DNA of 64,000 nt, taken from assembly GCA_963814865.1 (NCBI GenBank), contig CAWFEN010000009.1, forward strand, positions 167,041 to 231,040. Direction: 5' to 3'. The notes under the pieces were generated by a model. It had not been told where the DNA came from and ran no database searches. It saw only the letters and a program-made list of their open reading frames with translations. This document shows, piece after piece, positions 1-64,000 of the stretch. The stretch is from an uncultured Alphaproteobacteria bacterium (lineage in GTDB: Bacteria; Pseudomonadota; Alphaproteobacteria; ATCC43930; CGMCC-115725). How positions within the stretch are numbered: the stretch's first letter is position 1; every line of letters starts with the position of its first letter. Made by a program: the position numbers and the translations under genes.

Positions 1-2
1 AT

Positions 3-170
3 CTCGGCTGGCAGACCGCGCGCAAGATCGCCCGCGCCGTAAACGACGCCTGCAGCTTCGATACAGACGAGTTTCCCGATCACCCGCTCTATTCCGGAAA
101 TCCCTGGTTTTTGCCGCTGGTCGGCGGCTGGTACCGCCTGCGCGACCGGCTCGACCGCCTGCTCGCCTGA
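3..170 (+). CDS. 3' end of a gene truncated by the window edge (family not recognised)
   Basis: Frame 3 is open from the window edge to TGA at 168-170 (..LGWQTARKIARAVNDACSFDTDEFPDHPLYSGNPWFLPLVGGWYRLRDRLDRLLA*). No family assigned. Confidence 0.35.
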   Translation, partial: LGWQTARKIARAVNDACSFDTDEFPDHPLYSGNPWFLPLVGGWYRLRDRLDRLLA

Positions 171-250
171 CAGAGATGTAAGTTGTCCGGAGATTGTCCG
201 CCGCGTCCGCGCCAGGGCGGCCGGAGGGTCTCTGGGGTGGGAGCAACCCG

Positions 251-1280
251 ATGCGCGGCAATCTTTGCGCCATTTTTCGTCTGGTCGTGCTCGTTGCTGC
301 GGGCTGTGCCGCAGCCGCCGCTTCGGCAGCCGGGACCGCGGCAGCGGCGCCGGCCAACGCGCCGGCGTCGTGGCAGTCGCCTGACCCCAACGCTCTGCCG
401 GACAATGAGTTTGGACGCAGCGTGCGTTTGGGACGCGACCTGATCGCCCACACCTCGGTGCTGCTCGGTCCCGACGCTGCCGATCCGCGCGAGCGCTTCG
501 CCGGCAATGGACTTGATTGCGCGAGCTGCCACCTCAAAGCGGGCATGCAGCGTTTCGCGCTGCCCCTTGTCGGCATTTGGCGAACCTATCCCGCCTTCAG
601 TGCGCGGCTCGGGAAGATCGAGACCATGACGGAGCGGGTCAATGACTGCATGGAGCGCAGCATGAACGGCCGCCCGTTGCCGGCGAACGGTCCCGACATG
701 AGCGGCGATCCTCGCTTATCTGCAATTCATCGGCTCCGTGCCGGACACCGAAACTCCCTTTTGGGGACACGGGGTCCCGAAACTCCGGCTGCCCGACCAC
801 GCCGCCGACCCGGGGCATGGAGGTGCGGTGTACCGAACGATGTGCGCCGCCTGTCATGGGCCTGCCGGTGCCGGCGTCCGCTATTCGGCATCCGAGCAGC
901 GCCGCCAACAAAGACGCTACCTTTATCCGCCGCTCTGGGGCCCGGACAGCTACAACGACGGCGCCGGAATGGCGCGCAACATCACTGCGGCATGGTTCGT
1001 GCGCGCGAACATGCCGGACGGGGTCACCTTTGCCGATCCGATATTGAGCGTCGATGACGCCTATGACGTCGCCGCCTATGTCAACCAGCACCCGCGACCA
1101 AACAAGGCGCGGCTCGACGCGGATTACCCCGATCGCTGGTTGAAGCCTCCCGACGCCGCCTTTCCGCCGCTGCTTGGTCCGTTTCCGCCGCTGCAGCATG
1201 CGCTCGGCCCGTGGCCGCCGATCAGCGAGTGGCTGAAGGCGCATTCGCCGACCCGGGCGTCACCGCCCGCGGTAGACTGA
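251..1280 (+). pseudogene. TsdA/SoxA-like dihaem c-type cytochrome, reading frame broken by a 1-nt indel (or sequencing error)
   Basis: Signal-like N-terminus [28 protein letters not shown]. Two CxxCH motifs (CASCH, CAACH) and NDCMERSMNGRPLP. Similarity continues from ORF 194..1057 into ORF 738..1280 (..PDMS | AAILAYLQFIGSVPDTETPFWGHG..), with the switch near 699-705. Confidence 0.6.
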
Positions 1281-1338
1281 GGCTCAGATATTCCGTTCTG
1301 CTGTATGCTGAAGCGTGATTTCGAGAGGAGGAAGCGAG

Positions 1339-1626
1339 ATGGATTTCGAGACGTACCGGGGATCGATCGCGCAGGACGAACCGCCCGACGGGTTGGGCAT
1401 GGCGGCGCAGGCGCTGTGGTGGGAGGCCAAGGGCGACTGGACCCGCGCCCATCAATGCGCGCAGAAACAGCCGGATGAAATGGGTGCCTGGGCGCATGCC
1501 TATCTGCACCGCGTCGAGGGCGACATGTCGAACGCCGGCGGCTGGTACCGCCGCGCCGGCCGCCCGCTCTCGGCCACGCCGTTGAAGGAGGAATGGGAGA
1601 CGATCGCGCGGGCGCTGCTGGGTTAG
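1339..1626 (+). CDS. small conserved hypothetical protein
   Basis: ATG at 1339 is preceded by GAGGAGGAAG. The 95-aa product is MDFETYRGSIAQDEPPDGLGMAAQALWWEAKGDW... No family recognised. Confidence 0.45.
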   Translation: MDFETYRGSIAQDEPPDGLGMAAQALWWEAKGDWTRAHQCAQKQPDEMGAWAHAYLHRVEGDMSNAGGWYRRAGRPLSATPLKEEWETIARALLG

Positions 1627-2327
1627 GCAGACGCCGCGGCGAGCCATTCGGCCAGACACGCCGCGCCCTTGATCGCGGCCTCCCGCGCGAAGCGTTCGGT
1701 GTCGTGTCGCAACGCCGCCGGCGTCAGGGTCGACGCGGCGGCGACCTCGACGGCGTGTCCGACGAGCCAGCGCTCGAAGCCGCGACCGCCGATTTCGGGA
1801 TGGAACTGGCAGGCGAGCGCATGCGGTCCGTAGGCGAAAGCCTGGTTCGGGCAGGTCTCGGTCGAGGCGAGCAGCTCGGCTCCTTCCGGCAGGTCGAAGG
1901 TGTCGCCATGCCAATGAAGGACCGGGACCCCGGCGAAATGCCGCAACGGCCCGGTCTGGCCCGCCTCGCTCAGATGCAATTCCGCCCAGCCGATCTCCTT
2001 CGCCGGGCCGGGATAGACGCGGGCGCCGAGCGCTTTTGCCATCAGCTGCGCGCCGAGACAGATCCCGAGGGTCGGGCGCGCCGCGGCGAGGCGGCGCTCC
2101 AGTAATGTCAGCTCCTCGGCGAGAAACGGATAGGCGGCCTCCTGATAAGCCCCGATCGGGCCGCCGAGGATTATGACCAAATCGGGCGTCAGCGGATCGA
2201 CGTCGCGGAGGTCGTCGACCCCGATGTCGCAATAGCGGACGGCGTAGCCGAGGCGGCGCAATACCGCATCGAACGCACCGAGATCCTCGAAATGGACGTG
2301 CCGAACGGCAACAGCGGTTTTGGTCAC
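1623..2327 (-). CDS. class I glutamine amidotransferase (GMP synthase-like GATase domain protein)
   Basis: LIILGGPIGAY, GICLGAQLMAKALG (nucleophile Cys) and QFHPE (His/Glu) motifs. GTG at 2327 is preceded by GGGAGG 8 nt upstream; the longer ORF to 2618 overlaps the HIT gene. Confidence 0.75.
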   Translation of the reverse strand: MTKTAVAVRHVHFEDLGAFDAVLRRLGYAVRYCDIGVDDLRDVDPLTPDLVIILGGPIGAYQEAAYPFLAEELTLLERRLAAARPTLGICLGAQLMAKALGARVYPGPAKEIGWAELHLSEAGQTGPLRHFAGVPVLHWHGDTFDLPEGAELLASTETCPNQAFAYGPHALACQFHPEIGGRGFERWLVGHAVEVAAASTLTPAALRHDTERFAREAAIKGAACLAEWLAAASA

Positions 2328-2352
2328 GAGCAGCGCCTCCCGCCCGACATTC

Positions 2353-2796
2353 CTAGCGCGCATCGCGTAGTCGGGCGCGGAGCCGAGCGGCCATATCGGC
2401 GATATAGGCACTGTCGCCGATCGCATCGTCTCTGCGGCTGCGGTCCCAATTGAGCGGGAGATCGTCGCCCGCCCGCCGCGGCAGGACATGGACGTGGACA
2501 TGGGGCACCGTTTGCCCGGCGGGCGCGCCGTTCGCCTGCACCAGGCTGATCCCGCCGGGCCGCAGCACATCGTCGACCGCGCGCGCCACCTTGACGACGG
2601 AGGCGGCCACTTCGGCAAACGCCGCGGGCGGCATCTCGAGCACCGTGCGGAAATGCGCTTTCGGGATCACCAGGCAATGCCCGTCATTCGCCGGATGGAT
2701 GTCCATGAAGGCCAGGATCGCATCGTCCTGATAGATCTCCTCGCATGGGCTCGTTCCGGCAGCGATCCGGCAGAATATGCAGTCGACGTCAAGCAC
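2353..2796 (-). CDS. HIT family hydrolase
   Basis: CIFCRI.., HCLVIPK and the histidine triad HVHVHVLPR. Confidence 0.85.
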   Translation of the reverse strand: MLDVDCIFCRIAAGTSPCEEIYQDDAILAFMDIHPANDGHCLVIPKAHFRTVLEMPPAAFAEVAASVVKVARAVDDVLRPGGISLVQANGAPAGQTVPHVHVHVLPRRAGDDLPLNWDRSRRDDAIGDSAYIADMAARLRARLRDAR

Positions 2797-2833
2797 GGGT
2801 TCTCCCCTCGCCTATGGCGCGAAGGCGATGAGG

Positions 2834-3121
2834 TCAGACGGCCGCCTTCTGTCCGTAGCGGCGGCCGGCCAGGTAGCGCGCACCCTGCGGCCCGGACCGC
2901 TCGGCGTGCCGCCGTCCTGCGGTGATCGCGCAGATGTCGCCGGCGCGGTAGGTATGCTCGTCGCCGTCGCAGACGATCGTCATCTCGCCTTCGAGAACGA
3001 GAACCCGGGCGTCGAACTCGTGGGCGTGCTCGGGGTTTAGCGCGTTCGCCTCCATCCGGCGATCGACGACTTCCAGGTAACCCTGCCCGTGCAGCTCGGT
3101 CTCGAATTCGATCCTGTCCAT
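2834..3121 (-). CDS. cupin domain protein
   Basis: MDRIEFETELHGQGY..EHAHEFDARVLVLEGEMTIVCDGDEHTYRAGDICAITAGRRH fits the two-motif cupin pattern. ATG at 3121 was chosen over the long GC-rich extension. Confidence 0.6.
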   Translation of the reverse strand: MDRIEFETELHGQGYLEVVDRRMEANALNPEHAHEFDARVLVLEGEMTIVCDGDEHTYRAGDICAITAGRRHAERSGPQGARYLAGRRYGQKAAV

Positions 3122-3278
3122 CGGTTCCTCCGTCGATAGCCGTCGGCGATCGTGCCGCAGGCAGCATTTTAGCACGCCCAGGAGCCGGCAGGAGATCACC
3201 TCGGCGTGACGTGAGCAGCAGGGCGCGCGTACAATCCTGCGCGGCCCCAATCGGCGGCAAAGACGGGGGAGTGGTCCG

Positions 3279-4469
3279 GTGGCCGGTGTTCTCGACGGCA
3301 TGCGCGTTCTCGATTTCGGGCGCTACATCGCGGGGCCGTTCTGCGCTGCGCTGCTCGGCGATCTCGGCGCCGAGGTGATCCGCATCGAGCGGATCGGCGG
3401 CGGCGAAGACCGCTTCTTCATCCCGGTCGGCGCCGAGCCGGAAGGCGGCGGCGCCATGTTCCTGGCGATGAACCGCAACAAGCTCGGCATGACCCTGGAC
3501 CCCGCCGCACCCAAGGGCCGCGAGATCGTCAGGAAGCTCGTCGCCACCGCCGATGTCGTCGTCGCCAACCTGCCGCCGCAGGTGCTGCGCGGCTTGGCGC
3601 TCGACCTCGACAGCCTGCGCCTCGTCAAGCCCGACATCATCCTGACCACGGTCACCGGTTTCGGCGCCGGCGGGCCGTTGAGCCACAAGCATGGCTTCGA
3701 CGGCATCGGCCAGGCGATGAGCGGCGCCGTTCATCTCTCCGGGACGCCGGAGCAGCCGATCCAGATCAAATTGCCCTGGGTCGATTTCGGCACCGCGTGC
3801 CTGTCGGCATTCGGCACCCTCGCCGCGCTCCTCGAACGCGGCAAGACCGGGCGTGGCCAAAAGGTCGAGGGCGCCTTGCTGCGCACCGCGATCGCCTTTG
3901 CCAACGCCACCCTGATCGAGCAGGCATTGACCCAGGCGAACCGCACCGCGACCCTCAATCGCGGCTTCAACTCGGCGCCGGCCGACATCTTCCGATGCAG
4001 GGACGGCTGGATCGTTGCCACCGCGATCGGCATGCCGATGTTCCGGCGCTGGGCGAGAATGATCGGCGAGGACCATTGGCTCGACGACCCGCGCTTCCGG
4101 GACGACCAGGCGCGCGCCGACAATGGTGCGGTGATCTCGGCGCGGATGAGCGAATGGTGCGGCGAGCGCAATTGCGCCGAGGCGTTGGCCGCGCTCGAAC
4201 AGGCCAGCATCGTCGCCGGCCAGGTCTATTCCCCGCAGCAGGCGCTCGACGACCCGCATATCCGCGCCGCCCGCCTCCTCGAAGACGTGCCGCATCCGGC
4301 CCTCGCGACGAGATTTCCGCTCGCCCCGACCCCGGTCGACCTCTCCGAAACCCCCGGCACCTACCGCCGCCCCGCCCCGCTACTCGGCGAGCACACCGAC
4401 GCGATCCTGGCGCAGCTCGGCTACGGCGAAGCCGAGATTGCCGCGCTGCGCAAGGAAAGGGTGATCTGA
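3279..4469 (+). CDS. CaiB/BaiF family (class III) CoA-transferase
   Basis: GMRVLDFGRYIAGPFCAALLGDLGAEVIRIE N-terminal signature and the expected length of about 396 aa. GTG start with GGGGGAG upstream. Confidence 0.8.
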   Translation: MAGVLDGMRVLDFGRYIAGPFCAALLGDLGAEVIRIERIGGGEDRFFIPVGAEPEGGGAMFLAMNRNKLGMTLDPAAPKGREIVRKLVATADVVVANLPPQVLRGLALDLDSLRLVKPDIILTTVTGFGAGGPLSHKHGFDGIGQAMSGAVHLSGTPEQPIQIKLPWVDFGTACLSAFGTLAALLERGKTGRGQKVEGALLRTAIAFANATLIEQALTQANRTATLNRGFNSAPADIFRCRDGWIVATAIGMPMFRRWARMIGEDHWLDDPRFRDDQARADNGAVISARMSEWCGERNCAEALAALEQASIVAGQVYSPQQALDDPHIRAARLLEDVPHPALATRFPLAPTPVDLSETPGTYRRPAPLLGEHTDAILAQLGYGEAEIAALRKERVI

Positions 4470-5035
4470 TGAGCAAGGCTTTCGTCAAGGAATCGGATGG
4501 CGAGGCCGACCTGCCCGACGAGCCGCCGGCGGTCCCGGTCGGGGTCAAGAATTACATGACGCCGCGGGGCCACCGCTGCCTGCAGGACGAATTGCGCCAA
4601 TTGCTGCGGGTCGAGCGGCCAAAAGTGGTGGAGACCGTCGCCTGGGCGGCCGGCAACGGCGACCGTTCGGAGAACGGCGACTACATCTACGGCAAGCGCC
4701 GGCTGCGCGAGATCGACCGGCGCATCCGCTTCCTGACAAAGCGGCTGGAAAGCGCCGAATTAGTCGACCCGACGCAGCAGAAAAAGCGCGACCAGGTATT
4801 TTTCGGCGCGACCGTCACCTATGCCAACGAACGCGGCAGCGAGATCACGGTCACGATCGTCGGCATCGACGAAGCCGACCTCGTCCGTGGCCAGGTCAGC
4901 TGGGTATCCCCGATCGCCCGCGCCCTGATCAAGGCGCATCAAGGCGACATCGTCGAACTGCGCGCCCCGGCCGGCGTGGAACAGATCGAGGTGCTCAGCA
5001 TCCGCTATCTCGATTCCGAGGGCGATGCGGGCTGA
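4469..5035 (+). CDS. greB: transcription elongation factor GreB
   Basis: NYMTPRGHRCLQDELRQLL..ERPKVVETVAWAAGNGDRSENGDYIYGKRRLREIDRRIRFLTKRL. The ATG overlaps the upstream stop (TGATG). Confidence 0.8.
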   Translation: MSKAFVKESDGEADLPDEPPAVPVGVKNYMTPRGHRCLQDELRQLLRVERPKVVETVAWAAGNGDRSENGDYIYGKRRLREIDRRIRFLTKRLESAELVDPTQQKKRDQVFFGATVTYANERGSEITVTIVGIDEADLVRGQVSWVSPIARALIKAHQGDIVELRAPAGVEQIEVLSIRYLDSEGDAG

Positions 5036-5527
5036 GCGACGCCGCCGGCATAGAGTATCGATCCGTCGGCATTATAGGCGACGCTCGGCACAAACGCCCC
5101 CGCGATCGCCCGGTCTTCGTCCAGGTGCGGTCGCGCCGGCGTTGGGCGATGTTGCCAACGCCGTAATGATCGCTGCGGCGGCAAACCCGCAGTGCCTCAG
5201 AAAGCGACTGGCTTTTTGCGGACGAGCCGGCGAAATTCTATGCGAGACCCGACCGGAATAAATATGGTCCACTTTTTCGCAAGGCAATGTTCGATATCCC
5301 TCCGCCCGCACCGGATCGCCGATCCCGTCAGTGTTTCAATGCAATTTTTCGATTTTTTATCCTACGTTAGTTGATGAACTTAATCAAGTAGAAATCAAAC
5401 CGCTTCGACCCGGCGCAGGCCGGCGCCAATTTCTATCATGACAGCGGTTTTCGCCGGATCGGGCCGCAACAGCCGGGTTCTCGAGAGGGATGCCGGCCTG
5501 CTCACGATTGTGCATGCCGCGCGCTGC

Positions 5528-6703
5528 CTACCGCCGATCGACGCCGGCGAAATAGAGCTTCGGGTCGGCGGCGCGGATATGGGCTTCCGGGAGCCCCAGT
5601 TCGCGGCGGACGATATTGGTGCCCTGGACCAGCGCCACGCATTTGTAATAGGCGATGCGGCGCGACAGCCCCTCGCGGCCGAAGCCGCAATCGGTGGTGA
5701 CGACCAGCCGCTCGGGCGGGATGTATTCGAGCGCCTTCCTGATCAGCCCGGCGACGTATTCGGGCGGCTCGACGATCGTGTTGCAATGGTTGACGACGCC
5801 GATGCCGATCTTCTTGTCGGTCTTGTATTGAGCGAAGAGCGGCAAATCCTTGCCGTCGCTCGATGCGCATTCGAAGGTGATGACGTCGGCGTTGAGCTGT
5901 AACAGATGGGGCAGCGCGCGCTCGTAGCTCGGCACCTCCCAATAGACCCGCTGCTGGTTGGGGTTGCCCCAGCAGGTATGCGCCCAGATCTCGGCCTCGA
6001 CCCCGACGAGCTGGCGGTTGAACACCTCGGTCTGGAACTCAAGGTCCGCCTCGGTGCAGTCGGGCCGCGTCGTCAGCCCGTGATGGCGCGGCTCCTCGAC
6101 CTGGATCAAGGGGCAGCCGGCGGCAGCCAATTCGCGCAGCTCGGCATTCATGATGTCGCAGAGCTCGAGCACCATCGCCTTGTCGTCGGGATAATGTTGG
6201 TTCCACAGCATGCTCGCCAGGGCGGGTGCACAGATCGCGCCGAACTTGACCGGGCGGTCGCTGAGGCGCTGGGCGATCTGCCACAACGCGGCATATTCGA
6301 GCGGCCCACGGGTCAGCTTTTCGGTGACGATCGCCGGCTGGTAGGCTTCCTGCACCTCCCACAGGATGTGGCCGGGCTGAAGCCCGTGCCGGCCCATCCA
6401 GCCTTGCGACGTATCGCGGTGGCCGTGGATGCCGCCCAATCGCTCGATCGGGTAGAAGAACCACGACTTGCCGCCGACCGCGAGATCGAAGCGGCTGTCG
6501 CCGTCGGTGACGATGTCGAGACCCGCCGCCTCCTGCGCATTGATCACCGCGGCGACGGCGTCGAGGTATTGCTCGCGAAACAGCGAGTCGCCGAGCGCAG
6601 CTTTGAACGACCGGCCCTGAAGGCTCGCATCGAACCACAATGGGCGCGGATAAGACCCGGTGATTGCCGTCGGCAGCACCAGGTCGCGGGTGGCTGTCAG
6701 CAT
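5528..6703 (-). CDS. cobalamin-independent methionine synthase II (MetE C-terminal-like) family protein
   Basis: LPTAITGSYPRPLWF.., AGLDIVTDGDSRFD, WAHTCWGN and VVTTDCGFG motifs; 391 aa. Confidence 0.7.
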   Translation of the reverse strand: MLTATRDLVLPTAITGSYPRPLWFDASLQGRSFKAALGDSLFREQYLDAVAAVINAQEAAGLDIVTDGDSRFDLAVGGKSWFFYPIERLGGIHGHRDTSQGWMGRHGLQPGHILWEVQEAYQPAIVTEKLTRGPLEYAALWQIAQRLSDRPVKFGAICAPALASMLWNQHYPDDKAMVLELCDIMNAELRELAAAGCPLIQVEEPRHHGLTTRPDCTEADLEFQTEVFNRQLVGVEAEIWAHTCWGNPNQQRVYWEVPSYERALPHLLQLNADVITFECASSDGKDLPLFAQYKTDKKIGIGVVNHCNTIVEPPEYVAGLIRKALEYIPPERLVVTTDCGFGREGLSRRIAYYKCVALVQGTNIVRRELGLPEAHIRAADPKLYFAGVDRR

Positions 6704-6712
6704 CGCCGGCTC

Positions 6713-7258
6713 CTAGACCCGCAGCACCTCGGCGTTTGGCGCCGCCTCCAGCTCGCAGGCGTTCACCGTCATCGCCAGCATGCTGTAATAGCCGATCGCC
6801 CCGGTCAGCTGGATCAGGGCGTCAGCGCCGAGCCGCGCCCGCACCGCGCCGAAGGTGGGCTCGTCGACCCGGTGCCGGCGCAGCAGCTGGCGGGTGAAAT
6901 CGACGATCTGCGCGTCTTCGGGCGGGATTCCGCGCGAATGGTTCTCGCGGATCGCCGTGATCGTCGCCTCGGGCACGCCGAGCCGGCGGGCGCCGCCGGT
7001 CTGTGCGCCCCAGACATAGACCAACTCGAATTCGCGCGCGGCCGTCATCGCCGCCAGCACCCGCACGCGCATGTCGAGCGAGCCCTCGAAGCGGACATAG
7101 GCGCCGAGATGGGCGACCCGGCCGGCCAGCTCCGGCGAATGCAGGAACATCGTGAACGGCCCCTGCACCGCGCCGCGGCTGGCGACGATGCTGTCGAAGA
7201 CCGCATGGTCCTTCGCCGCAACCTGGTCCTTGCCGGTGATCGGGGGGAGCCTTGCCAT
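6713..7258 (-). CDS. carboxymuconolactone decarboxylase (CMD/AhpD-like) family protein
   Basis: MARLPPITGKDQV..FTMFLHSPELAGRVAHLGAYVRFE..REFELVYVWGAQ. ATG at 7258 has AAGGAA upstream. Confidence 0.65.
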   Translation of the reverse strand: MARLPPITGKDQVAAKDHAVFDSIVASRGAVQGPFTMFLHSPELAGRVAHLGAYVRFEGSLDMRVRVLAAMTAAREFELVYVWGAQTGGARRLGVPEATITAIRENHSRGIPPEDAQIVDFTRQLLRRHRVDEPTFGAVRARLGADALIQLTGAIGYYSMLAMTVNACELEAAPNAEVLRV

Positions 7259-7344
7259 GATCCCATTCCTTTTCGCGATCGGTTGCATAGTTCAGTCGAA
7301 AGTCAAATCCCGCGCAATAGCGCGCTCATCTTCGTTCGACCGCC

Positions 7345-7659
7345 TTATGACATCTTCACGTCGCTGATTTGGATGACGGGTTGTATGGCAGTATAATTGG
7401 GGATGTCGGCCATGATCGCTGCCGCATGCGGTGCAAATGCCGCCTGAAACAACTCCACGGTGTCGAACAGCAGATGCCCCATCGCGACATAAGTCGGATG
7501 GGTTCCCGGCGCCCCGCCCCCGAGGCCTTCCTCGACCGCCGCCCCCTTGCAGGCGGCGCCGAGCTTCTGGCGCACCATCGGGATGTGGCTGCCGAGATAA
7601 TAGCTCATATCGAAGCCGACCCCCTCCTGGTAGGGGTAGAGCACGCTGACTTTGATCAT
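7345..7659 (-). CDS. EthD family protein
   Basis: MIKVSVLYPYQEGVGFDMSYYLGSHIPMVRQKLG.. (104 aa). ATG at 7659 has GGAGGA upstream. Confidence 0.7.
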   Translation of the reverse strand: MIKVSVLYPYQEGVGFDMSYYLGSHIPMVRQKLGAACKGAAVEEGLGGGAPGTHPTYVAMGHLLFDTVELFQAAFAPHAAAIMADIPNYTAIQPVIQISDVKMS

Positions 7660-7878
7660 GGTTTTCCTCCTGGTCGAAGGCTGCCCGGTTCTGGCGCGGC
7701 CGGCGCGTCGGCGGTCGTCGTCCTGTCGGCCGGCGAACCGTTCACCCGCCTCGGCTCCGGCGCCGTCATGTGGTGAGATTATATTCAGATTAGGATCACG
7801 GGCAATGTGAGAGGCGTCCTCGATACGGAGCGGATATCGACGCTTGTCTCGGCACCGAAGACCTATAACATCCTTGCC

Positions 7879-8127
7879 ATGGCCGACGAACCGATCACCC
7901 TCGAATTCCTCGCCCGCCAGCAGCAGCGGCTGCTCGACGAAATGGGCTCGATGCGCGGCGAGATGGGCTCGGTGCGCGATGACATGCAGGTGCTGACCGC
8001 GATGGTCTTGCGCCTCGACGGCACGGTGGGGCTCGTCCTGACGGAATTGCGGGCGATGCACAGCCAGCATCAGCGCCTCGCCAACCGCGTCCGCCGCCTC
8101 GAGGAACAGCGCGAAGAACCGACGTAA
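7879..8127 (+). CDS. small coiled-coil-like hypothetical protein
   Basis: MADEPITLEFLARQQQRLLDEMGSMRGEMGSVRDDMQVL..RLANRVRRLEEQREEPT. No clear SD and no family recognised. Confidence 0.3.
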   Translation: MADEPITLEFLARQQQRLLDEMGSMRGEMGSVRDDMQVLTAMVLRLDGTVGLVLTELRAMHSQHQRLANRVRRLEEQREEPT

Positions 8128-8202
8128 CCGGGCTTTCTCACGGCCGACGCCGTGCTCCTGCACCGCTGGCAATAGGTGGATTGGAACCCCTGCAAAAGGG
8201 GT

Positions 8203-8238
8203 TTACCGCAAAGTACGCTGAGGATGCGCAGAGGACGC
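8203..8238. repeat. left arm of the 36-bp imperfect inverted repeat bracketing the GxxExxY gene
   Basis: ttaccgcaaagtacgctgaggatgcgcagaggacgc. Its reverse complement matches 8627-8662; the inner 19 nt and the outer 8 nt are perfect, and the intervening 9 nt match only partly. Confidence 0.85.
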
Positions 8239-8243
8239 CAGCC

Positions 8244-8621
8244 TTAAAGACCATTCACCATCCTAATTATGCCGTCGCGCATGTGCGGAGCATGAAAGTT
8301 CAATAAATATCCGAGCTTGAAACGGCCAAGTCGGAGATAGCTCAACAGCTGGCTGCGATGGACCGGAAGCAGCACCGCCACGGCTTTCAGCTCGACGACA
8401 ACAGAATCCTGTACGAGTAAATCGATACGATAGCCGTTGTCGATCAGCAATTCCTCGTAGCGAACCGGAACCACAACCTGTCTTCCGACCCGCACACGTC
8501 GCTTTTCGAGTTCATAGACCAGACAGGTTTCGTATGCGCTTTCGAGCAAGCCCGGCCCGACCGTGGAATGAACCTTGATCGCAGCGCCGATCACGAGTTC
8601 GCCGATCTCGTTTTCGGTCAT
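8244..8621 (-). CDS. GxxExxY protein (PD-(D/E)XK nuclease-like fold family)
   Basis: VGPGLLESAYETCLVYEL (the GxxExxY motif), YRIDLLVQDSVVVELKAV, and LSYLRLGRFKLGYLLNF. Confidence 0.85.
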   Translation of the reverse strand: MTENEIGELVIGAAIKVHSTVGPGLLESAYETCLVYELEKRRVRVGRQVVVPVRYEELLIDNGYRIDLLVQDSVVVELKAVAVLLPVHRSQLLSYLRLGRFKLGYLLNFHAPHMRDGIIRMVNGL

Positions 8622-8626
8622 GCGCA

Positions 8627-8662
8627 GCGTCCTCTGCGCATCCTCGCCGCCCTCTGCGGTAA
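8627..8662. repeat. right arm of the inverted repeat bracketing the GxxExxY gene
   Basis: gcgtcctctgcgcatcctcgccgccctctgcggtaa. It starts 5 nt upstream of the GxxExxY start codon and ends 5 nt from the ADH stop codon. Confidence 0.85.
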
Positions 8663-8667
8663 TACTT

Positions 8668-9766
8668 TCAATCGAAGGTCAGCACCGTCCTCGCGACTTC
8701 GCCGGCTTTCATGGCGCGGAAGGCTTCGTTGATGTCGCCGAGACGGCCGCGCCTGGTGACCATGCGCGTCGAGGTCGAGGCGGCCCTGGCGGTAGAAATC
8801 GAGATAGAGCGGGATGTCGGTGCGGAACCGGTTCGAGCCCATGCGCGAAGTCTGCACCTTGCATTCGGGGCGGATCGCCATCCATGGGAACTCGATCATC
8901 GCGTCCGGCGGCAACACGCCGACGATCGTCGCGGTGCCGCGGATAGCCAGGCTCTCGATCGCCTGCCGCACCAGCTTGGCGTTGCCGACCGCCTCGAAGG
9001 CGTGATCGACCCCCAACCCGCCGGTCAATGCCCGCACCCTTTTGACCGGATCGTCCTCGGCGCTGTTGACGAAATGCGTGGCGCCGGCGCGGATCGCCAT
9101 CTCGCGCTTTGTCTCGAACTGGTCGACGGCGATGATCCGGCTGGCGCCGCCGATGCGGGCACCCTGGACGATCGACAGCCCGACCCCGCCGCAGCCGAAC
9201 ACGGCGACCGTCTGCCCGGCCTGGAGCCCCGAGCTGCGCAGCGCCGCGCCGACCCCGGTCAGCACGCCGCAGCCGACCAGTGCGGCCTTGTCGAGCGGCA
9301 ATTCGGGATCGATCCGGACCAGCGAGTTTTCGTGCAGCAGCATCTTTTCGGCATAGCTCGAAATGCCGATGAACTGGCGGACGGGTTGTCCCTTCTGCGA
9401 CAGCCGCGGCGCTGCGGTCTCGGGCCGGGTGACCAGGCCGCCGGTGCACAAATTCGGATGTCCCGACAGGCATTGCGGGCAGCTCCCGCAAAAGCCGGAG
9501 AGGCAGGCCACGACGTGGTCGCCGGGCCGCACGGTCGTCACCTCGGCGCCGACCGCCTCGACGATGCCGGCACCCTCGTGACCGAGCACGATCGGCCGAT
9601 CGAGCGGGAACCGCCCGATACCATCGACGACATGCAGGTCGCTGTGGCACACGCCCGTGGCCGCGGTGCGCACCAAGACTTCGCGCCCCCACGGCTGGTC
9701 GATCTCGACCTGCTCGATCGTCAGCGGCTCATGCACCTTGCGGAAGACAGCGGCCGCAGCTTCCAT
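8668..9766 (-). pseudogene. Zn-dependent (MDR) alcohol dehydrogenase with a 1-nt indel near its 3' end (or sequencing error)
   Basis: GVCHSDLHVVDG, GHEGAGIVEAVG, CGSCPQCLSG and GCGGVGLS motifs. After ..YRQGRLDLD the family-typical tail MVTRRGRLGDINEAFRAMKAGEVARTVLTFD* is in another frame ending at TGA 8668-8670. The indel is near 8762-8768. Confidence 0.75.
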
Positions 9767-10286
9767 GGTCTCGATCCTCCCGCAACTCGGCTCCAGCTTG
9801 ACGCAGAATAAGCCCGGGTTCGGAGCGTGGAAAGCCGGCGCAGATCTGGCAACCTGGAGACTTGAGCTGCCGGCAAAATTTGCATGGCTTTCTCATACCA
9901 GCCATGCTATTTGCGCAGAACGCGCCAGACGGAGCAAATCCGCGGCAAGCGCGTGAAAGGGAGAGGCGAGGGTGATCCGGACGAGCCAGGGACGGGCTCG
10001 CGTCTGGGAGGCGGGAATGACACGACAACCGACGGACGAGGATGCCGGCGAGCGGAGAAACCGCTTGGAAGCCGGCAATATATGGCGGGTCGCGACGGTT
10101 GGATCAGGGCGGGCGGCGGCGCCCGGGGAGCGCGCCCCACGAGCCGGGGTTCGGGAGAAAATCAGGCCGATGCCTAACCCCATCGGGATGGCACCCGAAG
10201 ACGACGCCGGCGGCGACCGCGCTGCGGTCTTTGTGGGATGGCCAAGGATCTTCCCTGGCCTCTAGCGGGATCGCACGGCCTCATAG

Positions 10287-10505
10287 GGTCAACCGGGGCG
10301 AGCAGCAAAAAACCATGCCGCCCACACTTGGAACAGGAGCAACACGCCGGTCGGGCGGCACCTGATGCGGCTGCCGGAATCTGCGAGGCCCAGGCCCAGC
10401 AACGAGCACGCAACTTGAGCTGATTACGCAATAAGGCACCGCGCCGGCCTCGCCTGTTTTGCGCTTCCGCATGGTCCCCCGGGTTCGGCAATCTGGGAGG
10501 TCACC
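10287..10505 (+). promoter_or_regulatory. conserved structured 5' leader, copy 1 (candidate cis-regulatory RNA / riboswitch-like element)
   Basis: Shares architecture with 33869-34081 and 35511-35728. It has a covarying helix (tgccgccc/gggcggca), the loop GGAACAGGAGCAAC, an alternative helix, and a near-identical last 70 nt in which gcATGGTCCCCC is complementary to GGGAGGTCACCATgg (SD plus AUG). Confidence 0.55.
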
Positions 10506-11915
10506 ATGGCAGAGATCCGCCTGCTCGGCCGATCGCCGGCGGACGCCGGCTTTGTGCTCGGCCGCAAGCTCGACAGCATCCCGTTCAGCGCCTACCACCT
10601 CGCGATCATTGCGGTATTGGCGTGCGTTGGTTTTGTCGAGGGTTATGACCTCTCGATCACCGGCTCGCTGCTCGTCCTGGCAAAGCATCCGCTTTCCCTG
10701 ACCGGGGGTGACATTCGCTTTGTCGCCGTCGCTTCGACCTTGATGGCCTGCGTCGGTGGTTTCATGGCCTCGGCAATGTCGGATCATTGGAGTCGCAAGC
10801 TCGTCATGCAAGTGGGCGTGATCGCCACGACCTTTTTCACATTGCTGATTCCGCTCGTCGAGAATGCCGAGCAGCTGATTATCATTCGATTGTTGACGGG
10901 ACTGGGCGGCGGGTTCGCGGTCTCCGCGGCATTTCCAATCGCTGCCGAGCTGATGCCCGCCCGCCACCGGCGCACCTACGGTGCGATCTATGAGATGTCG
11001 TTGGCGGCCTCGTTCACCGCGGTGCTGTTGATCAGCTTCCTGCTCGCCGGCAATCCGAACGCTTTCCGGCTTCTGGCCTTGCCGGGCGGGCTCGCCCTTT
11101 TCACGATGCCGCCCCTGATCCATTTCGTGCTTCCGGAGAGCCCGCGCTGGCATCTGCGCCGCGGCCGCATAGAAGCCGCGGTCGCGGTCGTCAACCGGAT
11201 CATCTCGCGATCCGGCAGTCGGGTGCCGCCACTGACGGCCGCGGCGCTCGGCAGCGACATCGCGACGGCCCGCGAAAAGCTGCCGCCCTACTGGGCCTTG
11301 TTTCGCCCCGGCCAGCTGCGCTGGACCGTTGTCGGAATCCTCAGTGGCCTGTGCGCCGGCATTGCCGCTTATCTGGTCCACGTGCTGCTGCCCAAGGCGC
11401 TGGTCGATCAGGGTGCCGCCGTGTCGCTGAGCTTCGGGCTTGCCACGATCGTGTACGCGGCGAGCATCCCGGGCAAGGCGTTCACCGGGTACCTGATGGA
11501 GATCATCGGCCGGCGCTGGACAATCTTCTATGCCCTCGCCGGATCCTTGCCGGGACTTCTGCTGATGCTGATGGCACACCGCGCCGGGACCCATGCGACG
11601 ATCGTGATGATGGTGGGCGGATTGATTACCGGCTTTACCGTGCTATCGGCGTTCCCGGCAACCCGCGTCTATCTCTCCGAACAATTTCCGACCGCACTGC
11701 GCGGCCGCGGGCACATCTTTGGCGAGTCGTTCGGCCGGGTCTTCGCGGGCGTCCTGGCGCCGTTTCTGATGGCGCCGCACACCGGCTCGCCGGCCATCTT
11801 CTTTGGTACGATCCTGCTCGCAGTCGCGGTCGGCGCCTTCATCCCGCTGGCCTTCGGCCGCGAGACCGTCGGCCAGCTCGAAACCGTGACCGAGGGCGCT
11901 CCGGCATTGGCCTGA
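10506..11915 (+). CDS. MFS transporter (sugar-porter / SV2-NiaP-like metabolite:H+ symporter type), intact paralog
   Basis: 469-aa hydrophobic ORF with LDSIPFSAYHL.., LTGLGGGF, PIAAELMPARHRR, LPESPRWHLRRGR and EQFPTALRGRG. Confidence 0.85.
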   Translation: MAEIRLLGRSPADAGFVLGRKLDSIPFSAYHLAIIAVLACVGFVEGYDLSITGSLLVLAKHPLSLTGGDIRFVAVASTLMACVGGFMASAMSDHWSRKLVMQVGVIATTFFTLLIPLVENAEQLIIIRLLTGLGGGFAVSAAFPIAAELMPARHRRTYGAIYEMSLAASFTAVLLISFLLAGNPNAFRLLALPGGLALFTMPPLIHFVLPESPRWHLRRGRIEAAVAVVNRIISRSGSRVPPLTAAALGSDIATAREKLPPYWALFRPGQLRWTVVGILSGLCAGIAAYLVHVLLPKALVDQGAAVSLSFGLATIVYAASIPGKAFTGYLMEIIGRRWTIFYALAGSLPGLLLMLMAHRAGTHATIVMMVGGLITGFTVLSAFPATRVYLSEQFPTALRGRGHIFGESFGRVFAGVLAPFLMAPHTGSPAIFFGTILLAVAVGAFIPLAFGRETVGQLETVTEGAPALA

Positions 11916-11947
11916 CGACATCGGACAAAGGAGAGCGCCGAACGGTA

Positions 11948-12121
11948 GAGAGAGAGCCGCAGCATTTGCGCCAGCCGCGTCGCCCGGTTGCGCGAACCGC
12001 GCGGCCGCCCGGCCGGATTGCCCGACATGCCCCTCTGCCAGCGCCCCTCCGCATCGCGCGCCGCCGGCACTCCGCCCGCCGCCTGTTCCGCCTGATAATA
12101 CTGGGAATCTACAGGCACCAC
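11948..12121 (-). pseudogene. N-terminal remnant of a DUF5681-like (phage-associated) protein
   Basis: MVPVDSQYYQAEQAAGG..RGMSGNPAGRPRGSRNRAT contains the GNPxGRPxGSxN motif. The rest of the frame runs antisense into the MFS gene and looks non-coding. Confidence 0.3.
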
Positions 12122-12286
12122 TTTCTCCCGATCCGCCCCGGCACCCGCTCCCGGACGCCTCGATGCAGCAACCCTATCATGCGATTATGGCAACATCGGC
12201 GGCGGTACAACATGATCGTCGGTTTCAAGCCCCGACCGGTCGGACGCCCGCCGACGCCGCGAGCCGTCGCTTTGCCAAGCACTCGC

Positions 12287-12526
12287 CTATGTCGTCACGA
12301 CGGCATCCAGCCAATTCTCAATCGCGGAAAGATCGTGGGTCCAGACGAGGAAGAGGCCCGCGGCCTGGGCTCTCTCCAAATCGCTCACGCCGAAGACACC
12401 GCTGAGCAAGGCAATCGGGACGATCACCGTCCCGGCGTTCCGATGCCAATGCTCAGCCTTGGCGGCCGTGTCGTTCAGCACCCGCTTGACGCTGTCGACC
12501 ACGGAACTCGAGTCCTTTGCCTTCAC
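12287..12526 (-). pseudogene. orphan C-terminal gene fragment (family not recognised)
   Basis: ..VKAKDSSSVVDSVKRVLNDTAAKAEHWHRNAGTVIVPIALLSGVFGVSDLERAQAAGLFLVWTHDLSAIENWLDAVVTT* is protein-like. It has no plausible N-terminal part, because the upstream sequence is the ABC permease stop region. Confidence 0.3.
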
Positions 12527-12564
12527 AGGGCAATAAAACAGGTACAACCCGGTCGGAAGCCGGT

Positions 12565-13467
12565 CTAGCGGTCGCGCAGCTTGGGGTCGAGGACGTCGCG
12601 CAGCGCGTCGCCAAACAGGCTGAAGCCGAACACGGTGAGCGCGATCGCAAGGCCGGGGAAGACCGCGATCCAGGGTGCCGTCGCGGCATATTCCTCGGCC
12701 CCGCCCTGCAGCATCAGGCCCCAGGCCGGCACCGGCTCCTGGACGCCGAGCCCGAGATAGGAGAGTGCCGCCTCGGCCAGGATCGCCTGGCCGACAAAGG
12801 CGGTCAGCAGGATCAGGAACGGCGCCATCACATTCGGCACCATGTGGCGCAGGATGATCCTCACATGGCCGAAGCCGCAGGCGCGGGCGGCGTCGACATA
12901 GGGCACCTCGCGGATCGCCAGCGCGCTCGACCGCACCACCCGCGCGCAGCGCGGGATCAGCGGGATGGTGATCGCGATGATCACATTGTGCACGCCGGTG
13001 CCGAAGATCGACACGACGGCGAGCGCCATGATGATCAGCGGAAACGCCATCAGCACGTCGAGGAGGCGCTGGAACGCCAGATCGATCCGCCCGCCGAAAT
13101 AGGCGCTGCCGACGCCGAGCACCAGGCCGGTGAAGCCGCCGACAAAGGCCGAGGAGAAGCCGACGATCAGCGCGGTGCGCGCCCCGAAGATGATGCGCGA
13201 GAGCTGGTCGCGCCCGAACTGGTCGGTGCCGAGCAGATGCGTCCAGCTCGGCGGCTCGGTCATCGCGGCGAAGTCGTTGGCGGTCGGGTTGTACGGCGCG
13301 ATCCAATTGGCGCCGAGGCCGGCGACGAAAATCACGATGACGATCGCCATGCCGATCGTGCCGAGCGGCTGGCGGCGGCAAAACCGGAACACCCGATCGC
13401 GGATCGAGTGCTTCAGCTCCTGCAACTCGTCGGCGGCCGGAGAGAGAGCGGATTCGGTGCTGGACAT
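12565..13467 (-). CDS. ABC transporter permease (DppC/OppC type)
   Basis: LLGTDQFGRDQLSRIIFGAR and the EAA-like loop ..SSALAIREVPYVDAARACG..; ends ..GDALRDVLDPKLR. Confidence 0.85.
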   Translation of the reverse strand: MSSTESALSPAADELQELKHSIRDRVFRFCRRQPLGTIGMAIVIVIFVAGLGANWIAPYNPTANDFAAMTEPPSWTHLLGTDQFGRDQLSRIIFGARTALIVGFSSAFVGGFTGLVLGVGSAYFGGRIDLAFQRLLDVLMAFPLIIMALAVVSIFGTGVHNVIIAITIPLIPRCARVVRSSALAIREVPYVDAARACGFGHVRIILRHMVPNVMAPFLILLTAFVGQAILAEAALSYLGLGVQEPVPAWGLMLQGGAEEYAATAPWIAVFPGLAIALTVFGFSLFGDALRDVLDPKLRDR

Positions 13468-13481
13468 CGCGCGAGCCTCGG

Positions 13482-14453
13482 TCAGGCGAAACGGATGCGC
13501 GGATCGAGCCACGCATAGGCGAGATCGACGGCCAGATTGGCCAGGACGAAGACGGCAACGACGAGCATCACCAATGCCTGGGTCAAGGTGTAATCCTGGT
13601 TTTGCACCGCCAGCACGAGCAGCCGGCCGACCCCGTTCAGGTTGAACACCTGCTCGGTCACGACAAGGCCGCCGATCAGAAAGGCGAACTCGATGCCGAT
13701 CAGGGTGACGACCGGCAACAGTGCGTTCTTCAAGGCGTGCCGGTTGATGATGATCCGCTCGATCAAGCCCTTGGCCCGCGCCGTGCGGATATAGTCTTCG
13801 CGCAGCACTTCGAGCATCGCCGAGCGCGTCATCCGCATGGTGACGGCGGAATAGCGGTAGCCGACCGTGACCGCCGGCAGAATCGCCATCGACAGGTTGC
13901 GGATCGGGTCCTGCCAGATCGGCACATAATCAATGGGCGGCATCCACGGCGCCCCGAAAACGGCCTGGGAGATATTGAGAACGGCGAGAATCGACAGGAT
14001 GCCGATCCAGAACGACGGGGTCGCGATCCCGGCGATCGCCACCGTGCGCACCACCAGATCGATCCAGCTGTTCTGCTTCAGCGCCGAGATGGTGCCGAGC
14101 GGGATCGCGATGGTCAGCGCCACCACCGTCGCCAGCAGCGCGATCTCGAGCGAAATCGGCAGACGCGTCATGATTTCGTAGGAGACGGGCTTGCCCGACC
14201 ACATCGACGTGCCGAAGTCGAAACGGCAGAAGCCCCAGACGAAATCGAAGAACTGGAGCCAGAGCGGGCGGTCGAGACCGAGCTCGGCGTGGCAGGCGGC
14301 AACCGCGCGCTCGTCGAAGGTGCCGCCGCCCGAGCCGAGACGCACGACGCAGATGTCGCCGGGGATCAGGCGCATCAGCACGAAGACGATCACCGCCGCC
14401 CCGACCAGGGTCGGAATTGCCAGCAAAATCCGCTGTATGATATATCGATACAT
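13482..14453 (-). CDS. ABC transporter permease (DppB/OppB type)
   Basis: MYRYIIQRILLAIPTLVGAAVIVFVLMRLIPGD.., ..VLREDYIRTARAKGL.., ..VDLAYAWLDPRIR. Confidence 0.85.
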   Translation of the reverse strand: MYRYIIQRILLAIPTLVGAAVIVFVLMRLIPGDICVVRLGSGGGTFDERAVAACHAELGLDRPLWLQFFDFVWGFCRFDFGTSMWSGKPVSYEIMTRLPISLEIALLATVVALTIAIPLGTISALKQNSWIDLVVRTVAIAGIATPSFWIGILSILAVLNISQAVFGAPWMPPIDYVPIWQDPIRNLSMAILPAVTVGYRYSAVTMRMTRSAMLEVLREDYIRTARAKGLIERIIINRHALKNALLPVVTLIGIEFAFLIGGLVVTEQVFNLNGVGRLLVLAVQNQDYTLTQALVMLVVAVFVLANLAVDLAYAWLDPRIRFA

Positions 14454-14480
14454 TGCCGCAATCCGATCCTGTCGTCCCTG

Positions 14481-14660
14481 TTATTTATCCAGCCAGATCG
14501 TGGACAAGTCCTGATTGATGAAATGGCTCGGACTGATCTTCCAGCCTTTGACATATGAGCGATAGGGCACGATCCGATACCACCACAATAGCATCATGGC
14601 GTGAGCCTGGGTATCCATCGCCTCCTTCTCGAAATCTCAAACGCAGCATCCTCTCCTCCT
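14481..14660 (-). pseudogene. 3' remnant of a fourth family-5 substrate-binding protein paralog
   Basis: Translates to ..[50 protein letters not shown], matching the last ~50 aa of the three SBP genes. An in-frame TGA and an indel lie immediately upstream. Confidence 0.75.
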
Positions 14661-14695
14661 CGGTGCCGGCCGGTGGCGATCGACGGGAGCGGCCG

Positions 14696-15694
<999 letters not shown>

Positions 15695-15716
15695 GACGCT
15701 GTTTGCGCCGCGCCGC

Positions 15717-17321
15717 TCATTTGTCGAGCCAGATCGTGGCCAGATCCTGGTTGACGTAATGGCTCGGCCCGATCTTCCACCCTTTGACGTAGGAATGGTA
15801 CGGCACCACCCGCTGCCACCACAAAAGGAAGATCTCGTGCGCCTGCTCGTCGAGCACGTATTTCGAGAATGCCAGCAGATCCGCCTTCTGCTTTGCCTTG
15901 TCGAGCTCGCGCAGCTGACGGTTGTACATCTCAACTTCTTTGGCGTCTTCGAAATTGCCATAGTTCGAGCCGGATACCGAATGCGGCAGATATTTGCCGA
16001 CATCGGCCAGCGGATTAACCACGTTCTGGCAATTGCCCTCGACCGTGACGTCGAAATTGCCGCTGCGCTGGGCTGCGAACCAGGGACCGACGGGGAGGAC
16101 CTTCTGCGTCACGTGCAGGCCGATCTTGCTCCACTGGTCGACGACCCAGATCCCGTAATATTTGTAGGGCTGATCGTTGTTGCGGTTGAGCAGCTCGAAG
16201 CTGAGACCCTCGGCCCCGGCCTCCTTCAGCAGACGCCGCGCCTCGGCCCGCGATTTCTCGATATCGGGCCAGTAGCCGGCGATCTGCTGCAGTTCCTCCT
16301 TGCTCGGGGCCAGGGGCGAGCCTGGGAAGGTGACGCCGCCGACCGTGTGCACGAGGGCGATCCTGGACAGCTCGGGCGCGCTGCCCCAGCGGTCGATGGC
16401 CAGGGTCAAGGCGCGGCGCACCCGCACGTCGTCGAACGGCTTGCGCGCATGGTTCGGGGTCACCAGCCCGCCGCAGTTCCAGTCGCTGGTCTGGATCGCC
16501 AGCTTGTCGCCAAGCGCGTTCTTCAACTCGTCGACCGCCGAGGGCGGAAACCCGCGGAATTCGATGTCGGCGCGGCCGCTGCGGATCGCCTCGATCTCGA
16601 CCGCCTGCTTGGGGGCGAAGATGCCGGTGAACCCGTCGAGATAGGGCATCCCCTTACGGAAGTAGTCGGGGTTGCGCGCCCCCTTGATCGACTGGCCGGT
16701 CTCGTAGGCGACGAATTTGAACGGGCCCGAGCCCATGATGTTCGTTTCGTACCAGTGCGGATCCTTGTCGATGATCTTCTTTTCGTAGATCCAGGCGTAG
16801 GGGTCGGCGAGCGCCGGCAGGAACGCATCGGTCGCGAATTTCAGGCGAAACACGACAGTCGAGGGGTCGGGCGCGGTGACCGAATCGACCATGACAAAAT
16901 TGCTCTGCCGCACGCTGAGGACGCCCTTTGGCGGGAAGATGATCTCGTTCCAGCTCGCCGCCACGTCGGCGGCGGTCAACGGCGAGCCGTCGGTGAATCG
17001 CACGCCATCGCGGATCTTGAAGGTCCAGGTCTTGCTGCCGTCGGTCGGCTGCGGCATCGTTGTGCACAAATCGCAGACCAGATCGTCGGTCTTGCCCGGA
17101 TTGTATGGATCGGCGCGGATCAGGGTGCTGTAGAACGGCGCTGCCGAATGGATCGTCGCATAAGTCTCCTCGCGGTGCGCGTCAAAGGAGGGCGGCGCGT
17201 CGGCCGGGATCATGTAGGTCAGGGTTCCGCCATGCTTCGGGGCTTCCTCGTCGGTTGCCGCCGCAGCCGCGAACGCCGTAACGCCGAACAGCGCGGCCAA
17301 AGCCGCTGTCTTGATCCGCAT
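15717..17321 (-). CDS. ABC transporter substrate-binding protein, family 5 (peptide/nickel/opine type), intact paralog
   Basis: Signal peptide [22 protein letters not shown], then [22 protein letters not shown].. through ..WLDK*. ATG at 17321 has GGAAGG upstream. Confidence 0.85.
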
Positions 17322-17337
17322 GTTCTTTCCTTCCTGT

Positions 17338-18959
17338 CTACTTATCGAGCCAGATCGTCGCCAGATCCTGGTTGATGAAGTGGGTCGGCGCGATCTTCCA
17401 GCCCTTGAGGTAGGACCGGTACGGCACGATCCGGTGCCACCACAATACCCAGATCTCATGTGCCTGGTCGTCGAGGACGTGTTTCTCGAACCGGCGCATC
17501 AGCGCGCGCTGCTTTGCCGGATCGGTTTCATGCAGCATCTCCTGGTAGAGCGCGACCTCGGCGTCATCCTTGTAATGCGCGTAATTCTCGGCGTCGGCCG
17601 GGTAGGGCAGCACCTTCTGCACATCGAGCAGCGGGTTGACCAACCCATGGCCGGGGGCTTCGAGCACGACATCGAAATTGCCGTTGCGCATCGCGTCGAA
17701 CCAGGGGCCGGTCGGCAGGACCCGCTGGGTCACATGCAGCCCGACCTTGCTCCATTGGTCGATCAGCCAGATGGCGACGTATTTGAACGGCTGGTCGACG
17801 CCGCGGTTCAACAGCTCGAATGAGAGCCCCTCGGCTCCGGCCTCCTTGAGCAGGCGCCGCGCCTCGGCGCGCGACTTCTCGATGTCGGGCCAATAGCCGG
17901 CGATCTGCTGAAGCTCCTCCTTGGTCGCGGCGAGCGGCGAGGCGGGGAAGACGATGCCGCCGACGGTCCTGACGATCGCGATTTTCGACAATCCCGGCGC
18001 GCCGCCCCAACGGTCGATCGCCAGGCTCAGCGCGCGGCGCACCCGCGGGTCGTCGAACGGCTTCTTCTGATGGTTCGGCGTTACCGCGCTGGCGACGTTC
18101 CAATCGCCTTCCTGGACCGTGATCTTGTCGCCGAGCGCCCGCGTCAGCTCGTCGCGGGCGGCTCGGTGGAAAGCCGCGGAACTCGATCGCCGCACGATCG
18201 GCCCGGATCGCCTCGACCTGCACCGCCTGCTTCGGCGCGTAGATGCCGGTGAAGCCGTCGAGGTAAGGCAGTCCTTTATGGTAATAATCCGGATTGCGCA
18301 CCCCCTTGATCGACTGGCCCACCTGGTATTCGACGAATTTGAACGGCCCCGAGCCCATGATGTTCTTTTCATACCAGCGCGGATCCTGGTCGAGGATCTT
18401 CTTTTCGTAGATCCAGTTGAACGGATCGGCGATTGCCGGCAGAAACGCCGTCGTCGCGAATTTGAGGTGGAAGACGACGGTCGAGGGGTCTGGAGCCGCG
18501 ATCGTGTCGATCATCAGATAATTGCTTTGCCGGGCGCTGAGCACCCCGTTCGGCGGAAACACGATCTCGTTGAAGCTCGCCGCCACGTCGGCGGCGGTCA
18601 GCGGCGAGCCGTCGGTGAATTTGACCTCGCCGCGGATCTTGAAGGTGTAGGTCTTGCCGCTATCGGCCGGGGCCGGCATCGCCGTGCACAGGTCGCAGAC
18701 GAAATCGGTGGTGGAGGACGGGTTCTCCGGGTTGATGCGAATAAGGACGCTGTAGAAGGGCGCGGCCGAATGCACCGTCGCATAGGTGCTTTCGCGGTGC
18801 GCGTCGAAGCTCGGCGGCGCATCGGCCGGGATCATGTAGGTCAACGTGCCGCCGCGTTTCGGCGCTCGCCTCCTCACCGGCATGGGCCGCGAATGCGATG
18901 CTGCCGAGGATCGCGGCCAAAATCGCCGCTGCCGTGATGCTCGCGCGGATCTCGGGCAC
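17338..18959 (-). pseudogene. family-5 substrate-binding protein paralog with two frame disruptions
   Basis: The signal peptide (V)PEIRASITAAAILAAILGSIAFAAHAGEEA is in one frame. [17 protein letters not shown].. is in a second frame after a 4-nt extra segment near 18860-18868. ..ARDELTRALGDK..WLDK* is in a third frame after a 1-nt insertion near 18157-18164. Confidence 0.75.
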
Positions 18960-18960
18960 G

Positions 18961-20573
18961 TTATTTATCCAGCCAGACCGTCGCCAGATCCTGATTGATG
19001 AAATGGCTGGGGCTGATCTTCCAGCCCTTCACATACGACCGGTAGGGAACGATCCGGTACCACCACACCACCCAGATCTCGTGCGCCTCGGTATCGACCA
19101 CGTGTTTCTCGAACTCGCGCATCAGGGCGCGCTGCCTGGCGAAATCGGTCTCGCGCAGCATCCTGTTGTAGAGCTCGACCTCCGGCGGGTCTTGGTAATT
19201 GGCGTAATTCGCGGAATAGACCGAGCTCGGCAGGTAGGGCTGGACGTCGAGCAGCGGGTTCGGCACGCCGTGGCAATCGGCTTGCAGCACGACGTCGAAA
19301 TCCTCGCGCCGCATCGCATCGATCCACGGACCGGTCGGCATCACGCGCTGGGTCGCATGGAGCCCGACCTTGCTCCATTCGTCGACGAGCCAGGTGCCGA
19401 CATATTTGTAGGGCTGGTCGACGTTGCGGTTCAGGAGCTCGAAGCTGAGCCCTTCGGCCCCGGCCTCCTTCAAGAGGCGCTTCGCCTCGGCCCGCGATTT
19501 GTCGATGTCGGGCCAGAACCCGGCGACCTGCTCGAGCTCCTGCCGGGTCGCCGCCAACGGCGAGCCCGGAAAGACGATGCCGCCGACGGTGCGCACATCG
19601 GCGATCTTGGCGAGCGCCGGCGCGCCGTGCCAGCGATCGACCGCGAGGGTCAGCGCGCGGCGTACCCGGGCGTCGTCGAACGGCTTCTTCTTGTGGTTGG
19701 GGGTGATCAGGCTGCCGCAGTTCCAGTCGCTTTCCTGCACCGCGAGCTTGTCGCCGAGGGCGTTCTTCAGCTCGTCGCGCGCCGCCGGCGGCAGACCGCG
19801 GAACTCGATCGAAGCGCGGTCGCTGCGGATTGCCGCGACCCGGACGGCCTGCTTATCCGCATAGATGCCGGTGAAGCCATCGAGGTAAGGCAGCCCCTTG
19901 TGATAGTAGTCGGGATTGCGCACACCCGTGATCGACTGGCCGGTCTGATATCCCGTGAACCTGAAGGGGCCCGAGCCCAGGACGTTCTTCTCGTACCAGC
20001 GGGGGTCCTTATCGAGAATTTCCTTTTTGTAGATGAAGGTGAACGGATCGGCGAGCGCCGGCAGAAACGCGCTGGTGGCGAATTTCAGATGGAATACCAC
20101 GGTCGAGGGGTCGGGCGCGGCGACCGTGTCGACCATCTCGTACCAGCTCTCGCGCGGGCTCAGGACGCCTTTGGGCGGGTGGATGATCTCGTTCCAGCTC
20201 GCCGCCACATCGGCGGCGGTCAAGGGCGAGCCGTCGGCAAACTTGACGCCGCTGCGGATCTTGAAGCGTAGGTCCGGCCGCCATCGGTCGGCTGCGGCAG
20301 CACCGTGCACAGATCGCAGACGAAATCGGTCGTCGAGGACGGGTTTTCCGGGTTGATCCGGATCAGCACGCTGTAGAAGGGCGCGACCGAATGCAGGGTC
20401 GCATAAGTGCCCTCGCGATGGCCGTCGAGGCTCGGCGGCGCGTCGGCCGGGATCATGTAGGTCAGGATGCCGCCGCGCTTCGGCATTTCCTCGTCGCCGG
20501 CGGGTGCGGCCATGGCCGCCGTGGCGAGGACAGCGCCAAAACCTGCCGCCAGCAGCCCCTCTGCGAGCCTCAT
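18961..20573 (-). pseudogene. family-5 substrate-binding protein paralog with one frame disruption
   Basis: [55 protein letters not shown] in one frame, then [25 protein letters not shown] in another. A 1-nt deletion lies near 20263-20272. Confidence 0.75.
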
Positions 20574-20594
20574 CGTTTCCTCCGGCTATGGGGT

Positions 20595-21626
20595 TTATTC
20601 GGGCGCCGGCACAGCCGCCAGATCCCGTGGCCGCGGCGCTGCAGCGGCGGCGATCTCGGCGCTGCGGAAGCACGCCGCGAGATGCAGCGCCGCGCCCGCC
20701 GGCTCCAGCATCGGGCGCCGCACGGCGCAGACATCGACGGCAAAGCGGCAGCGGGGCCGGAACGCGCAGCCGGCGTCGAGCCGGGTGAGGTCGGGCGGCT
20801 GGCCCTCGACCGGGTCGAGCCGCGCCTGGCGCGGCAGATCGAGCCGCGGCACCGAGCGCAGCAGCGCCATCGTGTAAGGGTGCCGCGGATCGTGGTAGAT
20901 CGCGGCCGCCGGACCGCTCTCGACGATGCGGCCGGCATACATGACGTTGACGCGGTTGGCGTAGCGCGCCACCACCCCGAGATTGTGGGTGATGATGACC
21001 AGGGCCACCTCGAGCCGGCGCGTCAGCTCCTTCATCAGTTCGAGGATCTGGGCCTGGATGGTCACGTCGAGCGCCGTCGTCGGCTCATCGGCGATGATCA
21101 GCCGGGGATCGCAGGCCAGCGCGATCGCGATCATGACCCGCTGCCGCATGCCGCCCGAAAGCTGGTGCGGGTACTGTTTGAGCCGGCGGATCGGATCGGC
21201 GATGCCGACCAGCCCCAGCACCTCGACGGCACGCTTTTGGGCGGCGGCGCGGTCCGCCCCGCGGTGCTGCTCGAGCGTTTCGGTGATCTGCCGGCCGATT
21301 GTCAGCACCGGGTTCAGCGAGGTCATCGGCTCCTGGAAGATCATGCCGATATCGCTGCCGCGCACCTGGCGCATCGCCTCGTTCGAAAGCCGCAGCAGGT
21401 CGCGCCCGGCGAACAGGATCTGGCCTTGCGTGACCCGCCCGGGCGGGTCCGGGATCAGGCGCAGCAGCGACAGCGCTCCGACGGTCTTGCCCGACCCGCT
21501 TTCGCCGACGATCGCCACCGTCTCGCCGCGCTCCACCGTGTACGAGATGCCATCGACCGCGGGCACGATGCCCGCGCCGGTGCGAAACTCGGTGTGCAGA
21601 TTCCTGACTTCGAGGAGTGCCGGCAA
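20595..21626 (-). CDS. ABC transporter ATP-binding protein (OppD/DppD type)
   Basis: Walker A GESGSGKTV, signature LSGGMRQRV, Walker B LIIADEPTTALD. Confidence 0.9.
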   Translation of the reverse strand: MPALLEVRNLHTEFRTGAGIVPAVDGISYTVERGETVAIVGESGSGKTVGALSLLRLIPDPPGRVTQGQILFAGRDLLRLSNEAMRQVRGSDIGMIFQEPMTSLNPVLTIGRQITETLEQHRGADRAAAQKRAVEVLGLVGIADPIRRLKQYPHQLSGGMRQRVMIAIALACDPRLIIADEPTTALDVTIQAQILELMKELTRRLEVALVIITHNLGVVARYANRVNVMYAGRIVESGPAAAIYHDPRHPYTMALLRSVPRLDLPRQARLDPVEGQPPDLTRLDAGCAFRPRCRFAVDVCAVRRPMLEPAGAALHLAACFRSAEIAAAAAPRPRDLAAVPAPE

Positions 21627-21855
21627 GGCGCTCGCTCCCTTCCTCCCGTTGACGCGGCGGAACTCGTCTTCTTGCTCGGCTGCTGACCCGTGGTAGCGGG
21701 CGCAACCGCGGCTGTCAACCGCGGCAGCCGAGCCATCCGTGGCCGGATCGACTGTTCCGTGGTAGGTTAACTATATCTGCCGTCAGATTATCGAAAGAAA
21801 CAGCTCGTTACATACGCCTTGCCGCGGCGATCGGGCCCGGCGGCGGCCATGCTCT

Positions 21856-22105
21856 GCCCTCGTCCCGACCCTCGAAGGCGCCGGCCCCTTTACCGTGTTC
21901 GCGCCGACCAATGAGGCGTTCGCAGCCTTACCGCCCGGCACGGTCGATACCTTGCTGAAGCCCGAGAACAAGGACGAGCTGACCAGGATCCTGACCTACC
22001 ACGTCGTCCCCGGCCGCTACGATGCGCAAACCCTGGAGCACGATGTGCAGACCGCTCCGGGCGGCAAGGTCTCGCTGAAGACCGCGGAAGGAGAGCTGCT
22101 GGCGA
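21856..22105 (+). pseudogene. internal fragment of a fasciclin (FAS1) domain protein
   Basis: ..[56 protein letters not shown]... It lacks a signal peptide/start and the C-terminal half of the domain. Confidence 0.5.
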
Positions 22106-22180
22106 CGAGCGGCCTGCCGCGATCCCCTGGTCTTGCGCTATGCTGGGCGGGCGTGGTCAAGCGGGCGGAGGAATCGGTCG

Positions 22181-22807
22181 ATGGCACTCACGATTTACGG
22201 CGTTGCGCGTTCGCGCGCCTACCGCACCCTGTGGATGGCGGCCGAGCTCGGGCTCGCCTACGAGCATGTGAAGGTCGATTTTGCCGATAACGGCACGCGC
22301 CGGCCGGATTACCTGGCGATCAACCCGAACGGGCATGTTCCGGCGATCGACGATGACGGGTTCAAGCTCTGGGAGTCGATGGCGATCAACCTCTACCTCG
22401 CCAAGAAACACGGCAGCGGCACCGGCGGCCTCTATCCGCAGCGCCTCGAGGACGAGGCGCGGGCCTGGCAGTGGAGCTTTTGGGGGATGACCGAAATCGA
22501 GCGCTCGGCATTGGCCGCGTTGTTGAACCGGATCGGTCCCGAAGCGGAGCGCGATGCCGCGGCGGCCGACGAAGCCGAGCGCACGCTCGCCGCCCCGCTC
22601 GCAATCCTCGACCGCGCCGTTGCGGCGACGCCCTACCTGCTGGGCGACCATTTCACCGTCGCCGACCTCAATGTCGCCAGCATCCTTTCCTGGGCGCGCC
22701 AGGCAAGGGTCGGTTTTGCCGCTTTTCCCAAAGCCGAAGCCTGGCTCAAGGCGTGCCACGACCGGCCGGCGGCGCAGGCGGCACGGCAGCTGCAGCGGGA
22801 GGGATGA
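22181..22807 (+). CDS. glutathione S-transferase
   Basis: [25 protein letters not shown].., [33 protein letters not shown] lies upstream of the ATG. Confidence 0.8.
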
Positions 22808-22810
22808 GCC

Positions 22811-23854
22811 ATGGCCGAAGCTCCGGCAACGGTCGTCTACGTCTCGAACGCCGGCAGCAAGGCGGTGTTCGTCTTCGCGATGGACCGCGACAGCGGCGAG
22901 CTGACGCCGATCGAGCAAGCCGCGGTTCCCGGCACCGACAAACCCTCGCCGACCAGCATCCCGATGGCGGTCAGCCCCGACCGCCGCTTTCTCTATGCCG
23001 CGCTGCGCAGCGCGGCCTATCCGGTGTCGAGCTTTGCCATCGACGGCACGACCGGCCGGCTGACCTATCTCGCCAGCGCGCCGCTGCCGGACAGCATGGC
23101 CTATATCGTCACCGACCGCAGCGGACGGTTTCTGCTGAGCGCGTCCTATCCGGGAGCGAAGCTGGCAATCAACCCGATCGATGCGCAGGGCCGGGTCGGC
23201 GGGCAGCCGACCCAGCTGCTGGCGACCGAGCCCAAGGCCCATTGCGTCGTTGTCGATGCGTCGAACCGCTATGTCTACTGCACCAATCTCGGCGGCGACA
23301 TCATCATGCAGATGCGGTTCGACGCCGCTTCCGGCACGGTCTCGCCGAGCACGCCCGCCGCGATCGCCACCAAGGCGAATGCCGGGCCGCGCCATCTGGC
23401 GTTCCACCCCGACGGGCATTTTCTCTATCTGTTGAACGAAACCGACGCGACGGTCGGCGCCTATGCCGTCGATCCGGCCACCGGCACGCTCGCCGAGTTG
23501 CAGACGCTGGCGAGCCTGCCGCCGGATTTCACCGGCAAGCCGTCGGCGGCCGATCTGCATGCCACGCCGGACGGCCGTTTTCTGTACGCCAGCGAGCGGG
23601 CGACCAGCACCTTGACCGGGTTCCGCATCGATCCGGCGCGGGGGACCTTGTCGCGGATCGGCCGCTGGCCCACCGAGACGACGCCGCGCGGCTTTGCCAT
23701 CGACCCGCGCGGGCGGTTTCTGCTCGCCGCCGGGCTCGGCTCGAACGCGATGACGGTCCACGCGATCGACCCGAAAAGCGGCGCGCTCGCGGCGCTGCAG
23801 CAATATCGGCTCGGCGAGATGCCGAACTGGGTCGAAATCGTCGATCTGACCTGA
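22811..23854 (+). CDS. lactonase family beta-propeller protein (6-phosphogluconolactonase / muconate cycloisomerase-like)
   Basis: VYVSNAGS.., repeated ..PDGRFLY.. / ..HPDGHFLYLLNE.. / ..IDPRGRFLLAA.. blades; 347 aa. Confidence 0.7.
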   Translation: MAEAPATVVYVSNAGSKAVFVFAMDRDSGELTPIEQAAVPGTDKPSPTSIPMAVSPDRRFLYAALRSAAYPVSSFAIDGTTGRLTYLASAPLPDSMAYIVTDRSGRFLLSASYPGAKLAINPIDAQGRVGGQPTQLLATEPKAHCVVVDASNRYVYCTNLGGDIIMQMRFDAASGTVSPSTPAAIATKANAGPRHLAFHPDGHFLYLLNETDATVGAYAVDPATGTLAELQTLASLPPDFTGKPSAADLHATPDGRFLYASERATSTLTGFRIDPARGTLSRIGRWPTETTPRGFAIDPRGRFLLAAGLGSNAMTVHAIDPKSGALAALQQYRLGEMPNWVEIVDLT

Positions 23855-23976
23855 GCCTGCAGAGCGAGGACATAGCGCTTTTCGCGATCGGCGCGGCCGG
23901 CGCGATCCCCGGCTTCGCCTTGCGGCCGGCAGCGAGAACGGGCACGCTGATGCACCTGCCACAGGGGGAAGGTGAC

Positions 23977-25452
23977 ATGGACGACCAACCCGCGGCATTG
24001 ATCCTGCCGATCGAGCCGACCTTCGACCGCACGCCGCAGCCTTTCGGCGACGGCCCGCCGGACCCCTTCGTGTGCGACGCCTCGGCGCGGGCATTGCGCC
24101 AGCGCACGGTGAATTTCGCCGCCAAGCGCATGGTCGACATGCTCTACGTCAGCGGCCTCGACCGTGCGACGGCCGACCGCCATTTCCGCTGGCGCCCGGC
24201 CGCCGCTCCGGGGAATCTCGGTTCGCGCCCGGCGGAGGGCGATCCGGCGCCGCTGGTCGCCGCGCATCGCGCCGGGCGGATCGCGATCGAGACCGACGAC
24301 GCCGATCGCCGGGTCAAGGTCGCGTGGACCGACCCCGGCTTTGGTGACCCGATCGCCGGCACGGCGATCGCGCGGCCGGGTTACGGCGGCATCCTGCTCG
24401 GCGGGCATGCCGTCCCGTTGTTCGATCCGCAGCCGATCATGCGCGAGCTGCCCGATGCCGGGCGCCCCTGGCCGCTGGGCGCGGCGGTCGAAACCCCGCC
24501 ATCGGCGCCCGCCGCCCTGGCCGACGCCCTGGACAAGTTCTTCGCCCATTCCGCCGGCGCCTACGGCATCCTGATCGCCACGCCGGATCGCGTCCTCTGC
24601 GAGCGCTACAGCGCCTTTGGCCAGCCGGGCCGGGTGACGCCGAGCTGGTCGATGACCAAGGCGATCACCTGCACCCTGATCGGCCGCCTGGTGCACGAGG
24701 GCTGGCTCGCCTCGGTCTACGACCCGGCGCCGGCGCCGCTGTGGCGCGATCCGCGCGCGATCCATCGGCTGATCACCGTGGATCATCTGCTGCGCATGCG
24801 CTCGGGGCTGGGGTTTCCGGCGCGCCACGAAGACGGCCATGTCACGCTCGGCTTCGAGAACAGCTCGGTCTATCAGGACGCGATCGACGCCTTCGCGGCG
24901 GCGCAGCGCTCGATCGTCGCCACGCTCCCCGGCTCGGTGTTCCGCTATATCAACGCCGGCCCCAATGTGCTGGGCGCGGTCATCCGCGACCAGATTGCGC
25001 GCCGCGGCCTGCCCTATCACCAGACGGTCTACCGGCTGCTCGCCGACCGGCTCGGCATGGCGAGCTATCAGCATTCGGCCGATATTGCCGGCAATCTGAT
25101 CGCCTCCGGCGCCGGCTTTGCCACCTTGCGCGACTATGCCAAGCTCGGGGTGCTCTATCTGCAGGACGGCCTGTGGGACGGCGAGCGCCTGCTGCCGCGG
25201 GGCTGGGCCGATTATGCGCTGACCCCGACCCACACCGGCACCAGCTATGCGGCGTGCTTCCGCGCCAATACCGACCGGCTGTTCCCGGATCTGCCGCCGG
25301 AGACCGCCTGGGCGTCGGGCGCATCGGACCAGCGCATCTTCATCCTGCGCCGCCACCGCCTGACCGTCGCGGTCAGCAACGAAACCGACCATGCGATGGA
25401 CCTCGCGGCGTTGAACCGCGTCATCGCCACCGCCGTCGCCACCTTGACCTGA
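23977..25452 (+). CDS. serine hydrolase (beta-lactamase/transpeptidase-like family) with an N-terminal extension
   Basis: SxxK motif in SWSMTKAIT, then LLRMRSGL.. and YINAGPNVLG. ATG at 23977 is preceded by GGGGGAAGG. Confidence 0.65.
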   Translation: MDDQPAALILPIEPTFDRTPQPFGDGPPDPFVCDASARALRQRTVNFAAKRMVDMLYVSGLDRATADRHFRWRPAAAPGNLGSRPAEGDPAPLVAAHRAGRIAIETDDADRRVKVAWTDPGFGDPIAGTAIARPGYGGILLGGHAVPLFDPQPIMRELPDAGRPWPLGAAVETPPSAPAALADALDKFFAHSAGAYGILIATPDRVLCERYSAFGQPGRVTPSWSMTKAITCTLIGRLVHEGWLASVYDPAPAPLWRDPRAIHRLITVDHLLRMRSGLGFPARHEDGHVTLGFENSSVYQDAIDAFAAAQRSIVATLPGSVFRYINAGPNVLGAVIRDQIARRGLPYHQTVYRLLADRLGMASYQHSADIAGNLIASGAGFATLRDYAKLGVLYLQDGLWDGERLLPRGWADYALTPTHTGTSYAACFRANTDRLFPDLPPETAWASGASDQRIFILRRHRLTVAVSNETDHAMDLAALNRVIATAVATLT

Positions 25453-25464
25453 GGGAGAAGGCCG

Positions 25465-26262
25465 ATGCCCGCCGCCATCCGCAACGTCGCTCGCGAAAAG
25501 CTCGAGCAAGGCCAGCTGGCGCTCGGCGTCGGGGTGCGCATGACGCGCAGCGTCGAGATCGCCAAGGCGATGGCGGTGGCCGGGTTCGACTGGCTGTTTC
25601 TCGACATGGAGCACGGCGTCATGTCGCTCGAAGCCTGCGCGCAGATCTCGACCGCGGCGCTCGACGCCGGCATCGCGCCGATCGCACGGGTGCCGAACGG
25701 CGAATACGCGATCGCCACGCGCGCCTTGGACAATGGCGCGCTCGGCATCGTCATGCCGCATGTCGATACCGCGGCCGAGGCGCGCGAGGTCGTCGACCGG
25801 CTCAAATATCCGCCCGTCGGCCACCGCTCGATGGGCGGCATCGGGCCGCATTACGGGCTGCGCTCGGCCAGCTCGGGCGAGGCGGCATCGGCGCTCAACG
25901 CGGCCAACCTGACGATCGTCATGCTGGAGACGCCGACCGCGATCGCCAATGCCGAGGAGATCGCCGCGGTGCCGGGGGTGGACGTGCTGCTGATCGGCAC
26001 CAACGATCTGTGCGCCGAGATCGGCATCCACGGCGATTTCGGCAATCAGCGCGTCGCCGATGCCTATCGGGCGATGATCGCGGCCGCACGCAAGCACGGC
26101 AAATTCCCGGGAATGGCCGGGATCTACAGCGAGACGATCATGCCGCGCTATATCGAGATGGGCGCGCGTTTCGTCCTCGGCGGCCAGGACGGGGCGTTCA
26201 TGGCGGCCGGCGCGGCGCAGCGGACGGGGTTCCTGAGGAAGCTCCCCACGGCGGCGCGATAA
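25465..26262 (+). CDS. HpcH/HpaI family aldolase
   Basis: [32 protein letters not shown] and VMLETP motifs. Confidence 0.8.
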
Positions 26263-26266
26263 AGGG

Positions 26267-27206
26267 CTAGGCCGGGCGGCCGAGCAATGCCATCAGCTCG
26301 CGCCACTCGCGGCCGGAGAGCCCGCTTTCCTCGGGCGTGACCGTCTCGCCGGCAAGCAGGCGGCGGATCACGGCGAGGCCCTTCGCCGAGATCGTCGCCG
26401 CGTCCATCCGGTATTCGAGAAAGGCCGCATAGGTCAGCGGCACCCAGCGCTTCAGGATATCGAGCATCACCTCGGCATAGGCGCGGATCTCGTATTGCGC
26501 ATGCGCATCGGCGCGCAGCGACAGAAAATGCATCAGATTGTGCAGATCGATCTTCCAGTACCATTGGGTATAGAAATTCAGCGACAGGTTCATCCGGGCG
26601 AGCTCGCGCGCCAGGCCGGGCCGCGCCGGATCGATCGGTGCGCCCGTGAGCGTCCTCGTTCAACAGCTCGGTATAGCCGGCATAGACGCGCTCGGCGTCG
26701 GCGCGCAGCAAGGCGAGGACGCGCTGCGCCGCGTCCGGTTCGAGCACCTCATCCCGCCCCTGGCGGTTGGTCGTCGCCTGCGCCGCCAGGTGCTCGGGTG
26801 CCGGCAGGTAGAATTCGTTGTCGAGGACCGAGTAGCGCGCCGAATATTCGTTGACGTTGGCGGTGCGGTGCCGGATCCATTGCCGGGCAACGAAGATCGG
26901 CAGTTTGACGTGATACTTGATCTCGCACATCTCGAACGGCGTCGTATGGCGATGCCGCATCAGATAGTTGATCAGCCCCTGATCCTCGCTGACCCGCCGA
27001 GTGCCGCGGCCATACGAAACCCGCGCCGCCTGCACGACCGCCGCATCGTCGCCCATATAGTCGATGACGCGGACAAAGCCGTGATCGAGCACCGGGATCG
27101 GCTCGTAAAGGATTTCCTCCAGCGCCGGCACCGTTACCCGTCGCGTCGGCCGGGCTTCAATACGCTGGGCGGCGATCTCGTCCTGTCGCTCGGGGGTGAG
27201 CCGCAT
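26267..27206 (-). pseudogene. thyX: FAD-dependent thymidylate synthase ThyX, frame broken by a 1-nt indel (or sequencing error)
   Basis: [16 protein letters not shown].., [42 protein letters not shown] (RHR/SxRYS ThyX motif) in one frame. [40 protein letters not shown].. is in another. The indel is near 26638-26650. Confidence 0.85.
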
Positions 27207-27269
27207 CTCTTCTCCTCGGCGAAACGCGCGGGATTGCGCTGCCGCGGCCTGCATCCTATATCTGCGCTG

Positions 27270-27575
27270 TCGGGCAACCGACTATGGCGATACACGGCTT
27301 GTGGAATAAGCGTTGCGGACCCGGGGGCGGTACCCGGCGCCTCCACCAACTCCGCCGCCGGCGACCTGCCGGGGGCGATCCGAGGGGGCGAAACAGGCTC
27401 GACGCGCGTGGTAAAGGCAAGATCCGTCGCCCGGCATGATACCACCGTTATCGGGTCACAACCTAACTGCGAACGACAACTTCGCAACAGAGGCGCTCGC
27501 GGCCTAACCCTTAGCGGGGTAAAAGCCTAGAGCAATTCGCGGTTCGAGGGGCACCGGGCAACAGAAGCCCCTCAC
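27270..27575 (+). ncRNA. ssrA: circularly permuted (two-piece) tmRNA gene
   Basis: The acceptor piece ends ..ggcgcctccACCA at 27348. The coding piece starts GGGGGCGAAACAGGCTCGACG at 27384; its first 7 nt pair with CGCCTCC and give a G3:U pair. The tag ORF GCG AAC GAC AAC TTC GCA ACA GAG GCG CTC GCG GCC TAA (27469-27507) encodes ANDNFATEALAA. The terminal hairpin is gaggggc..gcccctc (27546-27572). The outer boundaries are approximate. Confidence 0.85.
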
Positions 27576-27617
27576 TCGCCTTTGACCCACCCATTGCCAG
27601 CGAGCGAGCCGCCGGAG

Positions 27618-28088
27618 ATGGCCCAGGACCACTTCCAATACGACAAGATGGTCGAGACCGCGCTGCGCGGGGTGATGCGCGAAGCGCTGCGCCGCGCCGC
27701 TCGGGACGGCCTGCCCGGCGCGCATCATTTCTACATCGGCCTGCGCACCGGTGCGCCCGGCGTCGTCGTGCCCGATGGTCTGCTGGCGAAATTCCCCGAC
27801 GAGATGACGATCGTCCTGCAGCACCAGTTTTGGGGGCTCGAAGCCGGAGAGGATGTCTTTTCCGTGACCCTGAGCTTTCAGGGCCGGCCCGAGCGGTTGA
27901 CGATCCCGCTCGCGGCGGTGACGAGCTTTGCCGATCCCTCGGTCAATTTCGGGCTCCAGTTCGCCGTCCCGGCGGCACCTCCCGCGCCGCCGGCCGCACT
28001 GCCTGCGGCGCTTCCCGCCGCCGCAGCGGCCGCGCCGGAACGGCCGGCGGCCGAGATCGTGACCCTCGACAAGTTCCGCCGGCGCTAG
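27618..28088 (+). CDS. sspB: ClpXP adaptor SspB (alphaproteobacterial type)
   Basis: FQYDKMVETALRGVMREALRRAARDGLPGAHHFYI.., TIVLQHQFWGLE.., an Ala/Pro-rich linker and a C-terminal ..IVTLDKFRRR ClpX-binding-like tail. It lies directly downstream of ssrA. Confidence 0.7.
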   Translation: MAQDHFQYDKMVETALRGVMREALRRAARDGLPGAHHFYIGLRTGAPGVVVPDGLLAKFPDEMTIVLQHQFWGLEAGEDVFSVTLSFQGRPERLTIPLAAVTSFADPSVNFGLQFAVPAAPPAPPAALPAALPAAAAAAPERPAAEIVTLDKFRRR

Positions 28089-28186
28089 CTTTGCGCCGGG
28101 GCCGCCCGCATGCGGCCGGAGCTTGCGGTGCCGGGCGGGTTGTGACAACCAGAAGGTCGAACAACCTGTAACGGAGCATACCTGCG

Positions 28187-29563
28187 ATGCCGCGCTATGA
28201 TTTCGACCTGTTCACGATCGGCGCCGGCTCGGGCGGCGTCGCCTGCTCACGCCGGGCCGCCGCCTATGGCGCGCGCGTCGCGATCTGCGAGGAGCTGCGC
28301 GTCGGCGGCACCTGCGTGCTGCGCGGCTGCGTGCCGAAAAAGCTCCTGGTTTACGGCGCGCAATTCGCCGACGCCTTCGCCGATGCCGCCGGCTTCGGCT
28401 GGACCGTGCCGCCGGCGCAGTTCGACTGGCCGAGCCTGATCGCCGCCAAGGACAAGGAAATCGGGCGGCTCTCGCAGATCTACATCAACATGCTGAAGAA
28501 CAGCGGGGTCGAGATCATCGACGGCCGCGGCGTCGTCGCCGATCCGCACACGGTCGAGATCGCCGGCCGGCGCTATACCGCCGACAAGATCCTGATCGCG
28601 GTCGGGGGCTGGCCGGAAACCCCGCAGATCCCCGGCATCGAGCATGTCATTTCATCGAACGAGGCGCTCGACCTGCCGGCCTTGCCAAAGCGCATCGTCA
28701 TCGTCGGCGGCGGCTATATCGCGGTCGAGTTCGCCGGCATCTTCAGCGGCTTCGGCAGCGAGGTCGTCGAGATCATCCGGCGCGCGGACGTATTGCGCGG
28801 TTTTGACGAAGACATCCGCGTCCATCTCGGCGAGGAGATGCGCGGGCGCGGCGTCGACATCCGCGGCGGGACCCGGGTCGCCCGCATCGACAAGGCCGCC
28901 GACGGCTATGCCGTTACCACCACCGACGGCGACAGGATCGCCACCGATCTCGTCATGTATGCCACCGGACGCAAGCCCAATACCAGCGGGCTGGGCCTTG
29001 CCGAGAGCGGCGTGGCGCTGACGGAGAACGGGGCGGTCGTCGTCGACGAATGGCAGCGTTCGACGACGGTGCCGAACATCTATGCGGTCGGCGACGTGAC
29101 CGATCGCATCAACCTGACCCCGGTGGCGATCGCCGAAGGCCGCGCCATCGCCGAGACGCTGTACAACGACAACCCGATCAGGATGGACCACGGGGATGTG
29201 CCCAGCGCGGTGTTCAGCCAGCCGCCGATCGGCACGGTCGGCCTGACCGAGGAGGAAGCGCGCCGCGAATTCGGCGAAATCGATATCTACAGCGCCCGCT
29301 TCAAGCCGATGAAGAACACCTTGTCCGGCCGCGACGAGCGCACCTTTATGAAGCTCGTCGTCGATGCCCGCAGCGACCGCGTGCTCGGCTGCCACATGCT
29401 CGGCCCCGACGCGCCCGAGATCATCCAGGGCCTCGCCGTCGCCGTCAAATGCGGCGCGACCAAGCGGCAGTTCGACCAGACCGTCGGCATCCACCCGAGC
29501 GCCGCCGAGGAGTTCGTGACCATGCGCGAAAAAACCGTCCGCCCAAAGCTGGCGGCGGAATAG
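28187..29563 (+). CDS. gor: glutathione-disulfide reductase
   Basis: DLFTIGAGSGGVA, redox-active GGTCVLRGCVPKK, second dinucleotide fold IVGGGYIAVEFA, and the C-terminal HP..AEE motif. Confidence 0.85.
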   Translation: MPRYDFDLFTIGAGSGGVACSRRAAAYGARVAICEELRVGGTCVLRGCVPKKLLVYGAQFADAFADAAGFGWTVPPAQFDWPSLIAAKDKEIGRLSQIYINMLKNSGVEIIDGRGVVADPHTVEIAGRRYTADKILIAVGGWPETPQIPGIEHVISSNEALDLPALPKRIVIVGGGYIAVEFAGIFSGFGSEVVEIIRRADVLRGFDEDIRVHLGEEMRGRGVDIRGGTRVARIDKAADGYAVTTTDGDRIATDLVMYATGRKPNTSGLGLAESGVALTENGAVVVDEWQRSTTVPNIYAVGDVTDRINLTPVAIAEGRAIAETLYNDNPIRMDHGDVPSAVFSQPPIGTVGLTEEEARREFGEIDIYSARFKPMKNTLSGRDERTFMKLVVDARSDRVLGCHMLGPDAPEIIQGLAVAVKCGATKRQFDQTVGIHPSAAEEFVTMREKTVRPKLAAE

Positions 29564-29729
29564 GGGAGCCGCCCTCCTCCCTGTGGCTGCGTGGCAATCT
29601 CGGTCTGACGGGATCGACATTGCCACCGGGCACGCGGATGGATCGGATTCTACATGTAGAGGTAGCAGAAAATACGCTACTCGAGATCAGCGCTTGTCTC
29701 TGAAGCTCATGGTGCCCTCGCGTAGTAGG

Positions 29730-29930
29730 ATGATTTCGATGGGTCTATTCGATCTCTTCAAACCAAAGGACAATGATAAACAGCTGTTGATGGACTTGAT
29801 AGCTCACAACGCGGATATGATTCTGAAAAATGAGGGCCGCTCCCGTGAAGATGCAGAGTATCTGGCCATCTGTTTGATCATCGACGATCTCAGCCAGCGA
29901 TCAAATGGACTGGGGGCTATCAAAAGATGA
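29730..29930 (+). CDS. small hypothetical protein in an AT-richer islet
   Basis: MISMGLFDLFKPKDNDKQLLMDLIAHNADMILKNEGRSREDAEYLAICLIIDDLSQRSNGLGAIKR. A further 36-codon ORF (29927-30037) overlaps its stop. No family recognised. Confidence 0.3.
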   Translation: MISMGLFDLFKPKDNDKQLLMDLIAHNADMILKNEGRSREDAEYLAICLIIDDLSQRSNGLGAIKR

Positions 29931-30053
29931 TGTCGATTCTCCAAAGCGACTTTCCGGCGCATTTTGACGATGTGATCACGTATGTGGGGTGGTCGGCCGG
30001 TAATTGCACCTCAACCCGCAGACTGAGCAGGCGCTAAGAAATCGACACGCGAA

Positions 30054-30236
30054 ATGAAGAATGCGATAAACGTTTATTTGATTGGAAACTTAGCCACGTT
30101 TGTCTATTTGACGTTTTTCGATGGCTATGCTTACAATGGATGGAACTGGATTGTCGTTCTTCCCGCGAACGAATTTCTTGCAGCGGTTTGGCCTATTTAT
30201 TGGGCTATTCTGAGATGGCTCCCAACGGTTGGCTGA
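30054..30236 (+). CDS. small predicted membrane protein
   Basis: MKNAINVYLIGNLATFVYLTFFDG..WIVVLPANEFLAAVWPIYWAILRWL has two hydrophobic segments and AT-rich codon usage. Confidence 0.3.
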   Translation: MKNAINVYLIGNLATFVYLTFFDGYAYNGWNWIVVLPANEFLAAVWPIYWAILRWLPTVG

Positions 30237-30358
30237 ATTCAGAGACTCGCAACTTCGGCTGATTCGGTCCATATTTAAGGCGCGCCTTGCAGCGGGCGCG
30301 GCGGGAGGGTTACATTGCACTTGCACGGGGCGTTGAGAAATTTTCGACGTGTGACGAC

Positions 30359-30538
30359 ATGAAAACATCCGACACTCGCGAACGGCAGAAGAGGTCGGCC
30401 ACCTCGGCGGCAGGGGAGCCCGGTGATATCGCGAAACCCATGCGCGCCCGCCCGGTGGAAGGCGAGATCGACCATGAAGAATTGACCCGGGAGATTATAT
30501 CCCGGTTCCCCAAAATCCTCTCAGAACTTGCCAAATGA
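30359..30538 (+). CDS. putative antitoxin partner of Doc (family not recognised)
   Basis: 59-aa ORF MKTSDTRERQKRSATSAAGEPGDIAKPMRARPVEGEIDHEELTREIISRFPKILSELAK. Its 3' end overlaps the doc ORF by 11 nt. Confidence 0.45.
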   Translation: MKTSDTRERQKRSATSAAGEPGDIAKPMRARPVEGEIDHEELTREIISRFPKILSELAK

Positions 30539-30920
30539 GCCACAGTGGCTGTCGGTGGAGACAGTCATCGAGATTAACCAAGCCGTTGTTGCCATAACGG
30601 GGGAGCCGCATTTTCTCCGCGATCGAGGGCTGCTGGAAAGTGCTCTGGCGCGCCCGCAAAATGCATTTGCCTATGGAGAAGAGGACATCGTGGCGCTCGC
30701 CGTCAGATTGCTTGCGGGCGTAGCGCAGGCGCACGCATTCGCACAAGGGAACAAACGCACTTGTTTTGTGGCGATGGTGCAGTTTTTCAACGCGAACGGA
30801 TACGATCTTGCGATCGAGGACTCAGCGGCGTGGGCGAATGCGGTGATCGCGCTGGTCGAGCATCGGACCTCTGAAGAGGATTTTGTCCGCGCCATTCGCC
30901 CGTTTGTGATCGAGAGATAG
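30528..30920 (+). CDS. doc: type II toxin Doc (death-on-curing, Fic fold)
   Basis: LSVETVIEINQAVV.., RDRGLLESALARPQN.. and the Doc-type Fic motif HAFAQGNKRT. The start is uncertain (TTG at 30528, or the GTG at the Val codon of ..LSVETV.. a few codons downstream). Confidence 0.8.
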   Translation: MPNEPQWLSVETVIEINQAVVAITGEPHFLRDRGLLESALARPQNAFAYGEEDIVALAVRLLAGVAQAHAFAQGNKRTCFVAMVQFFNANGYDLAIEDSAAWANAVIALVEHRTSEEDFVRAIRPFVIER

Positions 30921-31097
30921 CACCCTGACACCCGAGCGACGGAACGGCCTTGCACAAAGCGCTTGCGTCGGCGGCGTTCGCGCCGCTAGCGTGCGCGCCA
31001 TGATGCCGATCAGGGCGATCCGCCCTCGCCCGTTGCGCGATTTTGGTACCGCCGGTACGGTGAGGCGGCCTAGGATCGCGCTTGCGCGTTTTTTCCC

Positions 31098-31130
31098 GAA
31101 GCCGCCCTACCGAGGCGGCTTTCGTGTTTC
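31098..31130 (+). terminator. hairpin plus U-rich tail, candidate intrinsic terminator
   Basis: gaagccgcc-ctaccga-ggcggcttt followed by cgtgttt. Confidence 0.35.
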
Positions 31131-31242
31131 AGGCTCTCGCTGATCCGAATGTCGCCGATGGTGGAGCGGCCTCCAACCCCGGAGGTGATGCATGACCCAC
31201 TCGACCCCCAGGCGCGACGAGACAGCGTGGAGGTATTCTGAC

Positions 31243-32637
31243 ATGACCGAGAAATGGTCTCCCCAAAGCTGGCGCGGCCTGCCGATCCGGCAGGTGCCGG
31301 GCTATCCCGACGAGCAGGCGCTCGCCGGCGTCGAGGCGACGTTGCAGCGCTTTCCGCCGCTGGTGTTCGCCGGCGAGGCGCGGCGGCTGGAAGAGCGGCT
31401 GGCGGCGGTCGCTGCCGGCAAGGCTTTTCTGCTGCAGGGCGGCGACTGCGCCGAAAGCTTCGCCGAGTTCCACCCCAACAACATCCGCGACATGTTCAAG
31501 GTGCTGCTGCAGATGGCGGTGGTGCTGACCTTCGGCGCCGGCTGCCCGGTGGTCAAGCTCGGCCGGCTTGCCGGCCAGTTCGCCAAGCCGCGCTCCTCCG
31601 ACACCGAAACCCAAGGCAATGTGACGCTGCCCTCCTACCGCGGCGACATCATCAACGGGCTCGAATTCGACGAGGCGGCGCGCGAGCCCGACCCGCAGCG
31701 CATGGTCCAGGCCTATAGCCAATCGGCCGCGACCCTGAACCTGCTGCGCGCCTTCGCCCAGGGCGGCTATGCCGATCTGCACCGGGTCCATGCCTGGAAC
31801 CAGGATTTCGTCGCCGACTCGCCGCAGGGCGCGCGCTATCGCGAGTTGGCCGACCGGCTGACCGAAACGCTCGATTTCATGGCGGCCTGCGGGCTCAACT
31901 CGGAGACGACGCCGCAGATTCGCGAGACCGAGTTCTACACCTCGCACGAGGCGCTGTTCCTGTCCTATGAGGAGGCGCTGACCCGCGTCGATTCGACGAC
32001 CGGCGAATGGTACGACTGCTCGGCCCATCTGGTCTGGCTCGGCGACCGCACCCGCCAGGTCGACGGTGCCCATGCCGAATTCCTGCGCGGCATCAAGAAC
32101 CCGGTCGGCATGAAATGCGGGCCGACCCTCGAACCGGACGATCTGATCCGCCTGATCGACCGGCTCAACCCGCAGAACAAGCCCGGGCGGCTGACCCTGA
32201 TCACCCGCATGGGCGCCGACAAGGTCGAGGCGCGGCTGCCGCGCCTGATCCGCGCGGTGCGCCGCGAGGGACGCGAGGTCGTGTGGTGCATCGACCCGAT
32301 GCACGGCAACACGATCACCTCGACGAACGGCTACAAGACCCGGATGTTCGATCGCATCCTCGACGAGGTGCACGGCGCCTTTGCGATCCATGCCGCCGAG
32401 GGCAGCCATGCCGGCGGCGTGCATTTCGAGCTGACCGGGCAGAACGTCACCGAATGCCTCGGCGGGTCCCAGGCGATCAGCGAGGCGTCGCTCGCCGACC
32501 GCTACCTGACGCATTGCGATCCGCGGCTCAACGCGACGCAGGCGCTGGAGCTCGCCTTCGAGATCGCCGATGCGCTGAAGACGGCGCGGCAAGGGAATGG
32601 CCGTCACGGCACGAGCCGCCTCGCCGCGGTCTTGTGA
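31243..32637 (+). CDS. class II 3-deoxy-7-phosphoheptulonate (DAHP) synthase
   Basis: [42 protein letters not shown] and GGVHFELTG motifs. GGAGG lies upstream of the ATG. Confidence 0.85.
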
Positions 32638-32650
32638 GGCGGTCGCGATC

Positions 32651-33781
32651 GTGGCGGCAGAGTGGCCCGAGCTGGCGGCGCGGACCGACAGCTATTTCCT
32701 GAAGACCAAGGCGATCGTCGGCCGGTTCGGCGATCGCCCGGCGACCTACGCGGTCTTCCTGCGCCGCCCGGTCATCTGCACGCCGCGTCTCGCGATCGAG
32801 TTTCTCGAACATGCCGCGGCGGAACGCGGCACCCGCTTCGAGATCGAGCTGAACTATCCCGAGGGCGCGCTCGTCGGCGCCGGCGAGCCGATCCTCTATT
32901 TGACCGGGCCGCTCTTCCACCTCGTCGACCTCGAGACCGTGCTGCTGCAAAAGCTCGGCCCGGCCTGCGTCGCCGCCGCCAACGCCTTCGCAATGTGCGC
33001 CGATCTGCCCAAGGTTGCTTTTATGGCGATGGATGCGCGGCACTGCGCCGGAGCCGAAATGGCGCAGATGATGGCTTATGCGGCATCGGTCGGCTCCGAA
33101 GCGGCGCGGCGCGAGACCGGTGCGGTTGGCTTTATCGGCTGCGCCGCCGAGGCCACCGCCCGCTATTTCGGCAAGGAAACGGGTCTCGGCACGATGCCGC
33201 ACGCGCTGATCGGCTATGCCGGCTCGACATTGCGCGCCGCCGAGATGTATCGCGAGGTGTTCCCGGACGAGCCGATGACCGTGCTCGTCGATTTCTTCGG
33301 GCGCGAGATCTCCGACGCGCTGGCGGTTGCCCGCCGCTTTCCGGATCTTGCCGCCGCGGGCGGGCTGGCGGTGCGCATCGATACGCATGGCGGGCGCTAC
33401 GTCGAAGGGCTCGACCTGTCGATGTCCTACGAGGTGCTCGAGCGCCACGCACCGCAGGCGACGCGCGGCTATCGCACCGAGCAGGAATTGCGCTACCTGG
33501 TCGGCACCGGCGTCTCGGCGGCGGCGATCTGGCTGATGCGCCGGACCTTGGACGATGCCGGGTTCGGGGCGGTCAGGATCGTCGCCAGCTCGGGCTTCAG
33601 CCCGGCCAAATGCCGGATGATGGCTGCCGCCGACGCGCCTATCGACGTGATCGGCACCGGCTCCTACCTGCCCGAGCTGTGGAGCGAGACCTATGCCACC
33701 GCCGACATCGTCGCCTATGACGGCGCACCGATGGTCAAAGCCGGCCGCGAATTTCTGCTGCGACAGCGCAGCGAGAGCTAG
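32651..33781 (+). CDS. nicotinate phosphoribosyltransferase-like (type II PRTase family) protein
   Basis: TDSYFLKTKAIV.., ..GTMPHALIGY.., VLVDFFGRE.. and VRIDTHGGRY.. The start is uncertain: GTG at 32651 was chosen to avoid a 41-nt overlap with the DAHP synthase. Confidence 0.6.
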   Translation: MAAEWPELAARTDSYFLKTKAIVGRFGDRPATYAVFLRRPVICTPRLAIEFLEHAAAERGTRFEIELNYPEGALVGAGEPILYLTGPLFHLVDLETVLLQKLGPACVAAANAFAMCADLPKVAFMAMDARHCAGAEMAQMMAYAASVGSEAARRETGAVGFIGCAAEATARYFGKETGLGTMPHALIGYAGSTLRAAEMYREVFPDEPMTVLVDFFGREISDALAVARRFPDLAAAGGLAVRIDTHGGRYVEGLDLSMSYEVLERHAPQATRGYRTEQELRYLVGTGVSAAAIWLMRRTLDDAGFGAVRIVASSGFSPAKCRMMAAADAPIDVIGTGSYLPELWSETYATADIVAYDGAPMVKAGREFLLRQRSES

Positions 33782-33868
33782 CGGCCGAAACCGTACGGGC
33801 CGCTGCGGATTTCCTCGGTGACAATTCGCCGCAGCCGGGTTAGGTTCGGTCGACTGCCAGCACAGGTC

Positions 33869-34081
33869 GGTCAACCGGGCGAGCAAAAAAGAAAACGCCG
33901 CCGGATCGGAACGATAGCAACTCGTCAACCCGGTGGCACTGGACGCGGCCGCCAAAATCGGTGAGGCGTCGGAAAAGCGGCAGAACACCAGAAACTCCTC
34001 CGACAATAAAAAGCGACACGCCGGCCTCGCCCGTTTCGGCTTCTGCATGGTCCCCCGGTTCGACCAATCTGGGAGGTCACC
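33869..34081 (+). promoter_or_regulatory. conserved structured 5' leader, copy 2
   Basis: Same layout as 10287-10505: helix gccgccgg/ccggtggc, loop GGAACGATAGCAAC, and an identical SD/AUG-sequestering 3' block. Confidence 0.5.
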
Positions 34082-35502
34082 ATGGCAGAAGTGCGCCCAA
34101 TCGCCCGATCGGCAACAACGGCCAGCTTTGTCCTCGGACGCAAGCTGGACAGCATCCCGTTCGGCGGCTACCACGTCCTGATCATCGCCGTGCTCGCCCT
34201 CGTTGGGTTTATCGAGGGCTACGATCTGGTGATGACCGGCTCGCTGGTGGTGCTGGCCAAAGGGCCGCTGCATCTTACCGGGGCCGATATAAGGATGCTC
34301 GTCCCTTCCCGACCTTCATGTTGACCCTTGGCGGCTTCTTCTTCTCCGCAATATCCGACCACTTGAGCCGTAAGATCGATCGTGCTGATCGGCGTGTTCT
34401 TGACGACCTTTCTGACCCTGCTGATCCCGCTGGTGCAGAATGCCGAGCAGCTGATCGTTCTGCGCCTGCTGACCGGCATCGGCGCCGGCGGCGTCGGTTT
34501 CGGCGGCGTTCCCGATCGCCGCCGAATTGATGCCCGCGCAGCACCGGCGCACCTATGGCGCGATCTATGAGATGGCGTTGGCGACCTCCTTCACCGTGGT
34601 GCCGTTCATCGGCCTTCCTGCTCGCCGGCAATGTCGAACGCCTTTCGGTTTCTGGCTTTGCCGGGCGGGCTGGCGGTGACCATCATTCCTGTGCATCGAT
34701 CTATTTCGTGCTTCCCGAAAGCCCACGCTGGTATTTGCGCAAAGGCCAGCCGCAGGTCGGCGGTCGATATCGTCAACCAGATCATCAGGCGATCCGGCAA
34801 CCGGGTGCCGCCGCTGACGGTCGAGGCGCTCGGCGACGCGACGCCGAAGCGGCCCCGAGAAGCTGCCGCCCTATTGGGCCTTGTTCGCCCGCGGCCAGCT
34901 GCGCTGGACGACGGTCGGCATTCTCGCCGGCGTGTGCGCCGGCACCGCCTTTTTCCTGATTTCAGTCCTGCTGCCAAAGGCGCTGGTCGATCAGGGCTGC
35001 GCCGTCAGTCTCGGGCTTCGGGATTGACCTCGGTCGTCTATTTGGCGAGCTTTTTCGGGAAAGGTTTCACCGGGTATCCTGATGGAGATCATCGGGCGGC
35101 GTTGGACGATCGCTTATGCGCTCCTCGGATCGCTGCCGGGCGTTGTGTTGATGCTGCTGGCGCATCGTGCGGGGGGCTATGCGGGCGTGGTGATGGTGGC
35201 GGGAGGGCTGATCATCGGCTTTACCGTGCTGTCTGCCTTTACCGCTACGCGCGTCTACCTGTCCGAGCAGTTCCCGACGGCATTGCGCGGGCGCGGGCAC
35301 ATTTTCGGCGAATCGTTCGGGAGGCTGTTTGCCGGCGTGACTGGCGCCGTTTTTGATGGAGCCGCACACCGCCTCGCCGACGATCTTCTTCGGCACGATC
35401 TTCGTTGTCGTGGCGATCGGCGCGTTCATCCCGCTGGCGTTCGGCAAGGAGACCATGGGTCAACTCGAAATCGTGACCGAGACTGTGCCGGCGCTGGCCT
35501 GA
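34082..35502 (+). pseudogene. MFS transporter paralog 2, many frameshifts
   Basis: Paralog-like peptides are scattered over all three frames: MAEVRPIARS..LDSIPFGGYH.., FMLTLGGFFFSAISDHLSRK, MLIGVFLTTFLTLLIPLVQNAEQL.., YFVLPESPRWYLRKGQ.., MEIIGRRWTIAYALLGSLPG..EQFPTALRGRGHIFGESFG... The homologous end is ..LEIVTETVPALA* at 35500-35502. Confidence 0.8.
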
Positions 35503-35510
35503 TCGTGCCA

Positions 35511-35728
35511 GTCGGCCAAGCGACGAGCGGCAACAAGCGCCGTCAATCTGGAACAGGAGCAACCCGTCGACCCGGTGGCGCACGTTGCGGCCCGCCGTAA
35601 TTGGTGAGGTGTCGGCAAAGGCCCAGGTCAGCAAAGCCAGAAATTTCGCCATCGAGAACTGACAGGCCGGCCTCGCCCGTTTTCGGCTGCAGCATGGTCC
35701 CCGGGTTCAATCAATCTGGGAGGTCACC
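35511..35728 (+). promoter_or_regulatory. conserved structured 5' leader, copy 3
   Basis: Same layout: helix gcgcc/ggcgc, loop GGAACAGGAGCAAC, and an identical SD/AUG block. It fills almost the whole gap between MFS paralogs 2 and 3. Confidence 0.5.
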
Positions 35729-37152
35729 ATGGCAGAAATCCGCCCGATCGGCCGATCGGCAAATCCGGCTAGCTTTGTGCTCGGCCGCAAGCTCGACAGC
35801 ATCCCGTTCAGCCCCTACCACCTCATGATCATCGTGGTCTTGGGCCTCGTCGGCTTTATCGACGGCTACGACCTCGTAATGACCGGCTCGCTGCTGGTGC
35901 TGGCAAAGCAGCCGCTGCACCTGACGCCGGCCGAGATCCGATTTCTCGCCGATCGCGTCGACGATGATGATCTGCGTCGGCGGGTTTATCGCGTCGACGA
36001 TCTCGGATCACTGGAGCCGCAAGACGATCATGCTGATCGGCGTCGGCGCGATCACTTTTTTCACGCTGCTGATCCCGCTCGTGCACAACGGCGAGCAACT
36101 GATCGTCTTTCGGCTGTTGACCGGCCTCGGCGGCGGCTTTGCGGTCTCCGCCCCGTTTCCGATCGCCGCCGAGCTGATGCCGGCGCAACATCGCCGCACC
36201 TTTGGCGCCGTCTATGAAATGGCGCTCGCCGCCTCGTTTACCGTGCTGCCGTTCGTCGGCTTCCTGCTGTCCGGCGACCCGAACGCCTTTCGGCTGATGG
36301 CGCTGCCCGGCGGGCTCGCCTTCCTCATCGTGCCTGCGCTGATCTATTTCCTGATCCCGGAAAGTCCGCGCTGGTATCTGCAACGCGGCCGAACCGCGGC
36401 GGCGGTCGACACCGTCAATCGAGATGATCCGCCGCGGCCGGCAATCGTGTACCGCAGCTGGCGGTCGGGGCGCTCGGCGACCACTCCCCGGATGCGCGCG
36501 AACAGCTGCCACCCTATCGGGCGTTGTTCGGCTCGCGGCCAATTGCGCTGGACGGCGATCGGCATTTCCAGCTACGTCTTCTGCCGGCACCGGCATTTTT
36601 CCTGATCTCCGTGCTGCTGCCGAAGGCGCTTGGTCGATCAGGGCGCGCGGTTGGCAATGAGCTTTGGCGTCAGCCTCCCTGGTATTCGCCGCGAGCATTC
36701 CGGGGAAGGGCTTCACCGGGTATCTGATGGAGATCATCGGGCGGCGCTGGACGATTTTCTATGCGATGTCGGCTCGCTGCCCGGGGTGTCTGCTGATGAT
36801 GATGGCGCACCGCGCCGGGCCATATGCGACGAGCGCCATGGTGACGGGAGCGCTGATCACCGGCTTCACCGCACTGTCCACCGCGACCGCTTTTCGGGTC
36901 TACCTCGTCGGAGCAGTTCCCAACAGTCGCTTGCGCGGCCGCGGGCATATCTTCGGCGAGTTGGTCGGGCGGGTCTTTTCCGGCGGTGACTGGCGCCGTT
37001 CCTGATGGAGCCATATGTCGGCTCGCCGGCGATCTTCTTCGGCACGATCCTCGTCATGGTCACGATCGGCGCCTTCATCCCGCTGACTTTTCGGCCGCGA
37101 GACCGTGGGTCAGCTCGAAACCGTAACCGAAGGGATCGCCGCGCCAGCCTGA
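35729..37152 (+). pseudogene. MFS transporter paralog 3, many frameshifts
   Basis: MAEIRPIGRS..LDSIPFSPYH.., then GGFIASTISDHWSRKTIMLIGV..FLIPESPRWYLQRGR.., IPGKGFTGYLMEIIGRRWTIFYAM.. and PAIFFGTILVMVTIGAFIPL.. lie in different frames. The homologous end is ..LETVTEGIAAPA* at 37150-37152. Confidence 0.8.
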
Positions 37153-37327
37153 CCCGGCCGATGCCGCAATCGGGCCGTCCATGGCGACAGGCCGCGCACT
37201 GACCGAGGGCGCGCCGCGCCGACGAAGAAGCTGATGCTGCGCCAGCCGAAGGCGTCTCGACGCGGCAGGATTTTTCGCGGCGGCCGCGGCGCGCGGGAGT
37301 GCGTCTCCTCGACGCCACCCGGTCGGG

Positions 37328-38743
37328 TTACGCCAATTGGCGCACGTCGGTGAGGCGGCCGGTGACGGCGGCGGCGGCGGCCATCGCCGGGCCCATCAGG
37401 TGGCTCTTGGCGTTCTTGCCCTGACGGCCTTCGAAATTGCGGTTCGAGGTCGTGGCCACGCGCTCGCCGTGCATCGCCTTGTCGTTGTTCATCGACATGC
37501 ACATCGAACAGCCGGCCTCGCGCCATTCGAACCCGGCGTCGAGAAAGATCCGGTCGAGCCCTTCCTCCTCGGCCTGGCGCTTGACGTGACCGGAGCCGGG
37601 CACGACCAATGCCGTGACGCCATCGGCGACTTTGCGGCCCTTGGCGATCGCTGCGGCGGCCCGCAGATCCTCGATCCGGCTGTTGGTGCAGGAGCCGATG
37701 AACACCCGCTGCACCGGCACGTCGGTTAAACGCGTGTTTGGCTTCAGCTGCATATATTGCAGCGCGCGCTCGATCGCCGCGCGCTGCAGCGGATCGTCGA
37801 TCCGGGCCGGGTCGGGAACGCGGCCGGTGACCGGCGCCGCCTGTTCCGGGTTGGTGCCCCAGGTGACGTGCGGCGCGATATCGGCGGCGTCGAGATGCGC
37901 CTGCTTGTCGTACGCGGCACCAGGATCGGAAGGCAGGGTGCGCCAATGTGCGACCGCCTGCTCCCAGGCGGCGCCCTTCGGCGCGTAGGGCCGGCCCATG
38001 ACATAGGCGATCGTCTTTTCATCCGGGGCGACGAGCCCGGCGCGGGCGCCGGCTTCGATCGACATGTTGCAAACCGTCATTCGTCCTTCCATCGACATGT
38101 CGCGGAAGGTGCTGCCGGCATATTCGAACACGTGCCCGGTGCCGCCGGCGGTGCCGATCTTGGCGATGATCGCGAGGATTACGTCCTTGGGGCTGACGCC
38201 GGCGCCGAGCGAGCCGTTGACCTCGATCAGCATGTTCCTGGCCGGGCGCTGGATCAGCGTCTGCGTCGCCAGCACATGCTCGACCTCGGAGGTGCCGATG
38301 CCGAAGGCCAGCGCCCCCATCGCACCATGCGTCGCGGTGTGGCTGTCGCCGCAGACGATGGTCATGCCGGGCTGGCTCAGGCCCTGCTCCGGTCCGATGA
38401 TGTGGACGATGCCCTGGTCGATGCTGTCGATCGGGAAATAGGGGACGCCGAATTCCTTCACGTTGCGTTCGAGCGTATCGACCTGCAGCTTCGAATCGGG
38501 CTCGTCGATGCCGGCGACGCCGGCCCTGCGGTTGGTGGTCGGGATGTTGTGATCGGCAACCGCCATCGTCGCGTCCGGACGGCGGACCTTGCGGCCGGCG
38601 AGCTTCAGGCCCTCGAAAGCCTGCGGGCTCGTTACCTCGTGGACCAGGTGCAGGTCGATATAGATCAGGCAGGTGCCGTCGGCTTGGCGGTCGACGACGT
38701 GGCTCTGCCAGATTTTGTCGAACAGGGTGCGCGGCGCGGCCAT
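37328..38743 (-). CDS. leuC: 3-isopropylmalate dehydratase large subunit
   Basis: [12 protein letters not shown].., [12 protein letters not shown] and [12 protein letters not shown] (Fe-S ligand motifs), ..EAGCSMC..; 471 aa. Confidence 0.9.
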
Positions 38744-38763
38744 GATCTCTCCACTCCTATGGG

Positions 38764-39180
38764 TTATTTGTCGCCGCTGCCGGCCATCGCCGGGGCCGGC
38801 CGGGTTTGCGGGCGCACGCTGTCGCGGGGGCGCTCGGCGATGCGCGCCCGCCGGCCGGTCAGGCCGCGCAGGTAGTAGAGCTTGGCCCGCCGCACCACGC
38901 CGCGGCGTACCACCTCGATCGCGGTGATGCGCGGCGAATAGAGCGGAAAGACGCGCTCCACCCCTTCGCCGTAGGAGATCTTGCGCAAGGTGAAGTTCGA
39001 GTTCACCTCGGCGTTCTTGCGTGCGATGCACACGCCTTCGAAGGCCTGGATGCGCTCGCGCTCGCCCTCGACGACCTTGATCAGGACGCGCACCGTGTCG
39101 CCCGGCTGGAATACCGGCACCGGCCGGCTGGCGGCGAGCTTTTCGACCTGCTCGCGGTCCAGCTGCTGAAGAAGGTTCAT
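38764..39180 (-). CDS. rplS: 50S ribosomal protein L19
   Basis: [66 protein letters not shown] at 39180 has AAGGTGA upstream. Confidence 0.9.
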
Positions 39181-39207
39181 CACTTCACCTTTCGATATTC
39201 GTCGGGG

Positions 39208-39891
39208 TCACGCCTCGCGGCGCGCCCGCAAATCGGGCCGGCGTTCGCCGGTCAGCCGCTCCGCCTCGGCCCGGCGCCAGGCCCGGATGCGCCGATGGTC
39301 GCCGGAGACCAGGACCTCGGGCACGGCGCGTCCCTGCCACAGCTGCGGACGCGTATACTGGGGATATTCGAGCAGGCCCTCGGCAAAGCTCTCCTCGGCC
39401 AGGGTCTCGGCACCGCCGACGACACCCGGCAGCAGCCGCACGCAGGCGTCGATCAGCGCGATCGCCGCCGGCTCGCCGCCCGACAGCACAAAATCTCCGA
39501 GGCTCAGCTCCTCGACCGCACGCGCCTCCAATACCCGCTCGTCGACCCCCTCGAAGCGGCCGCAGATCAAGGTCACCCCCGCCATCGCCGCCAATGCCCG
39601 CACCCGTTCCTGGTCGAGCCGGCGGCCGCGCGGCGACATCAGCAGCAGCGGCCCGACCCCGCCCGCAGCGGCGATGGCGGCGTCGAGCACATCCGGCCGC
39701 ATCACCATGCCCGGACCGCCGCCGAACGGCGCATCGTCGACCGAGCGGTGCTTATCGCGCGCAAAGTCGCGGATGTCCACCGTTTCGAGACGCCACAACC
39801 CGGCCGTCAGCGCCTTGCCGGCCAGCGAGCAGGCGAGCGGGCCCGGCAGCATCTGCGGGAAGATCGTCAGCACCGTCGCGCGCCACATCAT
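39208..39891 (-). CDS. trmD: tRNA (guanine37-N1)-methyltransferase
   Basis: [11 protein letters not shown].., [35 protein letters not shown] and LSGGEPAA. Confidence 0.9.
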
Positions 39892-40439
39892 GCCGGCTCC
39901 CGCACCGGGCGGCGCGCCGGCCCGGCATCGTCGAGCAGCCCCGGCGGCGGATCGATGACCAGCCGCCCGCCGGCGAGGTCGACGACCGGGACGACCGCGC
40001 GGGTGAACGGCACCATGGCCGGCGGCGCGCCGTGGCGCTCGATCTCGATCATGTCGCCGGCGCCGAAATCATGCACCGCGCGAACCCGCCCGACCGGGGT
40101 GCCGTCGCCGAGCGCCGCGTCGAGCCCGATCAGGTCGGCGTGATAATATTCCTCGGCTTCGGGCTGCGGCAGCGCCGAGCGCGGCAGGCAGAGGCGCAGC
40201 CCGCGCAGCGCCTCGGCCTGGTCGCGGTCCTCGACCCCCGCGAGGCGCGCGATCAGCACGCCCTTCGCCGTGCCGAGCAGGCGCAGCTCGAAATGCCGCC
40301 GCCCGGTTTCGTCGGCAAGCGGCGCATAGGACGCGATATCCTCGGGCTGCGCGGTAAAGCTCTTGATCCGCACCGCGCCCGTCACCCCGTGCGGACCGGT
40401 GACGATCCCGACGCAGACCTGCTTTGCCGGCGCTGTCAT
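39888..40439 (-). CDS. rimM: 16S rRNA processing protein RimM
   Basis: [22 protein letters not shown].., [10 protein letters not shown] and the PRC-barrel tail. 4-nt overlap with trmD. Confidence 0.85.
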
Positions 40440-40466
40440 CAGCCCGCACCGGATCCGTGCGCCGGC

Positions 40467-40826
40467 TCAGCTCCGGCCGCCGGCGGCAGCGGCCGCCTCG
40501 GCGGCGGCCTTCTGCCGTTCCTGCGCCTTTGCCTTCGGCGCCGATTTGACCGGGGTCTCGCGGACCGCCGGCTTATCGATCAGACCGGCATCGCCCAAAA
40601 ACCGCGCGACGCGATCGGTCGGCAGGGCTCCGACGCCAAGCCAATGCTGGATGCGCTCGGATTTGAGCGTGACCCGGTCGGCATGCGAGCGTTCGACCAT
40701 CGGGTTGTAGGTCCCGAGCTTCTCGATAAAGCGGCCGTCGCGCGGGCTGCGCGAATCGGCGACGACGATGCTGTAATAGGGGCGTTTTTTCGCCCCGCCG
40801 CGGGCCAGGCGGATCCTCAGCGCCAT
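40467..40826 (-). CDS. rpsP: 30S ribosomal protein S16
   Basis: [42 protein letters not shown]. Confidence 0.9.
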
Positions 40827-40841
40827 GTTCCGGCCCTCGCC

Positions 40842-42221
40842 TTAATGACGCAGGCCGGCGCCGGGCATCAGCCCGGCGAGGCCGTGGCGCGCCAGCCCCT
40901 TGCGGCCCAGCTTCTTCATCTTCTTCATCATGTCGGCCATATCCTGGTATTGCTTGAGGAGGCGGTTGATCTCCGGCACCGAGGTGCCCGAGCCCGACGC
41001 GATCCGGCGCCGGCGCGAAGCGTTCAGCAGCTTGGGATTGCGCCGCTCGCTCTTGGTCATCGACGAGATGATCGCCTGCTGGCGCTTGATGATGCGCTCG
41101 TCGATATTGGCCCCGTCGAGCTGCTTCTTGATCCTGCCGATCCCCGGCAGCAGCGACAGCATCCCGCCCATTCCGCCCATCCGACGGATCTGGCGCAGCT
41201 GCCCGGCGAGGTCGTCGAGGTCGAAACGGCCCTGTTCGAGCCTGACCGCGAGTTTTTCCGCTTCGTCATGGTCGACCGTCTCCGCCGCCTTCTCGACCAG
41301 GCTGACGACGTCGCCCATGCCGAGGATGCGGCCGGCGATCCGCTCGGGATGAAACGGCTCGAGCGCCTCGACGCGTTCGCCGAGCCCGATGAACACGATC
41401 GGCTTGCCGGTGATCGCGCGCATCGACAAGGCGGCGCCGCCGCGGGCATCGCCGTCGACCCGCGTCAGCACGATCCCGGTAATGCCGGCACGCTCGCCAA
41501 AGGCCTTGGCGAGGTTGACCGCATCCTGCCCGGTCATCGCATCGGCGACGAGCAATGTCTGGTGCGGGTTGGCGGCGGCGCGCACGGCCGCGACTTCGAG
41601 CATCAGCTCCTCGTTGATATGGAGCCGCCCGGCGGTATCGAGGATGACGGCGTCGTAGCCCTCGACCCGCCCGGTCTGAAGCGCCCGATTGGCGATTGCG
41701 ACCGGCTTTTCGCCCGGCACGATCGGCAGGCTCGCCACGCCGATCTGACGGCCGAGCACGGCAAGCTGCTCCTGCGCGGCCGGGCGCTGCACGTCGAGCG
41801 AGGCGAGCAGCACCTTTTTGCGGTCGCGCTGTTTGAGCCGGCTGGCGATCTTCGCCGCCGTCGTGGTTTTGCCCGAGCCTTGCAGCCCCACCAGCATGAT
41901 GGCGACCGGGGACGGGGCGTTCAGATCGAGCCCCTCGTGCGGCATCCCGTCCGCACTGCCGCCCAGCACCTCGACGAGATGGTCGTGGACGATCTTGACC
42001 ACCATCTGCGCCGGCGTCACCGAGCGCAGCACCTCCTGGCCCAGCGCCTTTTCGCGCACTGCGGCGACGAAATCCCGGACCACCGGCAACGCCACATCGG
42101 CTTCGAGCAGGGCCACCCGGATCTCGCGCAGCGCAGCCCCGACATCCGCCTCGGTCAGCGCGCCGTGGCGGCGCAGCCGGTCGAAGACATCGCCGAGGCG
42201 ATCGGTCAGGCTATCGAACAT
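40842..42221 (-). CDS. ffh: signal recognition particle protein Ffh
   Basis: MFDSLTDRLGDVF.., GLQGSGKTTT, DTAGRL, the methionine-rich M domain ..RMGGMGGMLSLLPG.. and ..MKKMKKLG... Confidence 0.9.
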   Translation of the reverse strand: MFDSLTDRLGDVFDRLRRHGALTEADVGAALREIRVALLEADVALPVVRDFVAAVREKALGQEVLRSVTPAQMVVKIVHDHLVEVLGGSADGMPHEGLDLNAPSPVAIMLVGLQGSGKTTTAAKIASRLKQRDRKKVLLASLDVQRPAAQEQLAVLGRQIGVASLPIVPGEKPVAIANRALQTGRVEGYDAVILDTAGRLHINEELMLEVAAVRAAANPHQTLLVADAMTGQDAVNLAKAFGERAGITGIVLTRVDGDARGGAALSMRAITGKPIVFIGLGERVEALEPFHPERIAGRILGMGDVVSLVEKAAETVDHDEAEKLAVRLEQGRFDLDDLAGQLRQIRRMGGMGGMLSLLPGIGRIKKQLDGANIDERIIKRQQAIISSMTKSERRNPKLLNASRRRRIASGSGTSVPEINRLLKQYQDMADMMKKMKKLGRKGLARHGLAGLMPGAGLRH

Positions 42222-42283
42222 GCGAAATCCCGGCGAACATGCGAAATCCCGGCGAACATGCGAAATCCCGGAACATGCCGACG
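42215..42283. repeat. 19-nt tandem repeat (3 full units plus a partial) that includes the ffh start codon
   Basis: cgaacatgcgaaatcccgg at 42215-42233, 42234-42252 and 42253-42271, then the partial aacatgccgacg. On the ffh strand each unit carries ATGTTCG. Confidence 0.9.
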
Positions 42284-42385
42284 AAAAACGCCAGTGCGCG
42301 AAACTCGCGGACTGGCGGCCCCGATCGGCGGCGGCGGATCGCTCGCTCCCCTCGGAAGCGCAGGGCGGAACCTAAGCCCGGCCGG

Positions 42386-42456
42386 GTGCCCTGTCAATTG
42401 CGCGCGCCCCGTTGTCAATCGCGTGCCCTGTCAATTGCGTGCCCTGTCAATTCGCG
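42386..42456. repeat. four approximately 17-nt direct repeats (core CCTGTCAATTGCG), candidate regulator binding sites
   Basis: gtgccctgtcaattgcg / gccccgttgtcaatcgcg / gtgccctgtcaattgc / gtgccctgtcaattcgcg, head-to-tail in the ffh / regulator intergenic region. Confidence 0.8.
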
Positions 42457-42663
42457 CGCCCGGAACCTCCGGATCGATCGCGATTGTTAAACATTGCTCT
42501 GGACAGGCGGCGATCGCGCGAGTAGCGTTCGAGCAAGTCGAAGACGGCCCCGGATTCTCTATCAAGACGCGAAACATCGCGCCCGGGCCGGCAACGGCGG
42601 CGGGGATCGGACTGATCGCCTTTCGGTTGAGAGGCCGTTCTCCGGAGCAGGGAGGTTTCACTC

Positions 42664-43440
42664 GTGCCCGTCGGCGTCAGCCCGGTGCGGGGTGCCGCAC
42701 CCAGGCCCAGCCTGGTGGCGAGAGGTGCCGTGGAGGCGAACGTCTCGCCAGACCAGCTCGCCGCGCATGACCGCGGCGGTGGGTCTCTGCGTCTGGCGGT
42801 CGTGTGGGAAGTGCGCTTTCTGGGCGAGGTCCTCGCCGAGAACCTCGAGCAGGATCCCCTGGTGTCGGTCGTCGGCGTGTGCACCGATCTCTCCGAGGCG
42901 GTCGCGCTGAGCCCTGCCTGGCAGGCGGATGTCGTTTTGCTCGACGCAAGGATTCCCGAGGGTCACGCCGCGGTCAGGCGCGCTCTCGATATTGCGCCCG
43001 GCATGCGCATCGTCGCGGCCGCGGTCCGAGAGACCGAAGACGACATCATTGCCTGGGCTGAGGCCGGGGTGATCGGCTATATCCCGAGAACCGCGGATCG
43101 GGCCGATTTCGTGCGCCTGATCAGGGATATTCACAGCGGCCAGCAGATCTGCTCGGGGCAGGTGGCCAACGGCCTGCTGCGCCGGATTGCTCTGACCGCC
43201 AGACGAAGCGCCGGCCGCAATGCAGCCCCGCCGGCACCCGCCCTGACCAAACGCGAGCAGCAGACCGCCGAATTGATCAGAAGCGGGCTCAGCGACAAGG
43301 AAATCGCCCGCCAGCTGAACATCAGCCTGGCGACGACGAAGTCGCATGTGCACAATTTGCTCAGCAAGCTGAACGTGCGGCGCCGCACCCAAGTTGCCGG
43401 CTGCCTGCGCGACTACGGTCAGGATCGGGCTGCGAATTAG
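42664..43440 (+). CDS. LuxR/FixJ-type regulator with an atypical receiver-like domain
   Basis: C-terminal LuxR HTH: LTKREQQTAELIRSGLSDKEIARQLNISLATTKSHVHNLLSKL. The N-terminal receiver-like region has VVWEV instead of the acidic pair but retains VVLLDARIP. GTG at 42664 has GGGAGG 8 nt upstream. Confidence 0.7.
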   Translation: MPVGVSPVRGAAPRPSLVARGAVEANVSPDQLAAHDRGGGSLRLAVVWEVRFLGEVLAENLEQDPLVSVVGVCTDLSEAVALSPAWQADVVLLDARIPEGHAAVRRALDIAPGMRIVAAAVRETEDDIIAWAEAGVIGYIPRTADRADFVRLIRDIHSGQQICSGQVANGLLRRIALTARRSAGRNAAPPAPALTKREQQTAELIRSGLSDKEIARQLNISLATTKSHVHNLLSKLNVRRRTQVAGCLRDYGQDRAAN

Positions 43441-43473
43441 CGCAGATTCCAATCAGATCGAACCATCCCCCAC

Positions 43474-43714
43474 GTCACCCCCGCGAATGAGCCGTCGCTC
43501 CCGCGCAAGCGGGGGTGAAGAAACGCCAATGGCTGTCATTCCGGGGCGCGGGCACCGTCCGCGAGCCCGGAACCTATGCACACCAGCCAGCGCGCACGGG
43601 ACGGCCCGTGCCCATGGGTTCCGGGCCGGTCCCTTCGGGCCATCCCGGAATGACACCGGCAGAGAGATCAGTCCGCTCCCACCGATCCTGCATCGGCTCA
43701 TTCGCGGGGGTGAC
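43474..43714. repeat. 241-bp nested palindromic (MITE/REP-like) element
   Basis: Perfect 21-bp terminal inverted repeats gtcacccccgcgaatgagccg (43474-43494) and cggctcattcgcgggggtgac (43694-43714). Inner inverted pairs gtcattccggg/cccggaatgac and cccggaacctatg/catgggttccggg. Confidence 0.85.
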
Positions 43715-43899
43715 GACCCGAACCGGCCCGATCGTCAAGCCGGCGGCGGAAGCCTGCCGGGCCGCGGTGGATTTAGACCCATCAACAATAGGTCTAAACC
43801 TTGTCCTCCATCCGATTTCAATCTTAGGATCGATAGCATCGCTCTTTCGCTCTGGCAAACTCAACCACTGATTTAGAACCCAGCAGGGGTGGGGGAGCA

Positions 43900-45571
43900 A
43901 TGAGCAGAAAGCGGAATATCGGCGGGCTAGCGGCGATCGGCGGGGCGGCCGCGGCGATCGTGCTGCTGGCGGGACTTCCCGGGGCACGCGCCGACCAGCT
44001 GTCGGACCTGCAGGCCAATCAGCAGCTCCTGCAGCAGCGAGTCGACCAGCTGGCCCAGGCGCAGGAACTGCCGGAACAGAAAATTTCCCCCGGCCTGCCG
44101 GGGGCGATGGGCACCGCGGCGGTGCCGGGCCAGTCCATGGCCGGCGGCAGCTTCCCGCGCTCCTTCCTGATCCCGGGCACCGACACCTCGATCCGCGTCG
44201 GCGGCTTTGTCGACATCACCGCGCTCGACTTTCTGACCGGCGGCGGCGCCGTCCCGGGCAGCAACGAGGGCACCAACGCCGGCCAGAACGGCAATCTGCA
44301 TTCGATCCCGGTCGGCGAAGCCTTCGTCCCCGGCGCCCAGGTCGGAACCAATCGCCCCGGCGTCATCCCGCAATCGGTCAACGTGTCGAAGGGCAATGGC
44401 GTCTTCGAGGCCAGCCCGCAGCAGTCGAGGCTCAACGTCGAGACCCGCACCCCGACAGCCTGGGGCGAGTTCGCGGACGTTTTTCGAGTTCGACTGGTCC
44501 GGCTGCAGCGCCGGCGGCAACTACACCTGCCAAAGCCTGGCGCAGGGCGGCGGCTCCAGCATCCTGCCGCGGCTACGCTTCGCCTACGGCACGTTGGGCG
44601 GGTTCCTCGCCGGCCAGGCGATCTCGAACTTCTCCGACGCCGACGCCGACACCGAATCGATGGATTTCGGCGGCATCGAAGGCTCGACCGGCGGCATGCG
44701 CATCCCGCAGGTGCGCTACACCCTGGCCGGCCCGTATGGCAGCGCCTTCTCGTTTTCGGCGGAAATCCCGTACACCGAGCTGATCCTGCCGGGCGGCACC
44801 GTCGGTTCGGACACCCCCACCACCCAGAGTGCGAGTCCGAGCCAGACCACTCCGCCGGCGGGGATCGTCGGCCCGACCTGCAACGGCATGCCCTGCACCA
44901 ACGCGGGACTCGGGCAAGCCAACCCGGCCAAGAATACCGCGCCCAGCCTGACCGTCGCCAACTACTGGTCGCAGCCCTGGGGGCATGTCGATCTGGCCGG
45001 CGTGCTGACCTTCCCCGACGTCGATGACGGCGCCTTCATCAGCCAGCATTTCATCGGCTATGGCGGGCATTTCGCCGGCGACGTGCATCCCGGCTGGTTC
45101 GGCTGGGCCAAGGACGACTTCCTGTTCAGCTTCGTCGCCGGCACCGGCATCGGCAACTACCTGAGCGGCGGTGAGAGCACGCTGTTCCAGCTCGGCAGCA
45201 ACTTCACCACCACCACCAAATGCGCGACGCCGACGCCGACCTGCCAGAACGGGTTCGCGGCGTCGAACATCATCTTCAAGCCGATCTCCGGGTTCAGCAC
45301 CAATGGCGGCTACCAGCACTGGTGGTCGCCGAATTTGCGGTCGACGATCGCGATCGGCGAGGCCCAGCAATACGTCAGCTCGCAGCTGATCGGGCCGACC
45401 GAGGCCAACTCGGCGAACAAGGTGTTGTGGGACGCCCTGATCAACCTGGTGTGGAACCCGGTCTCGTTCATCACCACCGGCGTCCAGTACATGTATGGCA
45501 AACGCGTCCTCGTCTCGAACGCGACCGGCACCGAGCATGTGCTCGTCGCCAAGTGGCGCGTCGCTTTCTGA
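43900..45571 (+). pseudogene. outer-membrane porin with one frame disruption (or sequencing error)
   Basis: Signal peptide MSRKRNIGGLAAIGGAAAAIVLLAGLPGARA, a coiled-coil segment, and a C-terminal ..LVAKWRVAF* beta-barrel terminus. ..RTPTAWGE is in one frame and RTFFEFDWSGC.. in another, with an extra T near 44468-44472. Confidence 0.65.
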
Positions 45572-45658
45572 GGAAGCATCCGCCACCCGGCCCCGGCACC
45601 CCCGGCCGGGGCCGGGTGGGCGTGTGAAGACCGGCCGGGCGAATTGGAGGAGCAGGCG

Positions 45659-46174
45659 ATGATCCAGCTCATCGAAGGTCTTCCTCGAAACGTGGTAGGC
45701 ATCGTCGTCACGGGCCGGGTGACGAAGGAAGACTGCCGCGACGTGCTGGCTCCGGCGATGGAGAAATCGCTTAGGCGGCACGAGAAGATCCGGCTCTACT
45801 ACGAGCTCAGCGCACGCTTTCCGGGCGCTGCGTGGGAGGACCTCGATCTCGGGATCGAGCACATGTCACGATGCGAGCGGGTTGCGATCGTCACCGATGT
45901 CGGCTGGGTCAGGCTTACCGTAAAGGCGCTTCGCTTTTTGATCCCCGGCGAGATCCGGGTGTTCGCAACCATCCAGGCGCCGGAGGGCCGCGCCTGGATC
46001 TCCGCCCGTCCCGGATCTCGGGAAAGCGCGGACGATGCCGCGCCGGCTCGGACGGGCCCGGCTTCACCGCGGCGAGCGCGGCGACCGCCCGCAAGGGTGC
46101 TCCCGCCGGCCGCGAGCCAACAGCAGAGGCTCGAGCGGGTCATGGCCATGTCGAACCATGAGGACCGCCGGTGA
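45659..46174 (+). CDS. STAS/SpoIIAA-like (DUF3478-type) protein
   Basis: MIQLIEGLPRNVVGIVVTGRVTKEDCRDVL..KIRLYYELSARFPGAAWEDLDLGIEH..ERVAIVTDVGWV. GGAGGAG lies upstream. The Arg/Pro-rich tail may be over-extended. Confidence 0.5.
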   Translation: MIQLIEGLPRNVVGIVVTGRVTKEDCRDVLAPAMEKSLRRHEKIRLYYELSARFPGAAWEDLDLGIEHMSRCERVAIVTDVGWVRLTVKALRFLIPGEIRVFATIQAPEGRAWISARPGSRESADDAAPARTGPASPRRARRPPARVLPPAASQQQRLERVMAMSNHEDRR

Positions 46175-46212
46175 CATGCGCCGCGGCGCCCTCTCGGTGA
46201 GGGAACGCCGGG

Positions 46213-47313
46213 TCACCCGACGCCGAATCGCGCGATCGACTCCTCGTTGAATTTAAGGCCTAGGCCGGGGGCGGCCGGCATCGCCAGCAGGCCGTTCTGC
46301 GGGGCCGGGACTTCCTCCCACAAATGGAACAGGCGCGGCATGTATTCGACGGTCAGGCCGTTCGGGACCGCGCCGACCAGATGCAGGTGGATCTCAGGGA
46401 CGCCGTGGCTGACCACCGGCAGGTTGAAGGCCTCGGCCATGCCGGCGATCTTGAGCCACGGTGTCACGCCGCCGGAGCGCACCTGGTCGATCATCACGAT
46501 ATCGACCGAGCGGGCTTCGAGCATGTGGCGGAACGGCACGACGCCGTAAAGGTATTCGCCGCCGGCGACCGGTGTCGCCAAGGCTGCGCTGACCCGCGCG
46601 AGCCCGGCGTAATCGTCGTGCGTCGTCACGTCCTCGAGCCAGTAGAGGCCGACCCCGGCATCCTCGACCCGGCGGCCGATGTCGATCGCCTGCTCCGGCC
46701 GCCAGCGCTGGTTGATGTCGCACATCAGATCCATGTCGGGACCGACCGCCCGGCGGATCAGCCGGGCCTGCTCGACCTCGCGCGCCGGTGAGGTGACGCC
46801 CGGCAGGCCGAGCTGCATCTTGGCTTGGCGATGGCCTTTCGCGCGCAGCCTCTCGGCCGCGGTGACCGCCTCGTCGAGCTTCAAGCCGCGGCGCAACGCC
46901 CCGCTCGCATAGGTCGCGATATGGTCGCGCCCGCCGCCGAGCAGCTTCCATAACGGCAGGCCGAGCGCCTTGCCCTTGATGTCCCACAGCGCGACATCGA
47001 TCGCCGACAATGCCATCAGGAAGATCCCGGCCGGCCCGGCCGAGAGCGCCGCCGCGCGCAATTTGGCGGCGACCGCCTCGACCCGCATCGGGTCTTCGCC
47101 GATCGCCAGCATGCCCAATTCGTCGACGGCGTGGCGCAGGGTGCGGGTCAGCGCGCCGCCGAAATAGGTGACGCCGATGCCCTCGACCCCGTCATCGGTG
47201 CCGAGCCGCAGCCAGACGATCGGGTTCTTCGCGTTCGGGTTCTCCGAAAACCCGGCGAGCGGCTCGTCGTTCGGCAGGGCGACGATGCCGGTCTCGACCT
47301 TCGAGATTTTCAT
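46213..47313 (-). CDS. mandelate racemase/muconate lactonizing enzyme (enolase superfamily) protein, paralog 1
   Basis: MKISKVETGIVALPNDEPL.., LMCDINQRW, WLEDV and GGEYLYG metal-ligand region; 366 aa. The ATG overlaps the paralog 2 stop (ATGA). Confidence 0.85.
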   Translation of the reverse strand: MKISKVETGIVALPNDEPLAGFSENPNAKNPIVWLRLGTDDGVEGIGVTYFGGALTRTLRHAVDELGMLAIGEDPMRVEAVAAKLRAAALSAGPAGIFLMALSAIDVALWDIKGKALGLPLWKLLGGGRDHIATYASGALRRGLKLDEAVTAAERLRAKGHRQAKMQLGLPGVTSPAREVEQARLIRRAVGPDMDLMCDINQRWRPEQAIDIGRRVEDAGVGLYWLEDVTTHDDYAGLARVSAALATPVAGGEYLYGVVPFRHMLEARSVDIVMIDQVRSGGVTPWLKIAGMAEAFNLPVVSHGVPEIHLHLVGAVPNGLTVEYMPRLFHLWEEVPAPQNGLLAMPAAPGLGLKFNEESIARFGVG

Positions 47314-48419
47314 CGCGCCGCTCCGTAGCGCCGGATCGCATCGCGGTTGAAGGCGAGGCCGAGGCCGGGGCGGTCGGACAACGCCAGCTCGCCGCTTTTG
47401 GGGTCGAATTCGGCGACGCCGTCGAACAGCGTCAGCATCCAGCCCATGTATTCGACGGTCAGCCCGTTCGGCACCGCCGCGACGAGATGGGCGTGGATCT
47501 CCGGGATAACATGGCTGACCACCGGCAGGTTGAAGGCTTCGGCCATGCCGGCGATTTTCAACCACTGGGTGATGCCGCCGGCGCGGATCAGGTCGATCAT
47601 GACGTAGTCGACCGCGCGCGCCTCGATCATGTGACGGAACGGGACGATGCCGTAGACCAGCTCGCCGCCGCAGATCGGGGTCGACAGAGCTGCGTTGACG
47701 CGGGCGATGCCGGCGTAATCGTCGTGCGCGGTCACGTCTTCGAGCCAGAAGAGGCCGACCCCGGCATCCTCGACGCGCCGGCCGATGTCGATCGCCTGCT
47801 CGACCCGCCAGCGCTGGTTGATGTCGCACATCAGGCTGATGTCGGGGCCGATCGCCTCGCGCACCCGCCGCATGCGCTCGACCTCGGTGGCGGGCGAGGT
47901 GTCGCCCGGCAGGGCGAGCTGGGTCTTCATCTCGCGGAAGCCCTTGTCCCTGAGCCGGCCGGCCGCGGCCACGACCTCGTCGAGCGCCAGGTTGCGCCGC
48001 AAGGATCCGCTCGCATAGGTTGCAATCCGCTGGCGCGCCCCGCCGAGGAGTTTCCACAATGGCTGGTTCAGCGCCTTGCCGCGGATGTCCCACAAGGCGA
48101 TGTCGATCGCCGAGAGCGCCAGGGTGAACATGCCGGCGGGTCCCGAGCCGCCGGCCGCGGCGCGCAATTTGGCGATGATCGCTTCGAGGCGGTGCGGGTC
48201 GTCACCGATGATCAAGGCACCGAGATCGTCGATCGCGCGCTTCAGGCTCGCGGTCATAGCCCCGCCGTAAAAGGTCACGGCGATGCCCTCGATGCCGTCG
48301 TCGGTGCCGATTTCGACGATCACGATCGGCCGCGCCGCATTCGGGTTTTCCGGCGTGCCGGCGAGCGGATCGGCCTCGGGCAGCACCAGGATCTGCGAGC
48401 GGATGCTGGATATCTTCAT
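47310..48419 (-). CDS. mandelate racemase/muconate lactonizing enzyme family protein, paralog 2
   Basis: MKISSIRSQILVLPEADPL.., LMCDINQRW, WLEDV, GGELVYG; 369 aa. Confidence 0.85.
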   Translation of the reverse strand: MKISSIRSQILVLPEADPLAGTPENPNAARPIVIVEIGTDDGIEGIAVTFYGGAMTASLKRAIDDLGALIIGDDPHRLEAIIAKLRAAAGGSGPAGMFTLALSAIDIALWDIRGKALNQPLWKLLGGARQRIATYASGSLRRNLALDEVVAAAGRLRDKGFREMKTQLALPGDTSPATEVERMRRVREAIGPDISLMCDINQRWRVEQAIDIGRRVEDAGVGLFWLEDVTAHDDYAGIARVNAALSTPICGGELVYGIVPFRHMIEARAVDYVMIDLIRAGGITQWLKIAGMAEAFNLPVVSHVIPEIHAHLVAAVPNGLTVEYMGWMLTLFDGVAEFDPKSGELALSDRPGLGLAFNRDAIRRYGAAR

Positions 48420-48443
48420 CGCATCACCTCTGCCGTTCCGGCG

Positions 48444-49544
48444 TCACGCGACGCGGAACCGATTGATCGCGGCCTTGTCGAATTTGAGACCGAGACCGGG
48501 CGCGGCCGGCATCGCCAGCTCGCCGTTCTGCGGCAGCGGGACCGCTTCGAACAAATGCATCAGCCACGGCATGTATTCGACCGTCAGCCCGTTCGGGATC
48601 GCCCCGATCAGGTGGACATGGACCTCGGGGATCAGGTGGCTGACGACCGGCAGGTTGAAGGCCTCGGCCATGCCGGCGACCTTGAGCCATTGGGTGATCC
48701 CGCCGACCCGCACCAGGTCGATCATGACGATATCGACCGAGCGGGCTTCGAGCATGTGGCGGAACGGCACGATGCCCCAGACGTATTCGCCGCCGGCAAC
48801 GGGCGTCGACAATGCCGCGGTGATGCGGGCGAGGCCGGCAAAATCGTCGGCCGTGGTCACGTCTTCGAGCCAGAAGAGGCCAACTCCGGCATCCTCGACC
48901 CGCCTGCCGATGTCGATCGCCTGCTCGACCCGCCAGCGCTGGTTGATGTCGCACATCAGCTTGATATCGGGGCCGATCGCGTCCCTCACCCGGCGCATGC
49001 GCTCGACCTCCTTGGCGGGCGTGGTCTCGCCGGGCAATGCCATCTGCGTCTTCATCTCGCGCCAGCCCTTGTCCTTCAGGGTGGCCGCCGCCTGCACCAC
49101 CCGGTCGAGCGGGAGGCCGCGCATCAAGGCGCCGCTGGCATAGGTCGGGACCCGCTCGCGCGCGCCGCCGAGCAATTTCCACAACGGCAGGTTCAGCGCC
49201 TTGCCGCGCAGGTCCCACAAGGCCATGTCGATCGCCGAGTGAGCCAGGTTGAAGATGCCGCCCGGCCCGGCCGAGCCCGCCGCCGCGCGCAATTTGGCCG
49301 CGACCGCCTCGACCCGCACCGGGTCCTCGCCGATGGCGAGCGCCCCCAGCTCCTCGACCGCGCGCTTCAGGGTGCCGGTCAGCGCCCCGGCGAAATAGGT
49401 CACCCCGACCCCGACCGCGCCGTCATCGGTTTCGACCTCGAGGGTGACGATCGGGCGGGTGCCGTTCGGGTTTTCCGCCGCGCCGGCGAGCGGCTCGTCG
49501 GCCGGGAGCGCCACAATGTCGGCGCGGATGCCGGTGATCTTCAT
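48444..49544 (-). CDS. mandelate racemase/muconate lactonizing enzyme family protein, paralog 3
   Basis: MKITGIRADIVALPADEPL.., LMCDINQRW, WLEDV, GGEYVWG; 366 aa. Confidence 0.85.
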   Translation of the reverse strand: MKITGIRADIVALPADEPLAGAAENPNGTRPIVTLEVETDDGAVGVGVTYFAGALTGTLKRAVEELGALAIGEDPVRVEAVAAKLRAAAGSAGPGGIFNLAHSAIDMALWDLRGKALNLPLWKLLGGARERVPTYASGALMRGLPLDRVVQAAATLKDKGWREMKTQMALPGETTPAKEVERMRRVRDAIGPDIKLMCDINQRWRVEQAIDIGRRVEDAGVGLFWLEDVTTADDFAGLARITAALSTPVAGGEYVWGIVPFRHMLEARSVDIVMIDLVRVGGITQWLKVAGMAEAFNLPVVSHLIPEVHVHLIGAIPNGLTVEYMPWLMHLFEAVPLPQNGELAMPAAPGLGLKFDKAAINRFRVA

Positions 49545-49561
49545 CGGGCGGCCCTCCGGGT

Positions 49562-50347
49562 TCAGTTTTTGTAGCCGGGGTCGAGCCGATCGAGCATCCG
49601 CAGCAACGCCGGCCATTCGCGCTGGCCCTGGAGGCGCGGCATGTTGCCGGCAAACTGCGCAGCCTGGCGCTCGCAGGTGTCGGGCGACGGGACCACCATT
49701 TTGGCGCCGGAAGCGACGGCGGCCTGGATCTTCAGCTGCGCCTCGGCCGAGCGCTCGAAATGGTAGGTCAGCGAAAAGGCCTCGGCGACGTTGCGGCCGG
49801 TCGCCAACAGGCCGTGGTTGCGCAATACCAGCACCGGATGGCTGCCGATCGACTGCTGCAGCCGCTCGCGCTCGTCGAGGTCGAGCGAGACGCCCTCGTA
49901 ATCGTGATAGCCGAGCCGGTTGTAGAACCGCATCGCCCACTGGCTGAGCGGCAGCAGCCCCTCTTCCAAGGCGCCGACCGCGATGTCGGCCTCGGTATGG
50001 GTGTGGACCACGCACTCGACATCCGGCCGGCCGAGATAGATGGCACCGTGGATCACGACGCCGGCGTTGATCGGCTCGTATTCGGACGGCTCGATCAGGT
50101 GGCCGTCCGAAATATCGACCTTCAGCAGGTTCGAGGCGGTGATCTCGTCGAACATCAGCCCGGAGGGGTTGATCAGCATCTGGCCGGGGTGGCCCGGCAC
50201 CCGCGCCGAATTATGGGTCAGCACCAGATCGTCCCAGCCGAAATGCGCGATCAGCCGGTAGCAGGCGGCGAGATCGACCCGCACCCGCCATTCCTCCGCG
50301 CTGATATGCACCGGCCGGTGCGAGACATTGGCTTCAAGCGTGTCCAT
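49562..50347 (-). CDS. class II aldolase/adducin family protein
   Basis: MDTLEANVS..RVDLAACYRLIAHFGWDD.., VVHTHTEA.. and VLVLRNHGLLATG. 17 nt upstream of paralog 3. Confidence 0.8.
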   Translation of the reverse strand: MDTLEANVSHRPVHISAEEWRVRVDLAACYRLIAHFGWDDLVLTHNSARVPGHPGQMLINPSGLMFDEITASNLLKVDISDGHLIEPSEYEPINAGVVIHGAIYLGRPDVECVVHTHTEADIAVGALEEGLLPLSQWAMRFYNRLGYHDYEGVSLDLDERERLQQSIGSHPVLVLRNHGLLATGRNVAEAFSLTYHFERSAEAQLKIQAAVASGAKMVVPSPDTCERQAAQFAGNMPRLQGQREWPALLRMLDRLDPGYKN

Positions 50348-50422
50348 TTTCGATATTTCCTCGTTGCAACATTTTTGCGGATTTTCGTGGGTACGGCGCC
50401 ACCGCGGCGGTGGCACACTTTG

Positions 50423-51188
50423 TTACGCCGCCAGCCGCTCGGCGAATTGTTCGCGTTGCGACCATAGGGCCGGGCGAACCTGGTAGACCTCCAGCGCTTC
50501 GATCACGTCCCCGCCAACATTGCGCTCGCGATCGTTCAAGAATGCATACGCTTCGGCTCCCCCCCGACCGTCGCGCGTATCCGTGAGGACGAAGAGATAA
50601 CTTCCGATCGAACTTTTGTTCGGCGCGTTGATAGCCTGAACCAAGCGCTCGGGGGCCTCCGGTGACCGAGGTATCAAAAAATCGATCGCATGGTCATAAC
50701 CGGTGCGGCCAGCGAGCTTTACGCGGGGGCTGTAGCGGACCCGGTGCTCGTCTAGGAAATCTCGCACATCTTCCCAAAAGAACGTGGCAACTCTCGGCTG
50801 CGCCATAACAAACATATCGTTTAGAGCTAACATTGCCTGAACGAGAGAATGCACGCGCTGGCCTAAGTTACGGGGCGACGCTTCGACCAACAGACGGTCA
50901 CCTTCGAGTTGGATGCCGAATCCGAGGAGCGCCGTTTCAACGATATTTTTACGCTTTGGTGTGTTTAGCTCCAGTCCGCTCGTCCGCAAATCAGAGAGAA
51001 TATAGCCGTCGTCCGACAGGATGAATTTGCCGTTTTGGCGTACGGCGTAGATCTGAATGTGATCATTGTGCCGATCCAGGAAGGGGGTCGGTCAGTTCGC
51101 AAGCCTCCCCGACACTCTCCGCAGAAATTCCGCGGCGAAGCCATTCCACATAAGCGTCAACGAGCTGGCGACACTCTTCCTTGATCAT
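50423..51188 (-). pseudogene. DUF1828/DUF1829-like protein, frame broken in a C5 run (or sequencing error)
   Basis: MIKEECRQLVDAYVEWLRRGISAESVGEACELTDP | FLDRHNDHIQIYAVRQNGKFILSDDGYILSDLRTSGLELNTPKRKNIVETALLGFGIQ..YDHAIDFLIPRS... The switch is at the ggggg run 51084-51088. AT-richer than the surroundings. Confidence 0.6.
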
Positions 51189-51647
51189 ACAAACCCACCC
51201 TGAAAGGATGGTAGCCCGTCGAATATTGCAATAATTGCAGAAATCCTCAAAGGTGCGCCAGATGTCGATCGGGTTAGGAAACATGCTCGCGTCGAGCGGT
51301 TGCGCCCATTTGTCGTCGTAGCCTTCCCGATAAAGGTGAAGATGCGAACCCTCTAGCCGGGCTCCATCCGGGTTCGTGTGCGGAGCGCCATCAATGCACA
51401 AGCGCACGAGGACGATTATTTGCCGAGCCCGCGTTTGGTACCGATACTTCGAGAGGCGAATGGTGCCACGCCAGATGTCGAGCAGAAAACGTTCTTTCGG
51501 ATCAGCCCCGATCAGTTCGCGCGTATCATCGATACCTGGAGGCAGCGAAATTGGCCGCGATTCCGCGAAGCGCTTCATCATCGCGATTAGGGCGTCCACT
51601 TCCTCTTGAGCCAGCACGTCAGCTCTGCTGCCCCTTACAGAGTTCAA
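51185..51647 (-). CDS. conserved-looking hypothetical protein (family not recognised), possible 1-nt indel near its 3' end
   Basis: ..EEVDALIAMMKRFAES..RFLLDIWRGTIRLSKYRYQTRARQIIVLVRLCIDGAPHTNPDGARLEGSHLHLYREGYDDKWAQPL..TFEDFCNYCNI... In a shifted frame the end reads DGLPSFQGGFV* with the TGA overlapping the next ATG (ATGA). As printed, the frame instead runs into the next gene. The start is uncertain (TTG at 51647, or GTG/ATG downstream). Confidence 0.45.
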
Positions 51648-51897
51648 GTGCCTGTCCTCGGGTCGGGCACACCACGTGATGTTTCGAATTCCGCACCAGT
51701 CACCGTTCCGGCGGCAAATTTTAGCGCGGCCTCGATGTCTTGATCTGTCAGCTGTGGCCGGGCTTCGATGATTTGGTCAGGCGTATCGCCATCGGCAACG
51801 CTGCCGACGACCACGCTGACCGGAACGCGTGTTCCCTTGATGCACGGTTCGCCGTAACACACCTGGGATCGATAATGATCCTGTCGCGCCAGTTCAT
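51644..51897 (-). pseudogene. DUF433 (antitoxin-like HTH) protein with a 1-nt deletion (or sequencing error)
   Basis: ATG at 51897 gives MNWRDRIIIDP, then the family-typical CYGEPCIKGTRVPVSVVVGSVADGDTPDQIIEARPQLTDQDIEAALKFAA continues in another frame. The indel is at cctggg 51862-51867. Confidence 0.6.
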
Positions 51898-51909
51898 CTA
51901 GCAAAAGCC

Positions 51910-52302
51910 TCAAGCCGGGGTGAACATCGGCACCGGCGGGCCGCCGTCGCTGGGCTTGAAGACGAGCTTCACCGCCTGGCCGATCTTGATCCGGTCGAGG
52001 TCGCAATCGACGATGTTGGTCATCATCGTCGGCCCCTCGGCCAGGGTCACATAGGCGATCGCATACGGGACCGGGGCGCGGCGCATCACGCTGTAAGTGT
52101 AGATCACCCCCTTGCCCGACGCCTGTTGCAATGCGGTGTTGTCGCTGAAACAGAACGGACAGTGCGATCGTGGGTAGTAATAATTCTTCCCGCAGGCGTT
52201 GCATTTGCCGATCATCAATTTGCCTTGCGCCGCCGCATCCCAGAACGCCTTGGTTTCGAGATTGGGCACTGGGGCTTGGATCTTGCGGTCCTGGCTCTGC
52301 AT
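51910..52302 (-). CDS. Zn-ribbon/OB-fold (DUF35) protein, partner of a thiolase-like enzyme
   Basis: FWDAAAQGKLMIGKCNACGKNYYYPRSHCPFCFS.., ..IAYVTLAEGPTMMTNIV.., KIGQAVKLVF. Confidence 0.8.
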   Translation of the reverse strand: MQSQDRKIQAPVPNLETKAFWDAAAQGKLMIGKCNACGKNYYYPRSHCPFCFSDNTALQQASGKGVIYTYSVMRRAPVPYAIAYVTLAEGPTMMTNIVDCDLDRIKIGQAVKLVFKPSDGGPPVPMFTPA

Positions 52303-52307
52303 GACGG

Positions 52308-53481
52308 TCACTCCCGCTCCATGATCACGGTCGCCGCACCATGGCGGGTACCGAGCGAGCCGCCGGTGCCGTGCGCCAGGGCCAGATCGCAATTCGGCAC
52401 CTGGACCTTGGGGTGCGCCTCGCCGCGCAACTGCCGCACCGCCTCGACCACCTTGGTCAGCCCGCCGCGGTTGGACGGGTGGTTGTTGCACAGACCGCCG
52501 CCATCGGTGTTGAACGGCAGTTTGCCGGTGCCCGAGATCAAATTGCCGTCGGCGACGAAGCGGCCGCCCTGGCCTTTCTCGCAGAAGCCGAGATCCTCGA
52601 TCTGCATCACCACGGTGATCGTAAAGCTGTCGTAGATCGAGGCGTATTTGATGTCGGCGGGCTTGATCCCGGCTTCGGCAAAGGCCGCCGGCCCCGACCA
52701 CACGGCACCCGAATAGGTCAGGTCGATCTGCCCGCCCATCTGGTGCTTGGGCGCCTCGCCGGCGCCGATGATCCTGACCAACGGCCGCTTCAGGCTTCGC
52801 GCCACCTCGGGGCTGGCGACGATGATGGCGCCGCCGCCGTCGCTGATCACGCAGCAATCGAGCCGGTGCAGCGGGTCGGCGATCATCGGCGAATTGACCA
52901 CGTCTTCGACCGTGACCACGTCGCGCAGCATCGCATGCGGGTTGTATTGCGCATGGTGCGAGGCCGCGACCTTGACCCAGGCGAGCTGCTCGCTGGTGGT
53001 GCCGTACTGGTGCATGTGGCGCATCGCGCACATCGCGTACATGTTGGCGGTGGCCGGCGCGTAGGGGTTCTCGAACGCGGTCTCGGCCGACTGCGCCGTC
53101 GCGGCGCGCGGCGCGGTGCCGGTCGCCACCCCCTCGGTGCGCGGCCTGCCGGCCAAGGTGATCAGCGCAATCGAGCATTTGCCGAGGGCTATCGCCTCGG
53201 CAGCATGGCCGACCTGCAGCAGATAGGACGAGCCGCCGGTATCGGTCGAAATCCCAGTGGCGCAATTTGAGCCCGAGATAATCGATCATCGACAGCGCGC
53301 CGAGACCGGGCGTGTCGCCGGAGGCGCAGAAATAGCCGTCGATGTCGTTCTTGCTAAGCCCGGCATCGGCGAGCGCGCCCTGGGCGCATTCGGCATGCAG
53401 CTGAAACAGCGATTTGTCGTCGGCCTTGCGCGTCGGGTGCTCGAAGATCCCGACGATATTGGCCTTGCCCTTGATGCTCAT
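52308..53481 (-). pseudogene. thiolase-like (SCP-x / lipid-transfer type) protein with one frame disruption (or sequencing error)
   Basis: MSIKGKANIVGIFEHPTRKADDKS..SMIDYLGLKL is in one frame. GISTDTGGSSYLLQVGHAAEAIALGKCSIALITLAGR..NTDGGGLCNNHP..AHGTGGSLG.. is in another. The switch is near 53255-53262. Confidence 0.75.
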
Positions 53482-53624
53482 CGCCGGCTGTTCTCCCCTT
53501 CGAGGCAAATGTGTTGCTGCGGATGGGATACCGTTCGGCGCCCGCGGTCAATCCCGGATCGCTTGCAGCGAGGCGCCTCGTTGTGGGATAGGCTGCGACC
53601 TACCTGGTCAAGCTGACCAGACTA

Positions 53625-53799
53625 GTGTTGGACGCGATGCTGCGAGACGCCGCATCGACACGCACGTCTTTCTCTGGTGGAACGTCGATTGAGGAAAGCC
53701 ATCGGCGATCCGGCCAATGAGGTATATGTCAGCGCCGTCTCGGTCTGGGAAATCGGCATCAAACCCGCGATCGGGAAGCTCGGCCTGTCCGCACCTTAG
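53625..53799 (+). pseudogene. N-terminal remnant of a PIN-domain (VapC-like) toxin
   Basis: ..IDTHVFLWWNVD in one frame, then LRKAIGDPANEVYVSAVSVWEIGIKPAIGKLGLSAP* in the next. The C-terminal half of the PIN domain is absent. Confidence 0.55.
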
Positions 53800-54394
53800 A
53801 GTCGATTTCGCGCAAGAGTGGGCTTCGCACGACCGCGCGGTGGAACGAGGATGGCGGGCGTCCATAGGTTGCGCGGAAAGCATCATTGAACCGTCGCACG
53901 CTGCGAAAACCGGCGGCGAAGGCGATCTCGGACAACCCCAGCGCCGTCTCGTCGATCAGCCGCTTGGCGGTCTGCACCCGCCGGGTCGCGGCGACCTCGC
54001 CCGGCGCAGCGCCGGCATGGCGGAGAAACAGCCGCGACAGATGACGCGGGCCGATGCCCAGCCGCTCGGCCAGTTCCGCGACCGAGGCCTGATCGAGGAA
54101 GCCCTCCTCGATCAGCCGCATGCCGCGCGTGACCGTCGCCGCCGTGCCGTTCCAGGCCGGACTCCCCGGCGCCGCTTCCGGACGACAGCGCAGGCAGGGA
54201 CGAAAACCCGCCCGTTCGGCCGCGGCGGCCGTTCGAAAGAAGAAGACATTCTCGGAGCGCGCCGGCCGCACCGGACAGACCGGCCGGCAGTAGATGCGTG
54301 TTGTCCGCACGCCGGTAAAGAATCGGCCGTCGAATTCGGGATCGCGCGCCAGACGGGCGCGGTCGCAAGTATTCCAATCGAGTTCCGACGGCAT
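53759..54394 (-). CDS. AdaA-like regulator (Ada Zn-binding methylphosphotriester domain plus AraC-type HTH)
   Basis: DPEFDGRFFTGVRTTRIYCRPVCP..FRPCLRCRP (Cys4 Ada motif), then ..LAERLGIGPRHLSRLF.. and ..IAFAAGFRSVRRFNDAFR..; 211 aa from ATG 54394. Confidence 0.65.
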   Translation of the reverse strand: MPSELDWNTCDRARLARDPEFDGRFFTGVRTTRIYCRPVCPVRPARSENVFFFRTAAAAERAGFRPCLRCRPEAAPGSPAWNGTAATVTRGMRLIEEGFLDQASVAELAERLGIGPRHLSRLFLRHAGAAPGEVAATRRVQTAKRLIDETALGLSEIAFAAGFRSVRRFNDAFRATYGRPPSSFHRAVVRSPLLREIDSKVRTGRASRSRV

Positions 54395-54457
54395 GCCGGT
54401 CGCGCCGGCGTGGTGGATTTGAAGTTGGCCGGATCCGGCTGGCGCCATTTTCTCCTC

Positions 54458-54518
54458 GTCATGCCGGCGAAGGCCGGTATTCGACGGCCGAAATAAATCC
54501 CGCCCTTCGTCGGGATGA
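54458..54518. repeat. REP-like palindromic unit pair
   Basis: gtcatgccggcgaaggccggtattcgacggccgaaataaatcccgcccttcgtcgggatgac. The termini gtcat../..atgac and the internal hairpins resemble the inner arms of the 43474-43714 element. Confidence 0.6.
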
Positions 54519-54659
54519 CGATGCCGGAGATATCGCGAACCGCCGGTGCGGGAGGCTAGCGGAAAGTCACGGCCGCATGATAGCCGGAATCGGACGCGGT
54601 CGGGGACCAGGTCCGAAACCCGCCAGCTTTTATCGGGCCGGCCCGGCACGCTCCGGCCC

Positions 54660-55908
54660 ATGACTGATCGCCTCGATGTCGATGCGCTGCGCCGGCCGGC
54701 GCTTTATCACGGCTGGCTGGTGGTCGCGACGGCCTTCCTGGTTGCCATGTTCGGCTTCGGGCTCGGCTTTTACGGTCCGGGCATCTATCTAGTCGCGCTC
54801 AAAGCGCGCCACGGCTGGTCTGTCGCCGAACTCGCGCCGGCGATCACCGCCTATTACGTGCTCGGCGCCACATGGCTGTTCTTTTGGGTCGGCCCGCTCT
54901 TTGATCGTCTCGGCGCGCGAAAGACGGTCGCGGCCGGTGCCCTCGCGCTGTCTTGCGGCCTGGCGATGCTGGCTTCGGCAAGCCGCATTTGGCAGATATA
55001 CGCGGCGTTCGTGGTGATGTCGCCCGGCTGGGCGACGATGAGCGGCGCGGCGATCGCGATCATTGTCGCGCCGTGGTTCGACAAACGCCGCGGCCTGGCC
55101 GTCAGCTGGGCGCTGAACGGCGGCAGTGCGGGAGGCATTGTCTTTGCGCCGCTGCTGACGTTCCTGATCGCCCGGTTCGGCTTTGCCGTCGCCGTGGACG
55201 CGGCGGCCTTGTCGATGCTGGCGATCCTCCTGCCGATCGCGGCCTTGACGCTGCGGCGAAAGCGCGCCGGCGAACGCGACTGGGCGGACGAAGCCCCGGC
55301 CGCCGACCCGTCTCCGCCACTCCCTCCGCCACCACCCTGGCATCTGAGGCATGCGCTGCGCAGCCGGCGCTTCCTGACGATCTCGGCCGCGTTCGCCGTG
55401 GGCATGACTGTCCAAGTCGGGTTCCTGACGCATCAGATGGCCTTCCTCGCGCCGATGATCGGGGCCGCGGCAGCGGGTTGGGGAGTCAGTCTGACGACAG
55501 CCGCCGCCGTTCTCGGCCGCATCGCGACCGGGTTTATCGTGGATCGGGTCAATCGCCGGGCGGTGGCCTGCAGCAACTTCCTGATGCAAGCCGTGGCGAT
55601 GGCGATTCTCGGCAACCTCCGCTTCGCGCACAGCGCTCTATCTCGGCTGCGCGCTGTTCGGGATTGGCGTCGGCAATATGAATTCGCTGCCCGCCCTCAT
55701 CGTTCAACAAGAGTTTCCAAGGCACTCTTTCGCACGGATCGTGAGCCTCGTCGTCGCCATCAACCAGTTCAGCTTCGCGTTCGGCCCGAGCCTTCTCGGT
55801 CAGTTGCAGTCGGCATCGGGTAGCTATGCACGGGCGCTGACTGCCTGCCTGGCGCTGGAGGCGATTGCGGCGATCGTTGTCCTCCGGCCTCGGGCCGTGA
55901 GCGCTTGA
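54660..55908 (+). pseudogene. MFS transporter (oxalate/formate antiporter-like) with one frame disruption (or sequencing error)
   Basis: MTDRLDVDALRRPALYHGWLVVATAFLVAMFGFGLGFYGPG.. through ..AMAILGNL in one frame. ALYLGCALFGIGVGNMNSLPALIVQQEFP..VVLRPRAVSA* is in another. The switch is near 55620-55635. Confidence 0.7.
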
Positions 55909-55967
55909 CCTGCCGTGCGGCACCGCGCAGGTTCGGATCGATCGAACATCGACGACGGAGGCGCATC

Positions 55968-57110
55968 GTGGGGCCGCTCGCCGGGATCAAGGTGGTGGAA
56001 TTGGCCGGCATCGGGCCGGGGCCGATGGGCGCGATGGTGCTTGCCGATATGGGCGCCACGGTGCTGCGCATCGACCGGCCGGGCGGCAGCGGTCTCGGCC
56101 TTCAGCGCCCGTTGCGCTACGATCTGCTGCTGCGCGGCCGCTATTCGATCGCGGTCGATCTCAAAGCCGCGGCGGGGAGGGCGCTGGCGTTGCGCCTCGT
56201 CGAAGAGGCCGACGCGCTGATCGAGGGCTTTCGGCCAGGCGTCACCGAGCGGCTCGGTCTCGGTCCAGAGGATTGCCTCGCGCGCAATCCGCGCCTCGTC
56301 TATGGCCGGGTCACCGGCTGGGGCCAGGACGGGGAGCTGGCGCAGGCGGCCGGGCACGACATCAACTACATCTCCCTCGCCGGCGCGCTGCATGCGTTCG
56401 GGCAGCATGACGGGCCGCCGACCCCGCCGCTCAACCTGCTCGGCGATTTCGCCGGCGGCGCACTTTATCTCGCGTTCGGCGTCGTCTGCGGCATTCTCGA
56501 AGCGCGCCGGTCGGGCCAGGGCCAGATCGTCGACGCGGCGATGGTCGATGGTGTGGCCTCGCTGATGACGTCGTTTCACGGCGCGGTCGCGGCCGGGCTC
56601 GCGAGCCACGAGCGCGGCACCAACCACCTCGATGGCGGCGCGCATTTCTACAATGCGTATGAATGCGCCGATGGACGGTGGATCTCGATCGCGCCGATCG
56701 AGGGCAAGTTCTACGCCGAGTTATTGCGGCGGCTCGACATCGACCCGGCAACCATGCCGGCGCAGATGGACCGGGAAGGCTGGCGCGCGGCGCAGGCGCG
56801 GCTCGCCGATCTGTTCAGGACCCGGACGCGCGACGAATGGTGCGCGCTGCTGGAAGGCACCGATTCCTGCTTCGCCCCGGTGCTGACGATCGACGAGGCG
56901 CCATCGCACCCGCACAACGCGGCGCGGCGGACCTATGTGGAGATCGACGGCATCGTCCAGCCGGCCCCGGCTCCGCGCTTTTCCCGGACCGTTCCCGACC
57001 TGCCGATCCCGCCGCAGCCAAGCGCTCCCGAACAGGCTGAGACGGCGCTCGCCGCTTGGCTCGGCCCGGCCGAAATCGCCGCCCTCAAAGCCGGCGGCAC
57101 AATCGGCTGA
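55968..57110 (+). CDS. CaiB/BaiF family CoA-transferase / alpha-methylacyl-CoA racemase-like protein
   Basis: GPLAGIKVVELAGIGPGPMGAMVLADMGATVLRIDRP.., EGFRPGV.., GHDINYISLAG.. and GDFAGG. GTG at 55968 has GGAGG upstream. Confidence 0.8.
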   Translation: MGPLAGIKVVELAGIGPGPMGAMVLADMGATVLRIDRPGGSGLGLQRPLRYDLLLRGRYSIAVDLKAAAGRALALRLVEEADALIEGFRPGVTERLGLGPEDCLARNPRLVYGRVTGWGQDGELAQAAGHDINYISLAGALHAFGQHDGPPTPPLNLLGDFAGGALYLAFGVVCGILEARRSGQGQIVDAAMVDGVASLMTSFHGAVAAGLASHERGTNHLDGGAHFYNAYECADGRWISIAPIEGKFYAELLRRLDIDPATMPAQMDREGWRAAQARLADLFRTRTRDEWCALLEGTDSCFAPVLTIDEAPSHPHNAARRTYVEIDGIVQPAPAPRFSRTVPDLPIPPQPSAPEQAETALAAWLGPAEIAALKAGGTIG

Positions 57111-57150
57111 GGTTTCGGGAATTTGCCAGACGACGGCGCCCCGGGGGAGA

Positions 57151-58117
57151 ATGGCGGCGGTGCCCGCGCCGATTTCGCCGGCTGACCCGCCGGCAATCGC
57201 CCGCGCCGCGGCATTGCTGCGCGCCGGCCGCCTCGTCGCCTTTCCAACCGAGACGGTTTACGGCCTCGGCGGCGATGCGACGGATGATCGCGCCGTCGCC
57301 GAAATCTTCGCGGCGAAGGGCCGGCCGCGCTTCAACCCGCTGATCGTGCATGTTCCGGGCCTGGCCGAGGCGGCGGCGCTGGCCGTCTTCGACGAGCGCG
57401 CCCGGCACGTCGCCCGCCGGTTCTGGCCGGGGCCGCTGAGCCTCGTGCTGCGCCGCCGCCCGGACAGCGGGGTGTCGCTCTTGGCGAGCGCCGGGCTCGA
57501 CACGGTGGCGATCCGCGTACCGGCCGATCCGGTCGCGCAGGCGTTGCTGGATGCGACGGGGCGCCCGGTCGCGGCGCCCTCGGCCAACCGCTCGGGACGG
57601 GTCAGCCCGACCGAGGCCGCGCATGTCGCCGCAGAGCTGGGCGCGGCGGTCGCGCTGATCCTCGATGGCGGGCGCTGCGCGGTCGGGCTCGAATCGACGG
57701 TGCTCGACCTGTCCGGCGAGGCTCCCGTGCTGCTGCGTCCGGGCGCCGTCACCCTGGAAGATTTGACCGCGCTCCTCGGCCCGATCGCCATGCCCGGCCC
57801 CGGTGCGCCGAGATCGCCGGGCATGCTGGCGAGCCATTACGCCCCCAGGCTGCCGCTGCGCCTCGACGCCGTCGACGCCCGCCCCGGCGAGGCGCTGCTC
57901 GCCTTTGGCGCCGATCCGCCGCCCGGTTTTGCCGAGATACTCTGGCTCAGCCGGACGCGGCGATCTCGCCGAGGCCGCGGCCAATCTGTTCGCGATGCTG
58001 CGCCGGCTCGACCGGCCGGCTTTTTCCGGCATCGCGGTGACGCCGATCCCCGAGCGCGGTCTCGGCCGGGCGATCAGCGACCGGCTGCGCCGCGCCGCCA
58101 CCCGGCGGCCGGATTGA
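57151..58117 (+). pseudogene. tsaC: L-threonylcarbamoyladenylate synthase (Sua5/YwlC/TsaC family) with one frame disruption (or sequencing error)
   Basis: LVAFPTETVYGLGGDA.., KGRPRFNPLIVHV, PGPLSLVL and APSANRSGRVSPT in one frame. GDLAEAAANLFAMLRRLDRPAFSGIAVTPIPERGLGRAISDRLRRAA..* is in another. The switch is near 57945-57965. Confidence 0.8.
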
Positions 58118-58125
58118 GGCTCGCC

Positions 58126-58951
58126 TCAGCGGACGATCAGCACGTCGCAGGCAAGGCGTTCGGCAAATTCGCGCAGCCGGCCGCCGGCGCTTTCGACCGC
58201 GCCGGCTTCGATCGCCAGCAATCGGCAATCCAATTCGACGATCCGCCGTGGCAAGGCCGCGGGTTCCGTGGGCGCCACGGCGATCTGCCACGGCACCGAA
58301 AACGCGGCGATCTGTTGGGCGATCCACTTTTCGAGCCCGACCGCGGCGGCAAGCGCGGGCGGGCACATCGCCGTCAGGCCGCCGCCTCCGGCTTCGGCCA
58401 TTTGCGCCGCCGCCCGAAGCAGTCGGGCCGATCCCGGATTCCGGTCGCGCAGCAAGGCCGCCACCCTGGCATTCGCGCTCCAGGCCTGGCGGGCGAGCAG
58501 GAACGGACCCGGTGCCAGCTCGATCGAGGACCACCAACGGCATTCCACCCGGAAATAGCCGGCGATCGGACGGGTGAGCGCCCCGGCAACCACGAGGTCG
58601 TGTTCCGATACGGCCGACAGCACGGTTTCCGCAGCGCCCCGCACGATCTCGAAAGACCATGGCAGCACGTGTCGTTGCGCCGCGGCGGCAACTTCCTGCC
58701 GCGCGCGTTCGGCGGCGGCGCGCAGATGCAGCTCGATCTGCGGCACGGTCAACGGCTCGACTGCCGAACCCCGACGCGACCTGGCGCGCGAACGGCAGAC
58801 CGGCGAGCCGCAGCAGGTCTTCGTCCTCGACAAAAATTCCGTGCAGCGGCGCCTTCGCACGCGCCGCGAGCCGCGCCGCCGTGTCGATCGCGGTCCGGTT
58901 CTCCGATGCGGCGTCGAGCGGGACGACGACGCGCTCGATCGCACCGCTCAT
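58126..58951 (-). pseudogene. universal-stress-protein-like protein coupled to the Lon-like protease, one frame disruption (or sequencing error)
   Basis: MSGAIERVVVPLDAASENRTAIDTAARLAARAKAPLHGIFVEDEDLLRLAGLPFARQV in one frame. GSAVEPLTVPQIELHLRAAAE..HDLVVAG..ACDVLIVR* is in another. The switch is near 58775-58790. The ATG overlaps the protease stop (ATGA). Confidence 0.55.
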
Positions 58952-61434
58952 GACCGCGCCCCCGGGCCGGACAGGGTACGGGCGAATTCGGCGGCCTTGG
59001 CGGCAAACATGTCGAGCCGCGCGGAAATCCGCTGATTGAGAGTGCCGGCCGGGTAGTCGCCATCGGCATCGGGCTGTCCCGCCGGAACCCCGGTCAGCAG
59101 TTCGAGCCCCTGATCGACCGTGTCGATCGGATAGATCGCAAACCGTCCCTCGGCCGCCGCCGCGACGACATCCCGGCGCAGCATCAGGTGGCTGACGTTG
59201 CTGGCCGGGATGACGACGCCTTGACGCCCGGTGAAGCCGGCGATCCGGCAGCTGTCGAAAAAGCCCTCGATCTTTTCGTTGACCCCGCCGATCGCCTGGA
59301 TCTGGCCGCGCTGATCGACCGAGCCGGTGACCGCGAAACACTGCTTGATCGGCGCGTCGGCCAAGGCCGAGAGCAGCGCGAACAGCTCGGCGGCCGAGGC
59401 GCTGTCGCCGTCGACGCCGCCATAGGATTGTTCGAAGACCAGGCTGGCATTGAGCGACAGCGGCCGGTTTCGGCCGAAGCGGCCGCCGAGAAATCCGGCG
59501 AGGATCAGCACCCCCTTCGAATGCAGCGGACCGCCAAGCTGGACTTCGCGTTCGATGTCGACGACCTCGCCGCGGCCGAGCCGCACCTGCGCGGTGATCC
59601 GGGTCGGGGTGCCGAAGGCGAGGGTGCCGAGGGTGATCACCGAAAGCCCGTTGATCTGGCCGATCTCGTCGCCGTCGGTCTCGATGCGGATGGTCTTGCG
59701 GGCGATCTCTTCCTGCAGGCGGCGGTAGATGCGGTCGCCGCGGCGGAATTGCGCGTCGATCGCCGCCTGCACCTCGGCCGGGCCGACGATGTCCTTGCCG
59801 GCATCGGCGGCGACCTGGTCGGATTCCTGCAGCAGATCGGTGAACGCGCGCATGCTCGTCGACAGTTTGTCGGAATCGCCGGCGAGGCGGGCCGCCTGCT
59901 CGATGACGCGCGCCACCGCGTCGCGGTCGAGCGACCGCAGCTTTTCGCGGCGGCCGATCGCGCAGATCAGGCGCGCGTAGAGCAATGTCGTCTCCGGACT
60001 GCGCTCGACCCGGTCTTCGAAATCGGCCGCAATCTTGAACAGATCGGCGAATTCCTCGTCGTTGGCGCTGAGCAGGTAATAAAGCGCCGGCGGCCCGACC
60101 AGCACGATCTTGACGTCGAGCGGGATCGGTTCGGGCGCGAGCGACACCGTGCTCGCCATGCTCAGCAACTGTTCCAGGCTTTCGATCCGGATCTGACCGG
60201 CATTCAGCGCCCGCTTCAGCGAGGCCCAGCCGAAATTGCCGGCCAGCAGCTTTTGCGCGTCGAGGATCAGATAGCCGCCATTCGCCCGGTGCAGCGCGCC
60301 TGCAATCAACAGGTTGAAGTCGGTGACCAATGCCCCGAAACGCGCCAAATGCTCGACGCGGCCGACCAGGGTCTGATGCGTCGGATTGTCCTCATCGACA
60401 ACCGGCGCGCCTTTTTGTGCGCCGTTGTCGACGATGACGTTGACCTGATAGGCGCGGAACCGGCCGTCCTCGAGCGCCTGGACGATCGGCTGGGTCGCCG
60501 GGGCTTCCGGCGGGGCCGGCGGCAGGAAAGCGTCGGCGTTTTGCTTCACGTCCTGCTCGACCGCATCGAGATAATGCGCGACCTCGGGCACGTCGCCAAA
60601 GGCGCCGCGCAGCTCCTCGATCAGATGCGCGATGGCAAAGCCGGTGGTCTCGCGATTGAGCGCCTGCGCGGCGTCGCGGTGCTCGCGCTCCCATTGCGGC
60701 ACCTCGCGCATGATCGCCTCGAGCTCGGTCTGAACGGCTTCGATCTCGTGCTGAATGCGCTCCCGGTCGCCGGGCGGCAGCTCCTCGAACATCTCCGGCG
60801 TCAGCACCTTGCCGTCGCGTTTGGGCGCCAGGCCCAGCCCGGCCGGGGTCCGGATGAGGGTGATGCCCTTGCTTTCCGCGCGCTGCTGCAGGGCGCCGAA
60901 CGACTGCTCGCTGCGCTGCTTGAACTGCTGCTCGATCGCGTCGCGGCGCGCGCGGTATTCGTCGCGCTCGAACGCAGCCGGCAAGGCCGCGCGCAATTCC
61001 TCGATCAGCCGCGTCATCGCCGCGGCGAGCCTGATGCCGCGGCCCGGCGGCAGCCGCAGGCAGCGAGGCTGCTGCGGATCGGCGAAATTGTTGACGTAGC
61101 ACCAGTCGGGCGGCGTCGGCTCGCTCTGCGCCCGGCTGCGCAGCAGGTCCTCGACCGTGTCGTGCCGGCCGCTGCCGCTGGCGCCCAGCGCATAGACGTT
61201 GTAGCCCTTGCGGCGCATCCGCATGGCGAATTGGATGGCGTCGACGGCCCGCTCCTGGCCGACCGGCCCGGGCGCCTCGTCGAGCTCGCTGCACAATGCG
61301 AAGGGCAGGTCGGCCGGATCGCAGCGGCGGTAGAGCAGAGCCGGCGGCAACGGGCGGCCGAGTTCAAAGCCTGCATCGGCAGGCGGCGACCCAATCGCCG
61401 CGTCGGCACCGCGGGCCGCTGTCTGATCCGCCAT
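58948..61434 (-). CDS. Lon-like (LonC-type) protease with a degenerate AAA+ module
   Basis: Walker-A-like GASGSGRH (Arg in place of Lys), YLILDA, and a long insertion between the ATPase motifs. C-terminal S16 domain with GDSASAAE (Ser) and GGVNEKIEGFF (Lys); 828 aa. Confidence 0.75.
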   Translation of the reverse strand: MADQTAARGADAAIGSPPADAGFELGRPLPPALLYRRCDPADLPFALCSELDEAPGPVGQERAVDAIQFAMRMRRKGYNVYALGASGSGRHDTVEDLLRSRAQSEPTPPDWCYVNNFADPQQPRCLRLPPGRGIRLAAAMTRLIEELRAALPAAFERDEYRARRDAIEQQFKQRSEQSFGALQQRAESKGITLIRTPAGLGLAPKRDGKVLTPEMFEELPPGDRERIQHEIEAVQTELEAIMREVPQWEREHRDAAQALNRETTGFAIAHLIEELRGAFGDVPEVAHYLDAVEQDVKQNADAFLPPAPPEAPATQPIVQALEDGRFRAYQVNVIVDNGAQKGAPVVDEDNPTHQTLVGRVEHLARFGALVTDFNLLIAGALHRANGGYLILDAQKLLAGNFGWASLKRALNAGQIRIESLEQLLSMASTVSLAPEPIPLDVKIVLVGPPALYYLLSANDEEFADLFKIAADFEDRVERSPETTLLYARLICAIGRREKLRSLDRDAVARVIEQAARLAGDSDKLSTSMRAFTDLLQESDQVAADAGKDIVGPAEVQAAIDAQFRRGDRIYRRLQEEIARKTIRIETDGDEIGQINGLSVITLGTLAFGTPTRITAQVRLGRGEVVDIEREVQLGGPLHSKGVLILAGFLGGRFGRNRPLSLNASLVFEQSYGGVDGDSASAAELFALLSALADAPIKQCFAVTGSVDQRGQIQAIGGVNEKIEGFFDSCRIAGFTGRQGVVIPASNVSHLMLRRDVVAAAAEGRFAIYPIDTVDQGLELLTGVPAGQPDADGDYPAGTLNQRISARLDMFAAKAAEFARTLSGPGARS

Positions 61435-61587
61435 CCCTACCGCGCTCCCCCCCGTGACCCGTGCGCCGTTCGCCTTATGCCGCCCAGACCAGCGGCTCGA
61501 TCGGCGGCGGGCAAGGCACAGGTTATGGCGATGTCGCCGGTACGCTGCAACGGCGGCGGGCCCGACCCCGACAAACAGCGGGCGGCC

Positions 61588-62731
61588 TCACCGGCCGGGA
61601 CGGCCGGCGATCCAGCCCGTGCTCTGCATCTCGATCAGCCGCGATACGGTGCGCCGGAATTCGAAGGTGCCGTCGCCGGCGACGTAGATTTCCTCGGGCG
61701 GCACCTCGGCCGAGGCGATCAGCAGGGTGCGCGCCTCATAGAGCGTGTCGATCAGGATGTTGAAGCGCCGCGCCTCGTCGCGCCGCTCGCGCTCGAGACG
61801 CGGGATGCCTTCGACGACGATCGCGGCAAAGCGGCCGGCGACGGCGAGGTAATCAGCGGCGCCGAGCGGCCGGCCGCACAGCTCGGCAAAGCTGAACCAG
61901 GCGACGCCGCGTGCCGCGCGCGGCACGACGAGCGAACGGCCTTTGACGCCGAGCACGATGCTCGCGCCCGGCGCGCCGTCGGTCAGCTCGGCAAAGGCGT
62001 TTTCGAGCGCCCGGTGCGCCGCCGTCGCCGAGCGGCGTGTGATAGACCTTCTTGCCCGCCAGCCGGGCGAGCCGATAGTCGCGCCCGCTGTCGAGCGCCA
62101 GCACAAAAAGCTTTCTCTTCAGGAGAGCGATAAACGGCAGAAACCGCTCGCGGTGCAGGCCGTGCTCGTAAAGCTCGTCCGGCGCGCGGTTCGAGGTCGC
62201 CACGACCACGATGCCGGCATCGAACAGCGCCGTGAACAGGCGTTCGAGGATCATCGCGTCGGCGATGTCGTCGACCTGGAACTCGTCGAAGCAGAGCAGC
62301 GCCGCCGCGCCGGCGATGTCGGCGGCGACCTTGGCGATCGGCTCGCGCGCTCGGGCGCGGCGCTCCTGCTCGATCCGGTCGTGGATCTCGAGCATGAAGG
62401 CGTGGAAATGCACCCGCCGCTTGTGCGCGACCGGCGCGACGCCGAAGAACAGATCCATCAGCAAGGTTTTGCCGCGCCCGACCGGGCCGCACAGATAGAG
62501 GCCGACCGGGGCGTGCGCGTCGTTGTGCTCGGCCAGGCCAAAGCGGGCGAGCCAGCCGTGCAGCCCGGATTCGGGGCGATAATCGAGCAGCGCGCGATGG
62601 AGGCTCTGCAACCGCTCGACCGCCAATTGCTGCGCCGCATCGGGTTCGAGCCGCCCCTGCCGGCGCAGTGCGCGGTAAAGCGCCATCGGCTGCCGCGCGG
62701 CGCCTCCGGCGTCTGCATCAAGTGGCGTCAT
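61588..62731 (-). pseudogene. zapE: cell division protein ZapE (AFG1-like ATPase) with one frame disruption (or sequencing error)
   Basis: [19 protein letters not shown] (Walker A) and [16 protein letters not shown] (Walker B) in one frame. [37 protein letters not shown].. is in another. An extra G lies near 62015-62030. Confidence 0.8.
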
Positions 62732-62862
62732 CGAAACCGGAAAGGCTGGAGGGGCGTGGCGCGGCGCAAAAATTCGGAGCGGGCATGGCGCCGCAGGCCG
62801 CGGCCGCGGGATCTACTTCAGCCGGGATGCAAGCGCAACCGGGTCGCGGGCGCTCCGGGGGA

Positions 62863-63885
62863 TCATTCGCCCCACATCAGGAACAGGCCGACATCTCCCG
62901 GAAACCCGTTCGGAAAATCGAGCACCCGTGCGCTCAGGTGAAAGCCGTGCGGCCTCAGATCGCTTTGCCAGCGCAGGTAGATCTCGGCAGCCTCGCCGCG
63001 CAGGGTCTCGGGCCATTCCGGCAGCGGCGTGTTGATCGCCCGTCCCCGGTCGGTGCACAGATCGGCGGGAAACCGCAGCAGCATGAATTCCTTCTCGCCA
63101 TGTTCGGCGGCCTCGCGGGCGCGATGCAGCAGCAAGCGCCAATTTTCGTCGGCGACATGGTGGTCGATCAGCTCCTTGACGCGATGACGGCGTTCCTCCG
63201 CGACGGACCGGCGCGCCGCCTCGTGCTGATCGGCCTTGTGGTGCTCGAAATCGGCGACCAGCCCATGGAAATCGGTTACGGTCGGGCCCGGCTCGGCCGT
63301 CGCCGGCTTTTTGTCGGGCGGCAGGCCTGCCGCCACGGCCTCGCCTTTGCGCCCGAAGCGGCTGTCGATCGCGGTGAGAACGTCGGCAAACGCCCGATGC
63401 CGTCCGAGGCCGTGCCCCGAACCCTGCGACGGCGCCTGGTCGGCGGCCAAAGCGCGCAGCAGATCGGCCCGGCTGACGATCCCGGCGATGCGGCCGTCGC
63501 GCACCACCGGGACCCGCTTGATCCGATACGTCGCCAGGATCCGGCCGATTTCCGCGGCTTCGGCGGTTTCGGCAATCGTCACCACCGGCGCGGACATGAC
63601 CTCCCGAGCGGTGTGCTTCGGGTCGCGCAAGGTGGCCAGGAAATCCGGGTGGAGCGCTTCTCCTTCGGCGAGAAGCGTCAGCCACCAGTCGCGCCGCGCC
63701 TGGCGATCGGGTTCGGTGCGTCCGATCAGATCGCCCTCGCTGACCATTCCGATCGGCACCCCCTCCTTATCGACCACCGGCGCCGCGCTGATGCCGTGAT
63801 CGAGAAGCAGCCGCGCAATTTCGCGCGTCGGGGTATCCGGAAGGACCGTAACCACATCCGTGGTCATGAATTCGCGCGCTTGCAT
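62863..63885 (-). CDS. CBS-pair domain protein with an uncharacterised C-terminal domain
   Basis: Two CBS repeats (MTTDVVTVLPDTPTREIARLLLDHGISAAPVVD.. and VMSAPVVTIAETAEAAEIGRILATYRIKRVPVV..), followed by about 190 aa of unrecognised sequence. Confidence 0.7.
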   Translation of the reverse strand: MQAREFMTTDVVTVLPDTPTREIARLLLDHGISAAPVVDKEGVPIGMVSEGDLIGRTEPDRQARRDWWLTLLAEGEALHPDFLATLRDPKHTAREVMSAPVVTIAETAEAAEIGRILATYRIKRVPVVRDGRIAGIVSRADLLRALAADQAPSQGSGHGLGRHRAFADVLTAIDSRFGRKGEAVAAGLPPDKKPATAEPGPTVTDFHGLVADFEHHKADQHEAARRSVAEERRHRVKELIDHHVADENWRLLLHRAREAAEHGEKEFMLLRFPADLCTDRGRAINTPLPEWPETLRGEAAEIYLRWQSDLRPHGFHLSARVLDFPNGFPGDVGLFLMWGE

Positions 63886-63916
63886 CGCGCCACCCTACGG
63901 CACCCGCCGACCGCCC

Positions 63917-64000
63917 TCAATGGGCGATCAGCACCGGCACGGCCGCCGCGGCTGCCTGCAGCACATGCCGGGTGAAGCCGCCGAAGACCCATTCGCGCAG
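63917..64000 (-). CDS. 3' end of a universal stress protein family gene (5' part outside the window)
   Basis: ..LREWVFGGFTRHVLQAAAAAVPVLIAH* is a typical UspA C-terminus. TGA at 63917-63919. Confidence 0.5.
   Translation of the reverse strand: MREWVFGGFTRHVLQAAAAAVPVLIAH

Follow-up and report, generated by a model that had tools for sequence, protein, structure and literature searches.

The 64-kb window, meaning the whole 64,000-nucleotide stretch of DNA analysed here, raises the question of what the long sequences directly upstream of its MFS paralogs do for the genes behind them. Three homologous leaders are present, and each runs precisely up to the ATG of an MFS paralog (positions 10506, 34082 and 35729), as the first-pass annotation had read them. 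A covariance model of the leader matches the window at exactly these three places, with 185–202 bits; all features described below lie on the plus strand. Leader copy 1 (10294–10505; covariance-model match 10294–10514, 185 bits, both R1 and R2 matching) is the full-length 5’ leader of an intact MFS gene of 469 codons (10506–11915; Pfam MFS_1 and Sugar_tr). The other two of the three leaders, copy 2 (33875–34081, 187 bits) and copy 3 (35519–35728, 202 bits), stand before frameshifted MFS pseudogenes: the remnant behind copy 2 (34082–35502) is broken over three frames with its first stop at codon 81, and that behind copy 3 (35729 to about 37150) has its first stop at codon 163. Copy 3 occupies the entire gap that follows the stop codon behind copy 2 (35500–35502). 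The three copies do not differ at all over the last 24 nt together with the start, AATCTGGGAGGTCACCATGGCAGA (chance expectation 0). The description of the last ~70 nt as almost identical was too strong, as pairwise identity over the last 70 nt is 76–86%. Whole leaders are 60–67% identical, less than the coding regions (~75%), and leader plus coding sequence form one homology unit, with similarity limited by the stop codon on one side and a point near −215 on the other.

Searches with nhmmer and covariance models added 96–125 leaders from 80 Stellaceae-type loci; the family counts more than 120 copies in Stellaceae-type alphaproteobacterial genomes. An MFS start codon forms the end of 125 of the 128 covariance-model matches, and the leader is present at 125 of 132 MFS starts; a distant variant (L085) likewise precedes an MFS gene. 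In L001 and L004, the MFS orthologs nearest to copy 1, the leader has diverged and lacks the J consensus described below. All leader-bearing genes belong to one family, the MFS paralogs, and to one bacterial lineage, so co-duplication with the gene could account for much of the conserved sequence. Public data contain more than 2000 relatives of the transporter family, frequently arranged as tandem arrays in which each gene has its own leader. A metagenome scan with the 15-mer CAGGAGCAACACGTC taught little about wider distribution because, apart from true leaders at 4 of 80 loci, it returned mostly chance matches. None of the 4227 models in Rfam 15 matches the three leaders at gathering score or at E-values up to 10, a scan of 14 homologous loci likewise gave 0 matches, and the sole Rfam matches in the window are to tmRNA models. 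A literature search for this leader motif found nothing.

Base pairing was evaluated across the family by several measures. Column pairs were ranked among 22,155 by an APC-corrected G-test, and paired and double-change cells were compared with 500 shuffles, which ignore relatedness between sequences and are not to be read as probabilities. An alignment-free test compared cognate with non-cognate duplex energies, its controls falling within ±2 z, and each of two competing helices was scored on the alignment fitted to its rival. Single-sequence minimum free energy folds were dropped from the model; they are inconsistent between the three copies and no more stable than shuffled sequences (z = +0.4, −1.4 and +0.1).

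In the proposed architecture, the leader would run 5’ to 3’ through hairpin P1, the strand J, hairpin P2, a helix P3 with a variable tip, P4 and P5. P1 (10297–10322) pairs GGCG(A)GCA (10297–10304) with TGCCGCC (10316–10322) around an A-rich loop; its pairs take ranks 1, 2 and 3 of 22,155, two-sided changes occur at 7 of 7 pairs, and the duplex z is −8.8. J (10328–10355, TTGGAACAGGAGCAACACGCCGGTCGGG; 33906–33933 in copy 2 and 35548–35575 in copy 3) is the family’s most conserved block, with the consensus UGGAACAGGAGCAACACGUCGAUCCGG; the columns of the J block GGAACAGGAGCAACACGUC and of the P5 loop UUCGAC rank with the best conserved ones, and so does, within the leader, a stretch of ~20 unpaired nucleotides in J. 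No pairing signal links the 5’ part of J with the anti-sequestor target T (see below), the 3’ strand of P3, the 5’ strand of P5 or the start region. Conservation of the 5’ two thirds of J is too high for a partner to become visible. P2 (10354–10375) pairs GGCGGC (10354–10359) with GCTGCC (10370–10375), with 81.8% of cells paired on alignment A4, double changes at 6 of 6 pairs, an APC mean z of 1.3 and a duplex z of −4.8.

P3 (10376–10459) is a long-range helix with an extension, GGAATCT+GCGAGGC (10376–10389) pairing with GCCTCGC+CTGTTT (10447–10459) around a variable insert (10390–10446). The core GCGAGGC/GCCUCGC is lengthened by AGAAC/GUUUU; pairs rank 4 and 10 of 22,155, 90.6% of cells are paired, the duplex z is −9.4 with the extension and −5.8 to −6.3 for the extension alone, and one clade has GUGGAG/CUCCAC and CGAAUGGAG/CUCCAUUCG in place. 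P4 (10460–10471, TGCG-CTTC-CGCA) is a small hairpin that is statistically weak (66% of cells paired, duplex z = −1.4), with the variants CGG/CCG, GCUG/CAGC, GCCG/CGGC, CGCGG/CCGCG and CUGCG/CGCAG in homologs. P5 (10476–10500; 34052–34076 in copy 2 and 35699–35723 in copy 3) is the hairpin that sequesters the Shine-Dalgarno (SD) sequence. It pairs CCCCCGGGTT (10476–10485) with AATCTGGGAGG (10490–10500) around a CGGC loop, and the SD GGGAGG (10495–10500) lies inside it. Pairs of P5 rank 43 and 49 of 22,155, the duplex z is −6.1, and compensated variants include CCGAG/CUCGG, CCUGGACUG/CAGUCCAGG and CUCCCAGU/ACUGGGAG. Two further pairings that are complementary in the consensus show no covariation: CAUGGU with ACCAUG as an extension of P5 (z = −0.9), and GCAGAA, from the first codons, with the U run (z = +0.6).

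The last 10 nt of J (GCCGGTCGGG, 10346–10355) form an anti-sequestor strand. Its target T (CCGGGTTCGGC, 10479–10489) consists of the 5’ strand and loop of P5, so that the pairing J:T and P5 are mutually exclusive, with CCGGGUU as the common strand. Both pairings leave a record of compensation. On the alignment that was not fitted to it, J:T shows 44 double-change cells against 23.1 ± 5.1 (0 of 500 shuffles reach this), and P5, on the alignment not fitted to P5, shows 17 against 8.6 ± 2.5 and a covariation of 0.163 against 0.146 (0 of 500 in both cases). The duplex test gives z = −7.1 to −7.6 for J:T, whose pairs rank 202, 225 and 521 of 22,155; column-wise covariation is modest for P5, J:T and P2 (APC mean z about 1.2–1.3). 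The J and T strands occur in 97 haplotypes, many of them compensated, copy 1 having GCCGG/UCGGC where the consensus has GUCGA/UCGAC. Independent compensations comprise GUCAA/UUGAC, GCCGG/UCGGC, CAGUCC/GGACUG, CGAACCGG/CCGGUUCG, GCUCGG/CCGAGC and CUGG/CCAG. Column counts from a plain MAFFT alignment (A2) were dropped in favor of the covariance-model alignments and the alignment-free test; on A2 the outer half of J:T is only 46% paired, because the C-run/G-run of the P5 region is misaligned. For the whole structures, the state with P5 (OFF) has 81.9% of cells paired on A4, against 76.2% in shuffles, and 178 double-change cells against 60.6 ± 6.8; the state with J:T (ON) has 81.3% on A5, against 74.4%, and 225 double-change cells against 81 (0 of 500 shuffles each). 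Covariance models of the two states score equally on the same sequences. The ON and OFF states are also predicted to be near-equal in stability: constrained folding puts E(ON) − E(OFF) at a median of +2.3 kcal/mol, with 37% of sequences falling within 3 kcal/mol.

These data argue, at a probability of roughly 70%, that the leader, a conserved 5’ RNA with several helices, works in cis on how the MFS gene behind it is translated. In the OFF state, the C-rich strand CCCCCGGGUU would pair with AAUCUGGGAGG in P5 and bury the SD, 5 nt 5’ of the ATG. In the ON state, the 3’ end of J (GUCGAUCCGG) would instead pair with the C-rich strand and the P5 loop (CCGGGUUCGAC), and J:T would close a junction around P2, P3 and P4, prevent P5 and leave the ribosome-binding site free. 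The balance between the states would be set by a factor bound at the conserved J and junction region, and the regulated step would be translation initiation, not transcription termination. A small-molecule ligand, that is, a riboswitch mechanism, is tentatively the most likely such factor, with a protein or small RNA next. Short natural leaders, in which some paralogs retain only P1 and the SD, suggest that the block from J to P5 behaves as a separable module.

As a sequence-based candidate, the leader is a good one for a new riboswitch-like regulator. It has covarying secondary structure (P1, P3, P5, P2 and J:T), highly conserved unpaired or junction nucleotides (the J block and the P5 loop), and mutually exclusive expression-platform folds controlling the SD. 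Association with several gene families of one pathway, another generic riboswitch property, was not found, MFS paralogs standing behind 125 of 128 matches. The closest parallels are the translational thiM TPP riboswitch of E. coli and the btuB cobalamin riboswitch, in which a conserved upstream strand likewise competes with the SD for one anti-SD in a three-part platform of anti-anti-SD, anti-SD and SD. Those elements also lie in the 5’ UTR beside a transporter or salvage gene and combine several covarying helices with strongly conserved unpaired nucleotides. In contrast to them, the leader matches no Rfam riboswitch model in sequence or structure, its ligand is only putative, and its anti-anti-SD lies ~130 nt 5’ of the anti-SD with three helices between. 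A leader peptide or upstream open reading frame after the AGGAG of J was rejected, as no ATG, GTG or TTG occurs 4–12 nt after it in the three copies or the consensus. A sigma-54 or ECF promoter at GGAAC..GCAAC was rejected, the spacings, as judged from the sequence, being unfit. RNA thermometers of the ROSE and fourU types resemble the leader in burying the SD in an imperfect hairpin just 5’ of the start codon, here in an alphaproteobacterium, but they are short, lack a conserved cis anti-sequestor and precede heat-shock or virulence genes. The leader, at ~215 nt, precedes transporters, keeps a 10-bp helix as conserved cis competitor along with ~150 nt of further conserved structure, and has no Rfam ROSE match.

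The genes around the leaders offer some hints about what might be sensed. The closest solved structures to the intact MFS protein (10506–11915) are SLC22 organic cation and carnitine transporters, the best PDB matches being OCTN2 and OCT1–3 (E = 1e-14 to 1e-12). It scores far below the cut-offs of the NCBIfam models for the AAHS and organic cation subfamilies, and public sources give no substrate-specific name, only ‘putative metabolite:H+ symporter’. An NAPRT-like gene (32597–33781) is a conserved upstream neighbor of the leader-MFS array and lies outside the RNA; its matches to NCBIfam nicotinate phosphoribosyltransferase models stay below the cut-offs, and in the PDB it comes closest to 2i14. 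About 39 of 80 loci repeat the order DAHP synthase, NAPRT-like gene, (leader-MFS)n (the locus type of copies 2 and 3), and the sole other recurring neighbor is a divergent alcohol dehydrogenase at the locus type of copy 1. It is possible, at odds clearly short of even, that the leader represents a new riboswitch class whose J/P2/P3/P4 junction binds a metabolite and shifts the P5/J:T balance, so that each MFS gene of the large tandem arrays in soil Stellaceae would be translated or not individually. A pyridine or organic-cation compound may be that metabolite, a guess suggested by the NAPRT-like neighbor and the SLC22-like carrier; nicotinate itself is only suggested as a candidate, by the neighboring NAPRT-like gene and nothing else. 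NAD+ riboswitches (the class I nadA motif and the class II pnuC motif) are candidates for control of niacin-related uptake, and the leaders resemble them in that leader-MFS arrays adjoin the NAPRT-like gene. They differ in architecture and size, and neither model matches the leader at E-values up to 10. Their lineage is different as well, Acidobacteria being the main hosts of the nadA motif and Streptococcus of the pnuC motif.

Other explanations of the same sequences fare less well. The first-pass annotation had proposed an unclassified structured cis-regulatory leader, which the more than 120 copies, several covarying helices and lack of an Rfam match bear out, and its suggested Rfam comparison indeed left the three leaders unmatched at gathering score and at E-values up to 10. 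It placed the aptamer in a stem, GCCGCC/GGCGGC, around a GGAAC..AGCAAC loop, the 3’ strand switching to a downstream GCUGCC. The strands of this stem (tgccgccc/gggcggca in copy 1) show complementarity in each of the three window copies and pair in 78% of cells among homologs, and the downstream alternative (ggcggc/gctgcc) exists as hairpin P2, with moderate support. Every covariation measure, however, equals the shuffled expectation. Over 120 homologs the paired cells amount to 78.1%, where shuffles give 78.4% (343 of 500 reach the observed value), with 8 double-change cells against 7.8 expected, an APC mean z of −0.44 and a duplex z of −0.6 to −1.0. The 5’ strand of the stem is the 3’ strand of P1 and covaries with the upstream GGCGAGC; where GCCGCC is changed (L018, L066, L061, L072 and L044), GGCGAGC compensates and GGCGGC does not. 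The proposed switch would also leave the SD untouched, and as a whole this model is very improbable. What survives of it is the idea of two competing pairings, with the competition relocated to P5 and J:T; tested on homologs, covariation supports P1, P3, P5, P2 and J:T but not the central helix. Apparent compensation in three paralogs of GC-rich sequence can thus indicate the wrong helix. A transcription attenuator, with P3 followed by GUUUU as an intrinsic terminator, is less probable still. A short U run does lie directly 3’ of the GC-rich helix GCGAGGC/GCCUCGC, but it covaries with the upstream AGAAC as an extension of that helix (z = −5.8 to −6.3) and becomes CUCAC or AUUCG in clades with a changed partner. 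The arms of P3 are moreover ~55 nt apart and a terminator scan does not report the site, so P3 was rejected as a terminator, its U run being a helix strand.

The least credible reading is that of a functionless upstream remnant of gene duplication or gene conversion. The homology unit of leader plus coding sequence, ending at the stop codon and about −215, and the pseudogenes behind two copies would fit it; block-wise conservation and base-pair covariation contradict it, as does the retention of leaders in paralogs and genomes with proteins sharing only 71–91% identity. A constitutive structured 5’ UTR or intercistronic element serving mRNA stability, tandem-array processing or fixed translation without switching is better placed, being improbable but not negligible. 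It would account for the retention of P1 in short leaders without J to P5, for leaders filling the whole gap between tandem genes and for the unremarkable overall predicted stability. Yet two mutually exclusive helices with a common strand are both kept by compensatory changes, and J holds a conserved unpaired block of ~20 nt, neither of which is expected of a passive stabilizer. The strongest competitor keeps the same two-state structure and replaces the ligand with a trans-acting protein or small RNA that binds the purine-rich J (GGAACAGGAGCAAC) or the C-rich strand; this is unlikely, at something like one chance in a few. The GGA and AGGAG motifs are single-stranded in J, as in many sites of RNA-binding proteins, one leader is common to all paralogs whatever their substrate, as would fit a global regulator, and its distribution is lineage-restricted. 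In rpoS-type leaders, too, an upstream strand in a long 5’ UTR occludes the ribosome-binding site and its displacement activates translation; the displacing strand there acts in trans (DsrA, RprA or ArcZ), whereas here it is encoded in cis as J. Against a trans-acting factor, no complement of J or T occurs elsewhere in the 64-kb window, a neighbor-gene search found no conserved regulator gene beside the loci, and the leader is long, with more conserved helices than a simple binding site needs.

If the two-state leader senses a ligand, it would add a structurally complex orphan riboswitch class in abundant, little-studied soil alphaproteobacteria, and would provide a handle on the cargo of a large, expanded and uncharacterized family of MFS transporters. 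Even with a protein or small RNA as trigger, it would be a clean natural case of an SD switch with covariation revealing each of its two states, and hence directly testable with compensatory mutants. A promoter-like GTGACA-N17-TAGGTT (33818–33846), read from the sequence, lies just 5’ of leader copy 2. It falls below a strict E. coli-type promoter scan, which does not report it; the same arrangement, TGACAA-N17-TAGGCT, is found 5’ of leaders at four further loci (L055, L056, L058 and L063).

Three homologous segments of the window each reach the ATG of an MFS paralog (10506, 34082 and 35729), in agreement with the first-pass annotation. Homology extends from ~215 nt upstream of the ATG to the stop codon, with pairwise identities of 60–67% over the whole leader and ~75% over the coding regions. 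All three copies share the final 24 nt and first codons, AATCTGGGAGGTCACCATGGCAGA, without a difference, where chance expectation is none; the last 70 nt, originally described as almost identical, are only 76–86% identical in pairwise comparison. An intact gene (469 aa, 10506–11915) follows copy 1 only. The coding regions after copies 2 (34082–35502) and 3 (35729 to ~37150) are spread over three frames, differ from copy 1 by ~10 or more single-base indels apiece, and meet their first in-frame stops at codons 81 and 163, respectively. The adjacent DAHP synthase gene, NAPRT-like gene and leuC are intact, and the two broken MFS copies look like real pseudogenes; their leaders score as high as the one before the intact gene. 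Copy 3 begins at the copy 2 stop codon and would thus be co-transcribed.

A homolog scan with the copy 1 protein as query against one genome per species returned 80 loci, with proteins 71–91% identical to the query and all from MAGs labelled Stellaceae, Acetobacteraceae or unclassified Alphaproteobacteria. A profile of the three leaders identifies 96 further leaders in these loci, all on the gene strand, and a covariance model identifies 121–128; within the window the model recovers the three known copies and no further match. The MFS start codon lies at the 3' end of 125 of 128 model matches, and a leader is present at 125 of the 132 MFS starts in the homologous loci. Tandem arrays are frequent among the MFS genes, with the leader occupying the entire intergenic gap.

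The architecture of the leader (coordinates of copy 1) was read from a 97-sequence alignment and then formally tested. Helix P1 (10297–10304 with 10316–10322, GGCG(A)GCA/UGCCGCC) closes an A-rich loop, and is followed by J, a conserved single strand (10328–10355, consensus UGGAACAGGAGCAACACGUCGAUCCGG), and by P2 (10354–10359 with 10370–10375). P3 (10383–10389 with 10447–10453, GCGAGGC/GCCUCGC) encloses a variable insert and is extended by pairing of an AGAAC-like segment (10376–10382) with a GUUUU run (10454–10459). Beyond a putative P4 (10460–10471), P5 (10476–10485 with 10490–10500) pairs CCCCCGGGUU with AAUCUGGGAGG and covers the Shine-Dalgarno (SD) sequence GGGAGG (10495–10500), 5 nt upstream of the ATG.

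Among 22,155 column pairs of the model alignment, an APC-corrected G-test ranks P1 pairs 1, 2 and 3, P3 pairs 4 and 10, and two P5 pairs 43 and 49. For the whole structure with P5 formed and the SD buried (OFF), 81.9% of cells are paired vs 76.2% in shuffles, and double-change cells number 178 vs 60.6 ± 6.8 (reached in 0/500 shuffles); these values come from an alignment fitted to the structure under test (A4), covariance-model alignments favor the structure they are built with, and the shuffle controls ignore phylogeny. An alignment-free duplex test, which asks whether the two strands of one leader pair more favorably than strands combined from different sequences, gives z = −8.8 for P1, −9.4 for P3 with its extension, −6.1 for P5, −4.8 for P2 and −1.4 for the putative P4, with control segment pairs within ±2. 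Outside the modelled helices, A4 model positions 64, 79 and 84 (the P2 loop and the GGAAC-like positions after P2) covary strongly together (APC z = 7.8 and 7.3; e.g. CG 22, UG 19, GA 16, AU 9), which may be a subfamily mark or an unmodelled contact.

The alternative helix of the first-pass annotation (GGCGGC/GCUGCC) corresponds to P2 and is real. The covarying helix it had proposed between tgccgccc and GGCGGC finds no support: 78.1% of cells are paired vs 78.4% in shuffles (reached by 343/500), double-change cells number 8 vs 7.8 expected, the APC mean z is −0.44 and the duplex z is −0.6. The tgccgccc of copy 1 is the P1 3' strand, of which variants such as CGCUCCC, CCGCUCC, CGUCGCC and CCGGCC are matched upstream by GGGAGCG, GGAGGCGG, GGCAGACG and GGCCGG, with GGCGGC unchanged where they vary. 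The apparent complementarity thus arises from two GC-rich strands, each conserved for other partners.

P5 has a competitor. The 3' end of J (consensus GUCGAUCCGG; copy 1 GCCGGUCGGG, 10346–10355) is complementary to T, the P5 5' strand plus loop (consensus CCGG(G/A)UUCGAC; copy 1 CCGGGUUCGGC, 10479–10489). The resulting helix, J:T, has ten base pairs and one bulge, overlaps the two lowermost base pairs of P2, and is mutually exclusive with P5; with J:T formed, the SD would be unpaired (ON). Because of the bias of covariance-model alignments, each competing helix was tested on the alignment of its rival. On A4, fitted to OFF, 79.6% of J:T cells are paired vs 78.1 ± 0.5 and double-change cells number 44 vs 23.1 ± 5.1 (each 0/500 shuffles), with a covariation score of 0.177 vs 0.161 (4/500). 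On the alignment fitted to ON (A5), P5 has 17 double-change cells vs 8.6 ± 2.5 and a covariation score of 0.163 vs 0.146 (each 0/500). The duplex test for J:T gives z = −7.1 to −7.6. Single J:T pairs occur, for example, as GC 56, AU 15 and GU 7 or as CG 33, UG 30 and UA 12, and the 97 distinct J/T haplotypes include many different compensations (among them GUCAA/UUGAC, GCCGG/UCGGC in copy 1, CAGUCC/GGACUG, CGAACCGG/CCGGUUCG, GCUCGG/CCGAGC, CUGG/CCAG). ON and OFF covariance models give near-identical scores on the same sequences, and in constrained folding ON lies a median 2.3 kcal/mol above OFF, with OFF the more stable state in 69% of 102 leaders.

Comparative evidence thus establishes a conserved leader in which one strand has two mutually exclusive covarying pairings, one of them predicted to hide the SD. 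The balance between P5 and J:T would set translation of each MFS gene, and a factor bound to conserved J and the junction region could shift it. J is transcribed ~130 nt before T, and unless J is otherwise engaged J:T could be the first to form. This logic of SD sequestration and anti-sequestration is also that of translational riboswitches, and the three-part platform resembles that of thiM. In Rfam 15 the three leaders have no match at gathering score or at E up to 10, and none was found in 14 homologous loci, consistent with the earlier by-eye comparison, in which none of six riboswitch consensus cores fitted; nor is the leader a member of the Rfam NAD+ riboswitch classes, considered on account of the NAPRT-like neighbor. 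From its sequence, the leader is classed as a new family within an established type of cis-regulatory RNA.

Of the candidate triggers, a small-molecule ligand is the most attractive, given the multi-helix junction, the invariant unpaired nucleotides and the thiM-like platform; its probability is put at only ~0.35–0.4 since the motif is confined to one lineage and, within it, to one gene family. A protein or small RNA acting on the leader is a less likely trigger, and no conserved regulator gene was found near the homologous loci. A structural UTR that does not switch is improbable; P5 and J:T each covary on the other's alignment. The U run after P3 invites a terminator reading, but the run covaries with its helix partner and disappears wherever that partner changes, and this reading is rejected. 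So is a leader peptide, as the AGGAG in J has no following start codon, and so is passive duplication, which is contradicted by the covariation.

Several leaders depart from the consensus. Diverged leaders at L001:3815–4009 and L004:3804–4009 (43–50 bits), in which CGCACCGCAACAAGAU replaces the J consensus GGAACAGGAGCAAC, precede the nearest copy 1 orthologs (83–91% protein identity), so co-evolution of leader and gene is not universal. Short leaders in tandem arrays of other genomes (L055:3958–4009, L056:5429–5478, L063:5427–5478, L045:5424–5474, L070:5430–5479, L047:2594–2642) keep P1, a few A residues and the SD without J, P2, P3, P4 or P5, so that the J-to-P5 block behaves as a separable module. 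These natural deletion variants should escape the switch. A distant lower-GC metagenomic variant (L085:930–1130, 58 bits) precedes a different MFS subfamily; its GAGGAG directly after J possibly pairs with a CCCUCC anti-SD, which could be another solution to the same anti-sequestor function.

The copy 1 transporter matches Pfam MFS_1 and Sugar_tr and falls far below the cut-offs of the NCBIfam aromatic-acid and organic-cation subfamily models. Its closest solved structures are SLC22 organic cation and carnitine carriers, and public sources name it only 'putative metabolite:H+ symporter'. The gene order of the copy 2 and 3 locus, class II DAHP synthase, NAPRT-like, (leader-MFS)n, recurs in ~39 of 80 loci (window 31192–33781), and loci of the copy 1 type carry a divergent alcohol dehydrogenase gene. 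The NAPRT-like protein scores 120 bits vs an NCBIfam cut-off of 378 and has no Pfam match at 1e-5; its substrate thus may not be nicotinate.

Upstream of copy 2, GTGACA-N17-TAGGTT (33818–33846) resembles a promoter; it does not pass a strict E. coli-type scan, so the assignment is inferred. TGACAA-N17-TAGGCT occurs just upstream of non-tandem leaders (L055:2445–2475, with equivalents in L056, L058 and L063), and in many other leaders a TAnnnT box lies 10–20 nt before a small hairpin (P0), itself 5' of P1. The alcohol dehydrogenase gene and leader 1 are separated by 740 nt, of which ~150–210 nt at ~9884–10095, with no convincing ORF, are kept at 69–82% identity in six loci (L002, L003, L006, L009, L011, L027), and terminator-like hairpins lie at 10167–10186 (minus strand) and 10210–10225 (plus strand). 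The taxonomic placement of the window is supported by a two-piece (permuted) alphaproteobacterial tmRNA gene at 27230–27598 (Rfam RF01849, 235 bits; ARAGORN tag peptide ANDNFATEALAA).

Follow-up and report, generated by a model that had tools for sequence, protein, structure and literature searches.

A DUF433 gene and a PDC-M24 candidate defence pair in a variable chromosomal slot of an uncultured alphaproteobacterium

PDC-M24 is one of the 145 phage-defence candidates of Payne et al. (with Hughes, Fineran & Jackson; bioRxiv 10.1101/2024.01.29.577857) and is included in PADLOC-DB v2. It was listed on the basis of its embedding within restriction-type and other defence operons (bioRxiv 10.1101/2024.01.29.577857). 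Membership in PDC-M24 is a matter of candidate status only and says nothing about function, its putative role in defence being one of guilt by association only; our literature search returned no paper testing PDC-M24 or DUF6978. The only DUF1829 protein tested belongs to HipAD / DS-6 (DefensePredictor, Science 2026), a validated anti-phage toxin-antitoxin-like system consisting of a HipA-like kinase and a DUF3037-DUF1829 partner. In DS-6 the DUF1829 protein is the non-toxic partner and is predicted to bind the toxin as well as DNA (PMC13092281). TumE of the TumE-TumA system (DUF6516/PF20126) consists of two helices on a seven-stranded sheet and has no PDB neighbour (Durairaj et al., Nature 2023, PMC10584680). 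DUF433 genes occur together with DUF5615 (PIN-like, Mut7-C-type) genes in putative type II toxin-antitoxin pairs.

The window analysed here is a stretch of 64,000 nucleotides from a contig of an uncultured Alphaproteobacteria bacterium (CAWFEN010000009.1, positions 167,041 to 231,040). On its minus strand, at 50423-51897, it contains three genes encoding a DUF433, a DUF6978 and a DUF1828+DUF1829 protein. An AT-richer three-gene module had been noted at this place in a sequence-only reading, and the module is real, with a GC content of 0.52-0.59 versus 0.63-0.73 in the flanks. The family assignments made in that reading (DUF433, DUF1828 and DUF1829) were correct as well; a search of NCBIfam gave zero matches for all three proteins. 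Upstream, the module is flanked by an OB-fold gene of the ChsH2 type (51910..52302, minus strand), which is conserved in 39 of the 41 genus genomes searched for it, the window's own genome included. Downstream lies a class II aldolase gene (49562..50416, minus strand). Just 3´ of the stop of gene 3 we found a 17-nt perfect palindrome, GCCACCGCGGCGGTGGC (50398..50414), which may form a transcript-end hairpin, although on the minus strand it is not followed by a T-run. The terminator scan revealed nothing convincing besides this palindrome, and the promoter scan nothing above shuffled expectation. A PIN remnant is located near the module, at about 53482-53800.

Gene 2 (51185..51617, minus strand) codes for a protein of about 143 aa, termed A in the following, that matches DUF6978 (PF22398, E 3.7e-43) and PDC-M24A (PDLC04538, E 1.5e-48, profile positions 3-137 of 146). 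We take the GTG at 51617 as the most probable start, in preference to the alternative TTG at 51647, since it lines up with the Met of homologues that are 143 aa long; with the frame followed as in the homologues, the gene ends with the TGA at 51185-51187. Gene 3 (50423..51188, minus strand) starts with the ATG at 51188, has its stop at 50423 and codes for a protein of about 254 aa, termed B, that contains DUF1828 (PF08861, E 2.5e-26) and DUF1829 (PF08862, E 1.8e-22). B matches PDC-M24B (PDLC04539, E 5.2e-91) over profile positions 4-255 of 255 and is 94% identical to the intact protein P0121. A and B are adjacent, in this order and on the same strand, and once gene 2 is read in the frame of its homologues the TGA of gene 2 and the ATG of gene 3 overlap as ATGA. 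This overlap had been predicted from the sequence, and the same stop/start overlap was read at the A-B junctions of the intact relatives L002, L011 and L017. Judged by these profile matches, genes 2 and 3 represent a further copy of PDC-M24, a widespread catalogued anti-phage candidate pair, and the statement that the combination is not a described system has to be withdrawn.

In our searches 452 homologues of A and 953 of B were found. Of 80 species loci from more than ten phyla, 76 have A immediately before B; A forms at least 1150 clusters at 50% identity, and B retains 50-78% identity across more than ten phyla. A strong match was present in just 2 of 37 same-genus genomes. The settings of individual copies are diverse: one is embedded with a DUF1156 methylase on one side and DUF499 on the other and adjoins an MNT/HEPN pair, one comes after an MmeI-type enzyme, one belongs to the lysogeny module of prophage Lj965, and another is carried by the IncP-1 plasmid pRSB223. 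Both A and B match PHROG families, the copies in prophage lysogeny modules adjoin superinfection-exclusion genes, and A-B also occurs in variable slots beside classical toxin-antitoxin pairs. Conservation across phyla implies frequent transfer. We regard genes 2 and 3 as a cassette of two genes that has spread horizontally. The tight coupling of the genes, their foreign composition and their defence or toxin-antitoxin flavour, all remarked upon earlier, are borne out by these data.

Gene 1 (51644..51897, minus strand) extends from the ATG at 51897 to the TGA stop at 51644-51646 and codes for a protein of about 80 aa with a full-length DUF433 domain (Pfam PF04255, E 2.3e-22, profile positions 1-56 of 56). 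It is the sole DUF433 in the genome. That a PIN partner is missing had been seen before and is confirmed here: no DUF5615/PIN gene follows gene 1 in the window, and a search of the whole assembly likewise found no DUF5615.

Comparison with relatives showed that the cargo found between the OB-fold and the aldolase gene varies within this genus, and that this slot carries small toxin-antitoxin modules. It is empty in six relatives, in which the aldolase gene starts 24-278 nt past the OB-fold gene. In the genome G006 (locus L138) it contains DUF433 followed by a DUF5615 gene (E 1.9e-18), and in further relatives BrnT/BrnA, GNAT and other genes are found there. The loci L017, L019 and L011 have an intact DUF433-A-B cassette in this position. 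Since the slot is variable and one relative has the complete DUF433-DUF5615 pair at this position, gene 1 is most likely an orphan, the antitoxin-type half left from such a pair. The ancestor would have held a DUF433-DUF5615 pair in the slot, and the PDC-M24 pair would subsequently have replaced the PIN-like toxin gene, a step that we infer; DUF433 would thus be the resident gene of the slot, older than the newly arrived A-B. Taken as a whole, the locus is best explained by two units of different history, the PDC-M24 pair and a slot-resident DUF433, and we regard this explanation as probable.

As printed, the reading frames of all three genes are broken. Alignment of the DNA with five syntenic relatives and one further A-B contig located one frame-breaking 1-nt indel in each gene, confirming the sequence-only reading to within a few bases. 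Gene 1 lacks one base at about 51864 (GATCCCA-GG), gene 2 carries one surplus base at about 51218-51222 (CGACGGG versus CAG-GGG), and so does gene 3 at about 51090 (GACCGAC versus GA-CGAC). Gene 2 as printed continues in frame through roughly the first 40 codons of gene 3, resulting in a 194-aa ORF (51063-51647). The possibility that genes 2 and 3 are naturally fused in this ORF was rejected, since the C-terminus after the shift matches invariant residues of the homologues; the ATGA overlap in the relatives with the junction read also counters a fusion.

An intimate link between gene 1 and the pair has to be weighed against the two-unit history. The loci of the window, L011 and L017 have no DUF5615 gene after DUF433, yet the dN/dS of DUF433 is 0.13-0.16 (versus L017 and L011), and purifying selection on a toxin-less DUF433, as indicated by these sequence comparisons, is unexpected for a pure relic. 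Retention of the orphan for neutralising paralogous DUF5615 toxins was rejected, as the genome (G000) contains no DUF5615. DUF433 might instead be part of the system proper, a leader gene that regulates DUF6978 and DUF1828/DUF1829 or serves as their antitoxin, at least in this clade. The order DUF433-A-B at the same site in three diverged lineages (window, L011 and L017-L020) and the tight spacing of 17-27 nt from the DUF433 stop to the start of A point to such a three-component system, as do the selection on DUF433 and the lack of a DUF5615 to neutralise. We nevertheless consider it unlikely: among the loci from other species, 77 of 80 have no DUF433 within 6 kb of A-B, and the remaining three have it downstream of B, with a DUF5615 match following in two of them. 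Moreover, A-B occurs without DUF433 in L002, the relative whose protein B is closest (94%), and a same-genus genome has DUF433 with DUF5615 at the identical slot. The idea of DUF433 as a leader gene of A-B in general is thus contradicted, and of the proposed three-gene unit there stands its recurrence in three lineages with DUF433 under selection. Since three lineages keep DUF433-A-B under purifying selection and intact copies exist, a local co-option is possible. The toxin would then have been swapped for the PDC-M24 pair, and in this alphaproteobacterial clade DUF433 would have become the regulator of a hybrid module of three genes, or its third component, which we also hold to be improbable. 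If true, it would be an example of defence cassettes that are built by effector swap behind a resident antitoxin and promoter. The sequence-only reading had suggested that the copy in the window may be decaying or mis-sequenced. Intact cassettes exist elsewhere. The assembly is prone to indels, with 1.36 frameshift-like switches in every 10 kb of coding sequence versus 0.16 in a finished relative, an about eight-fold excess, and the conserved thiolase gene 1.3 kb away carries a TT>TTT indel. In addition, the module has no nonsense codons and no deletions, and its dN/dS values are low (0.03-0.17). These data argue for consensus errors as the somewhat likelier origin of the three indels, and against a recently inactivated relic in which all three are real. 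Such a relic, to which we give clearly less credit, would agree with the number of indels, one per gene and three in 1.5 kb where the window averages about one per 4-6 kb (Poisson P about 0.005), an excess that fits real decay as well as error. It would also agree with the complex nature of the change in gene 2, which is not a simple homopolymer slip, and with the frequent breakage of A elsewhere, which is found in Illumina assemblies too (L057, L060 and L080) and is polymorphic (L018/L020 versus L017/L019). The PIN remnant nearby suggests that toxin-antitoxin genes do decay in this region. When JGI metagenomes were searched with a degenerate pattern across the gene 3 indel, nothing near-identical was found.

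The model of protein A has two helices and seven strands (pLDDT 87.5, pTM 0.83), a confidently predicted fold that has no structural neighbour of known function. Sequence searches found no solved structure for A or B. Foldseek found no neighbour of the A model in the PDB, and in BFVD the sole match was one uncharacterised siphovirus protein. His90, His102 and His104 as well as a cluster of Arg, Glu and Asp residues are invariant in A. In longer proteins containing A, searched for in a library of 1.84 billion, no second Pfam domain was found save one weak match to a membrane protein (8xMP), which is uninformative on function. Homology of A to TumE, very remote homology aside, was tried and rejected: hhalign of the A alignment (A3) with the TumE alignment, both shallow, gave a probability of 0.9%, and a Pfam scan of 32 members of A yielded only DUF6978 and zero PF20126.

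Protein B, modelled with a pLDDT of 81 and with weak stretches in the C-terminal domain, looks like a YbjN-like domain joined to a nuclease-like domain. All its fold matches are weak (E of at least 5e-3). The N-terminal part matches YbjN and SicP; by Foldseek the C-terminal DUF1829 domain matches MspJI best (E 0.016, probability 0.77), followed by weaker matches to AspBHI, Can2 and Card1. Over these nuclease matches together E is 0.016-0.14 and the TM-scores are 0.2-0.34. The invariant residues of B are E139, D140, K157, D165, H166, E180, R181 and Q184, none of them arranged as a canonical (D/E)xK; a variant active site is conceivable.

Tentatively, and with a probability short of even, we propose that the pair is a toxin-antitoxin-like abortive-infection module. 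A, which is translationally coupled to B, would be the enzymatic effector, as its invariant His90, His102 and His104, the Arg/Glu/Asp cluster and the two-helix, seven-strand fold suggest, and B would be its partner. The YbjN- or secretion-chaperone-like N-terminal domain of B would hold A, and the restriction-endonuclease-like C-terminal domain would bind DNA, or cut it. A was broken or absent in 16 of 77 loci versus 2 of 79 with a broken B (binomial P 2e-4), an asymmetry that is inflated by the gathering of the loci through B and serves as a lead only. If DUF6978 were preferentially broken or lost while its partner is intact, this would mark it as a toxin with a new fold. The roles could be reversed, however, given that B is the more conserved protein (dN/dS 0.03-0.04 versus 0.12-0.17 for A) and has a nuclease-like fold. 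B would in that case be a PD-(D/E)xK-type nuclease effector, kept inactive by its own DUF1828, and A a sensor or activator, or an antitoxin-like partner. The nuclease domains of MspJI, AspBHI, Can2 and Card1 as best PDB matches of its C-terminal domain fit such an arrangement, and loss of A would be tolerated if B needs activation. These fold matches are weak, though (probability 0.4-0.8, E of at least 0.016), the invariant residues include no clear (D/E)xK, A carries the enzyme-like set of His, Arg and Glu residues, and in DS-6, the one tested system, the DUF1829 protein is non-toxic. Reversed roles are thus rather doubtful. Outside defence altogether, the pair might serve mobile DNA for addiction or stabilisation, or be a selfish pair without benefit for the host, as the copies on plasmids, in prophages and in variable slots beside classical toxin-antitoxin pairs and the frequent transfer across phyla would allow. 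Repeated embedding in restriction-type and defence operons, which is also the criterion for the PADLOC listing, and in lysogeny modules next to superinfection-exclusion genes makes this unlikely.

PDC-M24 is among the more widespread of the listed defence candidates, and an experiment on the pair is worthwhile, although the copy in the window adds nothing over many others. Specific to this locus are the clear history of the slot, with different toxin-antitoxin modules at one intergenic site across the genus, and an orphan antitoxin gene that selection has maintained ahead of a newly arrived pair. Annotators should not take the frame breaks of this assembly for pseudogenes without consulting reads.

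Among the described systems, PDC-M24 is matched near full-length by both proteins and with the same A-then-B order, strand and ATGA coupling. The copy described here lies outside restriction, BREX or DISARM operons; it follows an orphan DUF433 gene in a slot for toxin-antitoxin cargo, and as printed all its frames are broken. With HipAD / DS-6 the locus has the DUF1829 domain of B in common; here the partner is a DUF6978 protein without a kinase domain, and the N-terminal domain of B is DUF1828, not DUF3037. The PD-(D/E)xK domains of MspJI/AspBHI and Can2/Card1 are the best, though weak, fold matches in the PDB to the DUF1829 domain of B, but they have no sequence similarity to B, in which the canonical D...(D/E)xK motif is not evident. 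The model of A has the same number of helices and strands as TumE of TumE-TumA, and both proteins have a conserved H-x-H after a glycine-rich loop, but TumE is shorter (about 95 aa versus about 145 aa) and the partner proteins are unrelated. The DUF433-DUF5615 pairs contain the same full-length DUF433 as gene 1, and in the same-genus genome G006 (L138) the full pair is located at the identical chromosomal slot, whereas here the PDC-M24 pair occupies the position of the toxin gene.

On the minus strand of the window, between an OB-fold (ChsH2-type) gene ending at 51910 and a class II aldolase gene (50416-49562), the ORF listing and the three-frame translation revealed three collinear genes (51897-50423). 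Gene 1 (ATG 51897 to TGA 51644) matches the whole DUF433 profile (E 2.3e-22), gene 2 encodes a DUF6978 protein (E 3.7e-43), here called A, and gene 3, at the 3´ end of the module, encodes a protein with DUF1828 and DUF1829 domains (E 2.5e-26 and 1.8e-22), here called B. The start of gene 2 is most likely GTG 51617, since this codon aligns with the Met of 143-aa homologues. The GC content is 0.52-0.59 in the module and 0.63-0.73 on either flank. Because of the collinear genes, the profile matches and the drop in GC, the module is real, far beyond chance, confirming the sequence-only reading of a compositionally distinct three-gene unit. Directly 3´ of the gene 3 stop and ahead of the aldolase gene lies a perfect palindrome, GCCACCGCGGCGGTGGC (50398-50414), and beyond the aldolase gene come three enolase-superfamily paralogues in tandem (mandelate racemase-like; 46213-49574, minus strand). 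On the plus strand, at ~53482-53800, a VapC/PIN toxin gene remnant (..IDTHVFLWW.. / ..VSAVSVWEIGIK..GKL..) is split over two frames; no antitoxin gene is visible beside it, and it adjoins a convergent Ada/AraC-like gene.

DNA alignment with five syntenic relatives (L002, the closest by protein B, and four JGI metagenome contigs, L017-L020) and with the ENA long-read contig L011, which entered through its A-B region and whose DUF433 gene was recognised only later, located the single-nucleotide indel that had been noted in each gene. On the minus strand, one base is missing at ~51864 in gene 1, and one extra base is present both in gene 2 (~51218-51222) and in gene 3 (~51090). The N-terminus of gene 1 reads MNWRDRIIIDP, then the frame changes and continues with VCYGEPCIKGTRVPV. 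Past the shift, the C-terminus of gene 2 (DGLPSFQGGFV) matches residues invariant in homologues, and the stop of gene 2 and the start of gene 3 then overlap as ATGA, as had been predicted for the removal of one base and as in those relatives with the junction read. Thus, the printed 194-aa ORF, in which gene 2 runs into the first part of gene 3, is an indel artefact and no natural fusion.

We lean towards consensus errors as the source of the three indels. Counted with a codon-usage Viterbi decoder, on the same strand and without a stop codon, 526 frame switches are present in the genome of the window (1.36 per 10 kb coding sequence), whereas 400 kb decoded from a finished genome within the same order gave 0.16 per 10 kb, which argues against real decay of the module. 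The window has eleven such switches (~2389, 18173, 20268, 22186, 26652, 35343, 35975, 44479, 53245, 58763 and 62018), among them one in the thiolase gene 1.3 kb upstream of the module, where two relatives have TT but the window has TTT (53251), so that the gene is divided between two frames; the adjoining OB-fold gene is conserved in all but two of the 41 genus genomes searched. The assembly looks indel-prone, and broken genes in it should therefore not be called pseudogenes without reads. Decay would fit better with the density of three indels in 1.5 kb, well above the roughly one per 4-6 kb seen in the window as a whole (Poisson P ~0.005), with the change in gene 2, which is no simple homopolymer slip, and with breaks of gene A in other assemblies, but the module contains neither nonsense codons nor deletions, and dN/dS values against relatives are low (B 0.03-0.04, A 0.12-0.17, DUF433 0.13-0.16). 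When JGI metagenomes were scanned with a pattern spanning the indel of gene 3, no near-identical copy turned up. In L011, thiolase and OB-fold were called as a single protein of 523 aa owing to a CC>CCC difference at ~4790; this 'fusion' probably reflects an indel of the assembly and no true fusion.

Genes 2 and 3 had not been recognised as a described system, but judged by their profile matches they are another copy of the catalogued phage defence candidate PDC-M24, with putative function: the PADLOC check proposed in the sequence-only reading matched A (E 1.5e-48) and B (E 5.2e-91) to the PDC-M24 models of PADLOC-DB. PDC systems are 145 candidates derived from genes that lie inside BREX, DISARM and type I restriction operons (Payne et al., bioRxiv 10.1101/2024.01.29.577857), and our literature search found no paper naming PDC-M24 or assigning DUF6978 a function. 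We found 452 close homologues of A and 953 of B. An exhaustive profile search gave 1150 clusters at 50% identity for the A family, nearly all stand-alone proteins of ~145 aa. B keeps 50-78% identity over more than ten phyla of bacteria (loci L042-L121), including Acidobacteriota, Planctomycetota, Nitrospirota, Bacillota, Actinomycetota and Chloroflexota in addition to the Alphaproteobacteria; together with its low dN/dS, this makes B unusually well conserved among mobile accessory genes. A lies immediately upstream of B in 76 of 80 species loci. One copy of the pair is located between a DUF1156 methylase and DUF499, beside an MNT/HEPN pair, another after an MmeI-type enzyme, and elsewhere the pair is found beside HerA-like and SbcCD-like genes and transposases, on the IncP-1 plasmid pRSB223, and within prophage Lj965, whose lysogeny module has it flanked by an ImmA-like protease on one side and by superinfection-exclusion and integrase genes on the other. 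A strong match to B occurs in only two of the 37 genomes of the window's genus; in the second (G032), the pair is divergent, sits at another site and has no DUF433.

DUF433 is no part of the general A-B cassette: it occurs within 6 kb of the pair in only 3 of the 80 species loci, always downstream of B, and in two of them a DUF5615 match follows. Of the earlier interpretation, the defence-type candidate pair and the antitoxin-type nature of DUF433 stand, whereas its role as a general leader gene does not. The gap between the OB-fold and aldolase genes (50416-51910) is a genus-wide cargo slot, which we compared in 19 genomes (loci L132-L150). The slot is empty in six, with the two genes 24-278 nt apart. 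One genome (G006) carries a complete DUF433-DUF5615 pair (DUF5615 E 1.9e-18), and genus relatives have DUF433 with a truncated DUF5615 and BrnT/BrnA, DUF433 remnants, BrnT/BrnA alone (also present in L002, downstream of the A-B pair), a lipocalin-like gene, a GNAT acetyltransferase, an AHSA1-like gene or a methyltransferase; the PDC-M24 pair is at the slot in none of the 19. The DUF433 genes found there share 65-75% identity with the copy in the window. Gene 1 is the only DUF433 in its genome, and the missing PIN partner noted earlier holds for the whole assembly, in which no DUF5615 gene was found. Gene 1 is an orphan of antitoxin type and native to this slot for toxin-antitoxin cargo. In the simplest history, an incoming PDC-M24 pair would have displaced the toxin gene of a resident DUF433-DUF5615 pair.

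It seems rather improbable that DUF433 was locally co-opted, for instance as a regulator. Such a role is in line with the intact copies in L017 and L019, where DUF433, A and B follow the OB-fold gene in this order and the aldolase gene comes next, and with L011, which has the same order from OB-fold to B, its DUF433 (~5353-5580) having escaped the gene caller. DNA divergence between these lineages and the window is 23-26% across the module. The dN/dS of 0.13-0.16 between lineages indicates that the orphan gene is kept by selection in this arrangement; however, L002, 94% identical in protein B, has A-B straight after the OB-fold gene and no DUF433. While novelty is low, the slot history and the retained orphan are of modest interest.

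The confident AlphaFold2 model of A (pLDDT 87.5, pTM 0.83) combines two helices with seven strands. It lacks a PDB neighbour (best probability 0.25), and its only viral match is one uncharacterised protein. From its invariant residues, three His (90, 102 and 104), several Arg, and Glu and Asp, A resembles an enzyme or a protein that binds nucleic acids. A relationship to TumE (PF20126) was not supported, as hhalign against an alignment of the class's TumE genes gave a probability of 0.9%. The model of B (pLDDT 81) weakly matches YbjN and type III secretion chaperones in its N-terminal half and the nuclease domains of MspJI, AspBHI, Can2 and Card1 in its C-terminal half; its invariant residues include no evident canonical (D/E)xK motif. 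We tentatively favour A as the effector, which B might bind and regulate; the reverse assignment is somewhat less likely, and other readings take the remainder. Among 77 assessable loci, 16 have A split, truncated or missing, and B, although 1.8 times longer, is broken in only 2 of 79, an asymmetry that is inflated because the 80 loci were gathered through B and that serves as a lead only. Breaks of A are also present in Illumina assemblies. In L018 and L020, otherwise identical to L017 and L019 from the same study, a TTT>TT deletion lies inside the DUF6978 gene, so that a single population carries both intact and inactivated forms of gene A. The DS-6/HipAD system pairs a HipA-like toxin with a non-toxic DUF1829 protein that is predicted to bind DNA (PMC13092281); this partner protein shares its DUF1829 domain with B, and the system is the sole experimental anchor for the pair.
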